Source: an uncultured Candidatus Saccharibacteria bacterium | GTDB lineage: Bacteria > Patescibacteriota > Saccharimonadia > Saccharimonadales > UBA7683 | Direction of reading: 5' to 3' | Length of the DNA stretch: 64,000 nt | Assembly (NCBI GenBank): GCA_964632215.1 | Contig: CAZWBG010000001.1 | Coordinates: forward strand, 174,589 to 238,588 | Shown here: positions 1 to 64,000 of the stretch, piece after piece | How the letters are laid out: every line of letters begins with the position of its first letter | Numbering within the stretch: position 1 is the first letter of the stretch | The notes under the pieces: generated by a model | What the model was told of the DNA's origin: nothing | The model's input: the letters and a program-made list of their open reading frames with translations, nothing else | Databases searched by the model: none | Program-made: the position numbers and the translations under genes

Positions 1-41
1 GTTTACAAAACAGTTGCTCTAACCAGCTGAGCTAAGGCGGC
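1..41 (-). tRNA. tRNA-Thr (anticodon TGT), 5' part only; the 3' half lies beyond the window edge
   Basis: Reverse complement reads GCCGCCT-TA-GCTC-AGCTGGTTA-GAGC-A-ACTGT-TTTGTAA-AC. This gives the acceptor strand, D arm, anticodon stem and a 7-nt loop with T33, anticodon TGT and A37. Confidence 0.75.
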
Positions 42-66
42 ATAATCTCTTGATGAGAACTGTTAC

Positions 67-95
67 ATCATACCGAAAACGACGAATTTTAGCAA
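67..95 (-). promoter_or_regulatory. Putative sigma70-type promoter for tRNA-Thr (TTGCTA-17 nt-TATGAT)
   Basis: Minus strand has TTGCTA (95-90), a 17-nt spacer and TATGAT (72-67). The tRNA 5' end lies about 25 nt downstream. Confidence 0.4.
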
Positions 96-755
96 CTACA
101 TTACTATTTTACGAGGCTGTTTGATACGAGGTGCTTTCTGGATCTTTACTTTAGCACGCTTCATGGCAGTCTCTATCTTCTTAGCTTCCTCATCACGACC
201 CACTTTTTTATAGGCATCTGCAACCAGCATATAGGTTTGCTGGTTTGGTTGGAGTTTAGCAGCATGCTCGAGGGCCTCTACCATACGTTTTTCGTTACCA
301 AGCTTCTCTTGTACCTTTGCGTAGGCAATATAGCGTGTCGGGACGTCATCTTCTTCTTCCATAGCAGATTCAAAAGTCTTGGCGGCCTTTTGGTACTCAC
401 CTGCCTCAAGGTATACGAGGCCAAGATTGTGTAGTGTTGATGCATTTGGCTCTAAACTATGTGCGATCTCAAAACATTCAATAGCGTGGTCTAAAGACCG
501 CTGTTTGGCATATAAAATACCGAGCCGATTGTAGGCACCAGCATTACGCTCATCGAATTTTAAGATAGTAAGCAGCGCTCGCTCAGCTCGAAGGAACTTA
601 TTTTCTTTAAGTGACTGAAAAGCGTCATCCCAGAGTCGCTGTAGACGGTCACCAACTTTTTTAGTTACTAATTCTTCGGCTTGTTCTTCAGCATTGGTAA
701 GCGCATATACACTCCAACCACCGACTGCAAATAAAAATAATAGTGCATATATCAT
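96..755 (-). CDS. TPR-repeat protein with N-terminal transmembrane helix
   Basis: Hydrophobic N-terminus MIYALLFLFAVGGWSVYAL. Repeated A/Y/G-rich TPR-like units (NAGAYNRLGILYAKQ, ASTLHNLGLVYLEAGEYQKA, YMLVADAYKKVGR). Confidence 0.8.
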   Translation of the reverse strand: MIYALLFLFAVGGWSVYALTNAEEQAEELVTKKVGDRLQRLWDDAFQSLKENKFLRAERALLTILKFDERNAGAYNRLGILYAKQRSLDHAIECFEIAHSLEPNASTLHNLGLVYLEAGEYQKAAKTFESAMEEEDDVPTRYIAYAKVQEKLGNEKRMVEALEHAAKLQPNQQTYMLVADAYKKVGRDEEAKKIETAMKRAKVKIQKAPRIKQPRKIVM

Positions 756-788
756 CTCTATAAGTATACCAATCTATTCAACTACTGG

Positions 789-1613
789 CTAGAGTTGTAC
801 CGCTAAGCGGATAAGATGGATTTTTTGATTACCATTAATGGTATACAGGTTGTGGTGAGTTTCTTGAAGGAGTCTTGCCTGCCGAGTTAGCGTTTTGAGT
901 GCCTTAGGGTCAGTTTGTTGCCTCATTAGCGAGTCTACTATAACCACCAAAAATGCCGAAAGGTCACTAAACCACTCTTTCGAATAGTTTTGGTCAACTA
1001 ATGTACACAGCCTCTCGTAAACTGGGCTGCTGTAAAAGCGTTTTGCTTCAGCTACAAGGGCTTGGTGTAACTGTTTAGATTCATCATCTTTTGTAGAGGT
1101 GATAAGTTTACCAGGTAGGTTTTCGGTCGTTACGGCCAATCGCGCTAATTCAGTCTTATCATGCGCATTCAAGCTATGAACATAAGCCACAAGATCGTCT
1201 TTATGTGGTGGCGTCAGATTGACGTAGGTTGTACGCGAGACAATAGTGGGCAACATACTCTGGGAATTTTGCGTGGTTAGTATAAACTTTACGTGCTTAG
1301 GAGGCTCTTCTAGAAGCTTCAGGAAGGCGTTTTGAGCCTCACGGCTCATTGTATGCGCGTCTCGCACAATAACCAGTAGTGGGTCTCCTGTGCGTGTACG
1401 GGTGTAAAGTTCTCGTATCTGAGCTATAGATATAGCCTTGTTGTCGATAGTTTCTACTGTTATCGTGGGTTGACCAAGCTGTTCTCCTACCCAACGGGCT
1501 ACATAATATTTACCAATGCCATCTTGTCCACCAAGCAGCAAGGCGTGCCCGGGGCGCTTCAGATAGTGCTGTAGTTGCTTTTTGCTGTATGGAGAGAGAA
1601 TCGGCTCTTGCAT
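789..1613 (-). CDS. holB: DNA polymerase III delta-prime subunit
   Basis: P-loop-like LLLGGQDGIGKY and clamp-loader motif AQNAFLKLLEEPP. Size about 270 aa. Confidence 0.8.
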   Translation of the reverse strand: MQEPILSPYSKKQLQHYLKRPGHALLLGGQDGIGKYYVARWVGEQLGQPTITVETIDNKAISIAQIRELYTRTRTGDPLLVIVRDAHTMSREAQNAFLKLLEEPPKHVKFILTTQNSQSMLPTIVSRTTYVNLTPPHKDDLVAYVHSLNAHDKTELARLAVTTENLPGKLITSTKDDESKQLHQALVAEAKRFYSSPVYERLCTLVDQNYSKEWFSDLSAFLVVIVDSLMRQQTDPKALKTLTRQARLLQETHHNLYTINGNQKIHLIRLAVQL

Positions 1614-1616
1614 AAC

Positions 1617-2483
1617 CTAAAGATGAGTTAATTCTTGTGGCAAAGGCGCCTCAAACTGTTTGGTTTCACCACTCGGTAGGGTCAATTTAAGCTTCCAAGC
1701 GTGCAGATACAGCCTATCAGCTGGTTCTGTGCCGTAAAGTTCGTCGCCAACGATTGGCTTTTTAAGATAGGTTAGGTGAACTCTGAGCTGGTGGGTGCGG
1801 CCCGTTACGGGGTACAGTTCAACCAAAGAGTGGTTATCATCAGCCTGCATGACCTTAAATTTAGTTTGGGCAGCTTTTCCGTTCATACCTGCTCGGAATG
1901 TAGCGGGTTTTTTAGGATTGCGCTCAATTGGTACATCAATCATACCTTCATCTTCTGGTAGACGACCGCTTATTTTTGCCAAATAGGTTTTTTGCGCGTG
2001 ACGATTGGCAAACTCTCGCTGTAAGTGTTGTGCGGCTTTCTCATTCTTTGCACAGATGATAACACCACTTGTCACGCGGTCAAGCCGATGTACAATGCCT
2101 GCTCGGTTTGTCTGTCTCCATTCGTCTGTTCCTGTAAGCTTTCTCGTAAGAAAACTGGCCACTGTAGGCTCAAGATTCAATATACCCTTACTATGTGTCA
2201 GAACACCAGTGGGTTTATTTATAACTATTACGTCATCATCTTCATAGATTACGGGCAGTTCTAGTTCTTCGGGCACTAATTTCAGACTATCAAGATCTAC
2301 CTGTATGACATCGCCAGGCTTCATTTTATACTTAGTTTTTACATGCACATCATTTACAGTAATTGAAGCATTGTCGATAAGTTTACTCAGTAACGCCCGT
2401 GAATAATCTGTATAAATAGCCGCAAGTACTTTATCTAGACGCTCACCAACTACAAATTCCGTAACTGTCTCTTTTTTGCTCAT
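1617..2483 (-). CDS. rluD: RluA-family 23S rRNA pseudouridine synthase (RluD-like, S4 domain plus catalytic domain)
   Basis: N-terminal S4-like RLDKVLA. Catalytic HRLDRVTSG motif. Confidence 0.85.
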   Translation of the reverse strand: MSKKETVTEFVVGERLDKVLAAIYTDYSRALLSKLIDNASITVNDVHVKTKYKMKPGDVIQVDLDSLKLVPEELELPVIYEDDDVIVINKPTGVLTHSKGILNLEPTVASFLTRKLTGTDEWRQTNRAGIVHRLDRVTSGVIICAKNEKAAQHLQREFANRHAQKTYLAKISGRLPEDEGMIDVPIERNPKKPATFRAGMNGKAAQTKFKVMQADDNHSLVELYPVTGRTHQLRVHLTYLKKPIVGDELYGTEPADRLYLHAWKLKLTLPSGETKQFEAPLPQELTHL

Positions 2484-2532
2484 CCTTCTATTGTACTATC
2501 AATCAGCTGTAAAGATGTGACCGAACTAGGTT

Positions 2533-3657
2533 TTACCGTAAACCGACAGCTTTTTGAACTCTAAGGAGGGTTGTGTTAGCAATTTTGTTCATTTCCTCCT
2601 CTGATACTTCTAATTTAGCTTGCAGTGCTTCTTCATCCACCTGGGCAAGTTTAGTCTGAAAATCTGTTAAAAATACCTCCATAGCCTCTGCGGTGGCTTT
2701 TTTAAGCTCACCGTACTGCGTTTGGCCTTCATAGGTGTCAGTGACCGCTTCAAGGTCTTTGCCTCTCAGAAGGGCTAGAATTTGAAGTAGATTGCTTATT
2801 CCTGGCTGATTTACGGGGTCGTAATTAATTACACCAAGACTATCGGTTGTAGCGCCCATTATCTTTTTAGCAGCAGTCTTAGGATCATCACCCAAAAAAA
2901 TGATACCCTTGCCAGATTCGTCTGACTTACTCATCTTTTTAGTAGGGTCAACGAGATCCTTAATACGTAGCCCTTGTTCTTTGCCAAAAAATTCATGTTG
3001 TTCTTTTACGGTCTTCGGGATAGTAAATAGTCCTTGGTTGAATTTCGTGTTGAGTCGTTGACTAAGATCACGAGTAATTTCAAGATGCTGCGATTGGTCA
3101 TCGCCCACCGGTACGTACAAAGCGCCATAAAGCAAGATATCTGCAGCCATAAGCACTGGGTAGTCGAACAGACCTACGGATACTCTGGGTTTTATGTTCT
3201 CCACTACTGTTTCTTTCATACGTTCCAGTACCACTGTGTCGTGCTCTCCATTTAGCTGGGCGTTAAATACTTCAGAATTCTCTCGATAAAGTTTTTTCGA
3301 TTTATCTTTAAACTGAGTCATACGTTCCATTTCACCCATACCAGTGAAGCTATTGAGAATCACAGTTAATTCACTGTGAGCTGGTACATAGCTTTGTCGG
3401 TAGATATAAACATCTGAATTATCCAGCGGTAAGCCAGCTGCCACAAAAATCTGTAGGTTATGCATTATTTGTGCTTGAAGTTGTGAGTGGTCGATCGGGG
3501 TTGTAAAACTATGTAGATCTGGCACGAACAGGTTGATTTGGTATTCACCGGCATGCTCTTTGGCCATGTCTATTAAAGGTAATAATGCACCAAAATAGTT
3601 ACCGATATGTAGATCGTTATTTGCACGGAGACCGGTTAATATTACTGGCTTGTTCAT
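2533..3657 (-). CDS. trpS: Tryptophan--tRNA ligase
   Basis: Class I signatures HIGNYFGA (HIGH) and KMSKS. TrpRS-like N-terminus ILTGLRANNDLHIGNY. Confidence 0.9.
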   Translation of the reverse strand: MNKPVILTGLRANNDLHIGNYFGALLPLIDMAKEHAGEYQINLFVPDLHSFTTPIDHSQLQAQIMHNLQIFVAAGLPLDNSDVYIYRQSYVPAHSELTVILNSFTGMGEMERMTQFKDKSKKLYRENSEVFNAQLNGEHDTVVLERMKETVVENIKPRVSVGLFDYPVLMAADILLYGALYVPVGDDQSQHLEITRDLSQRLNTKFNQGLFTIPKTVKEQHEFFGKEQGLRIKDLVDPTKKMSKSDESGKGIIFLGDDPKTAAKKIMGATTDSLGVINYDPVNQPGISNLLQILALLRGKDLEAVTDTYEGQTQYGELKKATAEAMEVFLTDFQTKLAQVDEEALQAKLEVSEEEMNKIANTTLLRVQKAVGLR

Positions 3658-3704
3658 AATTGATCTCTATTATAACGTATATTTTTCGAATAAGCTTTAA
3701 TTAG

Positions 3705-4277
3705 CTACCAGAGGGTACGACCAAGAAAGACGAGAGCGGTTATACCAAGAGCATTAAGGAAGAGGCAAATACTCAATAGCTCCCAGCGCTTCAGATGCGA
3801 AAGATCAAGCAGCGCCAAGCCCATTTCATCTGGTAGTGGTGTGCTAATAATAAAACCCCCTAAGACACGCACTATCCATCTACCGTAGCGCGTGTACTGC
3901 AGTTTCCGTATACCATCCAGAATTTTCAGTTTTCGCATCAATGGCTTAAGCTCATAAATAACCTGGTCTTCAAAGAAGTGTAGGATAACCCAGTCGCCCA
4001 CTACTGAACCAAGAGTTGCAAGCCCTATAATCAGCCATGGGTTCAGTGTTTGGGATATCTCGATTAGTAAGATGGCCGCTGGAAGTGCCGTAAAAAAGGA
4101 GACACTAAAAAATCCTGCCACAAAAGCAGCTCCGTAATGTAGCGCTCTTAACCATTCAAATATAGTGGCAATCAAGGCACTGTCGAAGAGAAAAAGAAGC
4201 AGCAGAATAATAATTAGGGTTATACTGCTGTGTTTGTATTCGAATTTACGCCACTGAGCGCCCAGTGTTCTAAGCAT
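3705..4277 (-). CDS. Hypothetical polytopic membrane protein
   Basis: Multiple hydrophobic segments. A -10-like TGgTACAAT sits 7 nt upstream of the ATG. Confidence 0.6.
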   Translation of the reverse strand: MLRTLGAQWRKFEYKHSSITLIIILLLLFLFDSALIATIFEWLRALHYGAAFVAGFFSVSFFTALPAAILLIEISQTLNPWLIIGLATLGSVVGDWVILHFFEDQVIYELKPLMRKLKILDGIRKLQYTRYGRWIVRVLGGFIISTPLPDEMGLALLDLSHLKRWELLSICLFLNALGITALVFLGRTLW

Positions 4278-4351
4278 AGGTTCTATTGTACCAACATTAT
4301 AGAAAACACCCCAACGATAGGAGTGCTTTCTAGGGTAACGTAAGTGTAATA

Positions 4352-4750
4352 CTAACGTTTAGAGAACTGTTCTTTACGACGTGCACCCTTAAGACCAGGC
4401 TTCTTACGCTCTTTCTCACGTGGATCACGCTTGAGCAGGCGATTCTTCTTAAGAGTTGATCGTAGATCGTCGTCTAGAGCACTCAACGCTTTGGCGATAG
4501 CAAGTTTACTCGCACCAATTTGTGAATGATGACCACCACCCTCAACCTTAAGGCTGATGTCAAAAGATTCAGTCTTCTGTAAAAGTCGCAGTGGCTCAGT
4601 TAGCTCAAACAAAAATGCTTCGTTATTGCTTAAATAGTCGGCTGCTGGTTGGTCATTCATGGTGATAATACCCTTACCACTTACTAAACGAGCTCGTGCA
4701 GTAGCGCTCTTACGACGGCCCAATCCGTAGAAATATTCATTCTTAGGCAT
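4352..4750 (-). CDS. rpsI: 30S ribosomal protein S9
   Basis: GLGRRKSATARARL and C-terminal KEQFSKR. Follows rplM. Confidence 0.97.
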   Translation of the reverse strand: MPKNEYFYGLGRRKSATARARLVSGKGIITMNDQPAADYLSNNEAFLFELTEPLRLLQKTESFDISLKVEGGGHHSQIGASKLAIAKALSALDDDLRSTLKKNRLLKRDPREKERKKPGLKGARRKEQFSKR

Positions 4751-5201
4751 GTTTTACCTCATCTTTATTAAACACCGTGATTTTCTCAGGCTTCTGAGCG
4801 GTATGTTCGTGCTCTTCTCCTGCAAAGACCTTCAGGCGAGCAAGACGTTCTTTAAGTAGCTTGTTTTTAGGTAGCATGCCCTTTACAGCAAGTTCAATAA
4901 CAGCAGTTGGGTTCTTCTCAAGCTTGTCTTTAAGAGACATCTCTTTAAGGCCACCCGGAAAACCGCTATGTCGGTAGTACTTTTTGTCGATGAGCTTATT
5001 GCCAGTCACTACGGTTTTAGTAGCATTGATAACTACTACGTAGTCACCACCATCGATATTAGCGCTGTAGGTGGGTTTGTGCTTACCAATAAGGTAGTTT
5101 GAGGCTAATGTAGCCGTACGTCCTAGTGGTGCTTCTGACGCATCTATGATCACCCAGTTATGAGTAACTTCAGAAGGTTTTACTGAGTAAGTTTTTTTCA
5201 T
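4743..5201 (-). CDS. rplM: 50S ribosomal protein L13
   Basis: N-terminus KTYSVKPSEVTHNWVIIDA. Conserved rplM-rpsI pair. Confidence 0.97.
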   Translation of the reverse strand: MKKTYSVKPSEVTHNWVIIDASEAPLGRTATLASNYLIGKHKPTYSANIDGGDYVVVINATKTVVTGNKLIDKKYYRHSGFPGGLKEMSLKDKLEKNPTAVIELAVKGMLPKNKLLKERLARLKVFAGEEHEHTAQKPEKITVFNKDEVKHA

Positions 5202-5623
5202 TATTTAGATTCCTTCGCTGCAGCTACTGCCTTTTTAGGAGCAGTCTTTGCTGCTGGTTTCTTCTCAATATCATCAACAAAGCTGATTTGAGCCATTTGG
5301 GTATTATCACCTCGACGCAGAACTGTTCGCTTAATACGTACAAAACCGCTTGTTCGAGTCATAGCTGGTGCAATTTGATCAACGAGCTTGTGAGCTGCAG
5401 ATACACTAGCGAGGCTTGAGACAAGCTGTCTGCGTTCGTGGAGTCCACCCTTGCGGGCTTTGCTAACGAGTTTTTCAAAAGCGGGCCGTAGTTCCTTGGC
5501 TTTTGGCAAGGTAGTCTCAATGCTACCGTGTTCAATTAAAGAGACGGCCAGTCCGCGCATTAAAGCACGGCGCTGATCACGCTCTCGTCCAAGTTTTCGA
5601 CCCTTATATCCGTGTCGGTGCAT
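5201..5623 (-). CDS. rplQ: 50S ribosomal protein L17
   Basis: MHRHGYKGRKLGRERDQRRALMRGLA. Follows rpoA. Confidence 0.97.
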   Translation of the reverse strand: MHRHGYKGRKLGRERDQRRALMRGLAVSLIEHGSIETTLPKAKELRPAFEKLVSKARKGGLHERRQLVSSLASVSAAHKLVDQIAPAMTRTSGFVRIKRTVLRRGDNTQMAQISFVDDIEKKPAAKTAPKKAVAAAKESK

Positions 5624-6547
5624 TTAGAACTCCAACTCTGCCATCTTATCTTTAACCTCATCAAGTGCTTTGCTACCAAAGCCTTTAAGCTCACGGAGTT
5701 CTACCTCGCCTAGAGTAACGAGCTCGCCTACTGTGCGAATACCGTTATTAAGTAGAGCATTAGCAGTCCGAGCACTCAAGTTAAGATCTTCGATAGATGT
5801 CATAAGTACGGCGGCATCATCTGTCGTAACTACCTGGGTAAGTGGTTGAGCAGCAGTAACTGTGGTGCTACCAGCAAGTGCTGTGTACTGATTAACCAAG
5901 ATCGCAGCAGCTTCTTCAAATGCATCACGCGGAGTGATCGTGCCATCGGTGTCGATAGTAATGAGTAGCTTGTCGAGGTCGGTCATCTGACCTACGCGAG
6001 TACTTTCTACTCGGTAACGAACACGCAAGACTGGTGTAAAGAGTGCGTCGATTGCAATCATATCACTTGGTTTGCTACTTGCAGGCGTTGCCTCAATAGT
6101 ACGGTAGCCACGGCCAGTCTCAACTAGAATATCCATAATAAAAGGTTTAGCGCTGTCGAGCGTTGCAATAACCTGTTCAGGATTTACTACTTCGACTTGG
6201 TCGGTAAGCTGAATATCACCGGCAGTGATTTCGCCTTTTTTGTTCTTTTCAATTCGAACGAGTACAGGTTCATCGCTGAAAACCTTAAAACGAACTTGCT
6301 TAAGGTTAAGCATAATGTCTACGACATCTTCTTTTACGCCTTCAACAGTTGTAAATTCGTGAGTGATACCTTCAATCTTAAAGGCTACCGGTGAAGCGCC
6401 AGCAATACTAGAGAGTAATACTCGTCGCATTGAGTTACCAAGTGTCATACCGTAGCCGGTGTGTAGAGGCTCAATTACGAAGGTTGCACTAGTTTTGCTG
6501 TGATCGTCTACTGACGCGAGTGTTGGGTTGTGAATCATTTTTGACAT
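5624..6547 (-). CDS. rpoA: DNA-directed RNA polymerase alpha subunit
   Basis: NTD GNSMRRVLLSSI and CTD LNLSARTANAL. Position between rpsD and rplQ. Confidence 0.97.
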   Translation of the reverse strand: MSKMIHNPTLASVDDHSKTSATFVIEPLHTGYGMTLGNSMRRVLLSSIAGASPVAFKIEGITHEFTTVEGVKEDVVDIMLNLKQVRFKVFSDEPVLVRIEKNKKGEITAGDIQLTDQVEVVNPEQVIATLDSAKPFIMDILVETGRGYRTIEATPASSKPSDMIAIDALFTPVLRVRYRVESTRVGQMTDLDKLLITIDTDGTITPRDAFEEAAAILVNQYTALAGSTTVTAAQPLTQVVTTDDAAVLMTSIEDLNLSARTANALLNNGIRTVGELVTLGEVELRELKGFGSKALDEVKDKMAELEF

Positions 6548-6562
6548 AAGTTTCTCCTTTAC

Positions 6563-7180
6563 TTAACGTGAGTAGTATTCTACGATCAGTTGTTCGTTAA
6601 TATCTGGTTCCATCTCTTCACGAGTTGGTAGACCAGTGACTTTGATTGACATTTTCTTGACGTCGCTTGTTAACCAGCTCATATTTGCTTGGTTTGCAGT
6701 ACTAGCAATATCGGCAAGCTGTGCGAAATATTCATTTTTAGCACTTTTTGGACGAGCGACAATCTCGTCTCCGGCAGAAACCCTAATGGAAGGAATGTCT
6801 ACACGACGACCGTTGAGCATAAAGTGTCCATGGCCAACTAATTGACGAGCAGCACGGCGAGAGGTTGCAAAACCAGCGCGGTACACAACGTTGTCTAGTC
6901 GCTGTTCGAGTAGCACAAGTAGGATCTGACCAGCTTGGCCACGAGAACGAGTTGCTTCTTTCATCAGGTTTCTAAATTGCTTCTCAAGCAGGCCGTATAG
7001 TCGGCGAACCTTTTGCTTCTCACGCAGTTGCAGTGAGTAACCACTTGGCTTGTTTGGTCGTCGAGTACCTTGCTCACCAGGCATATTCGTACGTTTCGCC
7101 ATAATTTTGTGAGCTTTCGGATGAAGCGCGTAGCCTTCACGCCGACTCTGTTTTACAATAGGTGATCTATCTCGTGCCAT
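6563..7180 (-). CDS. rpsD: 30S ribosomal protein S4
   Basis: The ORF-track start 7213 overlaps rpsK. ATG at 7180 (MARDRSPIVKQSRREG) lies just after the rpsK stop. Contains YGLLEKQFRN. Confidence 0.95.
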   Translation of the reverse strand: MARDRSPIVKQSRREGYALHPKAHKIMAKRTNMPGEQGTRRPNKPSGYSLQLREKQKVRRLYGLLEKQFRNLMKEATRSRGQAGQILLVLLEQRLDNVVYRAGFATSRRAARQLVGHGHFMLNGRRVDIPSIRVSAGDEIVARPKSAKNEYFAQLADIASTANQANMSWLTSDVKKMSIKVTGLPTREEMEPDINEQLIVEYYSR

Positions 7181-7182
7181 AA

Positions 7183-7575
7183 TTAAGCCCTTCGAGCCTT
7201 TCGTGGACGACATCCACCATGAGGTATACCAGTTTTATCAATAATCGCATCAATTTCGATACCAGCAGTTTGAGTAGCACGCATTGCAGCGTCTCGACCT
7301 TGGCCGATACCATTCACAAATATGTCTACTATACTGAGGTTATGATTCTGCTTCGCATTTGTGAGCGCTTTTTCACTAGCGATCTGAGCGGCGTAAGCAG
7401 TACCTTTTTTGCTACCACGAAAGCCACAGGCACCAGCGCTTGCGGTAGTAATAACTTCACCTTTTTTGTCGGTGACCGTTACGATAGTATTATTAAAGGT
7501 AGCTTTAATATGTAGCTGACCCGCCGAAACGGTTCGCTTTGCTTTCTTTTTACGACTGACTGTGGCTTCTGCCAT
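7183..7575 (-). CDS. rpsK: 30S ribosomal protein S11
   Basis: HIKATFNNTIVTVTD signature. Confidence 0.97.
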   Translation of the reverse strand: MAEATVSRKKKAKRTVSAGQLHIKATFNNTIVTVTDKKGEVITTASAGACGFRGSKKGTAYAAQIASEKALTNAKQNHNLSIVDIFVNGIGQGRDAAMRATQTAGIEIDAIIDKTGIPHGGCRPRKARRA

Positions 7576-7604
7576 ATATACAAACTCCTTGGTCCTTCTC
7601 GTTA

Positions 7605-7991
7605 TTACGTCTTAGATGCTGATTTAGGTTGAGTGCCACCTATGGCAATCTTTTTACCACGTTTAGTACGAGCATTCGTACGTGTACGCTGCCCATGAGC
7701 AGGTAAGCCGGCCTTGTGACGAATACCACGGTAACTATTAATGTCCTTAAGACGCTTAATATTGCCCGTGACAATACGCTGCAAATCACCTTCGACGACA
7801 TAATTTTTGTCAATCTCGTTGCGGATTGCGTCAACTTCAGCTTCGGTAAGATCCTTTACTCGCGTAGTTGGATCTATACCAATAGCCGCAACAATTTTCT
7901 TTGCGTGTGTTGGGCCAATGCCATAGACATACGTTAAGCTAATTTGTACTTGCTTCTCAGTTGGAATAGTAACACCTGCAATACGAGCCAT
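7605..7991 (-). CDS. rpsM: 30S ribosomal protein S13
   Basis: [11 protein letters not shown]-terminus and basic C-terminus. Confidence 0.97.
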
Positions 7992-7993
7992 AT

Positions 7994-8110
7994 TTAACCT
8001 TGCCTCTGCTTATGTTTAGGTTTCTTTTTGTTAATAACATAAAGACGACCTTTACGACGTACAAGTTGGTCGTCGGGACTAATTTTTTTAACGCTAGCAC
8101 GTACTTTCAC
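7994..8110 (-). CDS. rpmJ: 50S ribosomal protein L36 (non-zinc, C-minus form)
   Basis: Below the ORF-track size cutoff. GTG start at 8110. Translation is [38 protein letters not shown], with L36 signatures MKVRASVKK and PKHKQRQG. Canonical position between infA and rpsM. Confidence 0.9.
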
Positions 8111-8139
8111 GCGTTTCTCCTCGCGGCGGCTTAAATTTA

Positions 8140-8358
8140 TTACTTGCGGTAGGTGATTCTGCCCTTTGTAAGATCGTAAGGGGTTAACTCAACCGTCACG
8201 CTATCACCCTGTACAAGCTTTATATAATGCTTTCGCATCTTGCCTGCTACATGAGCGATGATCTGATGACCGTTTTCCAACTCAACACGAAACTGAGCAC
8301 CAGGAAGTGCTTCTACTACTGTTCCTGTAAGTTGGATTACTTCCTTGTTAACGGCCAT
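8140..8358 (-). CDS. infA: Translation initiation factor IF-1
   Basis: 72 aa S1-like protein with [16 protein letters not shown] and [13 protein letters not shown]. Confidence 0.97.
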
Positions 8359-8373
8359 AAGCTACAAGATACA

Positions 8374-8402
8374 ATTATACAGATACTACCAGATAATGTA
8401 AA
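8374..8402 (-). promoter_or_regulatory. Putative internal promoter for infA-rpmJ-rpsM-rpsK-rpsD-rpoA-rplQ (TTTACA-17 nt-TATAAT)
   Basis: Minus strand has TTTACA (8402-8397), a 17-nt spacer and TATAAT (8379-8374) in the secY-infA gap. Confidence 0.5.
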
Positions 8403-8459
8403 GTGTTATTTTCAATTCGGTCAACTGGTGAAGCTTTTCTAGTCACTTGGGATCAAGAC

Positions 8460-9860
8460 TTAGTAGTCTTGGTCGTAAGTTACCATCAAAGCTCGAGATT
8501 CAATCTGTCGTAGCGTCTCAAGCGCCACAGAGACGACAATCAAGAGACCTGTTCCACCAATTGTCAGCTGTGTGGTTCCAAGTAGACGCTCTACGAAGAG
8601 GGGCAACAGCGCGAGGAGACCTAGGCTTATAGCGCCAAAGAGGTTTAATCGACCGACTATTTTCTTTAAATATTTCTCGGTTCGCGCACCAGGGCGTACC
8701 TTCTCTATAAATCCACCCTGTTTCTGTAGGTTTTCAGCGATTTCTTTAGCGTTAAATACGACACTGGTATAAAAATATGTAAAGGCTACAATGAGCAGGA
8801 AATACACAAGCGGGTATATGTAAGCATTTATCGGGTTTGTGCCAACACTCTGCTGTTGATTCGGCTGAGCGAACCAAACAGTCAAGTTATTACCGAGCGT
8901 AGCCATCCAAGGTGTTGCGCTGTTTTTAATAATTTGACCCACAAACTGCGGAACACTCAAGAAGGCCACTGCAAAAATAATCGGTATCACACCAGCGGTA
9001 ATAAGTTTAATTGGTAGAATTGTCGAGACACCACCATATGCTCGATTACCCTGGACTCGTTTAGCGTAACTCACGTGTATGATGCGCTGGGCCTCATTAA
9101 GCTTAACTACCAGGTATGTCACTATAGCCGTAGCTCCAGCTATAGAGGCTGCTATGGCTAGACCTTTGCCACTAATAGGTATACTAAACCAACCAAAGAT
9201 ATTAAGGTTAGCATCTGAGCCCGTAACAGTATTGATTAAAGTAAGAGCAATACTTGGTAACTGAGCAACGATACCAGCAAAAATAATTAAACTGATACCA
9301 TTACCTATACCTTGTTCAGTAATAAGCTCACCTAACCACATTAAGAGCATAGAGCCGCCAGTTAAGGCCGCTACCATGAGCACCCACTGGAAAAGTGATG
9401 TATTTGCTGTAATATCAATACCAAGACTTGAGGTAACGGTGGTTTGTCTAACAAGTAAGATTAGGCCAATTGATTGCATAATAGCCAGTGGTACGGCAAT
9501 AAGACGAGTCCACTGATTAATCTTACGTCGGCCAGCTTCACCGTCTTGTTGCAACTCTTCAAGTTTTGGTAGCGCCTTAGTAAGCAGCTGCATGATGATC
9601 GAGGCGTTAATGTAAGGGCCAAGCCCCATAAGCATAATAGAGAGGCTCGAAAGAGCTCCACCAGAGAGTAGATCAAAAAAACCAAGTAATTGCTGCGAGT
9701 TGAAAACGTTATTGATCAGCTGCTTAAGTTGAGTAGGCTCAGCCAGAGGAATTGGAATGTGAGCTAATAGACGATATACAACAATGAGAGCTATAACTAT
9801 CAGGACACGCTTCTGCATGTCCTTGCTTTTGAGTGACTTTTTGATTACTTTCCAGCCCAC
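8460..9860 (-). CDS. secY: Preprotein translocase subunit SecY
   Basis: Polytopic profile with typical SecY blocks (GIGNGISLIIFAGI). Position after rplO. Confidence 0.95.
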   Translation of the reverse strand: MGWKVIKKSLKSKDMQKRVLIVIALIVVYRLLAHIPIPLAEPTQLKQLINNVFNSQQLLGFFDLLSGGALSSLSIMLMGLGPYINASIIMQLLTKALPKLEELQQDGEAGRRKINQWTRLIAVPLAIMQSIGLILLVRQTTVTSSLGIDITANTSLFQWVLMVAALTGGSMLLMWLGELITEQGIGNGISLIIFAGIVAQLPSIALTLINTVTGSDANLNIFGWFSIPISGKGLAIAASIAGATAIVTYLVVKLNEAQRIIHVSYAKRVQGNRAYGGVSTILPIKLITAGVIPIIFAVAFLSVPQFVGQIIKNSATPWMATLGNNLTVWFAQPNQQQSVGTNPINAYIYPLVYFLLIVAFTYFYTSVVFNAKEIAENLQKQGGFIEKVRPGARTEKYLKKIVGRLNLFGAISLGLLALLPLFVERLLGTTQLTIGGTGLLIVVSVALETLRQIESRALMVTYDQDY

Positions 9861-9906
9861 TGTTTACCCTCTTTTCATAAAATGTTCGCCTTAGTATAGC
9901 AGCTTT

Positions 9907-10374
9907 TTAAGAAATAGTTTCTTTTGGTGCTCGCTGTGGAACCGTGGTAGCACTGAAGCTTCCGCCTGCTTTTTCGATTTCAACTACAGCGGATTTACTT
10001 GCGCCCTGCACTTTGATGTCGTAAGCCTTAGCTACAGCACCACGTGTAATGATCTTAGTTGCGTGGTAAGGATCACCAATGAGACCTGCTTCAAATAAGC
10101 TAAAGTTGTCGATTGATTTACCTTTTACTAAAGCTAGGTTTTCAGTATAGACTACCTGTGATTTAGCTCGACTACTCTTAAAGCCCTTGAGCTTCGGTAT
10201 ACTTCGCATGAGTGGGTTTTGACCACCTTCAAATCCGGGTCGGAGTTTCTTTCCGGTTCGGGATTTTTGGCCCTTTGTACCACGACCAGCAGTCTTGCCT
10301 TTACCTGCGCTGATTCCTCGTCCTACGCGAGTCTTAGATTTCTTCTTCTCTACATTCAATTCATGAAATTTCAT
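9907..10374 (-). CDS. rplO: 50S ribosomal protein L15
   Basis: GRGISAGKGKTAGRGTKGQKSR. Confidence 0.97.
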   Translation of the reverse strand: MKFHELNVEKKKSKTRVGRGISAGKGKTAGRGTKGQKSRTGKKLRPGFEGGQNPLMRSIPKLKGFKSSRAKSQVVYTENLALVKGKSIDNFSLFEAGLIGDPYHATKIITRGAVAKAYDIKVQGASKSAVVEIEKAGGSFSATTVPQRAPKETIS

Positions 10375-10376
10375 AC

Positions 10377-10916
10377 TTAGCTCTCTTTCTTCTTTGCACT
10401 TGCTGGTTTCGTCTCAGCATTCTTAGGATCTTCGAGAGTTGTTACCCATTCACTTTGAGGTTTCAGTTGCTTAAGAGCTTCAAGGGTCGCATAGGCAGTA
10501 TTCACCTTATTCGTACTACCGAGTGACTTAGAGAGTACGTTGCGGACACCCGTAACATTTAAGATTGTGCGCACTGTACCACCTGCAATAATACCAGTAC
10601 CAGGTGAGGCTTGCTTAAGCATTACCTTTGCACCACCGACCTTAGCTTGAGTGTCGTGTGGAATCGTAGCTTTATATACTGGAATCTCGTAAACGTTCTT
10701 CTTAGCCACGGCTGTTGCCTTGGCAATTGCAGCCTGTACATCAGCGCCCTTAGAAACACCAACTCCGACTCGTTTTTTACCATCGCCAACAACTACAAGA
10801 GCCTTAAAACGGAATCGGCGACCACCTTTTACAACACGGGATACACGGTCGATATTAATAACAACTTCTTCAAACTCTTTTACTTCGTCATTTTGTCTTG
10901 AGGCATTATGTTGCAT
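10377..10916 (-). CDS. rpsE: 30S ribosomal protein S5
   Basis: RVSRVVKGGRRFRFKALVVVGD. Only 2 nt separate it from rplO, so there is no L30 gene. Confidence 0.97.
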   Translation of the reverse strand: MQHNASRQNDEVKEFEEVVINIDRVSRVVKGGRRFRFKALVVVGDGKKRVGVGVSKGADVQAAIAKATAVAKKNVYEIPVYKATIPHDTQAKVGGAKVMLKQASPGTGIIAGGTVRTILNVTGVRNVLSKSLGSTNKVNTAYATLEALKQLKPQSEWVTTLEDPKNAETKPASAKKKES

Positions 10917-11273
10917 TTAAAACTCCAATCCGTTCTCACGTGCTGCGTCCGCTAAGGCAGCTAATCGCTTCTGATAAGCTCGTCCGTTGCGGTCTAGCAC
11001 TACTTTTACAATTTTAGCCTTTTTAGCCTTCTTAGCAATATCAACACCAACCCAGACAGCTTGTTCGCTCAGGGAGGTACCTGCGTCTTTTACGCCAACA
11101 GTTGTGCTTGCAACTAAGGTTGCGCTCTTTGTGTCATCAATAATCTGTGCACTGATGTGTCGATTACTAATATGTATACTGAGTCGTGGGCGTTCCGTAG
11201 TACCGGTGACAGTAGCACGTACGCGGTGCTTGCGTAGGATCTCATTTTTTCGTGTATGATCAAGCCGGTTCAT
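10917..11273 (-). CDS. rplR: 50S ribosomal protein L18
   Basis: Operon position. C-terminal DRNGRAYQKRLAALADAARENGLEF. Confidence 0.96.
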   Translation of the reverse strand: MNRLDHTRKNEILRKHRVRATVTGTTERPRLSIHISNRHISAQIIDDTKSATLVASTTVGVKDAGTSLSEQAVWVGVDIAKKAKKAKIVKVVLDRNGRAYQKRLAALADAARENGLEF

Positions 11274-11809
11274 TATTTTGCTCCTGTCTTTCCAGCTTTA
11301 CGGATAATATATTCGTCGATATATTTAATTCCTTTGCCCTTGTACGGTTCTGGCTTCTTTAATTTTCTAATATCTGCTGCAACTTGTCCAACTTCTTGTT
11401 TGTTAATACCAGAAATGGTGATCTGGTTTTTATCCACTGCAAGTTGAATGCTACTTGGTGCCTCAAAATCTATAGGGTGTGAAAAACCAAGGTTCAAGAC
11501 AAGTTTGTTACCTTGTAAATTAACCTTAAATCCTACACCGTTGACTTCAAGCTTCTTCTCGAAGCCTTTCGTGACACCTTCTACCATATTCTGGACTAAT
11601 GAGCGCATAAGACCATGCTGTGACTTCGCAAGCTTTTCTTCACTAGCCCGCGCTACAATCAATTGACTCTCAGTAGTGTTGACACTTACTTCTGGTAAGA
11701 TTTGCTGTGTGAGTTCACCTTTTGGTCCGACTACCTTTACGAGGTTGTCATCGACCGTGATTGTCACACCAGCAGGGATCTCAACTGGTAGTTTTCCGAT
11801 TCGACTCAT
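11273..11809 (-). CDS. rplF: 50S ribosomal protein L6
   Basis: MSRIGKLPVEIPAGV N-terminus. Confidence 0.97.
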   Translation of the reverse strand: MSRIGKLPVEIPAGVTITVDDNLVKVVGPKGELTQQILPEVSVNTTESQLIVARASEEKLAKSQHGLMRSLVQNMVEGVTKGFEKKLEVNGVGFKVNLQGNKLVLNLGFSHPIDFEAPSSIQLAVDKNQITISGINKQEVGQVAADIRKLKKPEPYKGKGIKYIDEYIIRKAGKTGAK

Positions 11810-11838
11810 TATATAATTCCTATTCCTTTAATTTTCTC

Positions 11839-12240
11839 TTAGTAAACTTTACAAATTACTTCGCCACCAAGGCGTTGTTTTGTTGCCTCAAACCCGTTCA
11901 TAATACCTTTGCTGGTAGAAATCAGCACAAGACCGCGACCGTTTTTAATACGAGGGATTTCCTGTACGTTAACGTATAGTCGACGGCCAGGCTTACTCAT
12001 GCGGTGAATTTCAGTAATACGTGGGTTGCTGCCTTCGGCATGAATAGTAATGATAAGTTGATTGCGAGGTGAACCCTTTTCAACCACTACATCCTTCAAG
12101 AAACGGTTCTTCACGAGTTCACGAGCCACGCTCTCCTTAATACGAGAATACGGTAGGCTTATTTCATTTTTACCAACATTGATAGCATTACGAATGCGGG
12201 TAAGCATATCTGCAATAGGGTCTGTAGAAACCATGCTCAT
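11839..12240 (-). CDS. rpsH: 30S ribosomal protein S8
   Basis: DPIADMLTRIRNA signature. Confidence 0.97.
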   Translation of the reverse strand: MSMVSTDPIADMLTRIRNAINVGKNEISLPYSRIKESVARELVKNRFLKDVVVEKGSPRNQLIITIHAEGSNPRITEIHRMSKPGRRLYVNVQEIPRIKNGRGLVLISTSKGIMNGFEATKQRLGGEVICKVY

Positions 12241-12509
12241 TACCAGCTCGCTTTCGTAACACCAGGGATTTCACCCTTACTGGCATGATTACGGAATGCA
12301 ATACGGCTAAGACCAAAGGTACGCATGTAACCTCGTGGTCGACCAGTTTCGCTGCAACGGTTCTTCCAGCGGGTTGGACTTGAATTACGTGGTAATTTAG
12401 CTAAGCCCTCAAGGTCACCCATTTTTTTAAGTTCTGCTCGTTTGTCGCTGTACTGTGCGATCATTTTTTTACGCTTTTCGTCGCGTGCGATCATAGATTT
12501 CTTAGCCAT
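12240..12509 (-). CDS. rpsN: 30S ribosomal protein S14 (long, non-zinc-ribbon type)
   Basis: 89 aa with [15 protein letters not shown] and C-terminal KASW. No CxxC pairs. Confidence 0.96.
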
Positions 12510-13090
12510 TACCGTGCTCCTTCTTTCTCGAATGGAATTCCAAACTTCTCAAGTAATACTCGTGAATACTCAGGATTACTATTAGTAATTACAAAGTTGA
12601 TCTGCAAGCCGTGTGAGTACGTAGTATCTTCAAACGTAAGTTCAGGAAACACCGATTGTTCGGTAAGACCGAGGCTATAGTTACCTTGTGGGTCAAAAGC
12701 TTTCTTACTGACACCGTGAAAATCACGAACGCGGGGCAAGACAACGTTTGTAAGTCGGTCGAGGAATTCATACATTCTATCGCCGCGAAGTGTTACCTTC
12801 ATGCCAATTGTATTCATACCAGCACGAATTTTAAAGCTCGCAATTGACTTTTTAGCGATCACCTCAACTGGCTGTTGTCCAGTTATCTTACGTAGAGTTG
12901 TTCGAACGTTCTCAAAGACTTTCTTATCATCCTTGCTGCGTCCGAGACCAACATTGATCACAATTTTTTCTAATTCTGGCACTTGGTGCTTATTACTCAG
13001 TGAAAGTTGCTCTTGCAACTGACTTACCACGGTTTCGCGGTATTGAGCCTTCAGACGTGGCACCATAGTGGTACTCGTATCTTTACTCAT
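12509..13090 (-). CDS. rplE: 50S ribosomal protein L5
   Basis: Operon position. [11 protein letters not shown] block. Confidence 0.97.
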
Positions 13091-13416
13091 GCGTCTATCT
13101 CCTTATTATTTGCTTGACGATATACACGAACTTTCGTGCCGTCTTCTTTAATCACATAGCCCACTCTGCTGGCTGCATCTTTTTTAGTAGGGTGCACGAG
13201 TGCAACTTTACTAATATCGATTGGTAAATGTACGTCTACGATACCGCCCTGTGGCTGCACAGCACTTGGCTTTACATGTCGCTTGACGATATTCATACCT
13301 TCAATTTTTACTGCTGCTTGGGCAGGTACAACGGCAACTATTTTACCAGTCTTACCCTTAAAATTACCTGTAATAATTTTTACGGTATCACCTTTTTTAA
13401 GTTTCAAACGTGCCAT
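13087..13416 (-). CDS. rplX: 50S ribosomal protein L24
   Basis: KKGDTVKIITGNFKGKTGKI KOW motif. Confidence 0.97.
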   Translation of the reverse strand: MARLKLKKGDTVKIITGNFKGKTGKIVAVVPAQAAVKIEGMNIVKRHVKPSAVQPQGGIVDVHLPIDISKVALVHPTKKDAASRVGYVIKEDGTKVRVYRQANNKEIDA

Positions 13417-13417
13417 A

Positions 13418-13786
13418 TTAGAGTACCTCCGGCGCTAAGCTAATAATTTTACTGTAGCCACGTTCACGTAGTTCTCGAGGTACTGGACCAAAAATACGGG
13501 TTCCTCGTGGTAATTTATCATCACCAATAATTACAGCTGCATTTTCATCAAACTTGATAGTAGATCCATCTTTACGACGAATCGTGTTAGTTGTTCGGAC
13601 TACGACGGCCTTCACAACACTTTTACGCTTAACAGTACCCGTTGGGTTAGCTTGCTTAACACTCGCGACGATTATATCGCCCACATGAGCGTAGCGTCGG
13701 CCAGTACCACCAAGGACACGTATACAAAGAATCTCCTTTGCACCACTGTTATCAGCCACTCTAAGGCGTGATTCTTGTTGGATCAT
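13418..13786 (-). CDS. rplN: 50S ribosomal protein L14
   Basis: [18 protein letters not shown]. Confidence 0.98.
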
Positions 13787-14049
13787 CCTGCAATCTCCTC
13801 GGCCGCACCCTCAATTCGCTCAACTATATTATCGAGCTTCCAGCTTTTAGTTTTGCTGATTGGAATTGTCTCAACAATAGCTACTTTATCACCAAGCTGA
13901 GCTTCGTTCTTTTCATCATGTGCTTGATACTTTTTACTCACCGTATACTGTTTACGGTAAAGTGGGTGAGTCACGCGCCGCTCAGTCTTGACCACAATTG
14001 TCTTGTCCTGAACGTCGGAGACTACTGTACCTATCATACGTCGTACCAT
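13783..14049 (-). CDS. rpsQ: 30S ribosomal protein S17
   Basis: The ORF-track start (14106) overlaps rpmC in another frame. ATG at 14049 ([12 protein letters not shown]) lies 1 nt after the rpmC stop. Confidence 0.93.
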
Positions 14050-14050
14050 A

Positions 14051-14269
14051 TTACTTCTCCTTCTCCTGGGCAATCTTCTGTGCCAGTATAGTCTTTGACT
14101 GGGCAATAGCCCGTTTAATATTCTTAAGTTGATGTGTCTGTTTCGACTTGCCTACCTGCAGGTCATGTACTAATTGGATATAGTCAGCTTCAAGTTCGGC
14201 AATATACTTGGTAATATCAGCTTCTTTTTTACTCTGTAAATCTGTAGCGGTTAAGAGTTTGGTCTTCAT
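14051..14269 (-). CDS. rpmC: 50S ribosomal protein L29
   Basis: 72 aa helical protein between rplP and rpsQ. Confidence 0.93.
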
Positions 14270-14685
14270 TATGCTTGCTCCCTAATAACAAATTTAGTTT
14301 TGATAGGTAGCTTGTGAGCTGCAAGGCGCATTGCTTCGCGAGCCTGCTCTTCAGTTACACCACGACCCATTTCAAAAAGAATAGTACCTGGGCGAACCTT
14401 AGCCACGAAGAACTCAGGGTTACCCTTACCGCTACCCATTTTGACATCTTGAGGCTTACGAGTCACGGGAGTGTGTGGGAAGATTCTGATCCAGACCTTA
14501 CCACCACGCTTGATATAACGAGTCATCGCTTGTCGTGAAGACTCAATCTGGCGAGAAGTAATACGTTCAGTTCCCATGCTCATAAGACCATAGTCACCAA
14601 AGGCAACGTAGTTACCACTAGTAGCGGGTCCTTTGATTTTACCTTTTCGCACCTTTCGGTACTTAGTTTTCTTCGGCAATAACAT
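14269..14685 (-). CDS. rplP: 50S ribosomal protein L16
   Basis: [15 protein letters not shown]. Confidence 0.98.
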
Positions 14686-14688
14686 TGT

Positions 14689-15318
14689 TTATGCCTCTCC
14701 CTTGTATATCCATACTTTAATACCGATGATACCGCTGCTCGGATATGTAGCACGAGCACAGTTGTAGTCGATATCAGCACGAAGCGTGTGTAGCGGCACG
14801 CTACCTTCAATATGCTTTTCTCGACGACTCATCTCAGCACCCATCAAACGGCCAGCAACTTCAATACGAATACCTTTTGCACCTGCACGCATAGAAGCGG
14901 CTGCTGTTGATTTAACAGCTCGGCGGAAAGCAATACGTCGCTCTAACTGACGAGCAATGTTTTCAGACACAAGCTTAGCTGAAAGTTCGGGTCGCTTCAC
15001 TTCTTCGATATTAATACGAACCGGAATGGTATAAATCTTCTCACAAAGAGCTTTAATTTCTTGTGCACCTGTACCACCACGGCCGATAACAACACCAGCT
15101 TTTGCAGTATGAATGGTCACCGTAACCAAGTTAGGTGAGCGTTCTATCTCGATACGATCAATAACAGCTCGTGTTTCAAACTTCTTTTCAATTGCCTTAC
15201 GGACTTCGAGATCTTGTTTTAGAAAACCAGCGTATTCTTTTTTACCAGCGAACCATTTACTACGCCACTGCTTATTAACCTGAAGACGCATGCTGATAGG
15301 ATTTACTTTTTGACCCAT
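14689..15318 (-). CDS. rpsC: 30S ribosomal protein S3
   Basis: MGQKVNPISMRL and KH domain GVVIGRGG. Confidence 0.98.
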   Translation of the reverse strand: MGQKVNPISMRLQVNKQWRSKWFAGKKEYAGFLKQDLEVRKAIEKKFETRAVIDRIEIERSPNLVTVTIHTAKAGVVIGRGGTGAQEIKALCEKIYTIPVRINIEEVKRPELSAKLVSENIARQLERRIAFRRAVKSTAAASMRAGAKGIRIEVAGRLMGAEMSRREKHIEGSVPLHTLRADIDYNCARATYPSSGIIGIKVWIYKGEA

Positions 15319-15722
15319 TACTTGTTCTCCTTTGTCTTCTTGGTAGTAGTCGTTTTAGTGGCAGTTTTAGCCTTAGCTCGTTCTTCGCCAGAAATAACTA
15401 TAGTGATGTGCGTTGTGCGCTTCTGATAGGGGTGAGCCATACCTCGAGCAACGGGACGAAAACGCTTCATGCGTGGACCAGGACCAATGTGTAGTTCTGC
15501 AATCTGAAGATTATCAGCTTGCACGTTATGGTTGTGAGTAGCATTTGCTTTAGCGCTTTTAATGACCTTCGTAAGTGGTTGAGCAGCGCGCTTTGGGGTA
15601 TGTTCAAGAATTGTCAGTGCATCAGCAACAGAACGACCTCGTATAAGACCAGCTATCAAACCAATCTTACGTGGTGTCATGTCGACTCCTCTAGCACTTG
15701 CGCGAACGTATATAGCAGCCAT
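15318..15722 (-). CDS. rplV: 50S ribosomal protein L22
   Basis: Operon position between rpsS and rpsC. SPRKIGLIAGLIRG-like block. Confidence 0.96.
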   Translation of the reverse strand: MAAIYVRASARGVDMTPRKIGLIAGLIRGRSVADALTILEHTPKRAAQPLTKVIKSAKANATHNHNVQADNLQIAELHIGPGPRMKRFRPVARGMAHPYQKRTTHITIVISGEERAKAKTATKTTTTKKTKENK

Positions 15723-15724
15723 GA

Positions 15725-15988
15725 TTATCTCTCCTTGCCTCCGTGTTTACGGAACTTGCGGGTAGGTGAAAATTCGCCAAGCTTGTGACCAACCATATTT
15801 TCACTCACAAATACAGGTACGTGAACCTTACCGTTGTAAACCGCGATAGTTTTTCCAACCATCTCAGGGTTAATAGTACTTGCACGTGCCCAAGTTTTAA
15901 TGACCGTACGATCATCTCCACTTAGTGCTGCTACTTTCTTAGCAAGCTTTGCATCTACGAATGGTCCTTTTTTCAGTGATCTGCTCAT
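15725..15988 (-). CDS. rpsS: 30S ribosomal protein S19
   Basis: [12 protein letters not shown]. Confidence 0.98.
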
Positions 15989-15991
15989 AGC

Positions 15992-16828
15992 TTATTTCCT
16001 CTTTGCCTGATGTCGGCTTTTGACAATAAATTTAGTAGTACGCTTGTTGCGTCGTGTTCGATAACCAAGTGTAATTTGACCCCATGGAGTACGAGGTGCT
16101 TTACCAGGTCCATGACGTCCACCATCACCACCACCGTGCGGGTGATCTGTAGCATTCATTACTACACCACGAACAGATGGGCGGAATCCAAGGTGACGCT
16201 TACGGCCAGCTGAACCAAGCTTAATATTCTGATGCTGCTCATTACCAACAGCACCAAGTGTTGCCATACAGTTAATGTGAATCTTACGGACTTCACCGCT
16301 TGGTAGTTTTACCTGGGCATAGTCACCTTCTTTAGCAGTTAGCTGTGCCTTGGCACCAGCTGAACGAACCATCTGAGCACCGCGACCCGGCTGCAGTTCG
16401 ATTGCATAAATAAAGCTACCAGCGGGGATGTTACTCAGTGGCAAACGGTTACCTTCTTCAATTGCGACTTGCTCACCAACGTGAAGAGTCTGGTCAACCT
16501 GCATTGAGTTACCAGCTAGAATATAGTGGTATTCACCTGATTGATCTTTGATACGTGCAATACGAGCTGAACGGTTTGGATCGTATTCAATTGCTTCAAT
16601 CACTGCAGAAGTAATAGAAAGTTGCTTGAAGTTTACAAGACGATAGAAACGCTTTGTTCCACCACCACGGTGACGTACAGTAATGCGACCTTGGTTGTTC
16701 CGTCCGTTCGTTCGACGCTTCTTTACCAATAATGACTTCAGCGGCTTTTTAGTTGTGATTTTAGATAAATCTTGGCTTGTCATGCCACGTCGGCCAGGAG
16801 TAGTAGGTTTGTATGGTGTAACAGCCAT
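15992..16828 (-). CDS. rplB: 50S ribosomal protein L2
   Basis: VMNATDHPHGGGDGG signature. Confidence 0.98.
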   Translation of the reverse strand: MAVTPYKPTTPGRRGMTSQDLSKITTKKPLKSLLVKKRRTNGRNNQGRITVRHRGGGTKRFYRLVNFKQLSITSAVIEAIEYDPNRSARIARIKDQSGEYHYILAGNSMQVDQTLHVGEQVAIEEGNRLPLSNIPAGSFIYAIELQPGRGAQMVRSAGAKAQLTAKEGDYAQVKLPSGEVRKIHINCMATLGAVGNEQHQNIKLGSAGRKRHLGFRPSVRGVVMNATDHPHGGGDGGRHGPGKAPRTPWGQITLGYRTRRNKRTTKFIVKSRHQAKRK

Positions 16829-17133
16829 TACTTGCTCTCCTCTTCAAAAATCTTGATGCTATCACCGTCTTTCAGGCGAACATAAGCTTTCTTAATGCTA
16901 TTTCGTTTACCAATAATTGGGCGAGCCTTGCGGTTACCAAGTCGGATAGAACGAGCTTTTTTACCATTCTGTACCACAATATTTACGTCTACGACACTCA
17001 CATTATATTGAGCTTCAACAGCAAGTTTGATCTGTAATTTATTAGCGGCAGTTGGTACCACAAAGATGTACGTCTGGTTTGAGACACTCTGCTGATAGGC
17101 TTTTTCGCTCATGCGAGGCTTTAGGTGAATCAT
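16828..17133 (-). CDS. rplW: 50S ribosomal protein L23
   Basis: Operon position between rplD and rplB. About 100 aa. Confidence 0.95.
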   Translation of the reverse strand: MIHLKPRMSEKAYQQSVSNQTYIFVVPTAANKLQIKLAVEAQYNVSVVDVNIVVQNGKKARSIRLGNRKARPIIGKRNSIKKAYVRLKDGDSIKIFEEESK

Positions 17134-17756
17134 TTTGTGCCTCCAAGCCAGTCTTTAATCATATCAACAGATTTACTAGTAATAACGATATGATCGGCAT
17201 TAAGTACATCGAACACATTCAAATAGGTTGCTTGTACGGCTTTTAGGTTTTCTACATTTCGAGTAGCACGATCAACTAACTGATCTTTTTCCGAAACAAC
17301 TAGCAGAATACGCCGAGTTAGGTTGTGCTTTTCTATAAGTTGCAGAGTAGTTTTTACCCTACCTTCTTTGCTGTCAAACGCATCGATGAGAGTGATCTTT
17401 TTGCCTTCATTAGCAAGTGTCAACGCGTGACGAAGTGCTTGACGTTTTTGAGCAGTTGAAAGAGATTTGGTGTAGTTTTCGTTACCAGTTGGACCAAAGG
17501 CAATACCACCGCCACGCCAGATTGGGTTACGAGATGAACCGAATCGCGCACGACCAGTACCCTTTTGCTTCCAAGGTTTCTTACCACCACCACGTACGAG
17601 TCCACGAGTCTTAGTTTGTGCTAGATTGCTTCGGCCATTAGCAAGGTATGCTTCGTAGGCACGCTTTAGTAGGTCGTGATTATTAATCTTCACAGCAAAT
17701 ACTTCTTTTGGAAGTGTTACTTTTGTTGGCTTGGTCGTTGTAGCTGCTGTTGCCAT
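17130..17756 (-). CDS. rplD: 50S ribosomal protein L4
   Basis: KPWKQKGTGRARFGS signature. Confidence 0.97.
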   Translation of the reverse strand: MATAATTTKPTKVTLPKEVFAVKINNHDLLKRAYEAYLANGRSNLAQTKTRGLVRGGGKKPWKQKGTGRARFGSSRNPIWRGGGIAFGPTGNENYTKSLSTAQKRQALRHALTLANEGKKITLIDAFDSKEGRVKTTLQLIEKHNLTRRILLVVSEKDQLVDRATRNVENLKAVQATYLNVFDVLNADHIVITSKSVDMIKDWLGGTK

Positions 17757-17757
17757 A

Positions 17758-18381
17758 TTATGCTCCTACCACCGTTACAAGGCTCTTACGAGGGCCAGGA
17801 ATAGCCCCTTTGAGTCCAATCAAGTTGTTTTCTTTGTCGATAAAAGCAATCTGCAGGCCACTAACCGTGACACGCTCAGCACCCATTTGACCGGCCATTC
17901 GCTTACCCTTAAAAACCTTTTGTGGGTACATAGAACCGATTGAACCTGGTTTTCGGGCATAGCCGTTACCACCGTGAGTCTTGGCACTAGTATTGAAGTT
18001 GTGTCGTTTTACAGTACCGGCAAAACCTTTACCTTTGCTTGTGCCAGTTACTTTCACTTTGTCGCCAATTTCGAAGATTGTGACATCAAAAGAGGAGCCT
18101 AGTTTCATTTGCTCCTCATCAGTATTGTCTTCAATACGAAATTCACGAATCATACGCGGTGCGAGATCTTTGTCAGCCTTTTGCATATGTCCTTTAACAG
18201 GCTTACTAGTATTCTTACCACCGCCAAGTGCGATCTGTATAGAGTTATAACCATCGGTTTCACTCGTTTTTACTTGAGTTACTACACAAGGACCTGCCTG
18301 AACTAAAGTTACGGGCAACAAAACTCCATCCTCTTGTAGGATCTGCGTCATACCAATTTTAGTGCCCAATATTGCTTTCAT
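17758..18381 (-). CDS. rplC: 50S ribosomal protein L3
   Basis: GTKIGMTQI N-terminus and GKGFAGTVKRHNF. Confidence 0.98.
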   Translation of the reverse strand: MKAILGTKIGMTQILQEDGVLLPVTLVQAGPCVVTQVKTSETDGYNSIQIALGGGKNTSKPVKGHMQKADKDLAPRMIREFRIEDNTDEEQMKLGSSFDVTIFEIGDKVKVTGTSKGKGFAGTVKRHNFNTSAKTHGGNGYARKPGSIGSMYPQKVFKGKRMAGQMGAERVTVSGLQIAFIDKENNLIGLKGAIPGPRKSLVTVVGA

Positions 18382-18495
18382 TTTATCCTTATTATCCTTT
18401 TAGCAAACAAAAATCTCGGTAGATCTATGGTTTCCCAAATACGGGACCTATAGACATACCAAGTCTTAAACCTCAAGGTATGAAATTACCATCAT

Positions 18496-18525
18496 AGTGT
18501 ATCAGATCAAACGAGATCTTGTCAA
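18496..18525 (-). promoter_or_regulatory. Putative promoter for the rplC-led ribosomal operon (TTGACA-18 nt-TACACT) with a ~110-nt leader
   Basis: Minus strand has TTGACA (18525-18520), an 18-nt spacer and TACACT (18501-18496). It lies directly after the stop of the 91-aa membrane ORF. The leader contains an interrupted hairpin CTAT-A-GGT-CCC / GGG-AA-ACC-ATAG. Confidence 0.4.
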
Positions 18526-18530
18526 CAGTT

Positions 18531-18806
18531 TTAAACCGTAATTCCTACCGGTAAATAAAAGCTGATGAAGGTCGCTAGTAATAGTATAGCAAATTCTATC
18601 TTACGATCTATCTGGAAATGTTCGTGCGAAGCGAACAAAAGCCCTACAAATAGCCCCACTGGTACGCTCAGATGTTGAAATGGCCCAATGTTAACATCGG
18701 TTAGTCTTACCCAAAAGGTTCCCAGTAAGAAGAAGAGCACTAGTTTTAGAAAATATACCGAGTCAGTTTCAGTATCTGGTATTTTTTTGTTTTTGCGTTT
18801 TACCAT
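18531..18806 (-). CDS. Hypothetical small membrane protein (91 aa)
   Basis: Basic N-terminus followed by three hydrophobic segments. Lies between rpsJ and rplC. Confidence 0.55.
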   Translation of the reverse strand: MVKRKNKKIPDTETDSVYFLKLVLFFLLGTFWVRLTDVNIGPFQHLSVPVGLFVGLLFASHEHFQIDRKIEFAILLLATFISFYLPVGITV

Positions 18807-18888
18807 ACTGAATACTATTTAAGCATATATGCTCTTGGTTAGCTATATATTGTGGACTAAATGAGACTGATGTGGCGCCACAGAGTTC

Positions 18889-19152
18889 TTAGACAGCCCT
18901 CTTGCCCGTTACAGCTCCTTTTATAAGTAGTAGTACAATTGCACCAATAATCGCAACTATAAAGCTCCGAATGTTAAAGCCAGTCACGCCCACGTCGTTA
19001 AAAAGGAAGCCAGCAATCCAACCACCAAGAGCTGCACCGATAATACCAACTATGATATTACCCAGAGCACCCTGTTGATCGTTTGTTTTTAGAATCAACG
19101 ATGCCACCCATCCAGCAATCGCACCGAATATAATCCACGATAGTATACCCAT
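18889..19152 (-). CDS. GlsB/YeaQ/YmgE-family (transglycosylase-associated) small membrane protein
   Basis: MGILSWIIFGAIAGWVASLI and repeated G-rich TM helices typical of the family. AAGGAG-type RBS upstream. Confidence 0.75.
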   Translation of the reverse strand: MGILSWIIFGAIAGWVASLILKTNDQQGALGNIIVGIIGAALGGWIAGFLFNDVGVTGFNIRSFIVAIIGAIVLLLIKGAVTGKRAV

Positions 19153-19222
19153 AGATCTCTCCTTGTATTAGTAGTAGTTATCACTATAACGCCAGGATGT
19201 GATCCAATACTGTGAAATATCT

Positions 19223-19259
19223 CACAAAAGAAAACACAACCCACGTTATGGATTGTGTT
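19223..19259 (-). terminator. Intrinsic terminator after rpsJ
   Basis: Minus-strand RNA reads AACACAAUCCA-UAACG-UGGGUUGUGUU followed by UUUCUUUUG. One pair is G-U on the minus strand but C/A on the plus strand, so the hairpin is strand-specific. Confidence 0.7.
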
Positions 19260-19310
19260 TTACAGAGCGGTCAGTCATGAGTACTCTATGTGATGGTTCT
19301 ACTAAAGAAC

Positions 19311-19634
19311 CTAGTTCATCCGAATCTCGGCATCACAACCGGCTGGCAGGCTTAAATTCATCAAGCTGTCGATTGTCTTCGGCGTAGGCTCTAAGATATC
19401 AATTAAACGCTTGTGAACACGCATCTCGAACTGTTCCATACCTTTTTTATAGACGTGCGGGCTCTTAATCACCGTAAACTTACTCTTGCGAGTAGGTAGC
19501 GGGATTGGGCCAGCAATAGTAGCACCCGTTCGGAGTGCTGTATCGATAATCTGTTTTGCAGACTGGTCGATAATTTTATGATCGTATGCCTTAAGACGAA
19601 TACGAATTTTCTGCTTTTGTGGAGCATCAGCCAT
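19311..19634 (-). CDS. rpsJ: 30S ribosomal protein S10
   Basis: [21 protein letters not shown] and GPIPLPT. Confidence 0.98.
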
Positions 19635-19823
19635 TATAGCTTCCTTTCATTTTTGTCAGCTCAACCTGACTTGGTACCGTAACCTCCATCTATGATGTCC
19701 TACGTAGCCTTGGCGAAGTAGGATGCTAGCGAATATAAGATTCATCTAGCCGAGTTCTCGACACAATTATTTATGTAATGTAACTATAGCATAATTTTAA
19801 ACAAAATACGATATCCACCAATC

Positions 19824-19856
19824 AAAAAGAGCTGCATTTTATGACAGCTCTTTTTG
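19824..19856 (-). terminator. Intrinsic terminator after tuf
   Basis: GAGCTG-N10-CAGCTC stem flanked by an A-run and a T-run (AAAAAGAGCTG ... CAGCTCTTTTTG). Confidence 0.8.
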
Positions 19857-19903
19857 TAGTTTAGGTTGGATCCTTCGACAATGCTCAGGATGACAAACCA
19901 GAA

Positions 19904-21085
19904 CTATTTTGTGATTTTCGTAACCACACCAGCACCAACAGTACGTCCACCTTCACGAATAGCGAAGTTTAGACCCTGTTCCATGGCAATTGGAGCGAGT
20001 AGCTTCACTTTGAAAGTGATAGTATCGCCAGGCATTACCATTTCTTTGTCAGCTGGAAGTTCAACTTCACCAGTTACGTCAGTTGTACGGAAGTAAAACT
20101 GTGGTTTGTAACCCTTGAAGAATGGAGTATGACGTCCACCTTCTTCTTTGGTAAGGATGTATACTTCAGCATCAAATTCAGTGTGAGGTGTAATTGAACC
20201 AGGCTTACAAATAACCTGACCACGTTCGATGTCGTTTCGTTCAATACCACGAAGCAAGATACCAGCGTTATCACCAGCTTGACCTTGGTCAAGATTCTTT
20301 TTGAAAGCTTCGATTCCTGTTACAACAGTTTTTCGAGTTTCACGGATACCAACAATCTCAACTTCGTCATTAATTTTTACGATACCAGTTTCAATACGGC
20401 CAGTGGCAACCGTACCACGACCTTTAATCGAGAATACATCTTCGATAGGCATTAAGAATGGCTTGTCAAGATCACGTGGTGGTTCTTCGACGTAGTCGTC
20501 CATAGCCTTCACGAGTTCCATAATAGCGTCTTCGTTTGCAGGATCACCTTCAAGTGCCTTTGTAGCAGAGCCCTTGATGATAGGAGCGTTGCGGTCAAAA
20601 CCATTCTTCTCAAGTAGGTCACGGATGTCTTCTTCAACGAGCTCAACGAGCTCAGCATCGGCAAGGTCCATCTTGTTCATGAATACGAGAATCTTAGGTA
20701 CGCCAACTTGCTTAGCAAGAAGTACGTGTTCGCGAGTTTGTGGTAGTGGGCCATCGTTTGCACCAACTACAAGAATTGCGCCGTCGATTTGTGCAGCACC
20801 GGTGATCATATTTTTAACGTAATCAGCGTGTCCTGGCATATCTACGTGAGCGTAGTGTCGCTTTTCGCTTTCGTACTCTTGGTGAGAAGTAGCAATAGTA
20901 ATACCACGCTGCTTTTCTTCAGGAGCGTTATCGATTTCATCGTAATTCTTTGGTTGGTTTACATCACTTGGAAGCTTCTTCGCAAGAACGTGCGTAATTG
21001 CAGCTGTTAGTGTGGTCTTACCATGGTCAACGTGTCCCATAGTACCAACATTTACATGAGGTTTGCTTCTGTCAAAATCTGCCAT
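19904..21085 (-). CDS. tuf: Elongation factor Tu
   Basis: [23 protein letters not shown] and NKMD GTPase motifs. Confidence 0.99.
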
Positions 21086-21230
21086 TGAGATTTTCTCCTT
21101 ATAGTTATTAACTTGATTAATTTTGTCACGCGGTCCTTATTGCACTAAAGCAACGCCCTCACGCGAGATACTCAATTATTGTAGGTGATTACGCCCCTGT
21201 TGTAAAGGCCTAAGGGGGCAGATATTTAAT

Positions 21231-21554
21231 TTATTCGGTAAGATCAAGAAGCCGAGCACCGCACTTCCTGCCATGACGGGTAGGACCATCACAAGTTACA
21301 CCCATAATTGGCCCCACTGTAACTGGTTCCGCAATTCGTTCTTCTGCCTGGTTATTAGCATTTATGACCATTAATAAATCCTGTTCTCTCGACTTTTCTT
21401 CAATTACGTCTATTCGGCTCGCAATATACCCGTTTAAATCTTCTGCTTCAATGGATAGTTCGATCAGTTTTTTCGTACAGCTTCTTGAACAATGGGCCTT
21501 ATCACAACTGGTCATACCGGATGCTTCTGATCTATTCAGAGATAATTCTGTCAT
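21231..21554 (-). CDS. Hypothetical Cys-rich small protein (107 aa), paralog of CDS 24321-24662
   Basis: The start was moved from 21590 to the ATG at 21554 because codons 1-12 of the ORF-track model overlap a TTGTTA-17-TGgTATAAT promoter. Shares the C..C-[ST]KK..EL....[DN]LNG and C[TD]GP....C motifs with the 113-aa protein. Confidence 0.6.
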   Translation of the reverse strand: MTELSLNRSEASGMTSCDKAHCSRSCTKKLIELSIEAEDLNGYIASRIDVIEEKSREQDLLMVINANNQAEERIAEPVTVGPIMGVTCDGPTRHGRKCGARLLDLTE

Positions 21555-21561
21555 ATTATTT

Positions 21562-21590
21562 ATTATACCATACTTTGTGTATAATAACAA
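21562..21590 (-). promoter_or_regulatory. Putative promoter TTGTTA-17 nt-TATAAT (extended TGg), 7 nt upstream of ATG 21554
   Basis: Minus strand has TTGTTA (21590-21585), a 17-nt spacer, TGG and TATAAT (21567-21562). AAATAAT follows, then the ATG. Confidence 0.55.
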
Positions 21591-21657
21591 GTGTCCTAGC
21601 TCCGTGTCTTATATACCTGAATGTATCACAGTAGCGGACACTCGCGCGTTTCGTGTT

Positions 21658-22116
21658 TTACGTACGGTCAGCGTCTTGTGTCGCTACGAGGTCTATACCT
21701 ACACGTCCATCAACCAAAACGCGTACTCGTCGTAAAGAGTTGTATCCCCAGATCTGTGCCTCACCTGGGTCGTATTCCAGCGAATTAACAACCATACTAA
21801 CGTCATCACCATACGGCGAACGATGTACCATCGCGTTATACTCAGGATCACTTGTTCTATAGGCATCACCCCATTCAAACCGTCCGTGGTTGAATGGTTC
21901 AATTACCAGGGCGCCCTCACGGCCGAGAGCTTTAATTTTAAAAACCAATCCTTCGGGAGCTTCTAGTGGTCCGAGGCTCAGCTCGCCCACTGCACGCCTG
22001 AGTTCAGCCACATCAGCCTCTAGTTTATTGGCAATTTTACCCATCTTCTGAGCAGCCTTAAATCGTTTTACATCCTGAGCTATTTCTTGAGTTGACACCA
22101 CAGCTTCTTTAGTCAT
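21658..22116 (-). CDS. Hypothetical protein (152 aa), no family recognised
   Basis: Has its own promoter and an AAGGAG RBS 7 nt before the ATG. N-terminal helical segment followed by a probable beta-rich domain. Confidence 0.65.
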   Translation of the reverse strand: MTKEAVVSTQEIAQDVKRFKAAQKMGKIANKLEADVAELRRAVGELSLGPLEAPEGLVFKIKALGREGALVIEPFNHGRFEWGDAYRTSDPEYNAMVHRSPYGDDVSMVVNSLEYDPGEAQIWGYNSLRRVRVLVDGRVGIDLVATQDADRT

Positions 22117-22135
22117 TTTAGTTCTCCTTGACTAA

Positions 22136-22164
22136 ATAATAATCTACTAGATATGTTCATGCAA
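22136..22164 (-). promoter_or_regulatory. Putative promoter TTGCAT-17 nt-TATTAT for CDS 21658-22116
   Basis: Minus strand has TTGCAT (22164-22159), a 17-nt spacer and TATTAT (22141-22136). TTAGTCAAGGAGAACTAAA follows, then the ATG. Confidence 0.5.
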
Positions 22165-22172
22165 GCATAATT

Positions 22173-22212
22173 ACTACGCTATATGTAGTGTATGCACCAC
22201 CCATAGCGTAGT
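22173..22212 (-). other. 10-bp perfect hairpin immediately downstream of fusA (no U-tract)
   Basis: ACTACGCTAT (22173-22182) pairs with ATAGCGTAGT (22203-22212) across a 20-nt loop. Confidence 0.4.
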
Positions 22213-22239
22213 CGAAGACTGGTTTTATATCTCTAAGCT

Positions 22240-24321
22240 TTATTTAGCGCGGTTGGCAATAACTGCTTCGGCCACATTTGGTGGTACTTCAGCGTAATGC
22301 GCAAGCTCCATCGTGCTTGAGGCGCGGCCTTGAGTCATCGAACGAATATCTGTAGTGTATCCAAACATTTCTGCAAGCGGAACAAAGGCTAAAATAACCT
22401 TAGCGTTACCGCGGTCTTCCATGCTCTCAATACGACCACGTCGCGAGTTTAAGTCACCAATAACATCACCCATGTATTCTTCGGCAACAACAACTTCAAC
22501 TTTCATAACTGGTTCGAGAAGTGCTGGTGAACCATTCTTTACACCATTTTGAAGTGCCATTGAACCAGCAATTTTAAAGGCCATTTCATTAGAATCCACA
22601 TCATGGTAGCTACCGTCGTATAGCTCGGCAGACACATCAACCACTGGATAACCGGCAATCACACCGTTGCTCATAGCTTCGATAATACCGCTCTCAACAG
22701 GCTTGATGTATTCACTCGGAACCACACCACCCTTAATGGAGTTGATGAATTCAAAGCCTTTACCCGCCTCTTGTGGGCGCAAACGGAGCCATACGTCACC
22801 GTACTGACCACGACCACCAGATTGGCGAATGAATTTACCTTGAACTTCAACTTCTTTACGAATAGTCTCACGGTAAGCAACCTGCGGTTGACCAATATTA
22901 GCCTCAACTGAGAATTCACGCTTCATTCTATCTACGATAATTTCAAGGTGAAGTTCGCCCATTCCTGAAATAATAGTCTGGCCCGTCTCTTCGTCAGTGT
23001 GCACGCGGAAAGTTGGGTCCTCTTCAGCAAGACGTTGCAAAGCGAGACCCATTTTTTCTTGATCGGCCTTCGTTTTTGGCTCAATTGCGATAGAAACTGG
23101 TGGATCTGGGAAATCAATGCTTTCCAGGATAATCGGATCGCCGACGTCACACAGTGTATTACCAGTAGTTGTACCCTTCATACCAACAATAGCCGCAATA
23201 TCACCAGCTTCAACAGTGGTTACATCTTCACGCTTATCAGCATGCATACGCACCAAGCGTCCAACGCGTTCTTTTGCCCCTGTTGAGCTGTTTAGGATAT
23301 AGCTACCAGCTTCAACTTTTCCAGAATAAACACGGAAGAAACAGAGCTTACCCATAAATGGATCAGTTGCAATTTTAAAGGCCAAGCCAGAAAATGGCTG
23401 ATCATCTGAAGGTTTACGTTCGATTTCATCACCACTCTTGGGGTGAGTACCCCAAACTGAACCACGATCAAGCGGACTTGGAAGGTAGTCGTTTACAAGA
23501 TCAAGGACCTTCTCAACAATGACACCACGGCCATCGCCACCAGTTACGATAAAGAACTCGGCCGAAAGTACCGCTTTTCGGATTGCAGCCTTAAGTTCTG
23601 CTTCAGTAATTGCCTCTTCTCCAGATTCGAAGTACTTGTCCAAAAGGTCGTCATCGTATTCGACAGCGGCTTCAACAAGCAAGCTACGAGCGTGCTTAGC
23701 TTTTTCAAGCATATCCTCAGGAATTTCACCTTCAATAAGCTCTTTGTCTGTAAACTCAGTATAGGTATAAGCCTTCATATTAATGAGGTCTACTATGCCG
23801 TTAATGCTCTGTTCGAACCCAATCGGCAAGTGAATAGGTACTGCGCGCTTCGTTAGGCGATCATGGATCGTCTTGAGTGAATTATAGAAATCACCACCTG
23901 TTTGGTTAATCTTATTAATAAAGCAGACTCGAGGCACGCCGTACTTATCAGCCTGACGCCAAACGGTCTCGGATTGTGATTCCACACCCATTTTACCGTC
24001 GAATACCGTAACAGCACCGTCTAGTACGCGTAGAGATCGCTCCACTTCGGCGGTGAAGTCAATGTGACCTGGGGTGTCAATAATGTTGATCTGATGATCT
24101 TTCCAAAAAGAAGTTACCGCAGCAGACGTAATAGTGATACCACGCTCACGCTCTTGTTCCATCCAGTCGGTTGTTGTCTCACCTTCGTGAACGGCCCCAA
24201 TCTTATGAGAAATACCTGTTCGGTACAAAATACCTTCGGTAGTCGTAGTCTTACCGGCATCAATGTGCGCGATAATACCAATGTTACGTAACTTTGTTAG
24301 GTCTAATTTCTTTATTGCCAT
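22240..24321 (-). CDS. fusA: Elongation factor G
   Basis: [20 protein letters not shown] and NKINQ motifs. 693 aa. Confidence 0.99.
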
Positions 24322-24662
24322 TATCTTCCCTTCTTAATCAATTTTCGTACGGTTGTCACTAAACTTTTTCGGATCTTACTCTCATTCATGCTCGTTCGCG
24401 TAGGACATGATTCATCGTCAGGTCCAGTACATCCTATAGCGCGAGCAACAATAGTGATTTCAGCCAAACGGCCGCTAAGCTTCATACCGTCCATAACCGG
24501 GTTCCATTCAGCTGGAAGTTCTAAGATTCCGTTTAGGTTGTCTCTTTCTCCGTACAGCTCTGCTGCTCGTTTTTTACTTGGACAGATCACCCCAGTTGTC
24601 GGACACAGAACATCTAGCTTGTTAGTATTCGTGAGATCGTTAGAGTACGCCTCGCCCGTCAT
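24321..24662 (-). CDS. Hypothetical 4-Cys small protein (113 aa) inserted between rpsG and fusA
   Basis: The ORF-track model (to 24827) overlaps rpsG. ATG at 24662 lies 1 nt after the rpsG TAG, and its TAA overlaps the fusA ATG (TAATG). Cys pairs are CPTTGVIC and CTGPDDESC. Confidence 0.65.
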
Positions 24663-24663
24663 A

Positions 24664-25143
24664 CTAGAACCTTGCAAAATGGGCAAAGGCACGGTTGGCT
24701 TCTGCCATCTTATGCGTATCTTCACGCTTCTTAACTGCATTACCGGCACCACCATGGGCATCAACGATCTCGCTAGAGAGTCGTTTCCAGTAAGGCATAC
24801 CTTTTCGAGAACGGGCAGCCGCAACAAACCACATCATGCCTAAGTGGATTTTACGGTGACCTTCTACTGGGAAAGGAACTTGATAGTTTGCACCACCAAC
24901 ACGGCGACTTTTAACCTCGACACCAGGGAATACGTTATTCATAGATTCTTCAAGAATCTGGAGTGGATCTTCAATTTTAAGTTTTTTAGCTGCTTCTTCC
25001 ATGGCCTTGTAGACCGCAGCTTCAGCTACGCTCTTTTTACCATCAAGCATGCTTTTATTAATAAGTCGCTGCACAAGCACTGAGTCGTACTTACGATCAG
25101 GAGCAACAGGACGGATGAGTGATTTAGTCTTTTTTCGTGGCAT
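24664..25143 (-). CDS. rpsG: 30S ribosomal protein S7
   Basis: [21 protein letters not shown] and GANYQVP. Confidence 0.98.
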   Translation of the reverse strand: MPRKKTKSLIRPVAPDRKYDSVLVQRLINKSMLDGKKSVAEAAVYKAMEEAAKKLKIEDPLQILEESMNNVFPGVEVKSRRVGGANYQVPFPVEGHRKIHLGMMWFVAAARSRKGMPYWKRLSSEIVDAHGGAGNAVKKREDTHKMAEANRAFAHFARF

Positions 25144-25556
25144 TACTTGCTATCCTTTTTCGTACCGTACTTACTGCGGCCTTGTTTACGTCCGGAGACA
25201 CCTTGAAGATCAAGATGTCCACGTACTACGTGATATCGTACACCTGGAAGATCCGGTACACGTCCGCCTCGTACAAGCACAATTGCGTGCTCTTGGAGGT
25301 TGTGACCTTCTCCACCGATGTATGCCCAAACTTCTTGCTGGTTCGTTAGACGAACACGAGCGACCTTACGGAGGGCCGAGTTAGGCTTACGTGGTGTCTT
25401 AGTTGTTACTTTAATACAAACACCGCGTTTAAATGGTGCTGGCTTTTCATAGGTTTTTACTTTAAGCGTGTTATTCACCTTACGAAGAGCTGCTGACTTT
25501 GTCTTGCTAGCAGCGCTCTTGCGAGGCTTCTTCACTAATTGATTAATTGTTGGCAT
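25143..25556 (-). CDS. rpsL: 30S ribosomal protein S12
   Basis: [13 protein letters not shown] and [14 protein letters not shown]. Confidence 0.98.
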
Positions 25557-25660
25557 GTAACAAAAATTCTCCTTAGAATTTTCACAGTGTTTGAATGATA
25601 GCTGCCAGAGTTGTCCAGCACGACATTATTCCTTACGCCACCATTCAATACTGCCTTAGA

Positions 25661-25689
25661 AATATATGAAACTCAGGTTAAGATTGTAA
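25661..25689 (-). promoter_or_regulatory. Putative str-operon promoter TTACAA-17 nt-TATATT with a ~100-nt leader
   Basis: Minus strand has TTACAA (25689-25684), a 17-nt spacer and TATATT (25666-25661). It lies just downstream of the rpoC stop. Confidence 0.45.
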
Positions 25690-25694
25690 CAGAT

Positions 25695-28600
25695 CTAGAC
25701 CTCAGATGCAACTGCGTCTTCTCTGAGGTTCAAAGCACCAGTACCAACTGGTATCTTGCGACCAATGATAACATTCTCCTTAAGACCGTAGAGATGATCT
25801 ACTTTACCACTAATTGCAGCGTTGATCAGAACTCTAGTTGTGTCCTGGAAGGACGCGGCCGAGAGGAAGCTATCACTCCAAGTTGAGACCTTGGCGATAC
25901 CTAGTAGAAGCTGTGTAAAGACAGCAGGCTCTTTGTCGTCTTTTACGAGTCGAGCGTTTTCTTCTACTACTGAAGCCTTACTTACAATATCGCCTGTTAC
26001 AAAGAGGCTATCACCACTTTCTTCAATCTGTACACGGCTAAACATTTGTCGGACGATGATTTCAAGGTGTTGGTCAGCCAAGGTTACACCCTGCTGTGCG
26101 AACATACTTTGAATTTCATTGATAATGTAGCGCTGAGTTTCCTCAACACCCTTTAAGCGCATCAGATCATGTAGGTTAAGTGAACCATTTGTCAAACGAG
26201 ATCCAGCTTTCACGAGGTCACCGTCTAGGACAGTTAACGCCTTGAAGCCGGGAACTTCATATTTGATTGGATTCGAGTGATGGGCGGTCAGTATAACTGA
26301 AGTCTTTTGGAATTCTACCGTTCCAGCGAATGGCGCTACTAGTGGGCGGTCACCATCTTTATCAGAAGCGATAACGTCGCCTGCTAGTACATCGTTACCA
26401 GATTTAAGCTGCGGCTTACGTTTGCTAAGCTCGAGTTTTTCAACCTTGGTATCTTGTGGAGTAATCTGAACTACGTAGTGATTACCCTCTTCCCAAACGT
26501 TAGCGACACCGTCAAGCTCGGCAATGAATGCTTGGCTCTTAGGAGTACGTGCCTCAAGAAGTTCTTCGACACGTGGCAGACCCTGCGTCACATCGTCGGC
26601 TGTTGCAGCACCAGCAGTATGCTTTGTACGCATTGTAAGCTGTGTTCCAGGCTCACCCACTGACTGGGCAGCAATGACACCAACCGGTTGGTAAGCTTTT
26701 ACGATTTCACCCGTAGCTTTATCAATACCGTAACTCTTAAGGCTAATGCCTCTGAGGTTTGTTGCGCTCAGGACACTTCTAATCTTTACGTCCTTAAGGT
26801 CGCTTGCATCAATAGCTTCGGCAATCTCTTCGGTAATCAACTCATCTCTCTTGAGAATAGTTTTATCACCAATTTTGATAGTCTCGGCTGCATAACGGCC
26901 AATCAGACGTGCACCAAAGTTCACGCCAATTACCTCAGCTTCCGAACGCCTAACCTCAAAACCAGGATCGTCACACTCTTCGGCTACTGTAAACATGTCT
27001 TGTACAACGTCCACCATACGACGAGTCAAGTAACCTGAGTTAGCCGTACGAAGCGCTGTATCAATAAGACCCTTACGTGAACCACGGGTATCAACGAAGT
27101 ATTCAATTGGAGTAAGGCCTTTTTTGTAGTTGTTTCTAATTGGTAGCTCCACCTCGCGTCCAACAGCGTCAACAACCAGACCCTTCATACCACTCACTTG
27201 CTTCACCTGGCTAACACTACCACGAGCACCGGAAGTCATGGCGATACTAACACCATTGTCTACACCTTCATAGCTCTTCACCAGCTTTGCCTGAGCCTTT
27301 TCATCAATTTCACGCCAAGTACTGACAGTAAGTCGGTATCGTTCTTCTTCACTAATCAAACCCTGTTCAAACTGGTCTGCTACAGCAGCTGCTTTTTCTT
27401 CACCTTCTTCGAGTAAGCCGTCTAGGCCCTCAAGGTCGATGTAATCGTCCATACCAGTTGAAATACCAGCAAACGTTGCATAACTAAAACCAAGTCGTTT
27501 CAGTTCATCAGCAATTTCAGCCGTTTTATCAGCACCATATCTACTAAAAATACGGCTCATGGCGCTAGAAAGCTTCTTCTTGGTCATTGTTTCGTTAATG
27601 AACGGGAAGTCTTCAGGGAAGATTTCGTTGTAGAGCAATCGCCCGACAGTCGTTACACGAGTTTCACCACGGAATTGAATCCGCAGAGTAGTCTGTAGCT
27701 TAATCTTATCAGCCTCGAGAGCAAGTAATGCTTCCTCAAGACTAGCAATAGCAACTGGCTCAAGGTTTGTAACACCAGGCTTTTCATAGGTTAAGTAGTA
27801 ACAACCTAAAACGATATCTTGCTCAATATGTAGAATTGGTGAACCATCAGCAGGTTTGAGCAAGTTTTTGCTTGCCTGCATAAGGTCACGAGCCTCATCT
27901 TGAGCAGCCTGAGAAAGTGGCAAGTGCACAGCCATTTGGTCACCATCGAAGTCAGCATTGAAACCTTTACACACAAGCGGGTGTAGCTGAATCGCTTTAC
28001 CTTCAATCAATTTTGGCTGGAAAGCGAGAATTGAAAGTCGGTGTAGAGTTGGTGCACGGTTTAGAAGTACATGTTTATCTTTAATAACCTCGTCAAGTGC
28101 ATCCCAAATGATTGTGTCGTTAGATTCAATCAAACGTGTCGCACTTTTAATATTATGCGCATGTTCGTGCTGCATTAACCAACCGATAACAAATGGTTTG
28201 AATAGCTCAAGTGCCATAAGTTTTGGTAGACCACATTGATTAATCTTTAGTTCTGGACCAGATACGATCACTGAACGACCAGAGTAGTCTACGCGCTTAC
28301 CAAGAAGGTTCTGACGGAAGCGGCCCTGCTTACCTTTAAGCATGTCGCTCAAAGATTTCAGGCGGCGGCGTCCACCAGTTGCACTCACTGCACGGCCAGA
28401 ACGAGTAGCTGAGTTATCAATTAGTGCATCAACAGCCTCCTGAAGCATACGTTGTTCGTTACGGCAGATGACCTCAGGAGCATTTAGGTCAATCAGCTTT
28501 TTTAAGCGGTTATTACGGTTGATAACACGTCGGTAGAGATCATTCATATCAGAAGTAGCGAAACGACCACCGGTTAATTGAACCATCGGACGAAGGTCCG

Positions 28601-29507
28601 GTGGAATCACGGGTAGAACACTCACGCACATGCTATTTGGATCAATACCAGCCTGTTGCATGCTCTCAAGTACCTTGAGACGCTTCATCAGCTTCTTCTT
28701 ACGCTGGCCTTTTGTGCCTTCAACTTCTTCACTTAATTCTGCAATCAGTTCAGCTAGATTGATTTCATCAAGCAGCTCTTTAATAGAGCTACCGCCCATA
28801 CCAACCTTAGCAAGGTCTTGGTAAGAATCTGGTAGGTTTCTGAAATCAGTTTCAGAAATGAGTGCGTACTTGGCTAGGCTGTCAAGCTGTTGTTTCTTCA
28901 GCAAGAAAGCTTCTGTTGCTTCTTCAAGTTCGCGGCTCTGGGCTTCAGCCAAAGCTTTTATATCAGCCTTTTCATCCGCTGCTTCGTCTTCGTAACGCTT
29001 TTTGATAGCCGCTTTAGCAGCCTCAAGTTCAGCCTCAGCATCAGCTAGATACTGTGTCTTTTTAGCCTCATCAATATCCATTACAACATATGATGCAAAA
29101 TAGACAATACGCTCAAGATTCTTAACTGTGATACCAAGCAGTAAGCCGATAGGGCTTGGGGTACCACGGAGGAACCAAATATGTGCAGCTGGTGTAGCAA
29201 GCGTGATATGGCCCATACGTTCACGACGAACGATAGATTTAGTAACAAGTTCACCCTTCTTGTCTACGGCAGCTTCGCGTGAACGTACACCCTTGTATTT
29301 AGCATCGTGTTGGTTGATGTCTTTAACTGGTCCGAAAATTCGTTCACAGAACAAGCCATCACGCTCAGGTTTCTGAGTTCGATAGTTAATTGTCTCTGGC
29401 TTCGTAACTTCACCGTAACTCCAGTCAAGAATATCACTTGGGCTAGCTACGACAAGACGAACCGCATCAAAATCTGTCATATTGGTGTGTGGGGTTGCTT
29501 GTTTCAT
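25695..29507 (-). CDS. rpoC: DNA-directed RNA polymerase beta-prime subunit
   Basis: [12 protein letters not shown] catalytic motif. 1270 aa. The start overlaps the rpoB stop (TAATG). Confidence 0.99.
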
Positions 29508-32500
29508 TACGCCTCCTCCTTTACCTCGAGCACAGTCGAGAGATCGTCATTATCATCATCCGTTGCATCATCGTCTTCATTTATCACTAGAGTAGTATCA
29601 ACTGGCGTATCGCTCTCGGCGATATCATCCATAAGTTTAAACTCGCTCGCCACCATTTCTTCGGTTACGTCTATTGGTGTTACATCTTGAGCAGTAACTG
29701 TTGGCATGTGCTGAGCCTCTTCAGCAACCGTTGCCTCTAGTACCTCTTCAGCGTCTACCTCAATTGCCATACCATCATCTTGCTTGTTGATAAGATCAAC
29801 TCGCAAGCTTAGACCCTGCAGTTCCTTCACAAGCACGTTAAAGCTTTCTGGAATCTTTGGCCCAACAATTGGCTCCTGCTTAATGATACTTTCGTAGGCT
29901 TTACTACGACCGTAGACATCATCAGACTTCAGTGTCAACATTTCTTGAAGAGTATTGGCAGCACCGTAAGCTTCAAGTGCCCATACTTCCATCTCTCCAA
30001 ATCGCTGACCACCATTTTGCGCTTTACCACCGAGCGGTTGTTGAGTAACCATCGTGTATGGCCCAATAGATCGCGCATGAATCTTATCTGCAACCATGTG
30101 ATGAAGCTTGATGATGTGCATAATACCAACTGACACACGTTCTTTAAAGTATTCACCAGTTCGTCCGTCAATAAGGTGCTGCTTACCATCCTCGGGTAAC
30201 CCAGCCTTACCGAGTTCAGCCTTAATCTTCTCGATGGTTATACCGTTGAAAGCAGGTGTTGCAACAATGTAGCCGAGTGCCTGAGCCGCCATACCAAGGT
30301 GAATCTCAAACAATTGACCGATATTCATACGGGAAGGGATACCAAGTGGGTTGAGTACGATATCAACAGGAGCTCCGTCTTCAGTAAATGGCATGTCTTC
30401 TTCTGGTACGATTCGAGCAACGACACCCTTGTTTCCGTGACGTCCAGCAAGCTTATCACCAACTGCAATCTTGCGCATTTGTGCTACGAAAACTTGAATC
30501 TGCATGAGAACACCAGCTTTAAGGTCGTGGCCATTTTCCCTTGAGAAAATCTTAACGCCCACAACTTTACCATGCTTACCATTACTCATGCGCTGAGATG
30601 TATCACGTACGTCTTTGGCTTTTTCACCAAAGATTGCACGTAGGAGTCGTTCTTCGCTTGAAAGCTCTTGCTCACCCTTAGGTGTAATTTTACCAACAAG
30701 GATATCACCAGTTTTAACTTCAGCACCAATACGAACTACGCCGTTCTCATCAAGGTGACGAAGGCTTTCTTCACTTACATTCGGAATATCACGAGTTACG
30801 ATCTCTGGACCCAATTTAGTCTCACGGACCTCAACCATATAGTCGGTGATATGGATACTTGTTAGTTCGTCATCTTCAACCAAGCGGCGTGAGATAACAA
30901 TTGAGTCTTCAAAGTTATATCCAGCCCATGGCATAAAGGCTACAGTAAGATCTTTACCAAGTGCCAATTCGCCGTTGTCTATACTCATACCTTCAATTAA
31001 GGTATCTCCGGCTTTTACTTTGTCACCAGTATTAACAACAACTTTTTGGTTCATAGAAGAACCTTCGTTGGTTCGTACAAAGTGCTGCAAAGGATACTTT
31101 CTTGTTTCCTTAGCGTATTTAACGATCACTTCATCGGCGTCAGCTTTTGTAATGATACCTTCGCCATCAGCGTAGATAATCTGACCACTGTTTTTAGCAA
31201 CGATTGACTCCATACCTGTAGCAATAACAGGGGTTTTAGTACGAATCAGTGGTACAGCCTGTTTTTGCTGATTAGAAGCAATAAGGGCACGACCTACGTT
31301 ATCTTTTTCTACAAAAGGAATCAGTGAAGCCGTTGAGCCCAAGATCTGGTTTCGAGCGGCATCCATATGAGTAATGGTGTCAGCATCTACCTCTTCTGGC
31401 TGAAGCTTCACACGAGCAGAAACACGTTCGTCAACAAATGCGCCATCTTTACTCAGCTCGATACCGGCAGAAGCAATCACTGCCTTCTTTTCTTCATCGG
31501 CATCGAGATATACGATATCTTTAGTAACCCTACCGTTCTTAACAACACGGTATGGTGATTCGATAAAACCGTAGTCGTTCACACGGGCATGTGAACCTAG
31601 GTTCAATACGAGGCCAATATTGGCACCTTCCGGAGTTTCCACCGCACAAAGACGACCGTAATGAGTGGCATGTGCATCACGAACCTCAAAACCAGCACGT
31701 TCGCGAGATAGACCGCCAGGGCCCATTGAGCTGAGACGTCGCTTGTGAGCAAGTTCAGAAAGTGGGTTTGTTTGGTCCATAAACTGTGAAAGCTGCGAGC
31801 TTGCAAAAAATTCACGAACAGCTGCCACAATTGGACGAGCATTAATAAGTTGATTCGGAGAAACATTCTCGATATCACTCATGCTCATGCGGTCTTTAGC
31901 GTTACGCTCCATACGAAGCAAACCAATTCGGAACTGACGCTGTACGAGTTCACCAACCAACTTCACACGTCGGTTTGCCAAGCTATCAATATCATCAGCT
32001 GGATCTTGTGTATTATTCAGACGAATAATCTCTTTTACAATTGCCACAAGGTCATCGAGCCGCATAACGCGATTTTCAGCAGTATTAGCAACATCGAGCT
32101 CTAAACGCTTATTCATCTTGTAACGTCCAACCCGAGAAAGATCAAAGCGTTTGAAGTTAAAGAAGACATTTTCAATTAAACTACGGGCGTTGTCAACAGT
32201 AGCCAAGTCGCCTGGTCGAATTCGGCGGTATACCTCAATAAGTGCATCACTACTGCCCTTACTCGGGTCTTTGTCGAGAGTTGCGTCAATATACTTAGTC
32301 TCACCAGTATCTACATCTTTAAAGAGTTCTTTAAGTTGTGCAGTTTGGCCATAACCAAGCGCGCGCAGCAGAGTAGTCACGGCAATCTTACGACGGCGAT
32401 CGATCTTTACGTAGATTGCGCCATTGGCAGCAGTCTCGAATTCAAGCCAAGCACCACGGCCGGGAATTAATTTAGCACCATACAAGTTATGATCACCGTG

Positions 32501-32947
32501 AGCCTCACCTGTAAAGAAGATGCCTGGGCTTCGAATAAGTTGACTGACAACAACGCGTTCAGCACCGTTAATTACAAAAGTACCCCGACTCGTCATCCAT
32601 GGGTAGTCACCAAGATAGATCTCTTGTTCTTTTACTTCACCAGTTACTTTGTTTGTGAGTTCAATATTTGCGTAAAGCGGAGCTTCAAAGCTTACATTGT
32701 TTTCTCGAGCGATAATTTCGCTCATTTTTGGATCACCAAAGCGATAATCTTTAAAACGTAGCTCTAGTTTGGTACCAGTATAGTCTTCGATCGGGTTAAT
32801 TTCAGCAAAAATTTCGCCGAGACTCTCCTGAACGAACTCCTGGAACGACTTAGTTTGATGTTCAATTAAATTCGGAAGCGCCAAAGCGTCGTCGTTACTT
32901 GTAAAATAGACGCGCTTGATACGCTTAGTAAGATCTGTCTGTGCCAT
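29507..32947 (-). CDS. rpoB: DNA-directed RNA polymerase beta subunit (with acidic C-terminal tail)
   Basis: Conserved beta-subunit blocks (GRHGNKGVV, FGEMEVWALEAYGA). 1146 aa. Confidence 0.99.
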   Translation of the reverse strand: MAQTDLTKRIKRVYFTSNDDALALPNLIEHQTKSFQEFVQESLGEIFAEINPIEDYTGTKLELRFKDYRFGDPKMSEIIARENNVSFEAPLYANIELTNKVTGEVKEQEIYLGDYPWMTSRGTFVINGAERVVVSQLIRSPGIFFTGEAHGDHNLYGAKLIPGRGAWLEFETAANGAIYVKIDRRRKIAVTTLLRALGYGQTAQLKELFKDVDTGETKYIDATLDKDPSKGSSDALIEVYRRIRPGDLATVDNARSLIENVFFNFKRFDLSRVGRYKMNKRLELDVANTAENRVMRLDDLVAIVKEIIRLNNTQDPADDIDSLANRRVKLVGELVQRQFRIGLLRMERNAKDRMSMSDIENVSPNQLINARPIVAAVREFFASSQLSQFMDQTNPLSELAHKRRLSSMGPGGLSRERAGFEVRDAHATHYGRLCAVETPEGANIGLVLNLGSHARVNDYGFIESPYRVVKNGRVTKDIVYLDADEEKKAVIASAGIELSKDGAFVDERVSARVKLQPEEVDADTITHMDAARNQILGSTASLIPFVEKDNVGRALIASNQQKQAVPLIRTKTPVIATGMESIVAKNSGQIIYADGEGIITKADADEVIVKYAKETRKYPLQHFVRTNEGSSMNQKVVVNTGDKVKAGDTLIEGMSIDNGELALGKDLTVAFMPWAGYNFEDSIVISRRLVEDDELTSIHITDYMVEVRETKLGPEIVTRDIPNVSEESLRHLDENGVVRIGAEVKTGDILVGKITPKGEQELSSEERLLRAIFGEKAKDVRDTSQRMSNGKHGKVVGVKIFSRENGHDLKAGVLMQIQVFVAQMRKIAVGDKLAGRHGNKGVVARIVPEEDMPFTEDGAPVDIVLNPLGIPSRMNIGQLFEIHLGMAAQALGYIVATPAFNGITIEKIKAELGKAGLPEDGKQHLIDGRTGEYFKERVSVGIMHIIKLHHMVADKIHARSIGPYTMVTQQPLGGKAQNGGQRFGEMEVWALEAYGAANTLQEMLTLKSDDVYGRSKAYESIIKQEPIVGPKIPESFNVLVKELQGLSLRVDLINKQDDGMAIEVDAEEVLEATVAEEAQHMPTVTAQDVTPIDVTEEMVASEFKLMDDIAESDTPVDTTLVINEDDDATDDDNDDLSTVLEVKEEA

Positions 32948-33014
32948 GGGCAGATAAGCTCCTTAAAGCGTTAAATTGTTGTTGAGACCACAAACGAAGT
33001 TACCCTAAGTTATT

Positions 33015-33045
33015 ATCTTTGCTCACGTGCACTAAGAGCAAAGAT
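33015..33045 (-). other. 10-bp hairpin in the rpoB 5' leader
   Basis: ATCTTTGCTC (33015-33024) pairs with GAGCAAAGAT (33036-33045) across an 11-nt loop. No U-tract. Confidence 0.3.
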
Positions 33046-33116
33046 TCACCTATACTACCTCTTGTATACCAGTGTGAGGCAAAAAAGTAAAAAAGTCAAG
33101 GATATGTGACCCTATT

Positions 33117-33755
33117 TTATAGAACGCTCCGTACAAATAATTGCCTTGGCATTTCTACGCTGTCGCCCACCTGCTTCGCGTAATTTATAGCTCCTCCAAG
33201 AGCTTTAAAACCAAGTTTTTGTGCAACATGAATACTTATTTCGTTTTCTGGTCGTATCAGAGTGATGATTTTATCCTTACCCTGACTTATGGCTCTGCAT
33301 GTTGCACGCGAAACCAAGTCGTGACCCACCTTGCTCGCGATTCCTTGATTCCGATACGGCCTATCTATCCAGCCCGCAATCACAATACCTTCTATGTCGG
33401 CTCCAGAACCATCTGCTACACGAAACGGATCTGCATCTGCGATAGTAGCAACACCAACGGCCATATTGCTCACTGCGCTAGGTGAACTATTTCCTGGAGT
33501 GAAATTGTGAGACGGAGATGGCAACGAGACATATTCTGTTCGTTTACGTACTGTAAAGGCCTCCATTTCAGTGCTATGCCGTGCCCGACGAATTGATCTT
33601 ACGGAAGTTAGAATGTCAGAATAACGAGCCTCTGCTTCAGGGAAGTCAACACTCAGTACATCTTGATTCTGCTTCACTAGTGCAGGTAACGTAGTTGCGT
33701 CTGTCCACGTATAAGGGCGTAGTAAGTACTCGCTACGTGAGGTATCTCTTATCAT
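33117..33755 (-). CDS. GNAT-family N-acetyltransferase
   Basis: Acetyl-CoA motif A-like YRNQGIASKVGHDLVSRA and C-terminal NEISIHVAQKLGF. Confidence 0.7.
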   Translation of the reverse strand: MIRDTSRSEYLLRPYTWTDATTLPALVKQNQDVLSVDFPEAEARYSDILTSVRSIRRARHSTEMEAFTVRKRTEYVSLPSPSHNFTPGNSSPSAVSNMAVGVATIADADPFRVADGSGADIEGIVIAGWIDRPYRNQGIASKVGHDLVSRATCRAISQGKDKIITLIRPENEISIHVAQKLGFKALGGAINYAKQVGDSVEMPRQLFVRSVL

Positions 33756-33797
33756 GCTACTAGGTATACCACATACTACTTTCGTTATACAAAAGCG

Positions 33798-34382
33798 TTA
33801 TTTAGTGGATTTGGTGATAATTTTATCTACCAAGCCGTAATCAACTGATTCTTTAGCAGTCATCCAGTAGTCACGGTCAACGTCTCTTTCGATCTTTTTT
33901 AGTGTTTGCCCAGTATTTTTAGCTAGTATTTCATTTAAGTGATGCTTTAGAGCCAGGCCTTCTTTCAAATCAATCTCCATATCGGTAATTCTACCCTGTG
34001 TACCAGAAGAAGGTTGATGAATCATCGTCTTGCTGTTGGGCAGTACGAAGCGCTTGCCCTTGGCACCCGAGCTCAGTAAAAAGGCTCCCATACTGGCCTG
34101 CAAACCAATGCCAATTGTTTGCACGTCGCATGAAAGATACTGCATAGTGTCATAGATTGCCAAGCCGTCATATACATGACCGCCAGGGCTATTAATATAA
34201 AAGTAAATATCTTTTTTGGCATCATCGCTTTGTAAGAAAAGTAGCTGCGCCACGATTAAACCAGCGGTATGCTCGTTTACTTCGTCATGCAAAAAGATAA
34301 TGCGGTCACGTAGCAGACGGCTATAGATGTCGAAGGCGCGTTCTCCTTGTCCGGATGGTTCAATAACGGTTGGTACTAACAT
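33798..34382 (-). CDS. clpP: ATP-dependent Clp protease proteolytic subunit
   Basis: [18 protein letters not shown], active-site [11 protein letters not shown] and MIHQP. Confidence 0.97.
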
Positions 34383-34400
34383 GACCTTAGTGTAGTACGA

Positions 34401-34427
34401 TTAGCAGTCCTGCGTCAAGAGTGCTAA
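34401..34427 (-). promoter_or_regulatory. CIRCE-like HrcA operator overlapping the clpP promoter
   Basis: TTAGCAGTC-N9-GAGTGCTAA, which is 17 of 18 arm positions against the consensus TTAGCACTC-N9-GAGTGCTAA. On the minus strand the spacer begins with the -35-like TTGACG. Confidence 0.75.
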
Positions 34428-34434
34428 ATTAGAC

Positions 34435-34788
34435 TTAAGAAGCTTGCTGATGGGGCAAGTCAGTTGGTTTTGACATCACCGAAAGTGTAGTCTCGGAGGA
34501 GGTCTTAAGAAGCTCGGGCTGCTGTGAGTCATGACGTCTGAATGATGCAAGATACTGAGCTTCACTGGCTGCCACTGTTATAAATCCAATACCAGCTACT
34601 ATCAAACCAGGAACTGCAAGGTGCTGTTCGGGGCTCGCCGTAGGATCCACGTACATCATAACTCCTGTCAGAATACCTGTACCGCCATATGCGATTCGGT
34701 CCATGCATTGTTGTCTACGTTTCTCGTATCGCTCTACAACCGTAAGCTCTGGTTTTACCACTTTTGGCTTTCGGTGTAGATATTTCAT
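34435..34788 (-). CDS. Hypothetical membrane protein (117 aa) between tig and clpP
   Basis: Two hydrophobic segments (GILTGVMMYV, GLIVAGIGFITVAA). Confidence 0.5.
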   Translation of the reverse strand: MKYLHRKPKVVKPELTVVERYEKRRQQCMDRIAYGGTGILTGVMMYVDPTASPEQHLAVPGLIVAGIGFITVAASEAQYLASFRRHDSQQPELLKTSSETTLSVMSKPTDLPHQQAS

Positions 34789-34790
34789 GA

Positions 34791-36071
34791 TTAGTTTGTC
34801 GCGATTTGCAGAAGGCGGTCTACAGTTTTCTCGGTGAGAAGTCGTGAGACAACTTCTCGGCGCATTTCTGGCTGCTCAAACTCCCCAGCTGATTGCTGGT
34901 ACTGCTGCTTGTATAAGCTAATTCTACTCTCAAGCTCTTCTTGGCTAACCTGAAGTTTTTCTTTCTCAGCGATTTCAGCCAGCACGAGACCCACACCAAC
35001 TCGACGTTGAGCTTGGGGAAGAAGTTCTTTCTCCCTCCAACTCCCCTCGTTCTCGTAGCCTTCTTGCTTAAGATATTCGGCAAGTGTAATTCCTCGATAC
35101 GTCAGGTTCTGCTGAAAATCGTGCTCCAGCATTGCTACCTGATCAGTAATCAAAACCTCTGGTAGTGGCACAGTTGAGTTCTTAACAATTTCTTCAACAA
35201 TCTCGTCTTTAATCTTAGCCTCTGCCTCAGAAGTCTTTTGCTCAGTTAATTGTGCTTTAATATCCTTTTTAAGATCAGCCAATGTTTTAAATGGTCCTAC
35301 TGTCGTGGCAAAGGCGTCATCAGCTTTTGGCAAAACTGATTCTTGCACTTTTTTCACCTCAACCTTAAATGTGATCTTGGTACCTGCAAGATTTTTGGCA
35401 TGATAGTCTTTCGGAAAGGCAAGTTCTAACTCTTTTTTATCCCCTGCTCTGAGGCCAACAAGACCTTCTTCGAAGCCTGGTATAAAAGTCTTACTACCTA
35501 GCGTCAGTGCATAATCTGTACCGCTCGCGCCTGCCACTGCTTCGCCTTTTGTATTCTCACCAGTAAAGTCGACGACTACCTCGTCGCCCTTACTAGCCGT
35601 ACGAGTAACATCCTTCTTCGTGGCAACGCGAGTACGCAGGTTCGTAATAACATCGTCCACTTCTTTAGCTGGCACTGTTATGACAGAGATTTGCTTCTTA
35701 ATCTTTGTGTAATCGGCTAGCTTAATTATTGGCATAACGCCAATCTTGGCAGTAAATTCGAGCTCAGTATAAGGTGTATATTTACGAATTTCGATTTCAG
35801 GATTACCTAGCGGACGGAGTTCTTCTTTTGTCACAGCATCAGGGTAAGCTGCTTCAAGGGCGTCTTGTAGAATCTCGGCTTGTAACTGGTTGGCATCTAT
35901 CTGTTTTTCGGCTACTGCTAGTGGTGCTTTGCCTGGTCGAAAACCAGGAGCTTTAATAGTTTTAGCAAGCTTAGCCAAAGTCTTTTGCTTAACAGCCTGT
36001 AAAGCTTTTTCATCTACGGTAATAGTAAGTAGTACTTCTGTCTCGGAATTATTTTTTCGGGTTACATTCAT
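34791..36071 (-). CDS. tig: Trigger factor
   Basis: The N-terminal ribosome-binding region contains GFRPGKAP. The ORF-track start at 36080 is a TTG, and the ATG at 36071 (MNVTRK) is preferred. TGcGATAAT sits 8 nt upstream. Confidence 0.93.
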   Translation of the reverse strand: MNVTRKNNSETEVLLTITVDEKALQAVKQKTLAKLAKTIKAPGFRPGKAPLAVAEKQIDANQLQAEILQDALEAAYPDAVTKEELRPLGNPEIEIRKYTPYTELEFTAKIGVMPIIKLADYTKIKKQISVITVPAKEVDDVITNLRTRVATKKDVTRTASKGDEVVVDFTGENTKGEAVAGASGTDYALTLGSKTFIPGFEEGLVGLRAGDKKELELAFPKDYHAKNLAGTKITFKVEVKKVQESVLPKADDAFATTVGPFKTLADLKKDIKAQLTEQKTSEAEAKIKDEIVEEIVKNSTVPLPEVLITDQVAMLEHDFQQNLTYRGITLAEYLKQEGYENEGSWREKELLPQAQRRVGVGLVLAEIAEKEKLQVSQEELESRISLYKQQYQQSAGEFEQPEMRREVVSRLLTEKTVDRLLQIATN

Positions 36072-36136
36072 AACTGCCAATTATCGCACAACAGATCAAA
36101 AAATGCGAGCTTAACCATCATCTCGGTAAACTACGA

Positions 36137-37435
36137 TTAATTTTGCCGTAGGAGTTTAACGATCTGTTCAACCGACTCAACGTCTTCAGCCTGAGTCTCG
36201 ACATTACGTAGAATATACTTCTGATGCAAAACCTCCTCCTCACCGACTAGCAGTAGATAGGGCGCACCAAGCTTTAAGGCAGCCTTAATTTGTTTCTCGG
36301 GCTTGCGACTCGTTAGGTCTACGGCTACATTTACTCCACCTTCTCGAAGTTGGCGGGCTACTGCCTGAGCCTCTTTGAGAACATCACCAATCACCACAAT
36401 ATAAACCTGAGTGGCTGATTGTAAAGCAGGCAATAAATTGTGAGCTTCCAGGAAGTTTTCGGTGGTGGCGTCACCCATACCAAAGCCAACAGTTGGTACT
36501 GGGTCTACACCAAAAGCACCAACTAAGCCATCGTAACGACCGCCGCCAAAAATTGATCGATTATTTTCAGGATCTTTATCTGTTACCTCAAAGACAATAT
36601 CCGTATAATAATCGAATCCGCGCATGAGCGTAATATCAAACGTTGCTGAAGTGATTTCATGTTCTGCCAAGAGAGTAAAGAGTACCTGCACCTCTTTTAC
36701 GGCCTGACTATCGCGCAAACTCTCTGGCAAGTCAGCCAGTGATCGAGCCTTGAGTAACAGTGCTAGTTTCTCTAGGCCAACTCTTTGCTGGTCGTCCCTG
36801 AAAATCTGATTAGCCTGTTCAATAAAATCGGCAGTATCAAGTTTGTCTTTTTTATCAAACAATCGGATCATTTGCTTAGACTGAGCAGCATCAAGCTCTA
36901 GAAATTGACTCATAATTAGGTTGATGAGCTTGCGGCTATTGATCTTGATTTCAAACATTGACTCATCGGCACCAAATTCATGCATAATAGCGTCTGCCAT
37001 GCCGATAATTTCTAAATCAGCATCTACCGTAGCTACACCAAAAAGATCAACGTTAAGTTGCCAAAATTGACGATTACGGCCACGTTGAGGCCTTTCGTAG
37101 CGCCAACAGTCTGGAATAGAATACCAACGTAAAGGATAGGCTAGTTCCTGTCGTCGCGCCGCTACCATTCGTGAGACACTCGGAGTCATCTCGGGGCGCA
37201 AAACCACATTACGACCACCCCTATCTGTGAAGCTATATGTTTGTTCATTTACTATCTCGTCGCTCGTCTTGCTCGCAAACAACTCTAGCGGCTCTATAAG
37301 AGGTGCTGTGTAGGCTTCGTAGCCATATCGTTCACATACACGTTTCCAAGCGTTAAATATGTAGTCTTGCAGACGCTTGTCTTCCGGGTAGAAATCCCGA
37401 GCGCCCTTATAAGGTTGTGTTGATAATTGACTCAT
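36137..37435 (-). CDS. hisS: Histidine--tRNA ligase
   Basis: GARDFYPED and class II motif 2 WRYERPQRGRNRQFWQ. Confidence 0.95.
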   Translation of the reverse strand: MSQLSTQPYKGARDFYPEDKRLQDYIFNAWKRVCERYGYEAYTAPLIEPLELFASKTSDEIVNEQTYSFTDRGGRNVVLRPEMTPSVSRMVAARRQELAYPLRWYSIPDCWRYERPQRGRNRQFWQLNVDLFGVATVDADLEIIGMADAIMHEFGADESMFEIKINSRKLINLIMSQFLELDAAQSKQMIRLFDKKDKLDTADFIEQANQIFRDDQQRVGLEKLALLLKARSLADLPESLRDSQAVKEVQVLFTLLAEHEITSATFDITLMRGFDYYTDIVFEVTDKDPENNRSIFGGGRYDGLVGAFGVDPVPTVGFGMGDATTENFLEAHNLLPALQSATQVYIVVIGDVLKEAQAVARQLREGGVNVAVDLTSRKPEKQIKAALKLGAPYLLLVGEEEVLHQKYILRNVETQAEDVESVEQIVKLLRQN

Positions 37436-37513
37436 GATTTACTCCGATTATAGCTTAATTTCATTAATTCATCCTCATTCTTTTGCAGAAAGCTTAACAC
37501 ATGCGCTCGCTCA

Positions 37514-38053
37514 CTAGATACTACTCTCGATAGATACGCTTGAATAGGCTAGATCAAGTGCTTGTCTAGGATCTTTAGCAGGCATAAACTTATATCTCTT
37601 ACGGTCATCTAAATAGCTACCCGCAAGCCGTTGGCTCCACCCGCCAAAATTAGGCACAACGACAACTGGTATCCCAGCCTGATAGGCAACACATATTTCA
37701 TTAAGGGTACCCGAGCCTCCGGCAATTGCAATCAATACATCACAACTTAAGGCAAGCGCTGTTTCACGTCCACCACCACGTACCAACCCTGTTGCTACAA
37801 CAACAGTAGCCGCATCATCACTAAATAGACTCAGACCTTTTTCATAGGTGATAGCTAGTGTGTTACCACCCGCTGACTTGGCGGCAAATGCTGCAATAGT
37901 TGGCAGTGAATCACAGTCCTTCTCTGCACCGAATACCAATGTATCGTCACTTTCTGCAATAGCTTTACCTAATTCCTGAACAAAATCGACTGCTTCCCTT
38001 GAGTATTGAAGATCTGAACATGAACCAATGATTCCAATTTGTAAGTTTTTCAT
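37514..38053 (-). CDS. LOG/TIGR00725-like Rossmann-fold (SLOG superfamily) protein
   Basis: GGGRE and AGGSGTLNE motifs, resembling the PGGxGTxxE signature of LOG-family proteins. Confidence 0.65.
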   Translation of the reverse strand: MKNLQIGIIGSCSDLQYSREAVDFVQELGKAIAESDDTLVFGAEKDCDSLPTIAAFAAKSAGGNTLAITYEKGLSLFSDDAATVVVATGLVRGGGRETALALSCDVLIAIAGGSGTLNEICVAYQAGIPVVVVPNFGGWSQRLAGSYLDDRKRYKFMPAKDPRQALDLAYSSVSIESSI

Positions 38054-38096
38054 ACGTCTCCTAAAAATAGATTACTTAAAAAAATTAATTAAAAAC

Positions 38097-38162
38097 GCCC
38101 CGATTGTCGGAGCGTATTAAGAATCTTGAAGATATACCAAAAACTATCCGACAAAACGGGGC
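38097..38162 (-). terminator. Long interrupted hairpin plus U-tract about 40 nt upstream of the LOG-like gene start (attenuator or distal terminator)
   Basis: On the minus strand GCCCCG-UU-UUGUCGGA pairs with UCCGACAA-U-CGGGGC (6+8 bp). GUUUUUAAUUAAUUUUUUU follows. Confidence 0.5.
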
Positions 38163-38303
38163 AAAGTATGCACATGGTATTGGTTAGCTACATTTATGAT
38201 ATACATCTTAAAGCAGAGTATACCCTATAATTCGCTTCAACGCTACTTAGCAGCTCCTGCGCTCTATCTGTTATACTTAGCTGAAAATAATTTAAGGAGA
38301 TAT

Positions 38304-38588
38304 ATGGCTTCAGAAGACTTACAAAACCTCGCAAGTTGGCTCCAAGAAATTCTTAAAGAAGTGCAAGAGACCAGAGGTGCAACGCTTGAAATGAGAGATA
38401 AAGTTAACTTATTGCCAGAGATACGTGAAGCTACTGCTCGTGGTAGTCAAGATTCTGGTGATGCTGAACGCAAGATTGATGACACACGCAATCACCTAGA
38501 GTCAAAAATAGGTCAGCTCGAATCTACCATGAACGATATGCGCAGCACACTCAACGATATCCGAAACAAAGTAGACCGCCTCAAATAA
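38304..38588 (+). CDS. Hypothetical coiled-coil protein (94 aa)
   Basis: ATG at 38304 is preceded by AAGGAG (38294-38299). The ORF-track start at 38196 lacks an RBS. Heptad-like charged sequence. Confidence 0.6.
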   Translation: MASEDLQNLASWLQEILKEVQETRGATLEMRDKVNLLPEIREATARGSQDSGDAERKIDDTRNHLESKIGQLESTMNDMRSTLNDIRNKVDRLK

Positions 38589-38750
38589 ACAGGCGCTACG
38601 CTATTTGCTACTCCTGTTTGATGAAGATTCAAGCATTACGAGGCGGCGTAGAGCAAGTCTATTAAGAGTATGCCTTCTCGCCGTTTGGTACTGCCATCTT
38701 AAACGCATGGTGTAGCTTGGTAGACAATTAATCACATGCCCAGCTGCACT

Positions 38751-39692
38751 CTATCCGTACCTCTTTAAAAGGGTAGCATCCGATGGAGAAAGTCTGTTCG
38801 GGCGTGACCTGGGGCCACCTTGTGTAAGACTTGCGCTTTTTTCTATTGGATCAAATAAGTGAGGGTGAACATCCATATTTTGAATTGTATCAATATGGGT
38901 ATACAAACTTGACGTACCAGAGATAAATTTTGCGTCAAACTCTAGCTTCAAGAAGTCGAATATCTGAGCGCACACCTTATCAGGGTTCTCTACTAAATCT
39001 TCGTATCTTACATTTAGTTGTCGGCTAGGATCAATCAACGACAGTTGACGATTAATCTTATTTTCTCGGCAGACCCAATTCGTTAATGCTGCGCTGGCCG
39101 TAGAATACCATCCCAACCTTGTATGGGATTCGGCAACATTTCGCCCATCACGTACAAGATGAATAAACTTAGCATTAGGCCACCAAGACGCAAGTTCTGC
39201 TGCTCTCAATCCAAGACTTGAGGTCTTGTCAACTACTTTCGTACGACACCAATTCATACTCAACCTACCGTACAAAAGCATAAGTATTTTCCTTTCGCTA
39301 GGCTCCCTCATACCGAGAGCTTCTTGTAGCAAGGCTTGAGCATCTAGCGGTGGCAACCCCCAGCTTGTAAGAGAGTCACTTATTTCCATCAGAGCTTTTG
39401 CTACTACTCTGGGTTTATATCCTAAATTTACTAACCTTATCGCCTCTCTGAGTAAGGAAACAAAGTGGGATTCACCCGGCATAGCTACATTAGGATGTTC
39501 CATCAAAATACGTCTTAATAAAGTGGTGCCCGATCTTCCTACTCCGACTATAAAAGCGGTGGGAGATACGGGTAGAAGTTTCTTGTTAATCGAAATTGCG
39601 ACTGACTTATCTTCTTCAAGAACAAACCTATCTAATTCATCGCTTTTACCGATCAGTAGTTGGGGTCTTGTAATCATAGTTAAGTCATCCAC
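38751..39692 (-). CDS. Sulfotransferase-family protein
   Basis: 5'-PSB-like loop VGVGRSGTTLLRRIL and 3'-PB-like IHLVRDGRNVAES. Confidence 0.7.
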   Translation of the reverse strand: MDDLTMITRPQLLIGKSDELDRFVLEEDKSVAISINKKLLPVSPTAFIVGVGRSGTTLLRRILMEHPNVAMPGESHFVSLLREAIRLVNLGYKPRVVAKALMEISDSLTSWGLPPLDAQALLQEALGMREPSERKILMLLYGRLSMNWCRTKVVDKTSSLGLRAAELASWWPNAKFIHLVRDGRNVAESHTRLGWYSTASAALTNWVCRENKINRQLSLIDPSRQLNVRYEDLVENPDKVCAQIFDFLKLEFDAKFISGTSSLYTHIDTIQNMDVHPHLFDPIEKSASLTQGGPRSRPNRLSPSDATLLKRYG

Positions 39693-39706
39693 GTCAGGAG
39701 CTAGGA

Positions 39707-40090
39707 CTACAGTGTCGTATCTTTCTTGTAGTTCCTTTTTGCTTCAAGCAACGCCTTATTGCGCTCTTTTTCATCTTCAATTTCAAATATTTCAACAGGA
39801 TATTTCGCAGCTTGCTTTTCGACTTTCTTTTGTATCGTTCTCGGAATATCTATTTCATACCTATCGGCAAATTGAATTGCATATATGAGGATATCAGCAA
39901 GTTCACTTGCCATGTCTTCTTTGCTGCCGAATGATTCATCATGCCACTGAAAATACTCAAGTAGTTCATTTGCTTCAAGCGAAAGTGATACTGCAAGTCC
40001 TCGTGCTGAATTCGTCTTATCCCATTTGCGCGCCTTAACGTGCTGCATGACAAGTGCGTATACCTCTTCGAAAGTTAGTTGTTTTAGCAT
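39707..40090 (-). CDS. MazG-like nucleoside triphosphate pyrophosphohydrolase
   Basis: LSLEANELLEYFQW and ELADILIYAIQFADRYEIDI helices with EExxE/D-type metal ligands. ATG at 40090 is preceded by GGAGG. Confidence 0.75.
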   Translation of the reverse strand: MLKQLTFEEVYALVMQHVKARKWDKTNSARGLAVSLSLEANELLEYFQWHDESFGSKEDMASELADILIYAIQFADRYEIDIPRTIQKKVEKQAAKYPVEIFEIEDEKERNKALLEAKRNYKKDTTL

Positions 40091-40267
40091 TTTTACCTCC
40101 AATATTTCTATCCTCATTCTACCATCAATAACGAAGTTGGTAGCTCAAGCCGACCCTAACCACACCATCTCTGCCGTATATGCCAAGCAAATCATTAGAA
40201 AATCCATTGTCATATTGGGAAATTTATACAAGAGTGAGCAGCTTAGTCACTGTACCGTACTAGGTGA

Positions 40268-40684
40268 TTAGGCCGAGCCATCTGATGGTTCGTCAAGTAG
40301 TGACCGTTGCTCAACCTTGAGGTAGCCAAATATCGCACCATCTGATTTCTCGTCTGCCCATTCGCGAGCCTCTTCCTCAGAATTAGCAGTATGCCACACC
40401 TTACCTTCACGGTCCGAGGCGGAGGCGTACAGGACATCCCAGGGCTGATCTCTGTGTGCTTCTTGGTCTAGACACTCGATCTCTCGCCTGACCCAGGCCG
40501 TAACTGTAGCAAGGGCATCCTTTCGTCTTTGCGAAACTTCCATAGCGGCGAACTCGCTACTGTCTATTTCGCTCTGGGGGATATTTGAGTTGGGGAATAT
40601 TGCAGTCATAGCATCTGCAAATGCTGCTACACGTTGCTCTTCTAGTTCTGCCTCAAGTTGTGTCTCTCCTCTTTCTCTAGTCAT
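40268..40684 (-). CDS. Hypothetical acidic protein (138 aa)
   Basis: The ORF-track start at 40693 is a TTG. ATG at 40684 has TACTAT 8 nt upstream. No family recognised. Confidence 0.5.
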   Translation of the reverse strand: MTRERGETQLEAELEEQRVAAFADAMTAIFPNSNIPQSEIDSSEFAAMEVSQRRKDALATVTAWVRREIECLDQEAHRDQPWDVLYASASDREGKVWHTANSEEEAREWADEKSDGAIFGYLKVEQRSLLDEPSDGSA

Positions 40685-40791
40685 ATGATTCAATAGTATG
40701 ACTCACGAGAACAATATGCAACCATAAGTACTATGCCTATTTGCTTACCAGTACACCTCACCCTTAATTAAGAAGTTCGAAATCAATACAA

Positions 40792-40813
40792 AATAGAGGC
40801 CTCAGCCTCTATT
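40792..40813 (-). terminator. Intrinsic terminator downstream of tRNA-Leu
   Basis: AATAGAGGC-N4-GCCTCTATT followed by TTTG on the minus strand. Confidence 0.7.
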
Positions 40814-40836
40814 AAGACTACTTATCAAAATACTTG

Positions 40837-40921
40837 TGGTACCGCGGAGAGGACTTGAACCTCCACGCCCGAAGGCACTAGCTCCTAAGGCTAGCGTGTC
40901 TACCAATTCCACCACCGCGGC
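40837..40921 (-). tRNA. tRNA-Leu (anticodon TAG), class II with long variable arm and encoded CCA
   Basis: Reverse complement is GCCGCGGTGGTGGAATTGGTAGACACGCTAGCCTTAGGAGCTAGTGCCTTCGGGCGTGGAGGTTCAAGTCCTCTCCGCGGTACCA. Anticodon arm is CTAGC-CTTAGGA-GCTAG, and the T-loop is TTCAAGT. Confidence 0.93.
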
Positions 40922-40952
40922 ATATCTATGTAAAGAGCTCTGTTATTATAAC

Positions 40953-40972
40953 AAAAAAATCGCCATTGGCGA
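40953..40972 (-). terminator. Intrinsic terminator after rsmD; a TGtTATAAT promoter for tRNA-Leu follows at 40953-40945
   Basis: Minus strand has TCGCC-AAT-GGCGA followed by TTTTTTT, then TGTTATAAT (TATAAT at 40950-40945). Confidence 0.6.
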
Positions 40973-40974
40973 GA

Positions 40975-41505
40975 TTAATCTTCAAGTCGGTAGTAGGCCA
41001 GTGCCGCATCACCATAATTTCGATTGTCCACCACAACAACTCCATTAGCGCTCGGCACTGGTTCTCTACCTGGGTATGATAATACCATAAGCCCGTTGTC
41101 CTTTAAATGACTTTTTTGGGCGAAAACTGTGGATAACTGCAAGTCGTTATAGGGCGGATCACAGAAAATAACGTCGAATTTCTTTTCACTATTGGTAGAT
41201 CCCCACGCGTTGGCACTAGCCTTCACTGCCTTCACTTCCGTGGCACCTAATTTCTCAACATTTGCCTTAAGCACCTGGTAGGCTTTTCTGTCTCGTTCTG
41301 TTGCTACTGCCGAGTAGGCGCCTCGGCTGACCGCTTCAATCGCCAAAGAGCCGCTACCAGCAAACACATCCCAAACATCTTTACCCTGCAAACTTCCTAG
41401 GCTATTAAAAAGAGCACTACGAATTCGTTCTCCCATTGGGTGGGTCATGAATCCACGTGGAGTTCTGATAATTCTACTGCCGTATTTTCCAGCAATTACT
41501 CGCAT
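40975..41505 (-). CDS. rsmD: 16S rRNA (guanine966-N2)-methyltransferase RsmD
   Basis: VFAGSGSLAIEAVSRGA SAM motif and FCDPPY. Confidence 0.88.
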   Translation of the reverse strand: MRVIAGKYGSRIIRTPRGFMTHPMGERIRSALFNSLGSLQGKDVWDVFAGSGSLAIEAVSRGAYSAVATERDRKAYQVLKANVEKLGATEVKAVKASANAWGSTNSEKKFDVIFCDPPYNDLQLSTVFAQKSHLKDNGLMVLSYPGREPVPSANGVVVVDNRNYGDAALAYYRLED

Positions 41506-42308
41506 TACTGCGCAGCCTCATCTATAGCTAGAACCCAAGCAACTGTAATACAGCGAGCAATACGCGGTGTAAGCTCTTGGCGGATCTCTCGGCCCAGCTT
41601 GGTAGTCCAACCACGACGTAAGTAGCGTTCATACATATTAAGTTCATAAATAGCCAAAGCATTTTCTTTCAAAAAAGCGTGGTAGCCGATATTACGAGCG
41701 TGTTTAATCTCAGCCTCTGTAGGTAAGCCCTTACGGAGTTTCATCGGTTTGACTACCGTGGAAACACCCCATTCAAAAGTAGCGTGGCTCAGCATTAGAC
41801 CCTTTGCACCCCACATCTTCCAGTTTTTCTGTAAAGTCTGGCGCCGTGTATCACCTTTGATAATTACTTTCTCTTTTACGGAAGTTCGGGTTTCACGACC
41901 CTTTCCACGTAGTGCCAGTAATTTCTCCTCATACGGATAGTGGTGTGGTGGCGTAAGGCCATCGACTATAGCATGAGCCAACCAAGCGGCTTCAAAAGCA
42001 GACTTCTCTTCGTCTTGCTCCCGAAGTTCCTTAACCAGGCCCTTATAGTGACGGTCGATAATCTCCCAAAGTTGGTTGTCGGTATCGTCAGTTGGATCCC
42101 AATAATGCCATGGCTCATCTACGCCTGGGCTCTTTCGCTTAATAGCGTCAGGTCCGTTGTTACCCTCAAAATGTAGCACTAGCTTCGTAGCCGGGAAGTT
42201 ACTCTCAGGGCGCAAAACGCCAATAAACTTACGTGCAACGCGGTCGAACTTTTGGTGAGCACCAATTAAGTTACCTGATTTACCATGAAGGGTGGTTCCA
42301 GAATACAT
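41505..42308 (-). CDS. Hypothetical protein (267 aa); possible His-rich metal-dependent hydrolase, unassigned
   Basis: Conserved-looking His clusters (GAHQKF, AWLAHAIVDGLTPPHHYPYE). No confident family call. Confidence 0.45.
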   Translation of the reverse strand: MYSGTTLHGKSGNLIGAHQKFDRVARKFIGVLRPESNFPATKLVLHFEGNNGPDAIKRKSPGVDEPWHYWDPTDDTDNQLWEIIDRHYKGLVKELREQDEEKSAFEAAWLAHAIVDGLTPPHHYPYEEKLLALRGKGRETRTSVKEKVIIKGDTRRQTLQKNWKMWGAKGLMLSHATFEWGVSTVVKPMKLRKGLPTEAEIKHARNIGYHAFLKENALAIYELNMYERYLRRGWTTKLGREIRQELTPRIARCITVAWVLAIDEAAQ

Positions 42309-42369
42309 ATTAAGTAGTTTACAGTTATATCCTTATATTTAGCAATTATCACAACGCATAAGTTGCACT

Positions 42370-42855
42370 TTAGCGATTATCAGTACAAAAACTTCCACCC
42401 TTTTCAAGCCACCATACAATTGCGTAATTATCCGCACTTGCACCACTACCGGTTGTTCCACCACTTGAGTTACAGATCCGTGGAGATTTATACATAAAAC
42501 TACCTATTTGTGTGGGAGCGCTTCCATCTGTTATAGCATAGGCTACGCCAGTGCTTGGATCTTTCAAATCAGCTAAGTACGTGCTTACAAACGAGTATCC
42601 CTCAGCAGTTGTAACACCGGGTGAGAGAGGGTAGGCACCAGTGATCGTGTTAGCCTTAAAGTTCTCAAGGTCTGCTTGTACACGTTTTAGATCTGCTCGT
42701 CTTTGCGTATCACGGCGATTTACCGATACTTGCTGAAAGGCAAGAAAAGCTAATAGAAATATTAACCCACCAATAGCAAGTACCAACACCACCTCTATTA
42801 ATGTAAAGCCATTCTGGTTACGACCCGTAGTGTGTAGTCTGTTCTTTCTGAACAT
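42370..42855 (-). CDS. Type IV pilin / pseudopilin (prepilin-type N-terminal methylation domain)
   Basis: GFTLIEVVLVLAIGGLIFLLAF class III signal with Glu+5. Start set at ATG 42855 (MFRKNRLHTTGRNQNGFTLIE). Confidence 0.85.
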   Translation of the reverse strand: MFRKNRLHTTGRNQNGFTLIEVVLVLAIGGLIFLLAFLAFQQVSVNRRDTQRRADLKRVQADLENFKANTITGAYPLSPGVTTAEGYSFVSTYLADLKDPSTGVAYAITDGSAPTQIGSFMYKSPRICNSSGGTTGSGASADNYAIVWWLEKGGSFCTDNR

Positions 42856-42961
42856 AGTTATGCTTATCTTAAAGCAATACGGTAGTTTACTCAACAACTC
42901 CCATCAAATCGTTATATTTTTAACAACATATATTGAATAGTCTCTGTGGTCGTTGTTCTGT

Positions 42962-45019
42962 TTAGTTTAAATACGTGAGACTGCGACTTTTTTGAACTCT
43001 TTTTTCTAGCTCAGGATAGTCACTCAGCTTCTCTTTGCCTTTGAGAAAGTCTTGGGCACTCTGGCGAGTTTTTTTGATGAGCTCCATATCTGTAATATTA
43101 GCAATTCTTAGATCTAACTGTCCGTGCTGACGTGTGCCATAAATTGCTCCTGGGCCGCGCAGCTCTAGGTCCATTTCCGCAAGCTTAAAACCATTGTTTG
43201 TGGTTACCATAGCCCGAAGTCGTCGAGAAGGCTTTTGTGAGGTAGATGGCACCAAGTAGCAGTAGCTCTGGTGCACGCTACGTCCAACTCGACCTCGAAG
43301 TTGATGTAGCTGAGCCAAGCCAAACTGATCTGCTCCTTCTATGAGCATAACGCTGGCATTTGGTATATCTATACCTACTTCTATAACCGTTGTGCTCACG
43401 AGAATATCCAGCTCGTGATTGACAAAATCTTGCATGACCTCAGCTTTTTGTTCGTCTTTGAGTTTGCCGTGTAGCACTCCAATTCGACGATGCTTAAACG
43501 GACCTTGCTGCAAACGCTTGAGCTCTTCGTTCACACTTTTCACTTCTGATCCTTCAGAATCGTCTATCAGCGGACAGACTACAAACGCTTGTCGGCCAAG
43601 TTTAATTTGCTCTTCAATCTCATCATAAAGCTGTGCCCGAGAATTAGGCGACCAAATATCAGTTTTAATTGGTAGACGATTATTCGGTTTAGTAGCTATC
43701 AATGATATTTCCAGCTCACCGTAGACCGTTAAAGCTAGTGAGCGCGGGATTGGCGTGGCAGTCATGCTCAATATGTGCGGCACGGCCTCGCCCTTATCTA
43801 CCAGCTTCTGGCGCTGCTTAACCCCAAAACGATGCTGCTCATCAACAATAATCAGCCCGAGGCGCTTAAACGTAACATCATCTTGAATGAGCGAATGTGT
43901 ACCACTGACAATATCTATCTCACCTTTCGCAAGCTGCTCTTTTAGCGTAGTTTTAGCCTTACCTTTTACCGCAGAAGTAAGCAGAGCCACCTTGACACCC
44001 AAAGGTTCTAGAATATCGGCCAGAGTTTTGGCATGCTGACGAGCCAAAAGCTCAGTTGGCGCCATCACCGCTGTTTGAATGCCTTGTTTGGCTGCAATAT
44101 AGGCCCCAAAAGCCGCTACGACGGTTTTACCAGAACCAACATCACCCTCAAGTAGACGGTTCATCGGAGTGATCTTGTCAATATCTTGTAATACCTCCCA
44201 CGCAGCCTTCTTCTGAGCTGGAGTAAGCTCAAATGGCAAGGCAGATACGAATGATTGAGCCATTTTTTCGTCAAACTGTATCTGAAGTGCGGTTTCTGTC
44301 TCAACCTCTTGTTTATTGAGCTGCGCAGCCAAAACATACGCAAATAACTCTTCAAAGCCAATACGCTCACGTGCCTGAGCTAGCTTCTCCTGACTCTCTG
44401 GCCAGTGCATTTGCCGCGCTGCATCTGCGAAACTCATCAACTTATGATCTTTTATAATGTTCGATGGCAATGTTTCAGGCAATTGCTGAAAAAATTGTGT
44501 TACTTCAGCTAGAAACTTACGGATCTCTCGAGAATCGAGCCCTTTGGTTTGCTGATAGATTGGCACAATTCGAGCAGTATTTTTTGTAAAATCTTTAGCC
44601 TCCTCAACCGTTGGGTTTTGCAATATATATCGGTTATAGCTAAAATCGTACAAACCAGAAAAATAGTACTGCTTACCTGCCTTAAAATAAGCCTCGCGGT
44701 ACGGTTGATTGAACCAAACTGTTCTGACCGCAGAGGTTTCATCACGCAGAACTGCTTCAGTAATATGCATACCGCGTCGAACTCGGCGAGTCTTCAGTGC
44801 CTCCACTCGAGCCTTAATGGTTACACCGCCAGGTTTGATATCAGCAATAGCTAGTACTTGCGAGTAATCGTCATATCGACGCGGCCAATCAGTGAGCAGG
44901 TCATAAATAGTGTATACACCAAGCTTATCGAACTTCTTGACTGTCTCTGCACCAACCCCTTTAATAGTTTCAATTAGTAATTTAGTATCCATTACTAACA
45001 GATTATAGACTATTGACAT
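42962..45019 (-). CDS. recG: ATP-dependent DNA helicase RecG (alternative start at 44992)
   Basis: GDVGSGKT Walker A, DEQHRFG and QLRGRVGR motifs, plus an N-terminal wedge domain. Confidence 0.95.
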   Translation of the reverse strand: MSIVYNLLVMDTKLLIETIKGVGAETVKKFDKLGVYTIYDLLTDWPRRYDDYSQVLAIADIKPGGVTIKARVEALKTRRVRRGMHITEAVLRDETSAVRTVWFNQPYREAYFKAGKQYYFSGLYDFSYNRYILQNPTVEEAKDFTKNTARIVPIYQQTKGLDSREIRKFLAEVTQFFQQLPETLPSNIIKDHKLMSFADAARQMHWPESQEKLAQARERIGFEELFAYVLAAQLNKQEVETETALQIQFDEKMAQSFVSALPFELTPAQKKAAWEVLQDIDKITPMNRLLEGDVGSGKTVVAAFGAYIAAKQGIQTAVMAPTELLARQHAKTLADILEPLGVKVALLTSAVKGKAKTTLKEQLAKGEIDIVSGTHSLIQDDVTFKRLGLIIVDEQHRFGVKQRQKLVDKGEAVPHILSMTATPIPRSLALTVYGELEISLIATKPNNRLPIKTDIWSPNSRAQLYDEIEEQIKLGRQAFVVCPLIDDSEGSEVKSVNEELKRLQQGPFKHRRIGVLHGKLKDEQKAEVMQDFVNHELDILVSTTVIEVGIDIPNASVMLIEGADQFGLAQLHQLRGRVGRSVHQSYCYLVPSTSQKPSRRLRAMVTTNNGFKLAEMDLELRGPGAIYGTRQHGQLDLRIANITDMELIKKTRQSAQDFLKGKEKLSDYPELEKRVQKSRSLTYLN

Positions 45020-45041
45020 TTATACGATAATTTGATATAAT
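45013..45041 (+). promoter_or_regulatory. Perfect-consensus sigma70 promoter TTGACA-17 nt-TATAAT driving the plus-strand 45.1-46.8 kb unit
   Basis: TTGACA (45013-45018), a 17-nt spacer and TATAAT (45036-45041). Confidence 0.7.
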
Positions 45042-45102
45042 GTAGATATAGGCACAGGTTGTGTCTATCTGGGAATATCCCAGCACACCTCATGAGGCAA
45101 AT

Positions 45103-45435
45103 ATGCGTACCTGGAATATATTCAAGGGAAGCTTTAGGGATGGTTACCGCAGAGGCTACGCTAGCAACCGACAGGTGGCACCCACGCAGAGCATGAATCC
45201 TGCTGTAATCGATAGAATGCTATGCAAACTAATGGCCACTGGGCGCTTCACGTACCTTGCCGTGACTGCGAGCTCGCACAGCAAAACCAAGTTCGTACAT
45301 GGTGTACTTGACGAGGGTCGTCACTACGCCGAAGGTACTTCTGGCTTGTACAGCTATGTTGTACAGTGCAAGAGCGAAAGCCAGCCAATCACTGAGATGG
45401 TAGCAGAGCAGCTACACGCCATGCTGGAGGTGTGA
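45103..45435 (+). CDS. Hypothetical protein (110 aa)
   Basis: ATG at 45103 is preceded by GAGG 5 nt upstream. The ORF-track GTG at 45061 lies only about 13 nt from the predicted transcription start. Confidence 0.5.
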   Translation: MRTWNIFKGSFRDGYRRGYASNRQVAPTQSMNPAVIDRMLCKLMATGRFTYLAVTASSHSKTKFVHGVLDEGRHYAEGTSGLYSYVVQCKSESQPITEMVAEQLHAMLEV

Positions 45436-45459
45436 CAAGAGCACCCACACCCAGAGTAG

Positions 45460-45602
45460 TCTAGGATCCCGCAAGGGAATTACAGCTGGAACGTCCAGCC
45501 AAGTAGTGTCGACTATGCGAGTCCGCTCTCCTAGATAACGAACCTGAAAACACATTATTGTAGCGAAAGCTACGGTTACACGTGTGAGTAGGGTTCTATT
45601 TT
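45460..45602 (+). ncRNA. Unclassified structured RNA element, copy 1
   Basis: Shares 30-nt and 22-nt identical blocks with copy 2. Helices are TCTAGGA/TCCTAGA, GCTGGA-ACG-TCCAGC, TCCC-GCAA-GGGA, GTAGC-GAAA-GCTAC and GAACC/GGTTC, followed by a T-rich tail. Confidence 0.6.
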
Positions 45603-45706
45603 TATACTATGATATTGCGGTATTCTCATATAAATGATTTAATGCTGTCAGCTAAGTGTTATTCTTGGAGAACCTTAACCGTTACAACCAAAGAAGGAGA
45701 CTTCTC

Positions 45707-46360
45707 GTGTTCACACACTGCACACAGAGACTTTTGCCTAGGTGGTGTTTTCTTATCTACATTGTTGGCGAACTCACTGTTCTAGGATTCTGGCTCATAG
45801 CAGGTCGCATGCCAAGCTCAGACATCTTGAAGGTTGGTGTTGATAGCGGCTGGGTACTTCCATTCGAAGTCCCAGCTGTCTGGGTGCCAGTCGTCATGTG
45901 TCTACCGCTGAGTATCTTGATAATCCTGTTCTTAAACATTGATGAACTACAGCACCGATATGGACTACATCATGAACAGGGAGTAAGCTCTGCGGTGATC
46001 TCAGGATTCATACTGGGTATGTTCAGTATTCCCGTCATCTCACTCACAGGGATTCAGGGAGTACTTATCGGAACAGCTGCTTCAGTTTGTTTCATTCTGT
46101 ATTTTACGAGCACCGCAATTAATAGATGGGGGGATGTTTGGCCGCTCGCCTGGAAGAGCTTTCTTACGGAGCTCACAGCAGTGACAGTGATTTGGCTTTC
46201 GATGACTGCGATAATGGGAGTGGTAGCTGGATTGCTCTATGCACTCTTTGCACTTGTCGTTGCGGCAGTAGTACACTTTGGCATAATTGGCCTGCTATTC
46301 GCGCTCAGAGCTATCACAAAGCTCTTTGTAAGAACTATGCTGGTTTGTAACGTTGAATGA
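45707..46360 (+). CDS. Hypothetical polytopic membrane protein (about 6 TM)
   Basis: GTG at 45707 is preceded by GAAGGAG (45693-45699). The ORF-track GTG at 45656 lacks an RBS. Confidence 0.6.
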   Translation: MFTHCTQRLLPRWCFLIYIVGELTVLGFWLIAGRMPSSDILKVGVDSGWVLPFEVPAVWVPVVMCLPLSILIILFLNIDELQHRYGLHHEQGVSSAVISGFILGMFSIPVISLTGIQGVLIGTAASVCFILYFTSTAINRWGDVWPLAWKSFLTELTAVTVIWLSMTAIMGVVAGLLYALFALVVAAVVHFGIIGLLFALRAITKLFVRTMLVCNVE

Positions 46361-46376
46361 ATAATTCAAGATGACA

Positions 46377-46520
46377 TCTAGGGTCTATAAGCTGGGATTG
46401 TCCCAGTGAAGTAGCGTCGGCTATACTCGTCCGCTCTCCTAGATAACGAACCTGAAAATACATATCGTGGCGATAGCTACGGTTACATGCGAAAGCATAC
46501 GTGTGAGTAGGGTTCTATTT
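46377..46520 (+). ncRNA. Unclassified structured RNA element, copy 2
   Basis: Same architecture as copy 1 with helix-preserving changes: GCTGGGA-TTG-TCCCAGT, GTGGC-GATA-GCTAC, and an extra ATGC-GAAA-GCAT hairpin. Confidence 0.6.
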
Positions 46521-46550
46521 AATTGGCGATGAATTCGATATACTAAAAGT

Positions 46551-46811
46551 ATGCAGAATATTCCTCATGGCTGGGTTAAGCAGAATGAATCTTTAGTATT
46601 TACTCTAAAGTGCCGTGATTTCAGACATGCCCTAATTTTAGTAAATGCCATTGGTGACATTGCCGAAAAAGAGCAACATCACCCTGATATTCAGATACAA
46701 AACTATAATGAACTAACCGTCATCACCTCAACCCATGACGCTAAAGAATTAACCGACAAAGACTACAAGTTAGCTCAAGAAATTACAGACCTACTTAAGA
46801 ACGAAGGTTAG
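46551..46811 (+). CDS. Pterin-4-alpha-carbinolamine dehydratase (PCD/DCoH family)
   Basis: 86 aa with EKEQHHPDIQIQNYNELTV, the hallmark HHPD motif. Confidence 0.85.
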   Translation: MQNIPHGWVKQNESLVFTLKCRDFRHALILVNAIGDIAEKEQHHPDIQIQNYNELTVITSTHDAKELTDKDYKLAQEITDLLKNEG

Positions 46812-46823
46812 ATACAAAAACTT

Positions 46824-48035
46824 TTAGTTGGCGAGTAGGAAGGTGTTTTTGCCTTTTTTAATGAGGCTTGGAGCTTTTACGCTTCGGTCTGCGGTAATCT
46901 TTTCGCCATTTACGGTAATCGCACCACCTGCTATGAGGCGCCTGGCCTCACTTTTACTACCAGTAATTTTCGACATCACTAGTGCATCTATAACGTTTCC
47001 GGCGGTTGTTGTAGGAATCTCCTCAGCAAGCATAGCTAGGTCTTCCTCTAAAAGCTGTTCAAATGGAGTGTCGCCGAACAATACAGCGGTGACGTTTCGA
47101 GCACTTTGCGCCTTAGCTTCACCGTGCGCAAGTAGGGTCACTTCGTATGCTAATTGCTTTTGCGCAGCTCTCGCACCTGGGTTCTTTTTAAACTCAGCCA
47201 TTAGTGCTTCTAGCTCTGGGGGTTGAATAAGTGTGTAAATTTTAAGGTAATCTTCTACGCCTGCATCATCAACATTCAGCCAGAACTGATAAAACTTGTA
47301 TGGACTGGTTTTAGTGGGGTCAAGCCACACGGCACCATCTTCAGACTTACCAAACTTTACTCCAGTCGTTTTGTTAACAACAAGTGGCGTAGACCACACA
47401 TGCGCCTCAGCGCCTTCAAGTTTACGGATCATCTCAACCCCAGCCAAGCTATTACCCCACTGGTCGGCCCCACATAGCTGTAGTGTAACGCCCTTTTCAC
47501 GGAAGAGATGTAGAAAATCGTAACCTTGAATCAAGGAGTAACTAAATTCTGCGTAACTAATACCGCTACCACCTTCACCAATACGAGCTTTGATGAATTC
47601 CCTATCCAGCAGTTGTGTCATGGAAAAGTACTTACCAATGTTACGCAGAAAATCCATATAACTAATGTCTTTAAACCAGTCGTAATTGTTAACGATCTCG
47701 AATGGTTCACCCGCAAAAACTGTCTTATACTGTGCCGATATTCCTGTAATATTCTTTTCAATTTCATCAAGTTCTTTTAGATTACGTTCTTGCTTTTTAC
47801 CATCTGGATCACCAACTAAGCCCGTTGCCCCGCCCACCAGTAACACAGCCCTGTGACCATGGCTAATAAAGTGGCGAACCATCATTGCAGCCGCCAGGTT
47901 ACCAATAGTCATAGAATCAGCGCTCGGATCTACTCCCCAGTAGAAAGTGAGTGGTTGCTTGTCTAGTGTCGTTACATCTTTAAATGTGGTTTGGTTTACA
48001 AATCCGCGCCAGGTGAGTTCTTCTGAAAGTGTCAT
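46824..48035 (-). CDS. tyrS: Tyrosine--tRNA ligase
   Basis: The KFGKS motif (KMSKS-type), a C-terminal S4-like domain (SEARRLIAGGAITVNG), and GADQWGN. Confidence 0.93.
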   Translation of the reverse strand: MTLSEELTWRGFVNQTTFKDVTTLDKQPLTFYWGVDPSADSMTIGNLAAAMMVRHFISHGHRAVLLVGGATGLVGDPDGKKQERNLKELDEIEKNITGISAQYKTVFAGEPFEIVNNYDWFKDISYMDFLRNIGKYFSMTQLLDREFIKARIGEGGSGISYAEFSYSLIQGYDFLHLFREKGVTLQLCGADQWGNSLAGVEMIRKLEGAEAHVWSTPLVVNKTTGVKFGKSEDGAVWLDPTKTSPYKFYQFWLNVDDAGVEDYLKIYTLIQPPELEALMAEFKKNPGARAAQKQLAYEVTLLAHGEAKAQSARNVTAVLFGDTPFEQLLEEDLAMLAEEIPTTTAGNVIDALVMSKITGSKSEARRLIAGGAITVNGEKITADRSVKAPSLIKKGKNTFLLAN

Positions 48036-48219
48036 TTATATTCCTTTATTCAATTACATTACAAACATTCGTGAGGTATTAAAAATGTGCCCTAGTGGGC
48101 ATAAGTCTGATATTCACAACTGTAACAGAATTGTTTCATCTAAAAGCTAGTATACACTCTTCGTAAAAGCTCACAAAATGCTATACTGGTTACCATAAGC
48201 ATGAGGTACAATTAACTAT

Positions 48220-50874
48220 ATGAAAAAAGATTCTAGCAAGGGTTCTGTTCGCAAGCCCGCTAAACGCAAAAGTGCCCTTGCGGTCTACAGTAATCTGGGT
48301 AGTAAACGTAAGTCCAAGGCAGATGCTAAATCCCGACAAAAGGCCGAGTTCTTAGCAACACTCCCGAAGTCTCGAATTAAACGAATACTCTATCGCCTCA
48401 GCCCAAAGCGCTTCTTTAGGTACTGGTTTAGTAAAGAGGGTGCACTGATGGCACTAAAGATCGCTGGCCTTGGTCTAGCACTCTTTTTGATTCTTATCGT
48501 GGTCATCTTTGCGGTTTTTAGAAAAGACCTTGCGATTGGTCCAGATGAGCTTACTAAACGAGTTCAGAGCCGTACAACTAAGTTTTACGACAGAACTGGG
48601 CAAGTTCTCCTTTATGAACTGTACAAAGACCAAGAGCTGACTTTTGTGCAACCAGATCAGATCTCTGACAATATGAAGTGGGCAACGGTAGCTATTGAAG
48701 ATAAAGACTTTTACAAACACGGTGGTTTTGATGTTCGTGGTATTGCCCGCTCTGTCTTAAATAACGCTAGTGGCGGTGGCAAACAAGGTGCCTCTACTAT
48801 CACCCAGCAACTAGCTCGCAACGTTATCTTGGAAGACAACACGCGTAGTGGATTAGCTGGCTACACCCGAAAACTCAAGGAGTTAATTCTCTCGGTTGAG
48901 CTAGAAAGAACTTATTCTAAAGATGAGATTCTTAACTACTACCTCAACTCTATCGGGTATGGTGGTACTGCCTACGGGGTTGAGTCAGCTTCGAAACGCT
49001 ACTTTGGCAAATCCGCTAAAGACCTTTCTATAGATGAAGCCGCCTACATTGCTGCTATTCCGCAGTACCCAAGCTTATATGACAAAAATAGTCCAAGTTT
49101 TGACGGCGAGACCACGCTCGCTCGTCAGCAGACAGTAATTGATTACATGCGCGACCAAGGCTATATTACGACAGAGCAAGCTGATGAAGCTAAGCAGGTA
49201 GATATTTTGGCTAAAATACAAAGACCTGACGATAAGGTGGATATTAAAGCGCCCCACTTTGTGAACGAGATTATTAAAAACCTCGAGGGTGAATATGGTG
49301 CAGATAACGTCCGTAAGGGCGGCTGGCGCATTGTCACGACCCTTGACTGGGATATGCAACAACTTGCCGAAAAAGCGATTACAGAGAATATGAATGCCGT
49401 AGAACGGTACAACGGTAATAATGCTGCAATGGTGGCGGTCGATGTACCGACAAACCAGGTACTCACTATGGCTGGTAGTCGAGATTTCCTCTACCCTGGC
49501 TATGGTAGTTTCAACGCCGCTACGTCTAATTTACAGCCTGGTTCTAGTCTTAAGCCATTTGTTTACAGCACACTCTTTGAGGGTAACCAATACGGGCCAG
49601 GTAGCGTGATCCCTGACAGCAGGCAATGCTGGTACGTTACTATCTGTCCGAATAACTTCGACAAACGTTTCAGGGGAAACATTAGTATCCGTCAGTCACT
49701 GGCTGAATCACGTAACTTACCTGCCATGAAAGCTGCTGATATTGCTGGCATGGGTACGATTATAGAACGTCTGAAAGCTGCAGGCGAAACAAACATCACT
49801 TGTGGGCAAGCCAATGAATGTTCAGACCCATTCTTAGCAATTGGTGCTGGTACGGTACGACTCGACGAGCATACTGCTGCCTATGCTACATTGGCTCGTG
49901 GTGGTGTTGCAAAACCACTGACATACATACTCAAGATCGAGAAACCGAATGGTGAAGTTGTAAAAGAATGGAAAGACGCGGCCGGTACCCCTGTATTTGG
50001 AGATAAAGGTGAAGAGATCAGTTACCTTGTAAGTGACATGCTTGCAGATAATAATGCACGCCGCGTTACCTTTGGAAACCCTGTTGGCTTCAACCCTAAT
50101 GGTGTAAAAGCAGCTGTAAAAACCGGTACAACAGATAATGCAAAAGATGGTTGGATGATGGGCTACTCTCCTAATCTAGCGGTGGGTGTCTGGATTGGAC
50201 GAGCCGATGGTGTGGCTATGGGTAATAACGCCGTTACGCACTTGCAAACTGGCCCGATGTTTGGACAATTCATGGAACAAGCGCACAAGCAGGTTATGAG
50301 CAAACCTCAGTACGGCTGGAAGACTAATGCCTGGTTTACACAGCCCAAAGGCATACAGAAGCTTAATATTGCTGGTAAAACTGATCTTTTCCAATCATGG
50401 TTCCGCAAACCAAAAGAAGGCACCAAAGCCTTCCTGATGGACCGTGTATCTAAAAAACTTGCCACCGATTGTACGCCAGAGGCCGCCAAAGAAGAGATTA
50501 AGGTTCCGTCCTTAAGTGATCCACTCAAAGCTAATAGCGAGGTTCTAGGCACACCTCCAGCTGGCTACGACATACAGAACAAAGACGATGTGCACCTATG
50601 TGGCGATCCACAGGCTACAGCTAGTCTATCACTTACCCAAACAAGTGGACGTACCTACAAAATTGAAACCAATATTACTGCTGGCAAGTTCCCTATTCAA
50701 ACAGTTGACTTCATTGTTAACGGACAAGTGGTTAGCACCCAACCAGCTGCCGGTGGGGCCACCTATACAGCTGAGTATACTTTCCCCGACTCTGGTTCAT
50801 ACACCATTCAAATACGAACAACTGACCAGGGTTACTACCAAACTACGGCCCAACAAGTACAACCAATTCCATAG
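48220..50874 (+). CDS. Class A penicillin-binding protein (glycosyltransferase plus transpeptidase) with C-terminal extension
   Basis: GT51 motifs EDKDFYKHGGFD and RKLKELILSVELE. Transpeptidase motifs SSLKP (SxxK), SRN and KTGT. Confidence 0.93.
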   Translation: MKKDSSKGSVRKPAKRKSALAVYSNLGSKRKSKADAKSRQKAEFLATLPKSRIKRILYRLSPKRFFRYWFSKEGALMALKIAGLGLALFLILIVVIFAVFRKDLAIGPDELTKRVQSRTTKFYDRTGQVLLYELYKDQELTFVQPDQISDNMKWATVAIEDKDFYKHGGFDVRGIARSVLNNASGGGKQGASTITQQLARNVILEDNTRSGLAGYTRKLKELILSVELERTYSKDEILNYYLNSIGYGGTAYGVESASKRYFGKSAKDLSIDEAAYIAAIPQYPSLYDKNSPSFDGETTLARQQTVIDYMRDQGYITTEQADEAKQVDILAKIQRPDDKVDIKAPHFVNEIIKNLEGEYGADNVRKGGWRIVTTLDWDMQQLAEKAITENMNAVERYNGNNAAMVAVDVPTNQVLTMAGSRDFLYPGYGSFNAATSNLQPGSSLKPFVYSTLFEGNQYGPGSVIPDSRQCWYVTICPNNFDKRFRGNISIRQSLAESRNLPAMKAADIAGMGTIIERLKAAGETNITCGQANECSDPFLAIGAGTVRLDEHTAAYATLARGGVAKPLTYILKIEKPNGEVVKEWKDAAGTPVFGDKGEEISYLVSDMLADNNARRVTFGNPVGFNPNGVKAAVKTGTTDNAKDGWMMGYSPNLAVGVWIGRADGVAMGNNAVTHLQTGPMFGQFMEQAHKQVMSKPQYGWKTNAWFTQPKGIQKLNIAGKTDLFQSWFRKPKEGTKAFLMDRVSKKLATDCTPEAAKEEIKVPSLSDPLKANSEVLGTPPAGYDIQNKDDVHLCGDPQATASLSLTQTSGRTYKIETNITAGKFPIQTVDFIVNGQVVSTQPAAGGATYTAEYTFPDSGSYTIQIRTTDQGYYQTTAQQVQPIP

Positions 50875-50892
50875 GTTTTATAGTCGGTATGA

Positions 50893-51705
50893 TTATTGGT
50901 TATTGATAGTTTCGAGTAATTTATCTTCCGGTGTAGCTGGACGCCTCCGAGCTCGTGATTGCGGGACAACTCGTGGATGTTGAGACTGTTTCTTTTCAGC
51001 CACAGGAGCAGCTTTACGACGCACATCAATCCTTTTGGCAAACATCATCCTACCAGCGGCAGTCTGTAATGTACGCGTGAATTCAACCTTGACAGATTTA
51101 CCGTGCATATTACCAGCCTTGTCTACAACTACCATAGTACCGTCGTCTAAGTAGCCGATACCCTGGCTACTTTCCTGACCTTTTTGTACAATCTTAAGTT
51201 CGGCGATTTCACCCGGCAAATGAGAAGAACGAATATTTTGAGCCAGCGCATTAATATTAAGTACTCGAACACCTTCAATCTCTGCCACCTTAAGTAGATT
51301 AAAATCAGTCGTGTAGAGCAAGGCTCCTCGCTTCAACGCTACTTGTACCAACTTCTCATCAACCCCTTTTAGCTCCTTAATGTCATCAGAGATGATCTGC
51401 ACCTCTGCCTGACGACTATCTTGCAGGTCTTGTATAACTTGCAATCCGTAGCGGGCGCGCTCACGCTTCAAATGGTCTGCTTTATCTGCCAATAACTGCA
51501 GCTCGGCAATCACAAAGCGTGGCACAAGCAGTTCTACCGGCACAAAGCCTGAGCGTACTACTTCACTAATACGGCCGTCCATGAGGGCACAAGTATCTAA
51601 TAAAACTGCTGAGCCTTTTTTCTGAGGTTTTGGTATTAATTTCCAGAGTACATAGCCGTTCATGACGAGCAGCACTAATAGTGTTAAAAAAATTAAAAAA
51701 TTCAT
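50893..51705 (-). CDS. PIN/TRAM-domain protein (YacL-like)
   Basis: N-terminal TM helix, PIN-like LLDTCALMDGR, and a C-terminal TRAM-like beta domain. Located downstream of radA, as in Firmicutes. Confidence 0.75.
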   Translation of the reverse strand: MNFLIFLTLLVLLVMNGYVLWKLIPKPQKKGSAVLLDTCALMDGRISEVVRSGFVPVELLVPRFVIAELQLLADKADHLKRERARYGLQVIQDLQDSRQAEVQIISDDIKELKGVDEKLVQVALKRGALLYTTDFNLLKVAEIEGVRVLNINALAQNIRSSHLPGEIAELKIVQKGQESSQGIGYLDDGTMVVVDKAGNMHGKSVKVEFTRTLQTAAGRMMFAKRIDVRRKAAPVAEKKQSQHPRVVPQSRARRRPATPEDKLLETINNQ

Positions 51706-51729
51706 ATGTTTCCTTACGTTTATCTTTTG

Positions 51730-53073
51730 TTATGGTGTCAAATAGGTATTGAGCGCGTCGCGGATACTGGAAATCGGTTGGAGGAGTTTTGATTTTGTAT
51801 CTGCCCTTGGTCCGATTGCCGCCTTAAAACCAAGCTGATCTGCTTCCTTAAGACGCTTGTCTACGTGTGGTACATGGCGCACCTCGCCTGAGAGTCCTAC
51901 CTCTCCAAATACTACAGCATCTTTTTTCAGTTGCATACCCCTTGCAGCTGATGCTATGGCCATGCAAATAGCTAAATCTGCAGCTGGCTCGGTAATTTTA
52001 ATACCACCAACAATATTAATATAAATATCATACTCGCTCAGGTCTAGCTTTGTACGCCGTGTTAACACAGCGGCAAGCAAGTTAAGCCTGTTAAGATCAA
52101 AGCCAGATGCCGTGCGCTTTGGGTATCCAAATGATGTTTTATTTACCAACGCCTGCACCTCTACTAAAATTGGGCGAGTGCCTTCCATGGCCGCCAATAC
52201 AATAGAGCCGTCTGCCACCTGTCGCTCAGCTAGTAATAAGGCAGAAGGGTTATTTACCACTTCTAGGCCTTTTTCGGTCATATCAAAAATACCCACTTCA
52301 GCCGTTGAGCCATAACGATTCTTCACAGCACGCAGAACTTTAAAGCCACCATAGCGATCACCCTCAAGATTAATTACTACATCTACTAAATGTTCGAGTA
52401 GTTTTGGTCCGGCAATACTACCCTCTTTAGTAACGTGGCCGACAAGAATTAAGGTAGTTTTTGTCTGCTTAGCGGCCTGTGTTAATAAATAAGTACTGTT
52501 TGTAATTTGGCTTACGCTGCCAGGAGCTGATGACACAGCACTACACGAGATAGTTTGAATAGAATCAACTATCAGCACCTCGTAACCGCCCTCAAGCATT
52601 GTCTGGGCTATATCGTCACTACTCGTAGAGCTCGCAAGCATCACACCATGTTTACCCGAGGTAATACGACCCGAACGCAGACTAATCTGCTCGAGCGACT
52701 CCTCACCACTGACATACAGTACCTTGTACTGCGTTGCCAAATGAGCCGCTAATTGCATCAGGAGAGTACTCTTACCTATGCCTGGTTGGCCAGCAATTAA
52801 GTTCACGCTACCGCTCACAAAACCGCCACCTAGTACATTGTCGACATCTGCCACACCTGTTACCAGCCGAGTCGCCTTTTGGCTCTTGGTAATTTTACCA
52901 ACTTCAGTTGGCTTCAAGGCCGTACCCTTTACCGCAGCCAATGCTGCATCACGAGAGGCGGGCAGAGCTTCTACAAGACTATTCCAAGCACCACACACTG
53001 AACAGCGACCCGCCCATTTGCTATGGGAGGCACCACATTCTTGACACGTAAATTGCATTGTTTTTTTAGCCAT
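51730..53073 (-). CDS. radA: DNA repair protein RadA/Sms
   Basis: Zinc finger CQECGASHSKWAGRCSVCGAW, Walker A GQPGIGKST, and the KNRYG motif. Confidence 0.96.
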   Translation of the reverse strand: MAKKTMQFTCQECGASHSKWAGRCSVCGAWNSLVEALPASRDAALAAVKGTALKPTEVGKITKSQKATRLVTGVADVDNVLGGGFVSGSVNLIAGQPGIGKSTLLMQLAAHLATQYKVLYVSGEESLEQISLRSGRITSGKHGVMLASSTSSDDIAQTMLEGGYEVLIVDSIQTISCSAVSSAPGSVSQITNSTYLLTQAAKQTKTTLILVGHVTKEGSIAGPKLLEHLVDVVINLEGDRYGGFKVLRAVKNRYGSTAEVGIFDMTEKGLEVVNNPSALLLAERQVADGSIVLAAMEGTRPILVEVQALVNKTSFGYPKRTASGFDLNRLNLLAAVLTRRTKLDLSEYDIYINIVGGIKITEPAADLAICMAIASAARGMQLKKDAVVFGEVGLSGEVRHVPHVDKRLKEADQLGFKAAIGPRADTKSKLLQPISSIRDALNTYLTP

Positions 53074-53102
53074 ATTCTACCCTTAGTATACCACCGCACT
53101 CC

Positions 53103-54062
53103 CTAGAGTGACTGATAGTTGCTGTTAAGTTGCTGGACAAGTCTATTTTGAGCCGTTGCCAAACCATTTCGCTTTTCTACAATTTGGTTATAAGCGGTAA
53201 CTGTGTCTTTTAACTGACTTACATTCGCGTTATATGTCTGAATCAGTGCATTGTAGGCTGGCACAGCTGCGTTGTACTCACTAAGAGCGCCCTGGTTCTT
53301 AAGCGTTTCCAATTGGTTACGCTGTGTCTGAATCTGAGCCTGTTCGTACGCCAAAGTTGATTCAAGATCATCATTACTAATCTTCAAATCCATAAGCTGT
53401 TGGTCGTATGCTTTAATTTGTTGGTCTATATCAGTAAAGGTTTTCTCGTATTGCTGGGCATATGCAACGATTTTTTGCCTATCCTGAAAGTACACTTTGT
53501 AATGCTGCTCTAATTCTGGTGAAAGTTGGGCAACTTCAGTACCAAAAATTGAATGTAGTTCGTTAAGTACCTCGGTCGGTTCCGTTTTTTGATACAGCGC
53601 AATCGTGTCTCTCAGGCGTGGGTTAGTAATCTTCTTCTCCTCTGCCAAAAGTAGCTGATCGAGTTTTTTACGCTCACTAACCGAGAGTCGCTCGTAAGCT
53701 CCATGCAACATCTCATGAGCCGCCGTAACTTCTTTAACACCATTAAACTGCGGATCCTTTACATCATAGACATAAAACCGCTGAGCCGTGTAACAACCCA
53801 GGACAATACTTTGTTCGTGAGCTACATCGGCACAGGAAATATTGAATTTGTCGGCAGATTGAACCTCGGGCTGACTGGCTTTGTATATAAAACTGCCTTG
53901 ACTCGTCAAATCCAGCTTGTTCTCAAGTGCCGCAGCAGCGGGCTGCAAGGAACTGGTTCGTACAATGTATTGGTCTCGCATCCACTGCAGATTGAATAAA
54001 ATCAGCAGACCAACACCTACCAGAACCAATATACTCACCAATGGAAAAACTTTACGTTTCAT
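53103..54062 (-). CDS. Hypothetical membrane-anchored protein with an HExxH motif and a Q/N-rich coiled-coil C-terminus
   Basis: N-terminal TM helix (FPLVSILVLVGVGLLILF), TAAHEMLHGAYE, and a long heptad-like C-terminal half. Confidence 0.55.
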   Translation of the reverse strand: MKRKVFPLVSILVLVGVGLLILFNLQWMRDQYIVRTSSLQPAAAALENKLDLTSQGSFIYKASQPEVQSADKFNISCADVAHEQSIVLGCYTAQRFYVYDVKDPQFNGVKEVTAAHEMLHGAYERLSVSERKKLDQLLLAEEKKITNPRLRDTIALYQKTEPTEVLNELHSIFGTEVAQLSPELEQHYKVYFQDRQKIVAYAQQYEKTFTDIDQQIKAYDQQLMDLKISNDDLESTLAYEQAQIQTQRNQLETLKNQGALSEYNAAVPAYNALIQTYNANVSQLKDTVTAYNQIVEKRNGLATAQNRLVQQLNSNYQSL

Positions 54063-54084
54063 ACGTGTATGATACTATCAAGCG

Positions 54085-56583
54085 CTAGCCAAGTACAGGT
54101 GTGGCAGAGGTAGTACTAAAGATTAGTTCATCTTTTTTAGTGTTCACCACAATCACATTATGGTCTTTGTACGTACCTTTTAGTAGATTTTCTGCCAAAT
54201 AATCCTCAACTTCGTCCTGCAGTACTCGCCGCAAGCTTCTGACACCTGTTTGAGCGTTATAGCCCTTGTTTAGTAGCCATTTTTTAGCATTTACGTGAAT
54301 CTGTAAAGACAGTTTGTGCTGAGCTATAAGTCGGTCATTTAACTCAGCTATCTGTAGATCTAGCACCTTACGTGCCTCAGCCGTCGTTAACGCTCGGAAG
54401 ACGACGATCTTGTCTATACGGTTAATGAGCTCTGGGCGCATCGTTTCCTTTAGCTCTTCCATCACGCGTTCTTTATTGTGCTCGTGTAGTTCGTCTAGAT
54501 CATTCAGCTCGCTCTTGCTCTCCGCTCTAAATCCCATCACCGATTCACGCCTAAGGCTATCAGCACCCACATTACCAGTCATAATAATAACGGTATTGGT
54601 AAAATCAACCTGGCGACCCTTAGCGTCAGTTAAAATACCATCTTCAAGGATTTGCAGCAGCATATTAAAGATATCGGGGTGAGCTTTTTCAATCTCGTCT
54701 AAAAGAATTAAGCTATACGGGTTACGTCTTACTTTATCTGTTAATTGCCCACCTTCGTCATAACCTACGTAGCCCGCAGGCGCACCGACAAGCCGAGAGG
54801 CCGTGTGACGCTCACTAAATTCACTCATATCAATTTTAATCAGCGAGTCTTCACGTTCATATAATTCACGAGCCAGAACACGAGCTAATTCAGTTTTACC
54901 AACACCCGTTGGACCCAGGAAGATGAAAGAGCCAATTGGCCGACGGCGATCGCTAATTCCCGAACGATTACGGCGAATAGCTCGGGCTACCGTATTAAGA
55001 GCTTCGGTCTGCCCAATAACTGAACGGGCCAACTGCTTCTCTAGCGCGAGCAAGTAACCAGCTTCCCGCTTCAAAATACGCTGCGTCGGTATTCCGGTAA
55101 TCAGCGAGACAGTACTCGCTAAATCTTGCTCAGTCATCATTAATTTGGTGCGAGTTTTATGACGCTTCTTCTCAAGCTGCGTATCAAGCTCAGCCAACTT
55201 TACCTTATGACGAGCTGCAGCTTCAAAATTCTCATGGCCAACTGCTTCTTCCATACGTTGGCGAGTGAGCTTAATTTCTTTAAGTAGTTGACGCTGAGAT
55301 TGAGGCACCTTAGCCCGCTCTACTCGAATATGTGCAGCTGTTTCATCTAATAAGTCGAGTGCTTTGTCTGGCATAAAACGCTCGTTCATATAGCGGTCAC
55401 TCAGGTACACGGTTTTTTCCACGACTTCATCTTCAATCTTAATATTATGATGAAGTTCATAACTTGGCTTTAAGCCTTTTAGTATCTCGACAGTCTCCTG
55501 AATACTCGGAGGGTGAACGTGAACTGTCTGGAAACGCCTATCTAACGCTGCATCTTTTTCAATGCTTTTCTGATACTCGTCAATAGTCGTAGCACCAATA
55601 ACACGCATAGTTCCACGGGCCAAGACTGGTTTTAGAATATTAGCAGCATCTAAAGCACCTTCGGCAGCTCCAGCACCAACTAGTAAGTGAATTTCATCAA
55701 TAAATACAATAACTCTGTCATCATGTGCAACCTCCTGCATAATTGCCTTGAGTCGTTCTTCAAACTCACCGCGATATTTTGTACCAGCAATCATACCCGC
55801 AAGATCAAGCATAATCACTCGTTTATCGAGTAAGTTCTCAGGAACCTTTTCAGCAACAATATGCTGGGCTAAACCTTCAACTATGGCAGTCTTACCAACA
55901 CCGGGTTCACCGATTAAAATAGGGTTATTTTTGGTACGTCGAGAAAGAATCGTAATCACGCGCTGCAACTCTTTGCGCCGCCCGATAACAGGGTCAAGCC
56001 TACCTTTTTTTGCTTCTTCCGTTAAGTCTGTACCGAAGTAGTCAAGCGCACTTTTACCTGATTTGCTCTTTTGCTGGGTTGCTTGCGTAGAACCATCAGC
56101 TTCACCTTCATACTCAAAGCGTTGTTGGTTTAAATACGTCTCTAACTCAACCGTTAATTCTTCAACATTAATATTCATGTCACGCAGGAGCACATTCGCT
56201 CGAGCATTCTTTTGAATCAAAATACTATAGAGAATATGCTCAGTACCACAATATTCCTGCTGGAATTCTCGTGCGATCTCCCAACTGGTTCGTAGTGTTA
56301 ACTTTGCAGCTTCACTCAGGCCCTTGCTGTTGCCAATACTTATAACGAGTGTTTTAGGTGTTAATTTCAAAGCCGTGCGTGCTCGATCGAGCGTTACGCC
56401 AGAAGTTTCGAGCAACTTAGCACCGATAGAGGAGTCTTGACTAAGAACACCTAATAAGATGTGTTCTGTACCGATATACGAGCTACCCAGGTTACGCGAA
56501 ATGGTTTCAGCCTGCTGCAAACTGGACCGAGCATTTTCAGTCAGTCGGTTGAGAAACTCGTTAAAATCACGACTTGTCTGCAT
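54085..56583 (-). CDS. clpC: ATP-dependent Clp protease ATP-binding subunit ClpC
   Basis: Clp_N repeats, two AAA+ modules ([16 protein letters not shown]), and a UVR-like linker. Confidence 0.96.
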
Positions 56584-56632
56584 ATGGCTATTGTACTCCT
56601 ACTGAGAATGATATTCGATATCCCATAACCCC

Positions 56633-56675
56633 ATTATACTAATTTAGCACTCCTCATACAAGAGTGCTAAATTAG
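56633..56675 (-). promoter_or_regulatory. Perfect CIRCE (HrcA operator) embedded in the clpC promoter
   Basis: TTAGCACTC (56644-56652), N9, GAGTGCTAA (56662-56670), extended to a 14-bp perfect inverted repeat at 56639-56675. The minus strand reads CTAATTTAGCACTC-TTGTATGAG-GAGTGCTAAATTAG-TATAAT, giving -35 TTGTAT, a 17-nt spacer and -10 TATAAT. Confidence 0.85.
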
Positions 56676-56676
56676 A

Positions 56677-57207
56677 TCAATCATCAAAGTCTGGTTCGGC
56701 CAGGAACTTCGCTGGTGACCTACGCTCGCCAGTCCACCCATCTCTGCTGTAGAAGTATTTGTCTTCAAGATAATCTCTTCTCAACCCGCCGAAGTTGCCG
56801 AGTATCCAGCCAGGAAAGTCGGCCTGATCAAAATAGCACATCGCCCTCTCTACATATTCTAGGCTTCCACCTTCGATAGACTCTTCTGCTAGATCATCGA
56901 GAGCAGATAAAAAGTTTAGGCTTCTTGCCTGAGGCCCAAGCCTATCACTGGCATCCTCATGCATCACCTGTAATACAACCGGCACAATATTGACATATAT
57001 TTCATCAGAAGCTTCGGATAGGGCAATTCTTAGAATTGATCGGTGCAGGTGTCCACCCCAGCTCTCAGCCAGCTCTGCCCAGACCCATTCCTCCTCTACC
57101 ACATCTCGCATAAAGTCGCGGCACTCGCCAACTGTTACGAAGTGTACTGGAGTTGAGTCTCTGTTTCGCCATATAGATGAGTCAAACTCTGTGGCCGGGA
57201 TCTCCAT
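56677..57207 (-). CDS. Hypothetical protein (176 aa) co-oriented directly downstream of nusA
   Basis: The ORF-track start at 57243 overlaps nusA. ATG at 57207 lies 7 nt after the nusA TAA. No family recognised. Confidence 0.55.
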   Translation of the reverse strand: MEIPATEFDSSIWRNRDSTPVHFVTVGECRDFMRDVVEEEWVWAELAESWGGHLHRSILRIALSEASDEIYVNIVPVVLQVMHEDASDRLGPQARSLNFLSALDDLAEESIEGGSLEYVERAMCYFDQADFPGWILGNFGGLRRDYLEDKYFYSRDGWTGERRSPAKFLAEPDFDD

Positions 57208-57214
57208 ACAACTC

Positions 57215-58480
57215 TTATTCGCCGTGTTCTTCGATCGCTCCAAGTAAACCGGCTTCGACTTCGTCTCGACGCTTTAGCTTCTTAGGCTTTGTTGATACAG
57301 GCGCTGTTTTTACAGGGACCTTTTCTTTATTCTCTTCTTTTTCTTCCTTTACTACTTCAACCACAGGAGCCTCCTCTACAATTATTTCTTCAATTACTGT
57401 CTCTGTCGGAGCTTCAACAACCTCAGGCTTAGCAGCTGCTGATGTACCAGATTCGATATCTAGCTCATAACCAGTTAGCTTACTCGCAAGACGTACATTC
57501 TGTCCACCCTTACCAATAGCGATTGAAAGCTGACTCTGGTCCACTATGACACGAGCATGCTTCTGGTCGTTATTAAGTTCTACACGAATAACCTCGGTAG
57601 GAGAAAGAGCGTTCTTAATGTAAGTCGCAAGATCTTCAGCCCATGTAATGATGTCTATCTTTTCTTGGTCGCCAATTTCATTCATGACTGCTTGCACGCG
57701 AGTACCGTGCCCACCAACAAATGTACCAACTGGGTCTACGCCAGGTACGGTTGAGGCAACTGCGATCTTTGTACGCATACCAGCTTGTCGAGCAATGCCC
57801 TTTATTTCTACAGCACCACTTTCCATTTCTGGCACTTCCTGTCTGAAGAGGTATTCAATAAACTGTTCATTAGAACGTGAAAGTATCAGCTGCGGGCCTC
57901 GATTGCTGCGTTCTACATCTTTCAAGAAGACCTTCAAGCGAGCGCCTACGCCGTAATATTCACCCGGTATCTGCTCACTAGCAGGCAAGATACCACTTGC
58001 TTTACCAAGGTCGATACGCACAAGACGGCTTTCTACACGCTGGACCGTACCAACAATGACTGTACCAATTTTATCTTCATATTCAGTTAAGATAATTTCT
58101 CTCTCAGCCTCGCGTAGACGCTGTAAGATCACCTGCTTAGCAGTTTGTGCAGCAACACGGCCAAAAGTGGTAGGATGCTCTTCAATATCTATTACATCAC
58201 CCAGCTTGGCATCTTTCTTATATTTGCTAGCCTGTGAGACGGTCATTTGCTGTGCATCATTTTCAACATCTTCTACAACATCGTAGCTCGTGATGGCTGT
58301 TAGGTCGCCTGTATTAGAGTTAAGTGAAACAGCTACATTCTGCTCGCGCTCACCAAAGTCTTTACGGTAAGCTGCCGCAAGTGCCTGCTCTACAGCTTCG
58401 TGCACTACATCTTCCGGTAGGTTCTTCTCGTCTGCAATTTGCTTAATTGCCAAAATAAGTTGTTTGATTTGTAGTTCCAT
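57215..58480 (-). CDS. nusA: Transcription termination/antitermination factor NusA (with charged C-terminal tail)
   Basis: S1 and KH domains (GGQNVRLASKLTG) and an N-terminal RNAP-binding domain. Confidence 0.95.
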   Translation of the reverse strand: MELQIKQLILAIKQIADEKNLPEDVVHEAVEQALAAAYRKDFGEREQNVAVSLNSNTGDLTAITSYDVVEDVENDAQQMTVSQASKYKKDAKLGDVIDIEEHPTTFGRVAAQTAKQVILQRLREAEREIILTEYEDKIGTVIVGTVQRVESRLVRIDLGKASGILPASEQIPGEYYGVGARLKVFLKDVERSNRGPQLILSRSNEQFIEYLFRQEVPEMESGAVEIKGIARQAGMRTKIAVASTVPGVDPVGTFVGGHGTRVQAVMNEIGDQEKIDIITWAEDLATYIKNALSPTEVIRVELNNDQKHARVIVDQSQLSIAIGKGGQNVRLASKLTGYELDIESGTSAAAKPEVVEAPTETVIEEIIVEEAPVVEVVKEEKEENKEKVPVKTAPVSTKPKKLKRRDEVEAGLLGAIEEHGE

Positions 58481-58595
58481 TTTGTTTCCTTTCAGTTATT
58501 ACTATAATCAGTTCTATCGCATGAAAATTACATGAAAAAGGCCGACCACATGGCCGGACTACTTGTAGTATATTCCATCTACCTGGCTGTGTCAA

Positions 58596-58625
58596 TTGGA
58601 TAGGAAACAGATGACTTGCTATACT
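58596..58625 (+). promoter_or_regulatory. Putative promoter TTGGAT-18 nt-TATACT ending 7 nt before the pepN ATG (leaderless candidate)
   Basis: TTGGAT (58596-58601), TATACT (58620-58625), AAACTAC, then the ATG at 58633. Confidence 0.45.
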
Positions 58626-58632
58626 AAACTAC

Positions 58633-61164
58633 ATGCTCAAAAAACTTCTAGAAATGTTTCAACCCGAACAATACAATCTTACGCTCGATATCAACCGTGA
58701 AGCAATGACTTTCAGTGGTAACGTCGAAATTACCGGCCAACTCTTACAGCCGACGAATTCGATTGATTTACATGCTAAAGATCTAACTATTGTCTCAGCC
58801 ACTATTAACGGCCTACCGGCCTCACGTATTTCTGCTGAAAAGTTTGATGTATTGAGACTAACCAGCGACAAAGAAATTATCCCTGGCACACACACGGTAT
58901 CAGTAGAATTTGAAGGAAAGATCACCGATGCCATGCAAGGCATCTACCCGAGCAACTTCGAGCACGAGGGAAAGCAGAAGAAGCTCATCTCTACTCAGTT
59001 CGAAAGTCATCATGCCCGCGAAGCGTTTCCGTGCATAGACGAACCCGCGGCCAAGGCCATTTTTGATCTCACACTTCTCACGCCCGCTGGTGAGCCAGTG
59101 CTTGCTAATACCGATATTCTGGAACAATCCACGCACGGTGATCGTCTGAAGACTACTTTTGAGACGACGCCCAAGATGAGTACCTATCTGCTAGCTTTTG
59201 TATTTGGAGAAATGCACTGTCAAGAGGCTCGAACCGCTGATGGAATTTTAGTGCGTAGCTGGGCTAGCGTTGCGCAGCCAAAAAGCTGGCTTACCTATTC
59301 TCTGCACGAAGGTGTTCGTTTACTTGAGTTCTTCTCAGAGTATTTTGATACACCTTTTCCTCTCAAAAAGTGCGACCAGATAGCCCTGCCAGACTTTGAT
59401 GCAGGCGCCATGGAAAACTGGGGACTAGTTACGTACCGCGAAACAGTACTCCTGGCCGATCCGCACAATCGCTCTATCAGCACCGAGCAATATGTTTCAC
59501 TTGTAGTAGCCCACGAACTTTCGCACCAATGGTTTGGCAACCTTGTCACCATGCAGTGGTGGGATGATCTCTGGCTCAATGAGAGTTTTGCCAGCTTAAT
59601 GGAATACCTAGCACTCGATGCACTCCACCCAGATTGGCATGAATGGGAAGAATACACCGCCAGTGATGTCATCGCTACTTCATCACGAGATTGCTTTAAA
59701 GATGTCCAACCCGTCTATACCGAGGTTCTCGACCCTGAGTTGATCGAGGCACTCTTCGACCCGGCAATTGTCTACGCTAAAGGCGGGCGGCTCCTTAAAA
59801 TGCTCCGCGAATACATTGGCGACCAAGCCTTTCGCGATGGACTTAAGTCTTACTTCAAAACATATGCTTACAAAAACACGACTCGCAACGATCTCTGGGA
59901 AGCGTTCGAAAACGCAAGCGGGCAAGACATCAAAAAACTAATGGATCCGTGGCTGAGACAATCAGGTATGCCGCTACTCTCGGTAACGCAAACTGGCAAC
60001 AAGTTGCACATAGAGCAGGAACGGTTCGTACTTGATACCAAATCAGATCGCACCATCTGGCCTATTCCACTCCTTGCCGACCACGTAGTAACACCTACTA
60101 TCCTAGAAGAAAAGACAGATGATATAGAGACTGAAAACGATGAGTTTATCATGGTCAACCAATACGGCAGTGGGCATTACGTTACGCATTACACCGAAGT
60201 CAAGCACCAAGAAGCCCTTGCTGATAAGTTACAGAAGCAAACAATTTCCGCTGAAGGTAGAATTACACTACTCAACGACATGATGCTCTTGGCGCGGCGC
60301 GGTGATAGTTCCATCGCTACTGCCCTACAGCTTGCTATAGCGTGCCAAAACGAGAAGCGCAGTGCAGTATGGGATATGATGACCAACATCTTTGCCTCGG
60401 CGCGCCTACTTGTAGAGGGTGATAGCGAGACGGAAGGTCAGCTTAAAGATCGCCTAGCTCATCTTTCTCGCCCGCTCTACAAAGAACTTGGTTGGGACGA
60501 TAATGCGAGTGACGATCCGAACCAGACTCATCTGCGCACCATTATGATAAGTAACCTCCTTGCTGCCAAAGACCAAGAAGCTATCAAATCTGCACTTGAG
60601 CTTTACGATACCCATAAAGATTCGCTACAAAAGTTACCCGGAGATCTGCGCACAGCAATCCTCATAGCTGCTGTACGGCACGGCGAAGAATCTGTTGTGA
60701 CACATCTGTTAGACGAATATCACTCTACACAAGCGGCCGACCTACAGTTTGATATCAGCGTAGCGCTCACCGCTACCGAGCGCAGCGAAGATGCTCAGCG
60801 TTACTTTAGCGAAGCACTCGGTAAAGATGATTTCGTTCGTACTCAAGACTTCCCTCGCTGGCTCATCAGACTTTTGAATAATCAATTTACCCGCGGTATC
60901 AGCTGGGCTTGGATGGAAGAAAACTGGGATGAAATATATGAGCGCCTCTCAACTATGAAGTCATTCGACTACATGCCGCTCTACATTGCCAAAAGCCTTA
61001 CCACGCAGAAACAGCTGGAACAATACAAGGCCTTTTTTGAGCCGAAGAAAGATATCGCGATTCTACAAAAGAACATCGAGATCGGTACAAATGAGATAAT
61101 CGCTCGAATTGCCTGGCGCAACCGCGACGAACCAAAGATCAAAAACTGGCACAAAGATAACTAG
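58633..61164 (+). CDS. pepN: M1-family aminopeptidase N
   Basis: GAMENWG exopeptidase motif, HELSHQWFGNLVT zinc motif, and WLNESFA. Confidence 0.95.
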   Translation: MLKKLLEMFQPEQYNLTLDINREAMTFSGNVEITGQLLQPTNSIDLHAKDLTIVSATINGLPASRISAEKFDVLRLTSDKEIIPGTHTVSVEFEGKITDAMQGIYPSNFEHEGKQKKLISTQFESHHAREAFPCIDEPAAKAIFDLTLLTPAGEPVLANTDILEQSTHGDRLKTTFETTPKMSTYLLAFVFGEMHCQEARTADGILVRSWASVAQPKSWLTYSLHEGVRLLEFFSEYFDTPFPLKKCDQIALPDFDAGAMENWGLVTYRETVLLADPHNRSISTEQYVSLVVAHELSHQWFGNLVTMQWWDDLWLNESFASLMEYLALDALHPDWHEWEEYTASDVIATSSRDCFKDVQPVYTEVLDPELIEALFDPAIVYAKGGRLLKMLREYIGDQAFRDGLKSYFKTYAYKNTTRNDLWEAFENASGQDIKKLMDPWLRQSGMPLLSVTQTGNKLHIEQERFVLDTKSDRTIWPIPLLADHVVTPTILEEKTDDIETENDEFIMVNQYGSGHYVTHYTEVKHQEALADKLQKQTISAEGRITLLNDMMLLARRGDSSIATALQLAIACQNEKRSAVWDMMTNIFASARLLVEGDSETEGQLKDRLAHLSRPLYKELGWDDNASDDPNQTHLRTIMISNLLAAKDQEAIKSALELYDTHKDSLQKLPGDLRTAILIAAVRHGEESVVTHLLDEYHSTQAADLQFDISVALTATERSEDAQRYFSEALGKDDFVRTQDFPRWLIRLLNNQFTRGISWAWMEENWDEIYERLSTMKSFDYMPLYIAKSLTTQKQLEQYKAFFEPKKDIAILQKNIEIGTNEIIARIAWRNRDEPKIKNWHKDN

Positions 61165-61328
61165 ATTATACACATACTGTCATCCCTGACTTGATCAGAG
61201 ATTCAATCACTTATATCTTGCAAAGCAAGACAAATCTACACTAATGTCATCTGTTGACATTGACAATAGCTAATATATATGCCAAAATTATAAGATAGGC
61301 GTTGAGCATAAGCTCCCCTAGTATTTTA

Positions 61329-61343
61329 AAAACTCTTTGTTAG
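61329..61343. repeat. Left arm of a 15-bp perfect inverted repeat bracketing the 61472 unit
   Basis: AAAACTCTTTGTTAG is the reverse complement of 62012-62026. Confidence 0.6.
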
Positions 61344-61359
61344 ATTCTCATTTGAGAAG

Positions 61360-61471
61360 ATGGACAGATTACTGCTCCATTTCGTAGCTAGAATAAAGCT
61401 CAGGAACCTCCTGGTTTCTACTCTAGTTACGAAATTATCTGATCGCAAGATCGCGAACTAAGGAGCAGTTT
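61360..61471 (+). promoter_or_regulatory. Structured 5' leader of CDS 61472 with a 33-codon uORF and an anti-SD:SD helix
   Basis: uORF ATG 61360 to TAA 61459-61461 (MDRLLLHFVARIKLRNLLVSTLVTKLSDRKIAN). CTGCTCC (61372-61378) is complementary to GGAGCAG (61462-61468). Inner hairpins are CGTAGCTAGA/TCTAGTTACG, CAGGA-ACC-TCCTG and GATC-GCAA-GATC. Confidence 0.5.
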
Positions 61472-61984
61472 ATGAACCCGCAAAACCTGAGTGCTTTTGA
61501 ACGCATGCTTTTTAACTTTTTTCTCGACCCAGATGTAAGCTGGGGACCGTCTACTGCTCGTGACGTTGAAACTCATTGGTATCACGATGGCTGGCAAATG
61601 AAATCTTTTGGGGAGAGGAGTGTGCCGAACCGATCACTGACTTTCTGGTGGAGTAATATTGGTACCGATTACAGAAAGTGGAGTAGTAGCAGTACTGATT
61701 ACGGAAACAATCACCAGGGACTCGTCATCCGCTTCGGTGAGATGGGTGGTGTTACCCAGATGACACTCTCAACGGTGGCACAAGATCTTGCTCGCTGCTA
61801 CACGATCCAGTTCAACCTGGCCGTAGACGGCAAGCGACGATTCTTCACTACAGACGCGACAGATGTCAATAATGTTAAGGTTATTAGCCTGTCCGGAGAG
61901 GTCAACCCATTTAATTCAGTGGTTCTGGGCTTCATTTTTTCGATGACACCTGAGTTCATTTGGCAGGCGCACCGCCACCACTAA
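61472..61984 (+). CDS. Hypothetical Trp-rich protein (170 aa)
   Basis: GGAG RBS 6 nt upstream of the ATG. No family recognised. Confidence 0.6.
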   Translation: MNPQNLSAFERMLFNFFLDPDVSWGPSTARDVETHWYHDGWQMKSFGERSVPNRSLTFWWSNIGTDYRKWSSSSTDYGNNHQGLVIRFGEMGGVTQMTLSTVAQDLARCYTIQFNLAVDGKRRFFTTDATDVNNVKVISLSGEVNPFNSVVLGFIFSMTPEFIWQAHRHH

Positions 61985-62011
61985 ACGCATTAGCCAGGGA
62001 TTCTTTATGAG

Positions 62012-62026
62012 CTAACAAAGAGTTTT
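62012..62026. repeat. Right arm of the 15-bp perfect inverted repeat
   Basis: CTAACAAAGAGTTTT. Confidence 0.6.
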
Positions 62027-62027
62027 C

Positions 62028-62114
62028 GCGGGAGCGGTGTTCTCGGGTTCAATCCGAAGAACCCGACTCCCGCTAACTCCAAAGTAGATAAAATTTTGTC
62101 TTTTTTGGAGTTAG
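62028..62114. terminator. Two consecutive hairpins between the convergent genes 61472-61984 (+) and yraN (-)
   Basis: GCGGGAG (62028-62034) pairs with CTCCCGC (62067-62073), enclosing a further imperfect stem. TAACTCCAAA (62074-62083) pairs with TTTGGAGTTA (62104-62113), preceded by a T-run. Confidence 0.5.
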
Positions 62115-62132
62115 ATCTATACAACCTAGCAT

Positions 62133-62471
62133 TTATGTTAACTGCTCTACAAAGTTGGTAACCTGAAAGTCTGCCGAAACCTCAAGTGCACTCAGCTCGT
62201 AGTCGCCGCTATACTTATGATTCTCAACCCAACACGCTGCTGCAAACTGCATCTGTTGCAGCTTTTTAGAAGTGATGTAGTCCAGCCCTTTACCCTGTTT
62301 ATCTGAACTTCGGAATTTAACTTCAACAAAATAGATTGTATTCTTATGTTTGGCTACTATGTCTATTTCACACACTGGTGTGCGCCAATTCCGCTCGACT
62401 ACCGTAAAACCCTTTGTCTCTAAATAATGCGCGGCAGAATCTTCGGCCTGATTGCCTAGCGCGGTGCTCAC
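62133..62471 (-). CDS. yraN: YraN-family (UPF0102) endonuclease-like protein
   Basis: GNQAEDSAAHYLETKGFTVVERNWRTPVCEIDIVA and YFVEVKFR. Confidence 0.88.
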   Translation of the reverse strand: MSTALGNQAEDSAAHYLETKGFTVVERNWRTPVCEIDIVAKHKNTIYFVEVKFRSSDKQGKGLDYITSKKLQQMQFAAACWVENHKYSGDYELSALEVSADFQVTNFVEQLT

Positions 62472-63025
62472 GCGTACCTTTGCACCGGCTTATACGAGCG
62501 CCTATGCGCAGATGTAACACCTTGTGTCTCAAGCGCCTCACTGTGCATTTTTGTACCGTAGCCAACGTGCTTCTCGAAACCATAGCCTGGATATTGCAGG
62601 GAGAGCTCTTGCATATACAGATCACGTTTTACTTTGGCGTAAATACTAGCAGCACTCACAATTGGATGTAAATCATCTGCCTTAATGACACATTCTACGT
62701 TGGTGTAGCATGGTTCGCAGTAATTAATAGAGCCGTCCATAATAATCTGTGTATCATATGGAACCTGTAGCGCTAAAAGCGCCCGCTCGACACCGAGCTT
62801 CATAGCAGCCGTTAAGCCCACCTGATCTATTTCAACTGGAGTCACCCAACCCTCTCCCAGTACGCAACTCTCTTTAATTGCTGGAGCAAAGGTTTCTCGT
62901 TGTTTTTTAGATAACTGCTTAGAATCTTTAAGCCCAGGAATTAACTCACTCTTTGCATAGGCAGCCACAACCAAGAGCGGCCCTGCCCAACAGCCCCTTC
63001 CCACCTCATCTATACCAATAATCAT
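62468..63025 (-). CDS. rnhB: Ribonuclease HII
   Basis: IIGIDEVGRGCWAGPL catalytic motif. Confidence 0.93.
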   Translation of the reverse strand: MIIGIDEVGRGCWAGPLLVVAAYAKSELIPGLKDSKQLSKKQRETFAPAIKESCVLGEGWVTPVEIDQVGLTAAMKLGVERALLALQVPYDTQIIMDGSINYCEPCYTNVECVIKADDLHPIVSAASIYAKVKRDLYMQELSLQYPGYGFEKHVGYGTKMHSEALETQGVTSAHRRSYKPVQRYA

Positions 63026-63051
63026 ACATCTAGTATACGTGAAGCAATGAT

Positions 63052-63096
63052 GTTGATATAAAAAAGACCGTGCAATACGGTCTTTTTTATATCAAC
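63052..63096 (-). terminator. Intrinsic (potentially bidirectional) terminator after rplS
   Basis: 20-bp perfect inverted repeat GTTGATATAAAAAAGACCGT / ACGGTCTTTTTTATATCAAC with a 5-nt loop. The core is GACCGT-N5-ACGGTC plus T6. Confidence 0.85.
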
Positions 63097-63106
63097 TGTC
63101 TAAACC

Positions 63107-63580
63107 CTACTCTTTAGGAGCTTCTTTTTCAGCTTTTTCAACAACTGGCACCTCTTCTACAGTAGCTTCAGGAGTCTCTTCGGCCTCAGGTTCTTCAACT
63201 ATATCGTTAGCGGCATTTACACCTACTTTGTCAAAGTCAACTGCAGCCAAACGAGCACCTTTACCGCTACGTTTACGCATATAACTTAGGTAATTACGGC
63301 GAACTTTACTTCGTTTGATTACTTCAACTTTTTCAACCAAAGGACTGTTGAGAAGGAAGCTTTTTTCTACACCAGTACCACTGGCAATACGTCGTACAGT
63401 AATGCTGCTTGTGAGACTTTGTTTCCGATCTGTTCGGATCACTAAACCTTCAAACATTTGAATACGCTCTTTGTTGCCTTCTTTAATTTTCTGGTAAACA
63501 CGCACGGTGTCACCACTACGAACATCAACAACGTTCTTTTTTCGGAATTTTGCTTCAACTTGTTGGATTAATGTGTGCAT
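63107..63580 (-). CDS. rplS: 50S ribosomal protein L19 (with acidic C-terminal extension)
   Basis: VRSGDTVRVYQKIKEGNKERIQMFEGLVI. A TTGTAA-17-TAGAAT promoter ends 9 nt before the ATG. Confidence 0.96.
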   Translation of the reverse strand: MHTLIQQVEAKFRKKNVVDVRSGDTVRVYQKIKEGNKERIQMFEGLVIRTDRKQSLTSSITVRRIASGTGVEKSFLLNSPLVEKVEVIKRSKVRRNYLSYMRKRSGKGARLAAVDFDKVGVNAANDIVEEPEAEETPEATVEEVPVVEKAEKEAPKE

Positions 63581-63666
63581 AACTGGCCTATTCTACCTTA
63601 CTCTTACGTATTTTACAATTACTAACAGTTTAACACATCTGTTACATTATGCCAAGTAGTCGAGAT

Positions 63667-63891
63667 CTATGTTTCTTCGCCAGTCGGAGAGTCAACTTCG
63701 TCGACATCAGGCTGGACCAATTTGCCAGTTGTAATGTCATAGACCCCTTCTTGCGAAGCTGGTTTCTTGGGAATTTTATGCGTAGACTGCTCTTGAGAGT
63801 GAGACGCTGGATGGCGCTCAACGGACTCTGTTAATTCTTTACCTTCTGGGAAGAGATCGCTTGTGTCATTACCATTTTTTACTTCATCCAT
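63667..63891 (-). CDS. Hypothetical small acidic protein (74 aa)
   Basis: ORF only. Low-complexity sequence with no recognised family. Confidence 0.35.
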   Translation of the reverse strand: MDEVKNGNDTSDLFPEGKELTESVERHPASHSQEQSTHKIPKKPASQEGVYDITTGKLVQPDVDEVDSPTGEET

Positions 63892-63939
63892 AAACCACCC
63901 TTGTTTACATATTTAGTATACACCCTTAGTATAGGGTGT

Positions 63940-64000
63940 ATGGACGAAGTAAAAAAACAAGCTCTTGAAATACATAAAAAACTACGCGGGAAAATAGAGG
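63940..64000 (+). CDS. 5' end of a CDS, possibly a malic enzyme (truncated by the window edge)
   Basis: MDEVKKQALEIHKKLRGKIE resembles the ALxxH....GKI N-terminus of NAD(P)-malic enzymes. Only 20 codons are visible. Confidence 0.35.
   Translation, partial: MDEVKKQALEIHKKLRGKIE

Follow-up and report, generated by a model that had tools for sequence, protein, structure and literature searches.

A likely HrcA operator within the clpP promoter of a Candidatus Saccharibacteria bacterium

The inverted repeat at positions 34401-34427 of the window, the whole 64-kb stretch of Saccharibacteria DNA analysed here, is very likely an operator for the repressor HrcA. It lies in a putative sigma-70-type promoter of clpP, which the bound repressor would keep blocked until protein-folding stress sets in, and the resulting clpP mRNA is probably leaderless. 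By sequence, spacing, position and conservation the element itself is a familiar one, CIRCE, and control of a protease by HrcA has precedents. What is new is the predicted extension of this control to clpP and clpC in this phylum, along with a short form of HrcA.

The CIRCE consensus is an inverted repeat, TTAGCACTC-N9-GAGTGCTAA, to which HrcA binds and thereby represses transcription (PMC545781; PMC3842655). HrcA needs GroE for its activity, which it loses under heat or once unfolded proteins titrate GroE (PMC8533110; PMC7737663).

The CIRCE element and promoter upstream of clpP

The features of the clpP region of the window are the following.

33798-34382, minus strand: clpP, 194 aa (Pfam CLP_protease PF00574, E=1.5e-77)
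34380-34382, minus strand: ATG start codon of clpP and predicted transcription start, the A at 34382 being the seventh nucleotide after the -10
34389-34394, minus strand: -10-like TACACT from the promoter scan, with 18 nt between it and the -35 and 6 nt between it and the clpP ATG
34401-34427, minus strand: CIRCE inverted repeat, with left arm TTAGCACTC (34427-34419), spacer TTGACGCAG (34418-34410) and right arm GACTGCTAA (34409-34401)
34413-34418, minus strand: -35-like TTGACG from the promoter scan, the first six bases of the CIRCE spacer
34435-34788, minus strand: ORF of 117 aa between tig and the CIRCE, with its stop 7 nt before the CIRCE and its start 2 nt past the tig stop
34791-36080, minus strand: tig (trigger factor; Pfam Trigger_N, FKBP_C and Trigger_C), the conserved upstream neighbour of clpP

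On the 3' side of clpP are found a GNAT acetyltransferase gene and rpoB. The 117-aa ORF has no Pfam match and forms a singleton protein cluster. It is missing from related loci, where tig ends just 5' of the CIRCE.

On the plus strand, 34401-34427 reads TTAGCAGTC-CTGCGTCAA-GAGTGCTAA. This is one mismatch from TTAGCACTC-N9-GAGTGCTAA, or agreement at 17 of 18 arm positions. The sole deviating arm base, a C at position 34407 on the gene strand, counts against the reading as an operator. The spacer has exactly 9 nt, and CIRCE variants with spacers of 7, 8, 10 or 11 nt are absent from the 64-kb window. The element takes up most of the 52-nt gap 5' of clpP and ends 18 nt before the ATG. Read on the gene strand, the gap consists of gtctaat, TTAGCACTC, TTGACGCAG, GACTGCTAA, TCGTAC, TACACT (34394-34389) and AAGGTC, followed by ATG (34382-34380).

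The original prediction had described a CIRCE-like repeat with one arm mismatch, set out its layout on the clpP strand, and named a -35-like TTGACG at the start of the spacer and a -10-like TACACT 6 nt before the ATG. A motif scan of the window and a reading of the sequence bear out the match at 17 of 18 positions, and the layout of repeat, TACACT and ATG agrees to the base. Sequence and promoter scan concur on both hexamers, and the Pfam match confirms that the gene behind the element is clpP. The site has the arms and the 9-nt spacer of a CIRCE and a promoter position at a proteostasis gene, and it is conserved at orthologous positions in other genomes.

A second CIRCE is located upstream of clpC.

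54085-56583, minus strand: clpC, encoding an 832-aa ClpC-type ATPase (Pfam Clp_N, two AAA modules, ClpB_D2-small)
56638-56633, minus strand: perfect -10 TATAAT, 17 nt after the -35
56644-56670, minus strand: second CIRCE, perfect, TTAGCACTC-TTGTATGAG-GAGTGCTAA-ATTAG-TATAAT
56661-56656, minus strand: -35 TTGTAT, opening the CIRCE spacer

It had been proposed that the two Clp genes share one operator-in-promoter design, and they do: both spacers open with a -35-like hexamer, and a -10 follows 17-18 nt on. The clpC CIRCE is predicted to belong to the same regulon as the clpP CIRCE. The gene order nusA-CIRCE-clpC-radA is repeated in the metagenomic locus L093, and the truncated loci L144 and L162 keep nusA beside the CIRCE and the start of clpC.

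Several smaller features surround the two elements. In the window, clpC differs from clpP in having a 49-nt leader, which contains AGGAG. An ORF of 188 aa without a Pfam match (56677-57243, minus strand) is situated between nusA and the clpC CIRCE and stops 6 nt short of the operator; for this region, a shorter product of 144 aa is called on Logan contigs. Both window CIRCEs have the same 6-nt 5' flank, TCTAAT, directly before TTAGCACTCTTG (34428-34433 and 56671-56676, minus strand). The CIRCE flanks in other genomes are A/T-rich and not identical to TCTAAT. For the shared flank, an extended contact, an UP-like element and coincidence are all conceivable.

The elements at clpP and clpC are the only sites in the 64 kb with three or fewer mismatches to CIRCE. 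The next-best sites have at least 5 mismatches, which is the background level (about 17 sites with six or fewer mismatches in shuffled sequence). It is extremely unlikely that the clpP repeat arose as a palindrome by chance, or that it serves as operator of a regulator other than HrcA. Dinucleotide-preserving shuffles (n=100) give a mean of 0.03 sites with three or fewer mismatches, and none of the 100 reaches two such sites. Moreover, the motif is the exact HrcA consensus.

Among other regulators, CtsR is the usual one for clpP and clpC in Firmicutes, where it acts through a tandem heptad box. In the window, the CtsR box RGTCADNNANRGTCADN has only two matches with one mismatch, at 4651 and 46207, both away from clpP and clpC. 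Since no CtsR-box-like site is found near these genes, HrcA appears to act alone at the clp genes of the window.

The putative promoter of clpP was found independently of the repeat. A promoter scan returned TTGACG-18-TACACT (34418-34389, minus strand), which matches at 9 of 12 positions. Neither TACACT nor the 18-nt spacing is optimal, and this counts against the promoter reading. In a 4.6-kb region, 10 promoter-like hexamer pairs were found against 7.5 expected. Thus, the pair is not significant alone, and its significance comes from the conservation of the arrangement in other genomes.

Because the -10 ends 6 nt before the ATG, the clpP mRNA is probably leaderless, with its 5' end at the A of the ATG or adjacent to it. 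Two further observations fit such a start. No core Shine-Dalgarno sequence is present 5' of clpP, as compared with its presence at 36 of 62 window genes. In addition, a distance of 6-9 nt from the -10 to the ATG recurs in other clpP loci (L001, L006, L008, L112, L131 and L158), and likewise in many metagenomic genes that follow the same combination of operator and promoter (hrcA, dnaJ, clpC and clpP; among L086-L165). This recurrence suggests that leaderless transcripts may be widespread for stress genes in the lineages that have the module.

These elements suggest a mechanism for the control of clpP. The left half-site would lie just 5' of the -35, the -35 would form the first six bases of the spacer, and the right half-site would fall between the -35 and the -10. 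Since the half-sites bracket the -35 and the right one fills the promoter spacer, a bound dimer should exclude RNA polymerase. In the absence of stress, GroEL/ES would hold an HrcA dimer in its active state, and this dimer, lying over the -35 region, would shut the polymerase out; it could additionally stop read-through from tig. Under stress, unfolded proteins would titrate GroEL/ES, or heat would directly inactivate HrcA, and the repressor would leave. clpP would then be transcribed, probably from the A of the ATG and without a leader. As a speculation, clpP might be less tightly repressed than clpC owing to the mismatch at C34407. HrcA binding at the clpP site, use of the promoter, the start site, dependence on GroEL and induction by heat are all predictions from sequence.

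Conservation upstream of clpP in other genomes

Conservation was assessed in 80 clpP loci, which were collected by ClpP protein similarity with one genome per species, and without use of the motif for retrieval. Five of these are Saccharibacteria-type loci. Four (L002, L003, L006 and L008) are titled Candidatus Saccharibacteria, and L001, which is titled only "bacterium", shares with the window the clpP-rpoB synteny and 75% ClpP identity. Among species-representative genomes these five give the best matches to the window ClpP, with 66-75% identity. The other 75 loci come from Clostridia, Lachnospiraceae, Oscillospiraceae, a few Proteobacteria and Spirochaetota.

In all five Saccharibacteria-type loci, clpP is directly preceded by a CIRCE with 0-2 mismatches. 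In the 75 loci of other phyla, no CIRCE with four or fewer mismatches occurs within 400 nt 5' of clpP. The hypergeometric probability of such a split is about 4e-8, which also speaks against a chance palindrome. The original prediction had argued that the shared arrangement is functional rather than coincidental, and that it would be refuted were related genomes to lack the motif upstream of clpP. The motif is present in 5/5 Saccharibacteria-type loci and 0/75 others, and this comparative evidence supports the claim.

The promoter hexamers are conserved along with the operator.

L001: -35 TTGACG, gap 18, -10 TATACT
L002: -35 TTGACT, gap 18, -10 TATACT
L003: -35 TTGACC, gap 17, -10 TATCAT
L006 and L008: -35 TGGACA, gap 17, -10 TATCAT

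All five independent loci have a -35-like hexamer in the CIRCE spacer or overlapping it, in the same or a nearby register, and a TAnnnT sequence 17-18 nt on.

The gene order hisS-tig-CIRCE-clpP-rpoB is repeated in L002, L003, L112, L131 and L158. The loci L006 (6001-9180) and L008 (286-3465) differ. There, clpP is convergent with tig-hisS rather than 3' of tig, and the CIRCE is still present. Both loci also carry a symmetric arm change, TTGGCACTC...GAGTGCCAA, which preserves the palindrome. Because L006 and L008 keep the CIRCE without tig upstream, the element travels with clpP. Together with the symmetric arm change, this points to a protein operator attached to clpP.

The conserved neighbourhood suggests another way in which HrcA might act. 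In this model, tig, the 117-aa ORF and clpP form one operon, HrcA on the CIRCE serves mainly as a roadblock to read-through from the tig promoter, and the hexamers are incidental. A precedent is found in Mycoplasma pneumoniae, where lon is transcribed from the trigger-factor promoter and a CIRCE is located just upstream of lon (PMC7737663). In the window, the terminator scan predicts nothing on the minus strand between tig and clpP, the genes lie close together with a gap of only 52 nt, and the tig-clpP order is a conserved one. The 117-aa ORF is a possible source of read-through transcription into clpP. However, the position of the -35 and -10 relative to the CIRCE is constant in all five independent loci, and L006 and L008 retain the module though their clpP is not 3' of tig. 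Furthermore, clpP has no Shine-Dalgarno sequence, which an internal cistron would need and a leaderless mRNA would not. A role mainly as a roadblock is therefore unlikely. Roadblock and promoter block are nonetheless compatible, and a roadblock may well contribute to control of clpP.

Alternately, the repeat might act as RNA. It would then form a hairpin in the transcript of tig and the 117-aa ORF, as a terminator, a processing site or a stability element, and would not be a protein operator at all. The repeat does begin 7 nt past a stop codon, a stem-loop of -11.5 kcal/mol is possible, and the symmetric substitutions in L006 and L008 would maintain pairing as well as a palindrome. Yet the fold is no better than that of shuffled sequences (z = -1.3), 19 of 200 of which are equally stable. 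No T-run follows the repeat, and the terminator scan lists nothing on the minus strand there, so that the repeat does not qualify as an intrinsic terminator. Across distant genomes the sequence of the arms is conserved, not just their pairing, and the same sequence occurs 5' of hrcA, dnaK, dnaJ and groES without a common upstream gene. An RNA hairpin is thus a very improbable explanation.

The module in metagenomes and a short HrcA

The combination of operator and promoter can be described as a module. JGI metagenome contigs were scanned for TTAGCACTC-TTGnnnnnn-GAGTGCTAA-N5-6-TAnnnT, and at least 120 stretches match this pattern. Of the 80 loci listed, 76 have enough downstream sequence to identify the next gene, and the counts describe a sample. 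In 71 of the 76, the next gene is a proteostasis gene.

hrcA: 25 loci
dnaK: 15 loci
clpC-type: 11 loci
dnaJ: 10 loci
clpP: 4 loci
groES: 2 loci
hsp20: 2 loci
clpB: 2 loci

Representatives of the downstream gene families were confirmed by Pfam. The canonical targets of HrcA, namely hrcA, dnaK, dnaJ and groES, are thus all preceded by the module among the 76 listed loci. The metagenomic clpP and clpC loci have the synteny of the window, and their proteins are 57-71% identical to those of the window. The four metagenomic clpP loci were chosen by the pattern itself and are not independent evidence for the architecture, as the five genome loci are.

One difficulty for an HrcA operator is that hrcA is not encoded nearby. 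No hrcA was found in the 64-kb window (all ORFs of at least 120 aa) or in an extension of about 5 kb, out of a genome of about 690 kb. The extension holds genes for a T2SSE ATPase, a malic enzyme and a SpoU methylase. With Ruminococcus HrcA as the protein query, only Firmicutes-type HrcA was among the matches, and the synteny of metagenomic hrcA genes with the window gave no usable anchor for the position of hrcA in this genome. The absence from the window and its extension would suit a regulator other than HrcA, were it not that 25 of the 76 listed metagenomic modules precede hrcA, the classic signature of autoregulation.

The HrcA proteins encoded behind these modules are short, at about 235 aa. 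Most have 217-245 aa, and two have 272 and 295, as compared with about 340-370. An example is found in L155, where hrcA lies just 3' of a CIRCE at 10164-10201 on the minus strand; others are in L088, L094, L118, L120, L130, L133, L153 and L161. The L155 protein matches HrcA_DNA-bdg (PF03444, E=7.8e-7) and, at profile positions 106-215 only, the second half of HrcA (PF01628, E=8e-19). A further match is to the winged-helix DNA-binding domain of T. maritima HrcA (PDB 1STZ, E=2.9e-16). With a winged helix and an HrcA C-terminal domain, it has both parts that define the family.

In a MAFFT alignment with full-length HrcA, about 100 residues are cleanly deleted in a single internal block (L025 residues ~150-250), and the winged helix and the C-terminal part are retained. 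We presume that the missing segment may correspond to the inserted dimerising domain of T. maritima HrcA (1STZ; Liu et al. 2005). The lack of these roughly 100 internal residues counts against the reading of the CIRCE as an HrcA operator.

Relatives of the L155 protein, 72-78% identical, are listed at NCBI under "[Candidatus Saccharibacteria bacterium]" or "[Patescibacteria group bacterium]", and JGI names them "heat-inducible transcriptional repressor". Among the canonical targets, it is through this hrcA group of L155 that the module is assigned to Saccharibacteria.

Given the matches to Pfam and 1STZ, the named relatives and the position of hrcA behind the same module, the repressor family is present in the phylum, and is predicted to be autoregulated through the module that it shares with the classical targets. 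From its presence in the phylum we infer that HrcA is present in this organism too. The titration model requires GroES and GroEL, and both are annotated in TM7x, a cultured Saccharibacterium. With a CIRCE at clpP and a perfect one at clpC, Saccharibacteria would have their chaperones and their Clp protease in one regulon.

A broader reading is slightly favoured. According to it, a truncated HrcA in Saccharibacteria, and probably widely in Patescibacteria/CPR, would control essentially the whole proteostasis network (hrcA, dnaK, dnaJ, groES, hsp20, clpB, clpC and clpP). Control would be exerted through one stereotyped module, with the -35 in the CIRCE spacer and many leaderless transcripts, and HrcA would replace CtsR and sigma-32 in these minimal genomes. 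The clpP gene of the window would be one instance.

Known systems and wider meaning

The closest known system is the class I HrcA/CIRCE regulon of dnaK and groE in Bacillus subtilis. The operator and its spacing, TTAGCACTC-N9-GAGTGCTAA, are identical (PMC545781; PMC3842655). The repressor belongs to the same family in the phylum (PF01628, PF03444), and related metagenomic contigs have the module at hrcA, dnaK, dnaJ and groES. There are also differences. The targets in the window are clpP and clpC rather than a chaperone operon, the -35 is inside the operator spacer with an mRNA that is probably leaderless, and the HrcA of Saccharibacteria is about 100 residues shorter. In published surveys, groESL is the HrcA regulon's sole constant member (PMC545781).

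Another likeness is to the CIRCE at lon in Mycoplasma pneumoniae. This organism also has a small genome, in which one repressor is placed over both chaperones and an ATP-dependent protease, and the element is located between the genes for trigger factor and the protease (PMC7737663). There, however, the protease is Lon and the promoter is taken to be that of tig, whereas the protease of the window, ClpP, has a conserved -35 and -10 of its own around the operator.

For clpP itself, a precedent for control through HrcA and CIRCE is Streptococcus salivarius, where clpP is described as under dual control by CtsR and HrcA (Chastanet and Msadek 2003, J Bacteriol 185:683, as cited in PMC3842655). That bacterium belongs to another phylum, and the cited account has CtsR as co-regulator, in contrast to the window, with no CtsR-box-like site near clpP or clpC.

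A full-text literature search returned no relevant paper pairing HrcA/CIRCE with Saccharibacteria, Patescibacteria, TM7 or CPR, and the TM7x transcriptome papers include no heat-shock condition. To our knowledge, almost nothing is known of transcriptional regulation in the candidate phyla radiation. The clpP site and its conserved relatives offer a concrete, testable regulon for these ultra-small episymbionts. One repressor with one operator-in-promoter design would couple the chaperones with the Clp degradation machinery, and the module predicts leaderless expression of a core protease. It could also provide a ready-made stress-inducible promoter and operator for genetic tools in cultivated Saccharibacteria. 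The wider pattern combines a stereotyped module and frequent leaderless starts with a short HrcA and a regulon of chaperones and Clp proteins, and may merit its own study.

The ATPases found behind the module are not all alike. Some of the ClpC/ClpB-type proteins, such as those of L096 and L141, align to the window ClpC only from residue ~164, and appear to be without a Clp_N domain. L141 is an 820-kb contig, and its rpoB is 68% identical to that of the window.

Follow-up and report, generated by a model that had tools for sequence, protein, structure and literature searches.

A covarying three-way-junction RNA behind accessory genes at a Saccharibacteria locus, and its possible role in a 3'-UTR module

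Two copies of a structured element lie on the plus strand of a 64,000-nt stretch of Saccharibacteria DNA (the window), each a short distance behind a stop codon. We read each copy as a 3'-UTR module, a structured RNA coupled to a terminator that would act in cis as a 3'-end element, and give this reading a probability of about 45%. The structured RNA is a compact fold that is supported by covariation and listed in no catalogue, and it trails whichever fast-evolving accessory gene fills one chromosomal slot. Saccharibacteria are reduced and host-dependent bacteria, of whose non-coding RNAs very little has been mapped. If control of 3'-end formation or stability is the true function, the element would act as a portable module for 3' ends and give a clue to how genes are expressed after they are acquired; if it is a mark of cassette exchange, it would indicate a gene-turnover route not seen before in Saccharibacteria. 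Either way, it offers a defined target of ~70 nt for which an alignment and a covariance model are ready.

The locus comprises the following features, all on the plus strand.

45013..45041, plus strand: sigma-70 promoter (TTGACA, 17-nt spacer, TATAAT, upstream TG; 12/12 matches)
45042..45102, plus strand: structured 5' leader of ORF110, recognised by eye
45103..45435, plus strand: ORF110, encoding a small protein (52% GC)
45460-45603, plus strand: copy 1 of the element, repeat unit ~140 nt
45707..46360, plus strand: ORF217, encoding a predicted membrane protein, in this strain only
46377-46522, plus strand: copy 2 of the element, repeat unit ~140 nt
46539-46544, plus strand: TATACT box, 6 nt ahead of the PCD ATG, recognised by eye
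46551-46811, plus strand: PCD/DCoH gene (Pfam Pterin_4a, E = 4e-20)

Copy 1 begins 24 nt downstream of the stop codon of the ORF at 45103-45435, and copy 2 begins 16 nt downstream of that of the ORF at 45707-46360; 30 nt separate the end of copy 2 from the PCD start at 46551. Gene calls were the same in an independent assembly of the same strain. Two blocks are shared without mismatch, one of 30 nt (45521-45550 = 46429-46458) and one of 22 nt (45580-45601 = 46499-46520). The coordinates and identical blocks had been reported in an earlier note on this DNA, and the sequence is as described there; a repeat finder returned the same pieces (D1, 61 nt, 87%; D8, 25 nt, 88%; D10, 22 nt, 100%) and no third copy in the 64-kb window. 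Plus-strand minimum free energies are -53 kcal/mol for copy 1 (z = -4.7) and -47 kcal/mol for copy 2 (z = -2.5), and the minus-strand folds are weaker (z = -3.0 and -1.1, respectively). All helices that the earlier note had drawn are present, and all occur in the plus-strand minimum-free-energy folds. One of its loops needs correction: GAUA (46472-46475) in copy 2 was called GNRA and is not. The note had also treated the repeat as one ~140-nt RNA. The repeats are real, and the unit is a composite of two modules of differing evolutionary depth.

The 5' half of each copy is a three-way junction of ~67-76 nt formed by helices P1, P2 and P3, with an optional hairpin, P1a.

45460-45535, plus strand: copy 1 junction (covariance model R1, 80.1 bits; covariation)
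45460-66 with 45529-35, plus strand: copy 1 P1
45467-78, plus strand: copy 1 P1a
45485-90 with 45494-99, plus strand: copy 1 P2
45505-08 and 45511-13 with 45521-27, plus strand: copy 1 P3
46377-46443, plus strand: copy 2 junction, lacking P1a (covariance model R1, 81.3 bits; in alignment A3)
46377-83 with 46437-43, plus strand: copy 2 P1
46391-97 with 46401-07, plus strand: copy 2 P2
46413-16 and 46419-21 with 46429-35, plus strand: copy 2 P3

P1 is the 7-bp closing helix, P2 is a hairpin of the GCUGG/CCAGC type with loops of 3-11 nt, and P3 reads AGYG-UY-GAY, a 7-nt loop, then RUC-CGCU. The J1/2 junction strand measures 3-8 nt and varies in sequence as well. With filters off, covariance model R1, which describes the 5' half only, scored the two copies at 81 and 80 bits and its next-best match in the window at 12.6 bits (E = 0.5). 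Comparison of the two copies shows a mosaic, with 68% identity over the 5' parts and 100% from the 3' strand of P3 onwards. The 5' part of copy 1 is nearer to the related locus L024 (80%) than to copy 2 (68%).

The junction is also found in three other Saccharimonadales lineages, in the equivalent slot between recG and PCD. Covariation was evaluated on six distinct sequences from four lineages (copy 1, copy 2, L014, L015, L023 and L024), a set that holds few independent events. Of the 120 pair cells in these six, 95% hold a pair, a share that drops to 33-44% once the partners are slid, and both sides change in 7/20 pairs; 0/500 shuffles reached the values observed. The ORF-sense strand is the folded one, because all six of the one-sided changes give G-U there. 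RNAalifold returned the same P1, P2 and P3 as the derivation by hand, and the homologs fold likewise singly (z = -2.9 to -5.4). Over 45505-45527 the pairing supported by relatives differs from the single-sequence fold. The hairpin UAGU-GUCG-ACUA (45504-45516), present in both window copies, fails in L014, L015, L023 and L024, and was replaced by the other P3 register because the six sequences and RNAalifold support the latter. For this 5' half, covariation across four lineages bears out the earlier view of a functional RNA rather than a decaying duplication. The interiors of P2 and P3 are strongly conserved in sequence, which points to a putative specific partner. Copy 1 and L024 are 82% identical in the fold, and the recG DNA of the same two genomes is 68% identical, a difference that speaks for selection on the fold.

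In all six sequences the fold begins 14-24 nt after a stop codon. At least four families are represented among the ORFs ahead of it, and no similarity could be detected between these families or with any annotated one. A promoter stands at the equivalent place in L014 (12/12), L015 (10/12) and L024 (10/12), and no conserved promoter was seen by eye directly ahead of the fold.

The 3' half of each copy is a branched hairpin followed by a U-run.

45540-45603, plus strand: copy 1 branched 3' hairpin, then U-run UAUUUUU (minimum-free-energy fold)
46448-46522, plus strand: copy 2 branched 3' hairpin (46448-46515), then U-run UAUUUAAU (repeat finder; fold)

In copy 1 the hairpin is closed by GAACCU...GGGUUC (45540-45596) and starts 4 nt past P1, which is where the relatives carry their terminators; copy 2 holds an additional hairpin, AUGC-GAAA-GCAU. 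The branched structures span 57-68 nt on a closing stem of just 6 bp, and the U-runs behind them are 6/8 and 5/8 U. Canonical terminators stand directly past P1 in L015 (8-bp stem), L014 (8 bp) and L024 (12 bp), and a scan of 44900-46900 for canonical terminators returned none. Junction and terminator coexist in all minimum-free-energy and centroid structures of four homologs, and these structures show no competing pairing. No homolog of the 3' half was present in any fetched locus, so that it is known from this genome's two sequences; the only resemblance was an 11-nt stretch, CTACGGTTACA, matching the P1 region of L015 at E = 0.67. Between the two copies the 3'-half substitutions are C-G to U-G, U-G to C-G and A-U to G-U, 3/3 of them pairing-compatible and one-sided, in two sequences only. 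The helix-preserving differences claimed earlier for the whole element are accordingly upheld by covariation in the 5' half, and overstated for the 3' half with its two sequences and three one-sided changes.

The module may be transcribed together with the preceding gene, from the consensus promoter at 45013-45041. Its first part would be the unclassified three-way junction and its second, from 4-5 nt past P1, a transcription terminator: a canonical GC-rich hairpin with U-tract in the relatives, and here the branched hairpin and U-run, which would terminate transcription too. This genome's 3' hairpin is probably the weaker terminator and would permit some read-through into ORF217 and PCD. The fold would give the mRNAs of the fast-changing accessory slot between recG and PCD a common, compact, sequence-specific 3' end. 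Most likely it offers a site for binding or shielding and in this way determines how stable the 3' end is or how it is processed; it may also persist as a stable 3'-derived RNA. The position of the fold behind stop codons, and the terminators that relatives carry, fit the 3'-UTR or termination element that the earlier note had listed among its options. Known 3' stabilisers include the Bacillus thuringiensis cry 'positive retroregulator' and the REP/BIME hairpins in E. coli 3' UTRs. The element resembles stabiliser terminators in being a structured mRNA end, at or including the terminator, behind any upstream gene; unlike them, it adds a sequence-conserved three-way junction ahead of the terminator. 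It differs from REP/BIME in being confined to a single locus rather than dispersed, and a branched structure takes the place of the terminator hairpin in the window. As a separate observation, a plain terminator hairpin would protect a 3' end by itself, which leaves the need for the extra fold unexplained.

Database searches placed the element in no known family. With Rfam 15 at the gathering threshold, the window yielded only a tRNA at 40840-40921; at E<=10, 45400-46600 matched nothing, the tRNA (RF00005) and ribozyme models included, and at E<=5 no match overlapped the element in L014, L023 or L024. This agrees with the earlier note, which had been unable to name a family. A dispersed repeat of the REP, MITE or Correia type was rejected on copy number, with two copies in 64 kb (filters off) and a single-copy slot in relatives; ~170 kb from relatives held one copy per related locus and no more, with slot and strand unchanged throughout. 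Within the DNA covered, these counts speak against a generic repeat at many loci. A DGR TR/VR pair was also rejected, as the differences include C/T, G/A and indels and both copies are non-coding. Viral contigs gave no match in pattern scans, exact or degenerate, for the conserved blocks. The corresponding scans of GTDB species genomes and JGI metagenomes, run before the conserved bases were identified, gave one chance match in a Rhabdochromatium coding region and nine chance matches in coding sequence, respectively. Blastn of 45040-46550 against phages and plasmids gave no match.

Several other readings were weighed against the 3'-UTR module. The least improbable of them, and itself unlikely, is a regulated terminator, in which the junction of a riboswitch or protein-dependent attenuator senses a ligand or factor and sets read-through into ORF217 and PCD. 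A compact junction with a terminator 4-5 nt on would suit such a device, as would the co-directional next gene within 30-105 nt in the window, L015 and L023, and the purine riboswitch shares the ~70-nt P1/P2/P3 junction and the terminator hairpin a few nucleotides on. The purine riboswitch lies in a 5' leader, however, and the present element lies past a stop codon and has a variable junction strand. A riboswitch leader is disfavoured because a convergent gene follows in two lineages, those of L014 (with strain variants L025-L034) and L024, where the fold remains intact and covarying. Moreover, J1/2, variable in length and sequence, is unlike a ligand pocket, fold spacing is fixed to the upstream stop rather than the downstream start, and minimum-free-energy and centroid structures offer no competing antiterminator pairing; in its convergent neighbours, in showing no alternative pairing in those structures and in its blank Rfam result, the element departs from terminating riboswitches. 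The riboswitch or attenuator leader put forward earlier fares poorly on these grounds, and the pterin or thiamine ligand suggested with it finds no support, PCD seemingly having its own -10 box as read from the sequence. A processing signal is decidedly improbable. The fold would here be either a self-cleaving ribozyme or a tRNA-like substrate of RNase P or Z, with the mRNA cut just past the ORF. Its outline is cloverleaf-like: P1 of 7 bp, an arm of 4 bp that is optional, the middle arm and a connector of 5 nt, followed by an arm with a 7-nt loop one nucleotide before the 3' strand of P1. The short, fixed distance to the stop codon would fit a cleavage site, and the position between genes recalls tRNA punctuation. 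Yet ARAGORN called no gene in 45300-46700, nor any at the element in L014, L015, L023 or L024, so neither tRNA nor tRNA pseudogene is indicated; the P2 loops are not anticodon-like, T-loop signature and CCA are missing, and, in contrast to known ribozyme cores, the junction shows little nucleotide conservation. Functionless local duplication with chance helices is very improbable. It would suit two adjacent copies beside ORFs that are strain-confined or have a single homolog, but it is contradicted by covariation, RNAalifold and significant fold-energy z-scores, and homologs with compensatory changes come from three further lineages, in which recG DNA shares 65-69% identity with that of this genome.

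Ranking behind the regulated terminator, and likewise unlikely, is a cassette boundary: in the form of DNA, whether or not single-stranded, the fold would serve as exchange or insertion site for ORF-plus-element cassettes between recG and PCD, by site-specific recombination as with integron attC or by homologous recombination with the fold as anchor. Dissimilar ORF families share the same 3' element, one orientation and one promoter; the slot is empty or otherwise filled in close relatives, many of which lack the fold; slot ORFs are GC-rich (50-61% versus 45-48% for recG of the same genomes); and the window copies are mosaic. Integron cassettes are comparable in their variable, mostly orphan ORFs of one orientation under a common promoter, with a structured element close behind each ORF whose fold is conserved more than its sequence. 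Against this, the element has neither RYYYAAC nor GTTRRRY core sites (its ends are TCTAGGR and YCCTAGA-TAAC, and GTTRRRY is on neither strand), it forms a three-way junction in consensus and not the long single hairpin of attC, and its G-U pattern favours the ORF-sense strand where attC folds on the bottom strand. A scan of ten neighbouring genes turned up no recombinase, integrase included, only housekeeping genes and genes of no known family; no further copy exists in the 64 kb here or the ~170 kb of relatives; phage, plasmid and viral collections lack the fold; and a single chromosomal locus with one or two units, not an array, is kept across lineages. The cassette-boundary option of the earlier note therefore gains from the mosaic copies and swapped ORFs and loses for want of core sites and of a recombinase among the ten genes scanned. 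Rather remote is a bolder version, in which the junction is the defining signal of an unseen candidate-phyla-radiation gene cassette, integron-like and dissimilar to attC/IntI; small orphan genes could be swapped into a promoter-equipped slot, with the fold as recombination site or as catalytic or processing RNA. A trans-acting small RNA, comprising fold and terminator released from the 3' UTR to act on other transcripts or proteins, is as improbable as the processing signal. Enterobacterial 3'-UTR-derived small RNAs such as CpxQ, SroC and DapZ are likewise conserved, structured RNAs that use their mRNA's own terminator; such RNAs are usually structured, terminator-ended and ~110-145 nt long, and conservation here is independent of the ORF. 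Unlike those RNAs, the element belongs to an unrelated phylum and sequence, gives no sign of release, and has its most conserved bases paired, in P2 and P3, with no obvious single-stranded seed. Its own promoter is not visible, and its absence from many close relatives implies no conserved target network.

The genes around the two putative 3'-UTR modules were also characterised. ORF110 has a single homolog in a full-library search, P0123 (101 aa, 42% identity, E = 4.7e-14), which sits in the equivalent slot of L014 and led to that locus. Pfam, PADLOC and PHROG hold no family for ORF110 or ORF217, and ORF217 retrieved only itself among 5.8 billion proteins. A match of ORF110 to Mrr_cat (E = 0.077) was weak and not reproduced with P0123, its AlphaFold model (pLDDT 44.6) was too poor for use, and it does not detectably belong to the ORF139 family (hhalign probability 0.3%). 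A duplicated flank past both copies, which would be a remnant PCD start, was rejected: the comparison scored at chance, 15 against a shuffled mean of 15.4. PCD is probably a separate, leaderless transcript, and the layout of its -10 box is alike in L012, L014 and L015. The ORF110 leader carries the hairpin CTGGGAATATCCCAG (45069-45083), followed by CACACC and, after it, the ribosome-binding site GAGG. It aligns with CTGGTGATACACCAG of L015 and L023 and GGGGTGAAGAACCCC of L014, and by eye its hairpin changes on both sides.

The gap between recG and the pterin dehydratase gene PCD (45020-46550) holds both copies of the element.

Gene layout around the element in the window
42962-45019, minus: recG
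45013-45041, plus: perfect promoter, TTGACA-17-TATAAT
45042-45102, plus: structured leader of ORF110 (hairpin 45069-45083)
45103-45435, plus: ORF110
45460-45603, plus: copy 1
45707-46360, plus: ORF217, between the copies
46377-46522, plus: copy 2
46551-46811, plus: PCD, 3' of copy 2
next after PCD, minus: tyrS

Re-reading of the sequence located both copies where the earlier note had placed them, and the identical 30-nt and 22-nt blocks that it reported were exact; a copy-2 loop that it had called GNRA reads GAUA and is not of that class. Its failure to place the element in a known family was borne out in Rfam, where the element matched nothing, whether at the gathering threshold or with the cutoff relaxed to E ≤ 10. 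ARAGORN made no tRNA call on the element. The repeat finder split the copies into collinear pieces of 61, 25 and 22 nt (87%, 88% and 100% identity, respectively) and returned no third copy in the 64-kb window. Plus-strand folding gave -53 kcal/mol (z = -4.7) for copy 1 and -47 kcal/mol (z = -2.5) for copy 2; minus-strand folding was poorer (z = -3.0 and -1.1, respectively). The protein search found a single relative of ORF110, P0123 (the 101-aa ORF101), and ORF217 had no match other than itself in a set of 5.8 billion proteins. No Pfam, PADLOC or PHROG family could be assigned to either ORF. PCD is probably a separate, leaderless transcript with its own promoter, because TATACT lies 6 nt before its ATG without a Shine-Dalgarno sequence (46539-46553, by eye) and similar extended -10 boxes were seen by eye just 5' of the PCD ATG in three relatives (L012, L014 and L015).

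No DNA match to the element was found in viral contigs, phages or plasmids, and species-representative genomes and JGI metagenomes gave chance matches only, in coding regions. The real distribution of the fold is probably underestimated, because the large collections were queried with blocks chosen ahead of knowing the truly conserved bases. Homologs were instead reached through synteny. RecG homologs placed the host in Saccharibacteria/Saccharimonadales (nearest relative 79% RecG identity), and recG neighbourhoods of relatives were fetched. Across the clade (L012, L014, L015, L017, L019, L020, L022, L023, L024) the recG-PCD gap is a variable gene slot.

Contents of the slot in related loci
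Empty, PCD start 12-16 nt from recG start: L012, L020
One ORF: L015/L016, L023, L022, L024
ORF with MarR and MFS genes: L014, L019
No PCD: L017/L018

In L014, L015/L016, L023 and L024 the recG-adjacent ORF has behind it an element clearly homologous to the window element's 5' half; the fold was absent behind the slot ORFs of L022 (ORF168) and L019 (ORF312). The L014 slot ORF is P0123, the sole ORF110 relative. Ten more P0123 contigs yielded one single-base fold variant, and fold carriers comprised four lineages only. At least 14 contigs, drawn from many samples, encode the same ORF101 protein (loci L025-L034), with fold variation across ORF101 loci limited to one bulge base (GCGUCGA or GCGUUGA). 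The anatomy was drawn from six distinct sequences (alignment A3).

Anatomy of the junction fold
P1: 7 bp; in the window UCUAGGR with YCCUAGA
P1a: optional hairpin, in copy 1, L014 and L024
J1/2: joining strand of 3-8 nt, AU-rich, variable
P2: 5-7 bp, GYUGG with CCARY; loop of 3-11 nt
J2/3: joining strand of 5-6 nt, RAG within
P3: AGYG, 2-nt bulge, GAY, 7-nt loop, then RUC-CGCU
J3/1: single C ahead of the P1 3' strand

Helices P1, P2 and P3 were also predicted by RNAalifold. Pairing was seen in 95% of 120 pair cells, compared with 33-44% when partners were slid by 1-3 columns. Both sides changed in 7 of 20 pairs, the observed values were reached by none of 500 shuffles, and double changes arose independently at least seven times when counted by lineage. 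Each of the six one-sided changes gives G-U on the ORF-sense strand, which is therefore the strand that folds. Single-sequence folding of each homolog gave the same fold (z = -2.9 to -5.4). R1, a covariance model of the 5' half, scored 74-83 bits on known copies; no further match exceeded 14 bits, either in a filters-off search of the window or across ~170 kb from related loci. Compared over 45460-45539 and 46377-46447, the window copies are mosaic, with 5' parts 68% identical and 100% identity from the 3' strand of P3 onward. Over its 5' part, copy 1 most resembles L024 (80%) and shares its P1a hairpin and P3 loop (UAUGCGA). P1a is missing from copy 2, likewise from L015 and L023, and the stretch shared by both copies is nearest L015. 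Recombination or gene conversion between elements could be the source.

The fold starts 14-24 nt after a stop codon in 6/6 cases. The upstream ORFs form at least four families without detectable similarity (ORF110/ORF101, 40% identical; ORF139/ORF140; ORF90; ORF217). Slot ORFs are GC-rich, at 50-61% (ORF217, 47%) compared with 45-48% for recG. ORF139 (L015 6467-6886, minus) and ORF140 (L023 4467-4889, minus) are 74% identical in DNA and 66% in protein, with 34, 24 and 51 changes at codon positions 1, 2 and 3 and no indels; beside them, recG and PCD DNA is 91-94% identical and the RecG proteins 96%. Judged by such identities, slot ORFs evolve much faster than neighbouring genes. The gene 3' of the fold is ORF217 (copy 1), PCD (copy 2, L015, L023) or a convergent MFS-type gene (L014, L024). 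Read by eye, the ORF110 leader has counterparts at L015 6887-6960, L023 4890-4960 and L014 6915-6975 (all minus), and is kept in relatives whose ORFs lack detectable similarity to ORF110. Two-sided changes mark its hairpin (CUGGG/CCCAG, CUGGU/ACCAG, GGGGU/ACCCC), and 3' of the hairpin come a CRCACC box and the ribosome-binding site. Since leader and fold are conserved across dissimilar ORFs, both UTRs persist as the protein between them changes.

A canonical intrinsic terminator lies 4-5 nt past P1 in every relative: GGCCCCGC-CAUCA-GCGGGGCU with a U-tract in L015, the bidirectional GACCCCGA-GCAA-UCGGGGUC in L014, and a 12-bp stem then seven U in L024. None was detected in window 44900-46900. 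The window counterpart, starting 4 nt past P1 after the linker UAAC as in L015, is GAACCU...GGGUUC around one or two GNRA-type hairpins, with a U-run behind it (UAUUUUU or UAUUUAAU); none of the fetched loci contains a homolog of this half. Pairing is kept by 3/3 helix substitutions between the copies' 3' halves, which is weak support because chance would do so ~1 time in 8. We infer that this half is the terminator's positional equivalent, and probably its functional one too. An 11-nt string of the window 3' hairpin, CTACGGTTACA (45570-45580, 46477-46487), recurs at L015 6449-6439 (minus, E = 0.67), where it falls on the 5' strand of P1 in the L015/L016 fold, probably by chance.

Promoter, junction fold, terminator and, in most lineages, structured leader are constant parts around a varying protein. 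We tentatively favour (rough probability 0.45) a cis role of the fold in 3'-end formation, protection or recognition, as a 3'-UTR module that would act on the transcript end independently of either neighbouring gene. Conservation of P2 and P3 in sequence suggests a specific protein or RNA partner for these helices. A regulated terminator is unlikely, given convergent downstream genes, a variable junction strand and no competing pairings in the minimum-free-energy and centroid folds of four homologs. The variable slot and the mosaic similarity of the window copies would suit a cassette boundary, which is about as doubtful: the element is without attC hallmarks, no extra copies turned up in the window or the ~170 kb of related loci, and the 10 neighbouring genes scanned, all housekeeping or unassigned to a family, include no recombinase. 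We give less credence to a processing signal or ribozyme, since every tRNA and ribozyme test was negative despite the cloverleaf-like topology, and equally little to a trans-acting small RNA. Neutral duplication is contradicted by the covariation and highly improbable.

Structured 3'-UTR RNAs joined to terminators are a familiar kind. This fold is a new family, narrowly distributed and absent from Rfam, and was not found by full-text search of open-access papers and preprints on structured RNAs in Saccharibacteria. Elsewhere in the window, a 33-nt intergenic repeat (34401-34433 and 56644-56676, 85% identical) holds a 9-bp hairpin, TTAGCACTC...GAGTGCTAA, then ATTAGA, behind two unrelated minus-strand genes. 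A perfect 20-nt inverted repeat with a 5-nt loop, GTTGATATAAAAAAGACCGT / ACGGTCTTTTTTATATCAAC (63052-63096), looks like a bidirectional terminator.

Follow-up and report, generated by a model that had tools for sequence, protein, structure and literature searches.

The CIRCE/HrcA system of Bacillus subtilis, which controls hrcA-grpE-dnaK-dnaJ and groESL, has the operator consensus TTAGCACTC-N9-GAGTGCTAA, identical to a site that we describe here upstream of clpC in a genome of Saccharibacteria. As in B. subtilis, hrcA of Saccharibacteria is the first gene of an hrcA-grpE-dnaK cluster with a CIRCE in the autoregulatory position, and the genes predicted to be repressed are genes of proteostasis. 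Unlike in the B. subtilis HrcA system, the predicted targets in Saccharibacteria include clpC and clpP, and HrcA is ~105 residues shorter. The arrangement of operator and promoter also differs: in Bacillus, CIRCE sits between the promoter and the start codon, whereas in Saccharibacteria it is interleaved with the promoter, the -35 element lying in the operator spacer. In Bacillus, clpC and clpP form a separate CtsR regulon (PMC6305308). The Firmicute CtsR regulon (ctsR-mcsA-mcsB-clpC-radA, clpP, and clpE) has an output equivalent to the one predicted here, stress-inducible clpC and clpP, and radA follows clpC in both, but the repressor and operator are different, and no heptad direct repeat above chance level was recognized in the window (the whole 64-kb stretch of Saccharibacteria DNA that we analyzed).

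The closest functional parallel to HrcA control of the Clp protease in Saccharibacteria is Mycoplasma pneumoniae, in which HrcA controls dnaK, dnaJ, groESL, and clpB in addition to lon, pepA, and pip (PMC7737663). One HrcA thus presides over chaperones and proteases in the small genomes of M. pneumoniae and M. genitalium, as we predict for Saccharibacteria, and the position of M. pneumoniae lon behind tig with its own CIRCE (PMC7737663) is paralleled in the window by the order tig-orf117-CIRCE-clpP. The ATP-dependent proteases of M. pneumoniae are Lon and FtsH, with no ClpC/ClpP pair as far as PMC7737663 describes; the system considered here differs in that the protease predicted to be under HrcA control is ClpCP, the phylum is Saccharibacteria (CPR), and HrcA is short. 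Control of a Clp peptidase gene by HrcA has a precedent in Streptococcus salivarius, where, as cited in PMC6305308, clpP is under dual control by CtsR and HrcA (Chastanet and Msadek 2003). A CIRCE upstream of clpP is thus common to both systems; CtsR co-regulates the gene in S. salivarius according to that citation, whereas the window holds no ctsR and no CtsR box at the clp genes, and clpC is included in the predicted control as well.

The clpC gene lies in the order nusA-orf144-CIRCE-clpC-orf319-radA-orf270, and the genes that bear on the analysis are as follows.

54085-56583, minus strand: clpC, 832 aa, assigned by Pfam and NCBIfam matches and by its translation.
53103-54062, minus strand: orf319, beginning 22 nt after clpC; predicted to be membrane-anchored, with an HExxH motif.
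51730-53073, minus strand: radA/sms, beginning 29 nt after orf319.
56677-57111, minus strand: orf144, a hypothetical ORF upstream of clpC, annotated with 144 aa in public assemblies.

By all of the family features considered in its predicted product, the ORF at 54085-56583 is a ClpC-type Hsp100. Its Pfam architecture consists of two Clp_N domains, AAA, AAA_lid_9, AAA_2, and D2-small, and its NCBIfam scores for the ClpB and ClpA equivalogs fall under their cut-offs. The translation also contains two hallmarks of ClpC, namely a UVR-like middle domain of short length and, within ESVMGFRAE, the MGF loop for docking to ClpP. The closest ClpC proteins from named genomes are 72–77% identical, and all of them come from Saccharibacteria or Saccharimonadales MAGs. 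Of the neighboring ORFs, orf319 has no Pfam or NCBIfam match, and orf144, which also has no family matches, is present in only some relatives. The latter would be 188 aa long if started from an upstream TTG. Downstream of clpC the successive gaps are 22, 29, and 24 nt with no intergenic terminators, suggesting that the transcript runs through orf319 and radA and perhaps orf270; orf319 is probably co-transcribed with clpC, and radA probably belongs to the same transcription unit.

Between orf144 and clpC we recognized an operator and a promoter that occupy the same stretch of DNA.

56644-56670, no strand: CIRCE core, the predicted HrcA operator of clpC; 18/18, kept in relatives.
56639-56675, no strand: extended 14-bp perfect inverted repeat, read from the sequence.
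56656-56661, minus strand: -35-like TTGTAT, the first six bases of the spacer, placed by the TTGnnn rule.
56633-56638, minus strand: -10 element TATAAT; TAnnnT at 16–18 nt in all relatives.
56584-56632, minus strand: predicted clpC 5' leader, with transcription probably starting near 56626.

The CIRCE core, TTAGCACTC-CTCATACAA-GAGTGCTAA, agrees with the consensus at 18 of 18 arm positions, its two 9-bp half-sites (TTAGCACTC and GAGTGCTAA) being separated by a spacer of exactly 9 nt, and CTAAT/ATTAG flanks widen it into the 14-bp perfect repeat; in relatives the repeat usually extends beyond the CIRCE arms by AA/TT only. Read on the clpC (minus) strand, the region is CTAATTTAGCACTC-TTGTATGAG-GAGTGCTAAATTAG-TATAAT, where TTGTATGAG is the spacer, and TTGTAT (56661-56656) is followed after exactly 17 nt by TATAAT (56638-56633). 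This -10 element is perfect and starts 5 nt after the right CIRCE arm. The -35 element agrees with TTGACA at only three of six positions, which accounts for the absence of the clpC promoter from the list returned by a generic promoter scanner. A Shine-Dalgarno sequence, AGGAG (56600-56596), precedes the ATG at 56583, 49 nt separate the -10 element from the ATG, and the distance of the CIRCE upstream of that ATG is given as 74 nt. On the other side, the upstream ORF closes with a stop codon whose last base, 56677, is 2 nt away from the inverted repeat. An earlier note on this DNA had described the same arrangement, namely a perfect CIRCE extended to a 14-bp repeat, TTGTAT and TATAAT 17 nt apart on the clpC strand, and a repeat that begins 2 nt after the upstream stop, and on each of these points its reading held.

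We propose that the inverted repeat is very probably a functional CIRCE operator for HrcA, fused with a sigma-70-type clpC promoter. The earlier note had suggested a genome-wide search for further CIRCE copies and a comparison of clpC upstream regions among relatives. When the 64-kb window was searched with the CIRCE pattern, allowing up to 3 mismatches, two matches were found against a chance expectation of 0.03 matches per window: the clpC site and one more copy, absent from the earlier note, at the promoter of clpP. Further degenerate candidates, two matches at 5 mismatches, were at the level expected by chance and were rejected. A scan of the whole window against Rfam returned one tRNA only; the clpC, clpP, and nusA leaders matched none of the known RNA families.

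34401-34427, no strand: second CIRCE, the predicted HrcA operator of clpP; 17/18, one mismatch.
34389-34418, minus strand: clpP promoter, with TTGACG (34418-34413) in the spacer, 18 nt, and TACACT (34394-34389).
33798-34382, minus strand: clpP, 194 aa; PF00574, E = 1.5e-77.

On the clpP strand the second CIRCE reads TTAGCACTC-TTGACGCAG-GACTGCTAA, and the promoter embedded in it, TTGACG-18-TACACT, was also called by an independent promoter scanner. The clpP ATG follows the -10 element TACACT by 6 nt, which implies a leaderless clpP mRNA, and the CIRCE lies 18 nt upstream of the ATG. Its context, tig-orf117-CIRCE-clpP, places the CIRCE 7 nt after an upstream stop. The two cassettes are 22 kb apart in the window, and both parts of the ClpCP protease carry one.

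The association of CIRCE with clpC extends across Saccharibacteria. We fetched 80 clpC loci by protein similarity only and then scanned their upstream regions for CIRCE. A copy with at most 2 mismatches was located ahead of clpC or nusA-clpC at every one of the 16 named Saccharibacteria loci with upstream sequence, and at 0 of 63 loci from other phyla (Planctomycetota, Nitrospirota, Cyanobacteria, Clostridia, Omnitrophota, and others). The clpC CIRCE has been kept at orthologous positions while the ClpC proteins themselves are only 47–77% identical. At eleven of the Saccharibacteria loci the CIRCE is 17–133 nt from the aligned clpC start; at the other five (L013-L017), which belong to one clade, the only CIRCE precedes nusA, and clpC comes directly after nusA. 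For clpP we picked four homologues on protein identity (75–88%) and the length of the contig alone, and all four have the cassette directly upstream. The annotated TTG start of one sampled clpP homologue is actually the -35 element inside the CIRCE spacer. Syntenic loci were also present in a scan of metagenomes described below, one for clpC (L111) and two for clpP (L154 and L195).

From the geometry given in the earlier note we defined a promoter rule as TTGnnn starting at an offset of +7 to +15 within the 27-bp CIRCE, followed after 16–18 nt by TAnnnT. This rule is satisfied at 18 of 18 independently sampled sites (2 in the window and 16 in relatives), compared with 1.15% of arbitrary positions in the same loci, and at all 18 sites the promoter faces the gene even though CIRCE itself is palindromic. 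In some relatives the -35 element is found where the spacer ends, and a G-to-C substitution in the opening base of the right arm completes it (cTTGAC-AGTGCTAA); this substitution explains the commonest 'mismatch' to the CIRCE consensus. In several relatives the start codon is found 6–9 nt after the -10 element, a distance that is sensible only if transcription begins there.

These data bear on one alternative, namely that the HrcA site is real and the clpC promoter lies elsewhere, for instance at the nusA promoter (58595-58567), with bound HrcA acting as a roadblock to read-through. The weakness of the local -35 element (3/6) would fit such a scheme, as would the co-directional arrangement of nusA, orf144, and clpC with no canonical terminator before clpC, and the clade L013-L017, in which the sole CIRCE lies ahead of nusA and clpC stands right behind that gene. 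We nevertheless consider it unlikely, given the occurrence of TAnnnT 16–18 nt after a spacer TTG at 18 of 18 sites against a background of 1.15%, the perfect TATAAT in the window, and the clpC ATG located 6 nt after the -10 element in several relatives, where only a local start is sensible. The nusA promoter comes with a leader hairpin of its own, which includes a T-run. Under our preferred reading, an operator fused with a clpC promoter, some clpC mRNA may still come from read-through from the nusA promoter, and the local promoter is maybe not the sole source.

A second alternative is that the repeat works primarily in RNA, either as an intrinsic terminator or by stabilizing the 3' end of the orf144/nusA transcript, and that its match to CIRCE is secondary. 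Folded as RNA, the repeat is very stable (-27.7 kcal/mol over 81 nt, z = -5.2), it begins 2 nt after the upstream stop, and the clpP copy likewise follows an upstream stop by 7 nt. The 3' flank, UAUAAUGGGG, contains no U-tract, however, and the terminator scan made no call at the repeat. To compare the arms we aligned 24 sites from clpC, nusA-clpC, clpP, and hrcA promoters. Twelve of the arm positions show no variation, nor do five of the nine pairs, and the changes that do occur comprise 11 pair-breaking single changes and 0 compensatory ones; this conservation of the bases rather than of the pairing points to base-specific protein-DNA recognition. The spacer, which would be the loop of a hairpin, holds the conserved TTGnnn in fixed register with the -10 element, and the upstream neighbor varies or is absent in relatives while the element always tracks the start of clpC, clpP, or hrcA. 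We regard a primarily RNA-level role as very unlikely, and we rejected the intrinsic terminator reading for lack of a U-tract and of covariation. The additional role as terminator or RNA stabilizer that the earlier note suggested is thus not supported at the 24 sites compared, although the repeat may serve as a minor 3' stabilizing hairpin on upstream transcripts that read through.

If the repeat is a DNA operator, the question is which regulator binds it. Family searches of the 64-kb window detected none of hrcA, ctsR, groES/EL, or dnaK, and ctsR, mcsA, and mcsB are absent upstream of clpC, where nusA and a hypothetical ORF are found instead. The organism belongs to Saccharibacteria and not to Firmicutes, and its phylogenetic position therefore gives no reason to expect CtsR. 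A search of the whole window for CtsR boxes (the tandem heptad RGTCAAA-NAN-RGTCAAA, 3 mismatches allowed) gave 10 matches where 8.1 were expected, none of them upstream of clpC or clpP. With the search at chance level, the view that no CtsR-type heptad repeat is present at clpC, also taken from the earlier note, was confirmed.

Candidates for the cognate repressor came from the metagenome scan, in which CIRCE with a TTG at the start of the spacer was sought and 120 loci of mixed origin were collected. The genes downstream were hrcA (27), dnaK (10), groES (8), dnaJ (7), Hsp100 genes (6, including clpC), htpG (4), a small zinc-ribbon protein (4), clpP (3), and hsp20 (2). Because the scan itself required the TTG, we did not count it as evidence for the spacer TTG, for which loci retrieved through protein homology served exclusively. 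One HrcA from this set matched both HrcA Pfam domains, PF03444 and PF01628, the latter only from model position ~72–106 onward. It has thousands of short relatives of ~236 aa, several of which are labeled 'transcriptional regulator [Candidatus Saccharibacteria bacterium]' by NCBI. The Saccharibacteria hrcA genes are found in hrcA-grpE-dnaK-dnaJ clusters and are preceded by a CIRCE with an embedded promoter and by another, weaker CIRCE immediately ahead of the start codon. The placement of hrcA clusters behind the same type of cassette as clpC and clpP suggests that Saccharibacteria have an autoregulated HrcA. The condition set in the earlier note, the existence of an hrcA gene, is thus satisfied at the level of the phylum.

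Aligned with HrcAs of 343–357 aa, the short HrcA shows one clean internal gap of ~105 residues and retains, besides the winged helix, the two halves of the C-terminal domain; the full three-domain architecture of ~340-aa HrcAs, with its inserted middle domain, was not found in it. The missing segment presumably corresponds to the inserted dimerizing domain of the Thermotoga maritima structure. The winged helix corresponds to that of T. maritima HrcA (1STZ; E = 1.8e-21, residues 16–99), and in the profile search against PDB sequences it was the only domain that aligned to 1STZ. An AlphaFold2 model of the short HrcA built from a 34-sequence alignment was poor, with a mean pLDDT of 47. That the short HrcA is a dimeric CIRCE binder is assumed here from its co-occurrence with the operator.

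The size of this protein invites the alternative that a regulator other than HrcA is responsible, either because the short CPR 'HrcA' has lost CIRCE binding or because another protein has taken over the motif. The absence of ~105 internal residues from Saccharibacteria HrcA, and the NCBI name of the short protein, which is just 'transcriptional regulator', can be read in this way. The winged helix is nevertheless well conserved with that of T. maritima HrcA, both HrcA Pfam domains are detected, and the operator arms match the consensus of Firmicutes exactly. Moreover, the gene occupies the canonical hrcA-grpE-dnaK position with a CIRCE ahead of it, the classic autoregulatory layout, and we hold replacement of HrcA by another regulator to be extremely unlikely. 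A chance palindrome or a decaying relic with no present function has negligible probability, given a perfect 18/18 match where 0.03 matches are expected per window and its conservation at orthologous positions across ClpC proteins that are 47–77% identical.

With HrcA as the regulator of an operator fused with the clpC promoter, the geometry of the cassette suggests how repression could work. The -35 element occupies the 9-nt spacer between the half-sites, and the promoter-proximal half-site fills the gap between the -35 and -10 elements. An HrcA dimer seated on both arms would therefore be predicted to cover the -35 element together with the spacer DNA and keep RNA polymerase off the promoter, an occlusion that we predict because the half-sites flank the -35 element and fill the -35/-10 spacer. 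An accumulation of unfolded proteins would be expected to make HrcA inactive and so to relieve the repression of clpC, and probably of orf319 and radA with it. The stress signal would follow the GroEL-titration model of B. subtilis, in which GroEL is titrated under proteotoxic stress, HrcA becomes inactive, and the regulon is derepressed (Mogk et al. 1997, cited in PMC7737663). The sequence, its geometry, and its conservation are observed; that HrcA binds and occludes the promoter, which signal releases it, where transcription starts, and how far the clpC operon reaches are what we infer.

Taken together, the Clp protease of Saccharibacteria appears to be part of the HrcA regulon and not of a CtsR- or ClgR-type regulon. 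The core of the earlier note, an operator built into the clpC promoter and a Clp machinery drawn into the HrcA regulon, is thereby supported comparatively, by the cassette at clpP in the window, at 16 of 16 clpC loci and 4 of 4 clpP homologues, and at hrcA itself. Its accompanying remark that some reduced-genome bacteria have proteases under HrcA fits the control of lon, clpB, pepA, and pip in M. pneumoniae (PMC7737663). Both clpC and clpP would be new regulon members of a textbook repressor-operator pair, of which the repressor, the operator, and the logic are already known, and the regulatory site itself is real, strongly conserved, and mechanistically unsurprising. Full-text searches for literature linking HrcA or CIRCE with Saccharibacteria, Patescibacteria, or the candidate phyla radiation found no relevant paper.

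Most Saccharibacteria and other CPR bacteria live as epibionts and are uncultured, and their genomes measure ~0.7–1 Mb. To our knowledge, almost nothing is known about transcriptional regulation in these organisms, and we know of no mapped promoters in the phylum Saccharibacteria. The cassette would give a usable promoter annotation for such genomes, with -35 and -10 positions and likely leaderless starts, and it exposes mis-annotated gene starts, for example where the TTG called as a start is a -35 element. It also yields a phylum-wide prediction, that HrcA regulates ClpC and ClpP jointly with the chaperones.

A broader proposal goes beyond the Clp protease, and here our confidence is evenly balanced between acceptance and doubt. 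It holds that one minimal HrcA, lacking the inserted domain of ~105 residues, runs nearly the whole cytosolic proteostasis network in Saccharibacteria, and probably in many CPR/Patescibacteria, comprising DnaK-DnaJ-GrpE, GroES/EL, ClpC, ClpP, and, in one clade, NusA. It would do so through a standard cassette with the -35 element in the CIRCE spacer and a start codon often 6–10 nt after the -10 element, giving leaderless mRNAs. If this is true, the short HrcA would be a naturally occurring means of asking whether binding to CIRCE as a dimer, or the sensing of GroEL, depends on the inserted domain. The parallel with the independent consolidation in Mycoplasma suggests that genome reduction repeatedly folds the control of proteases into the HrcA circuit, and the minimal-HrcA network, if true, would represent a heat-shock circuit of distinct and streamlined design in bacteria of ultra-small size.

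Besides the CIRCE (the predicted operator of the heat-shock repressor HrcA) interleaved with the clpC promoter, a second CIRCE in the window, with one mismatch and not mentioned in the initial note, is embedded in the promoter of clpP:

34389-34427, window: clpP promoter with CIRCE, TTGACG-18-TACACT
33798-34382, window: clpP
1488-1514, clpP homologue locus L217: CIRCE, which contains the annotated clpP start, 1501

The ATG of the window clpP lies only 6 nt past the predicted -10, which implies that its mRNA would be leaderless. In L217, the public gene call begins clpP at a TTG inside the CIRCE spacer, giving a protein of 208 aa versus about 194; this TTG is the -35 hexamer, and the start is an annotation artefact exposed by the interleaved arrangement of operator and promoter. 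Many other CIRCE promoters place the start codon 6-10 nt past the predicted -10:

clpC loci of relatives: L003, L005, L006, L007, L011 and L018
clpP homologue loci: L211-L216
hrcA and dnaJ loci: several from CPR

This recurrent spacing suggests, from promoter predictions, that leaderless heat-shock mRNAs are common in Saccharibacteria and other CPR. In the window clpC, by contrast, 49 nt that include an AGGAG Shine-Dalgarno sequence separate the -10 from the ATG. A small palindrome, GATAT-CGA-ATATC (56605-56617, minus strand), precedes the Shine-Dalgarno sequence in this predicted 5' leader, downstream of the -10, and may be there by chance.

The promoters of dnaK and hrcA carry two tandem CIRCEs, the first interleaved with the promoter and a weaker second copy (such as TTGGCACTC..., or TTAGCAAAC-N9-GAGTGATAA) downstream of the -10; those of clpC and clpP have only the promoter-interleaved copy. 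The tandem loci were the following:

dnaK: L086, L127, L128, L134 and L169
hrcA: L203, 7973-7999, and L206, 9971-9997

The HrcA of Saccharibacteria and other CPR is itself short, at ~217-245 aa. Relative to HrcAs of 343-357 aa, it lacks one cleanly delimited internal segment of about 105 residues and keeps the winged helix as well as the two halves of the C-terminal domain; the part removed is probably the inserted dimerising domain. Examples, all outside the window, are listed below, and include proteins P0049 and P0099:

L166: short HrcA
L203, 8001-8708: short HrcA
L206, 10001-10717: short HrcA

NCBI names these proteins merely 'transcriptional regulator', and the AF2 model of the short form reached a pLDDT of only 47.

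In non-CPR metagenome contigs of high-GC or mixed taxa (L095, L100, L165 and L200), the first gene behind the CIRCE promoter was repeatedly a small FmdB-like zinc-ribbon protein (MPTYEYxCxxC...), possibly a little-noticed member of the HrcA regulon.

Downstream of clpC, one further gene precedes radA:

53103-54062, window, minus strand: orf319, hypothetical protein

It encodes an N-terminal transmembrane helix, a metalloprotease-like HEMLH (HExxH) motif and a long, Q/N-rich, coiled-coil-like C-terminal tail, and had no Pfam or NCBIfam match. Its placement between clpC and radA is kept in most Saccharibacteria loci at 32-52% identity, and it is probably co-transcribed with clpC.

On the other side of clpC lies nusA:

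58535-58595, window, minus strand: nusA upstream region with promoter and hairpin
57215-58480, window, minus strand: nusA

A strong promoter (TTGACA-17-TATACT) is followed, about 55 nt ahead of the ATG, by a hairpin, CCGGCC-ATGT-GGTCGG, with a T-run. The pattern TCCGGCC...GGTCGG...TTTTT is also kept in L003, L012 and L111, and an analogous hairpin occurs in L013-L017, the clpC loci of one Saccharibacteria clade. The hairpin had no Rfam match; it is a likely transcription attenuator, possibly serving NusA autoregulation. In L013-L017, a CIRCE-embedded promoter precedes both nusA and its leader hairpin (CIRCE at 2514, 2514, 2514, 2459 and 1156, respectively), and clpC follows directly after nusA without a CIRCE of its own. 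HrcA in this clade would co-regulate the transcription factor NusA with ClpC.
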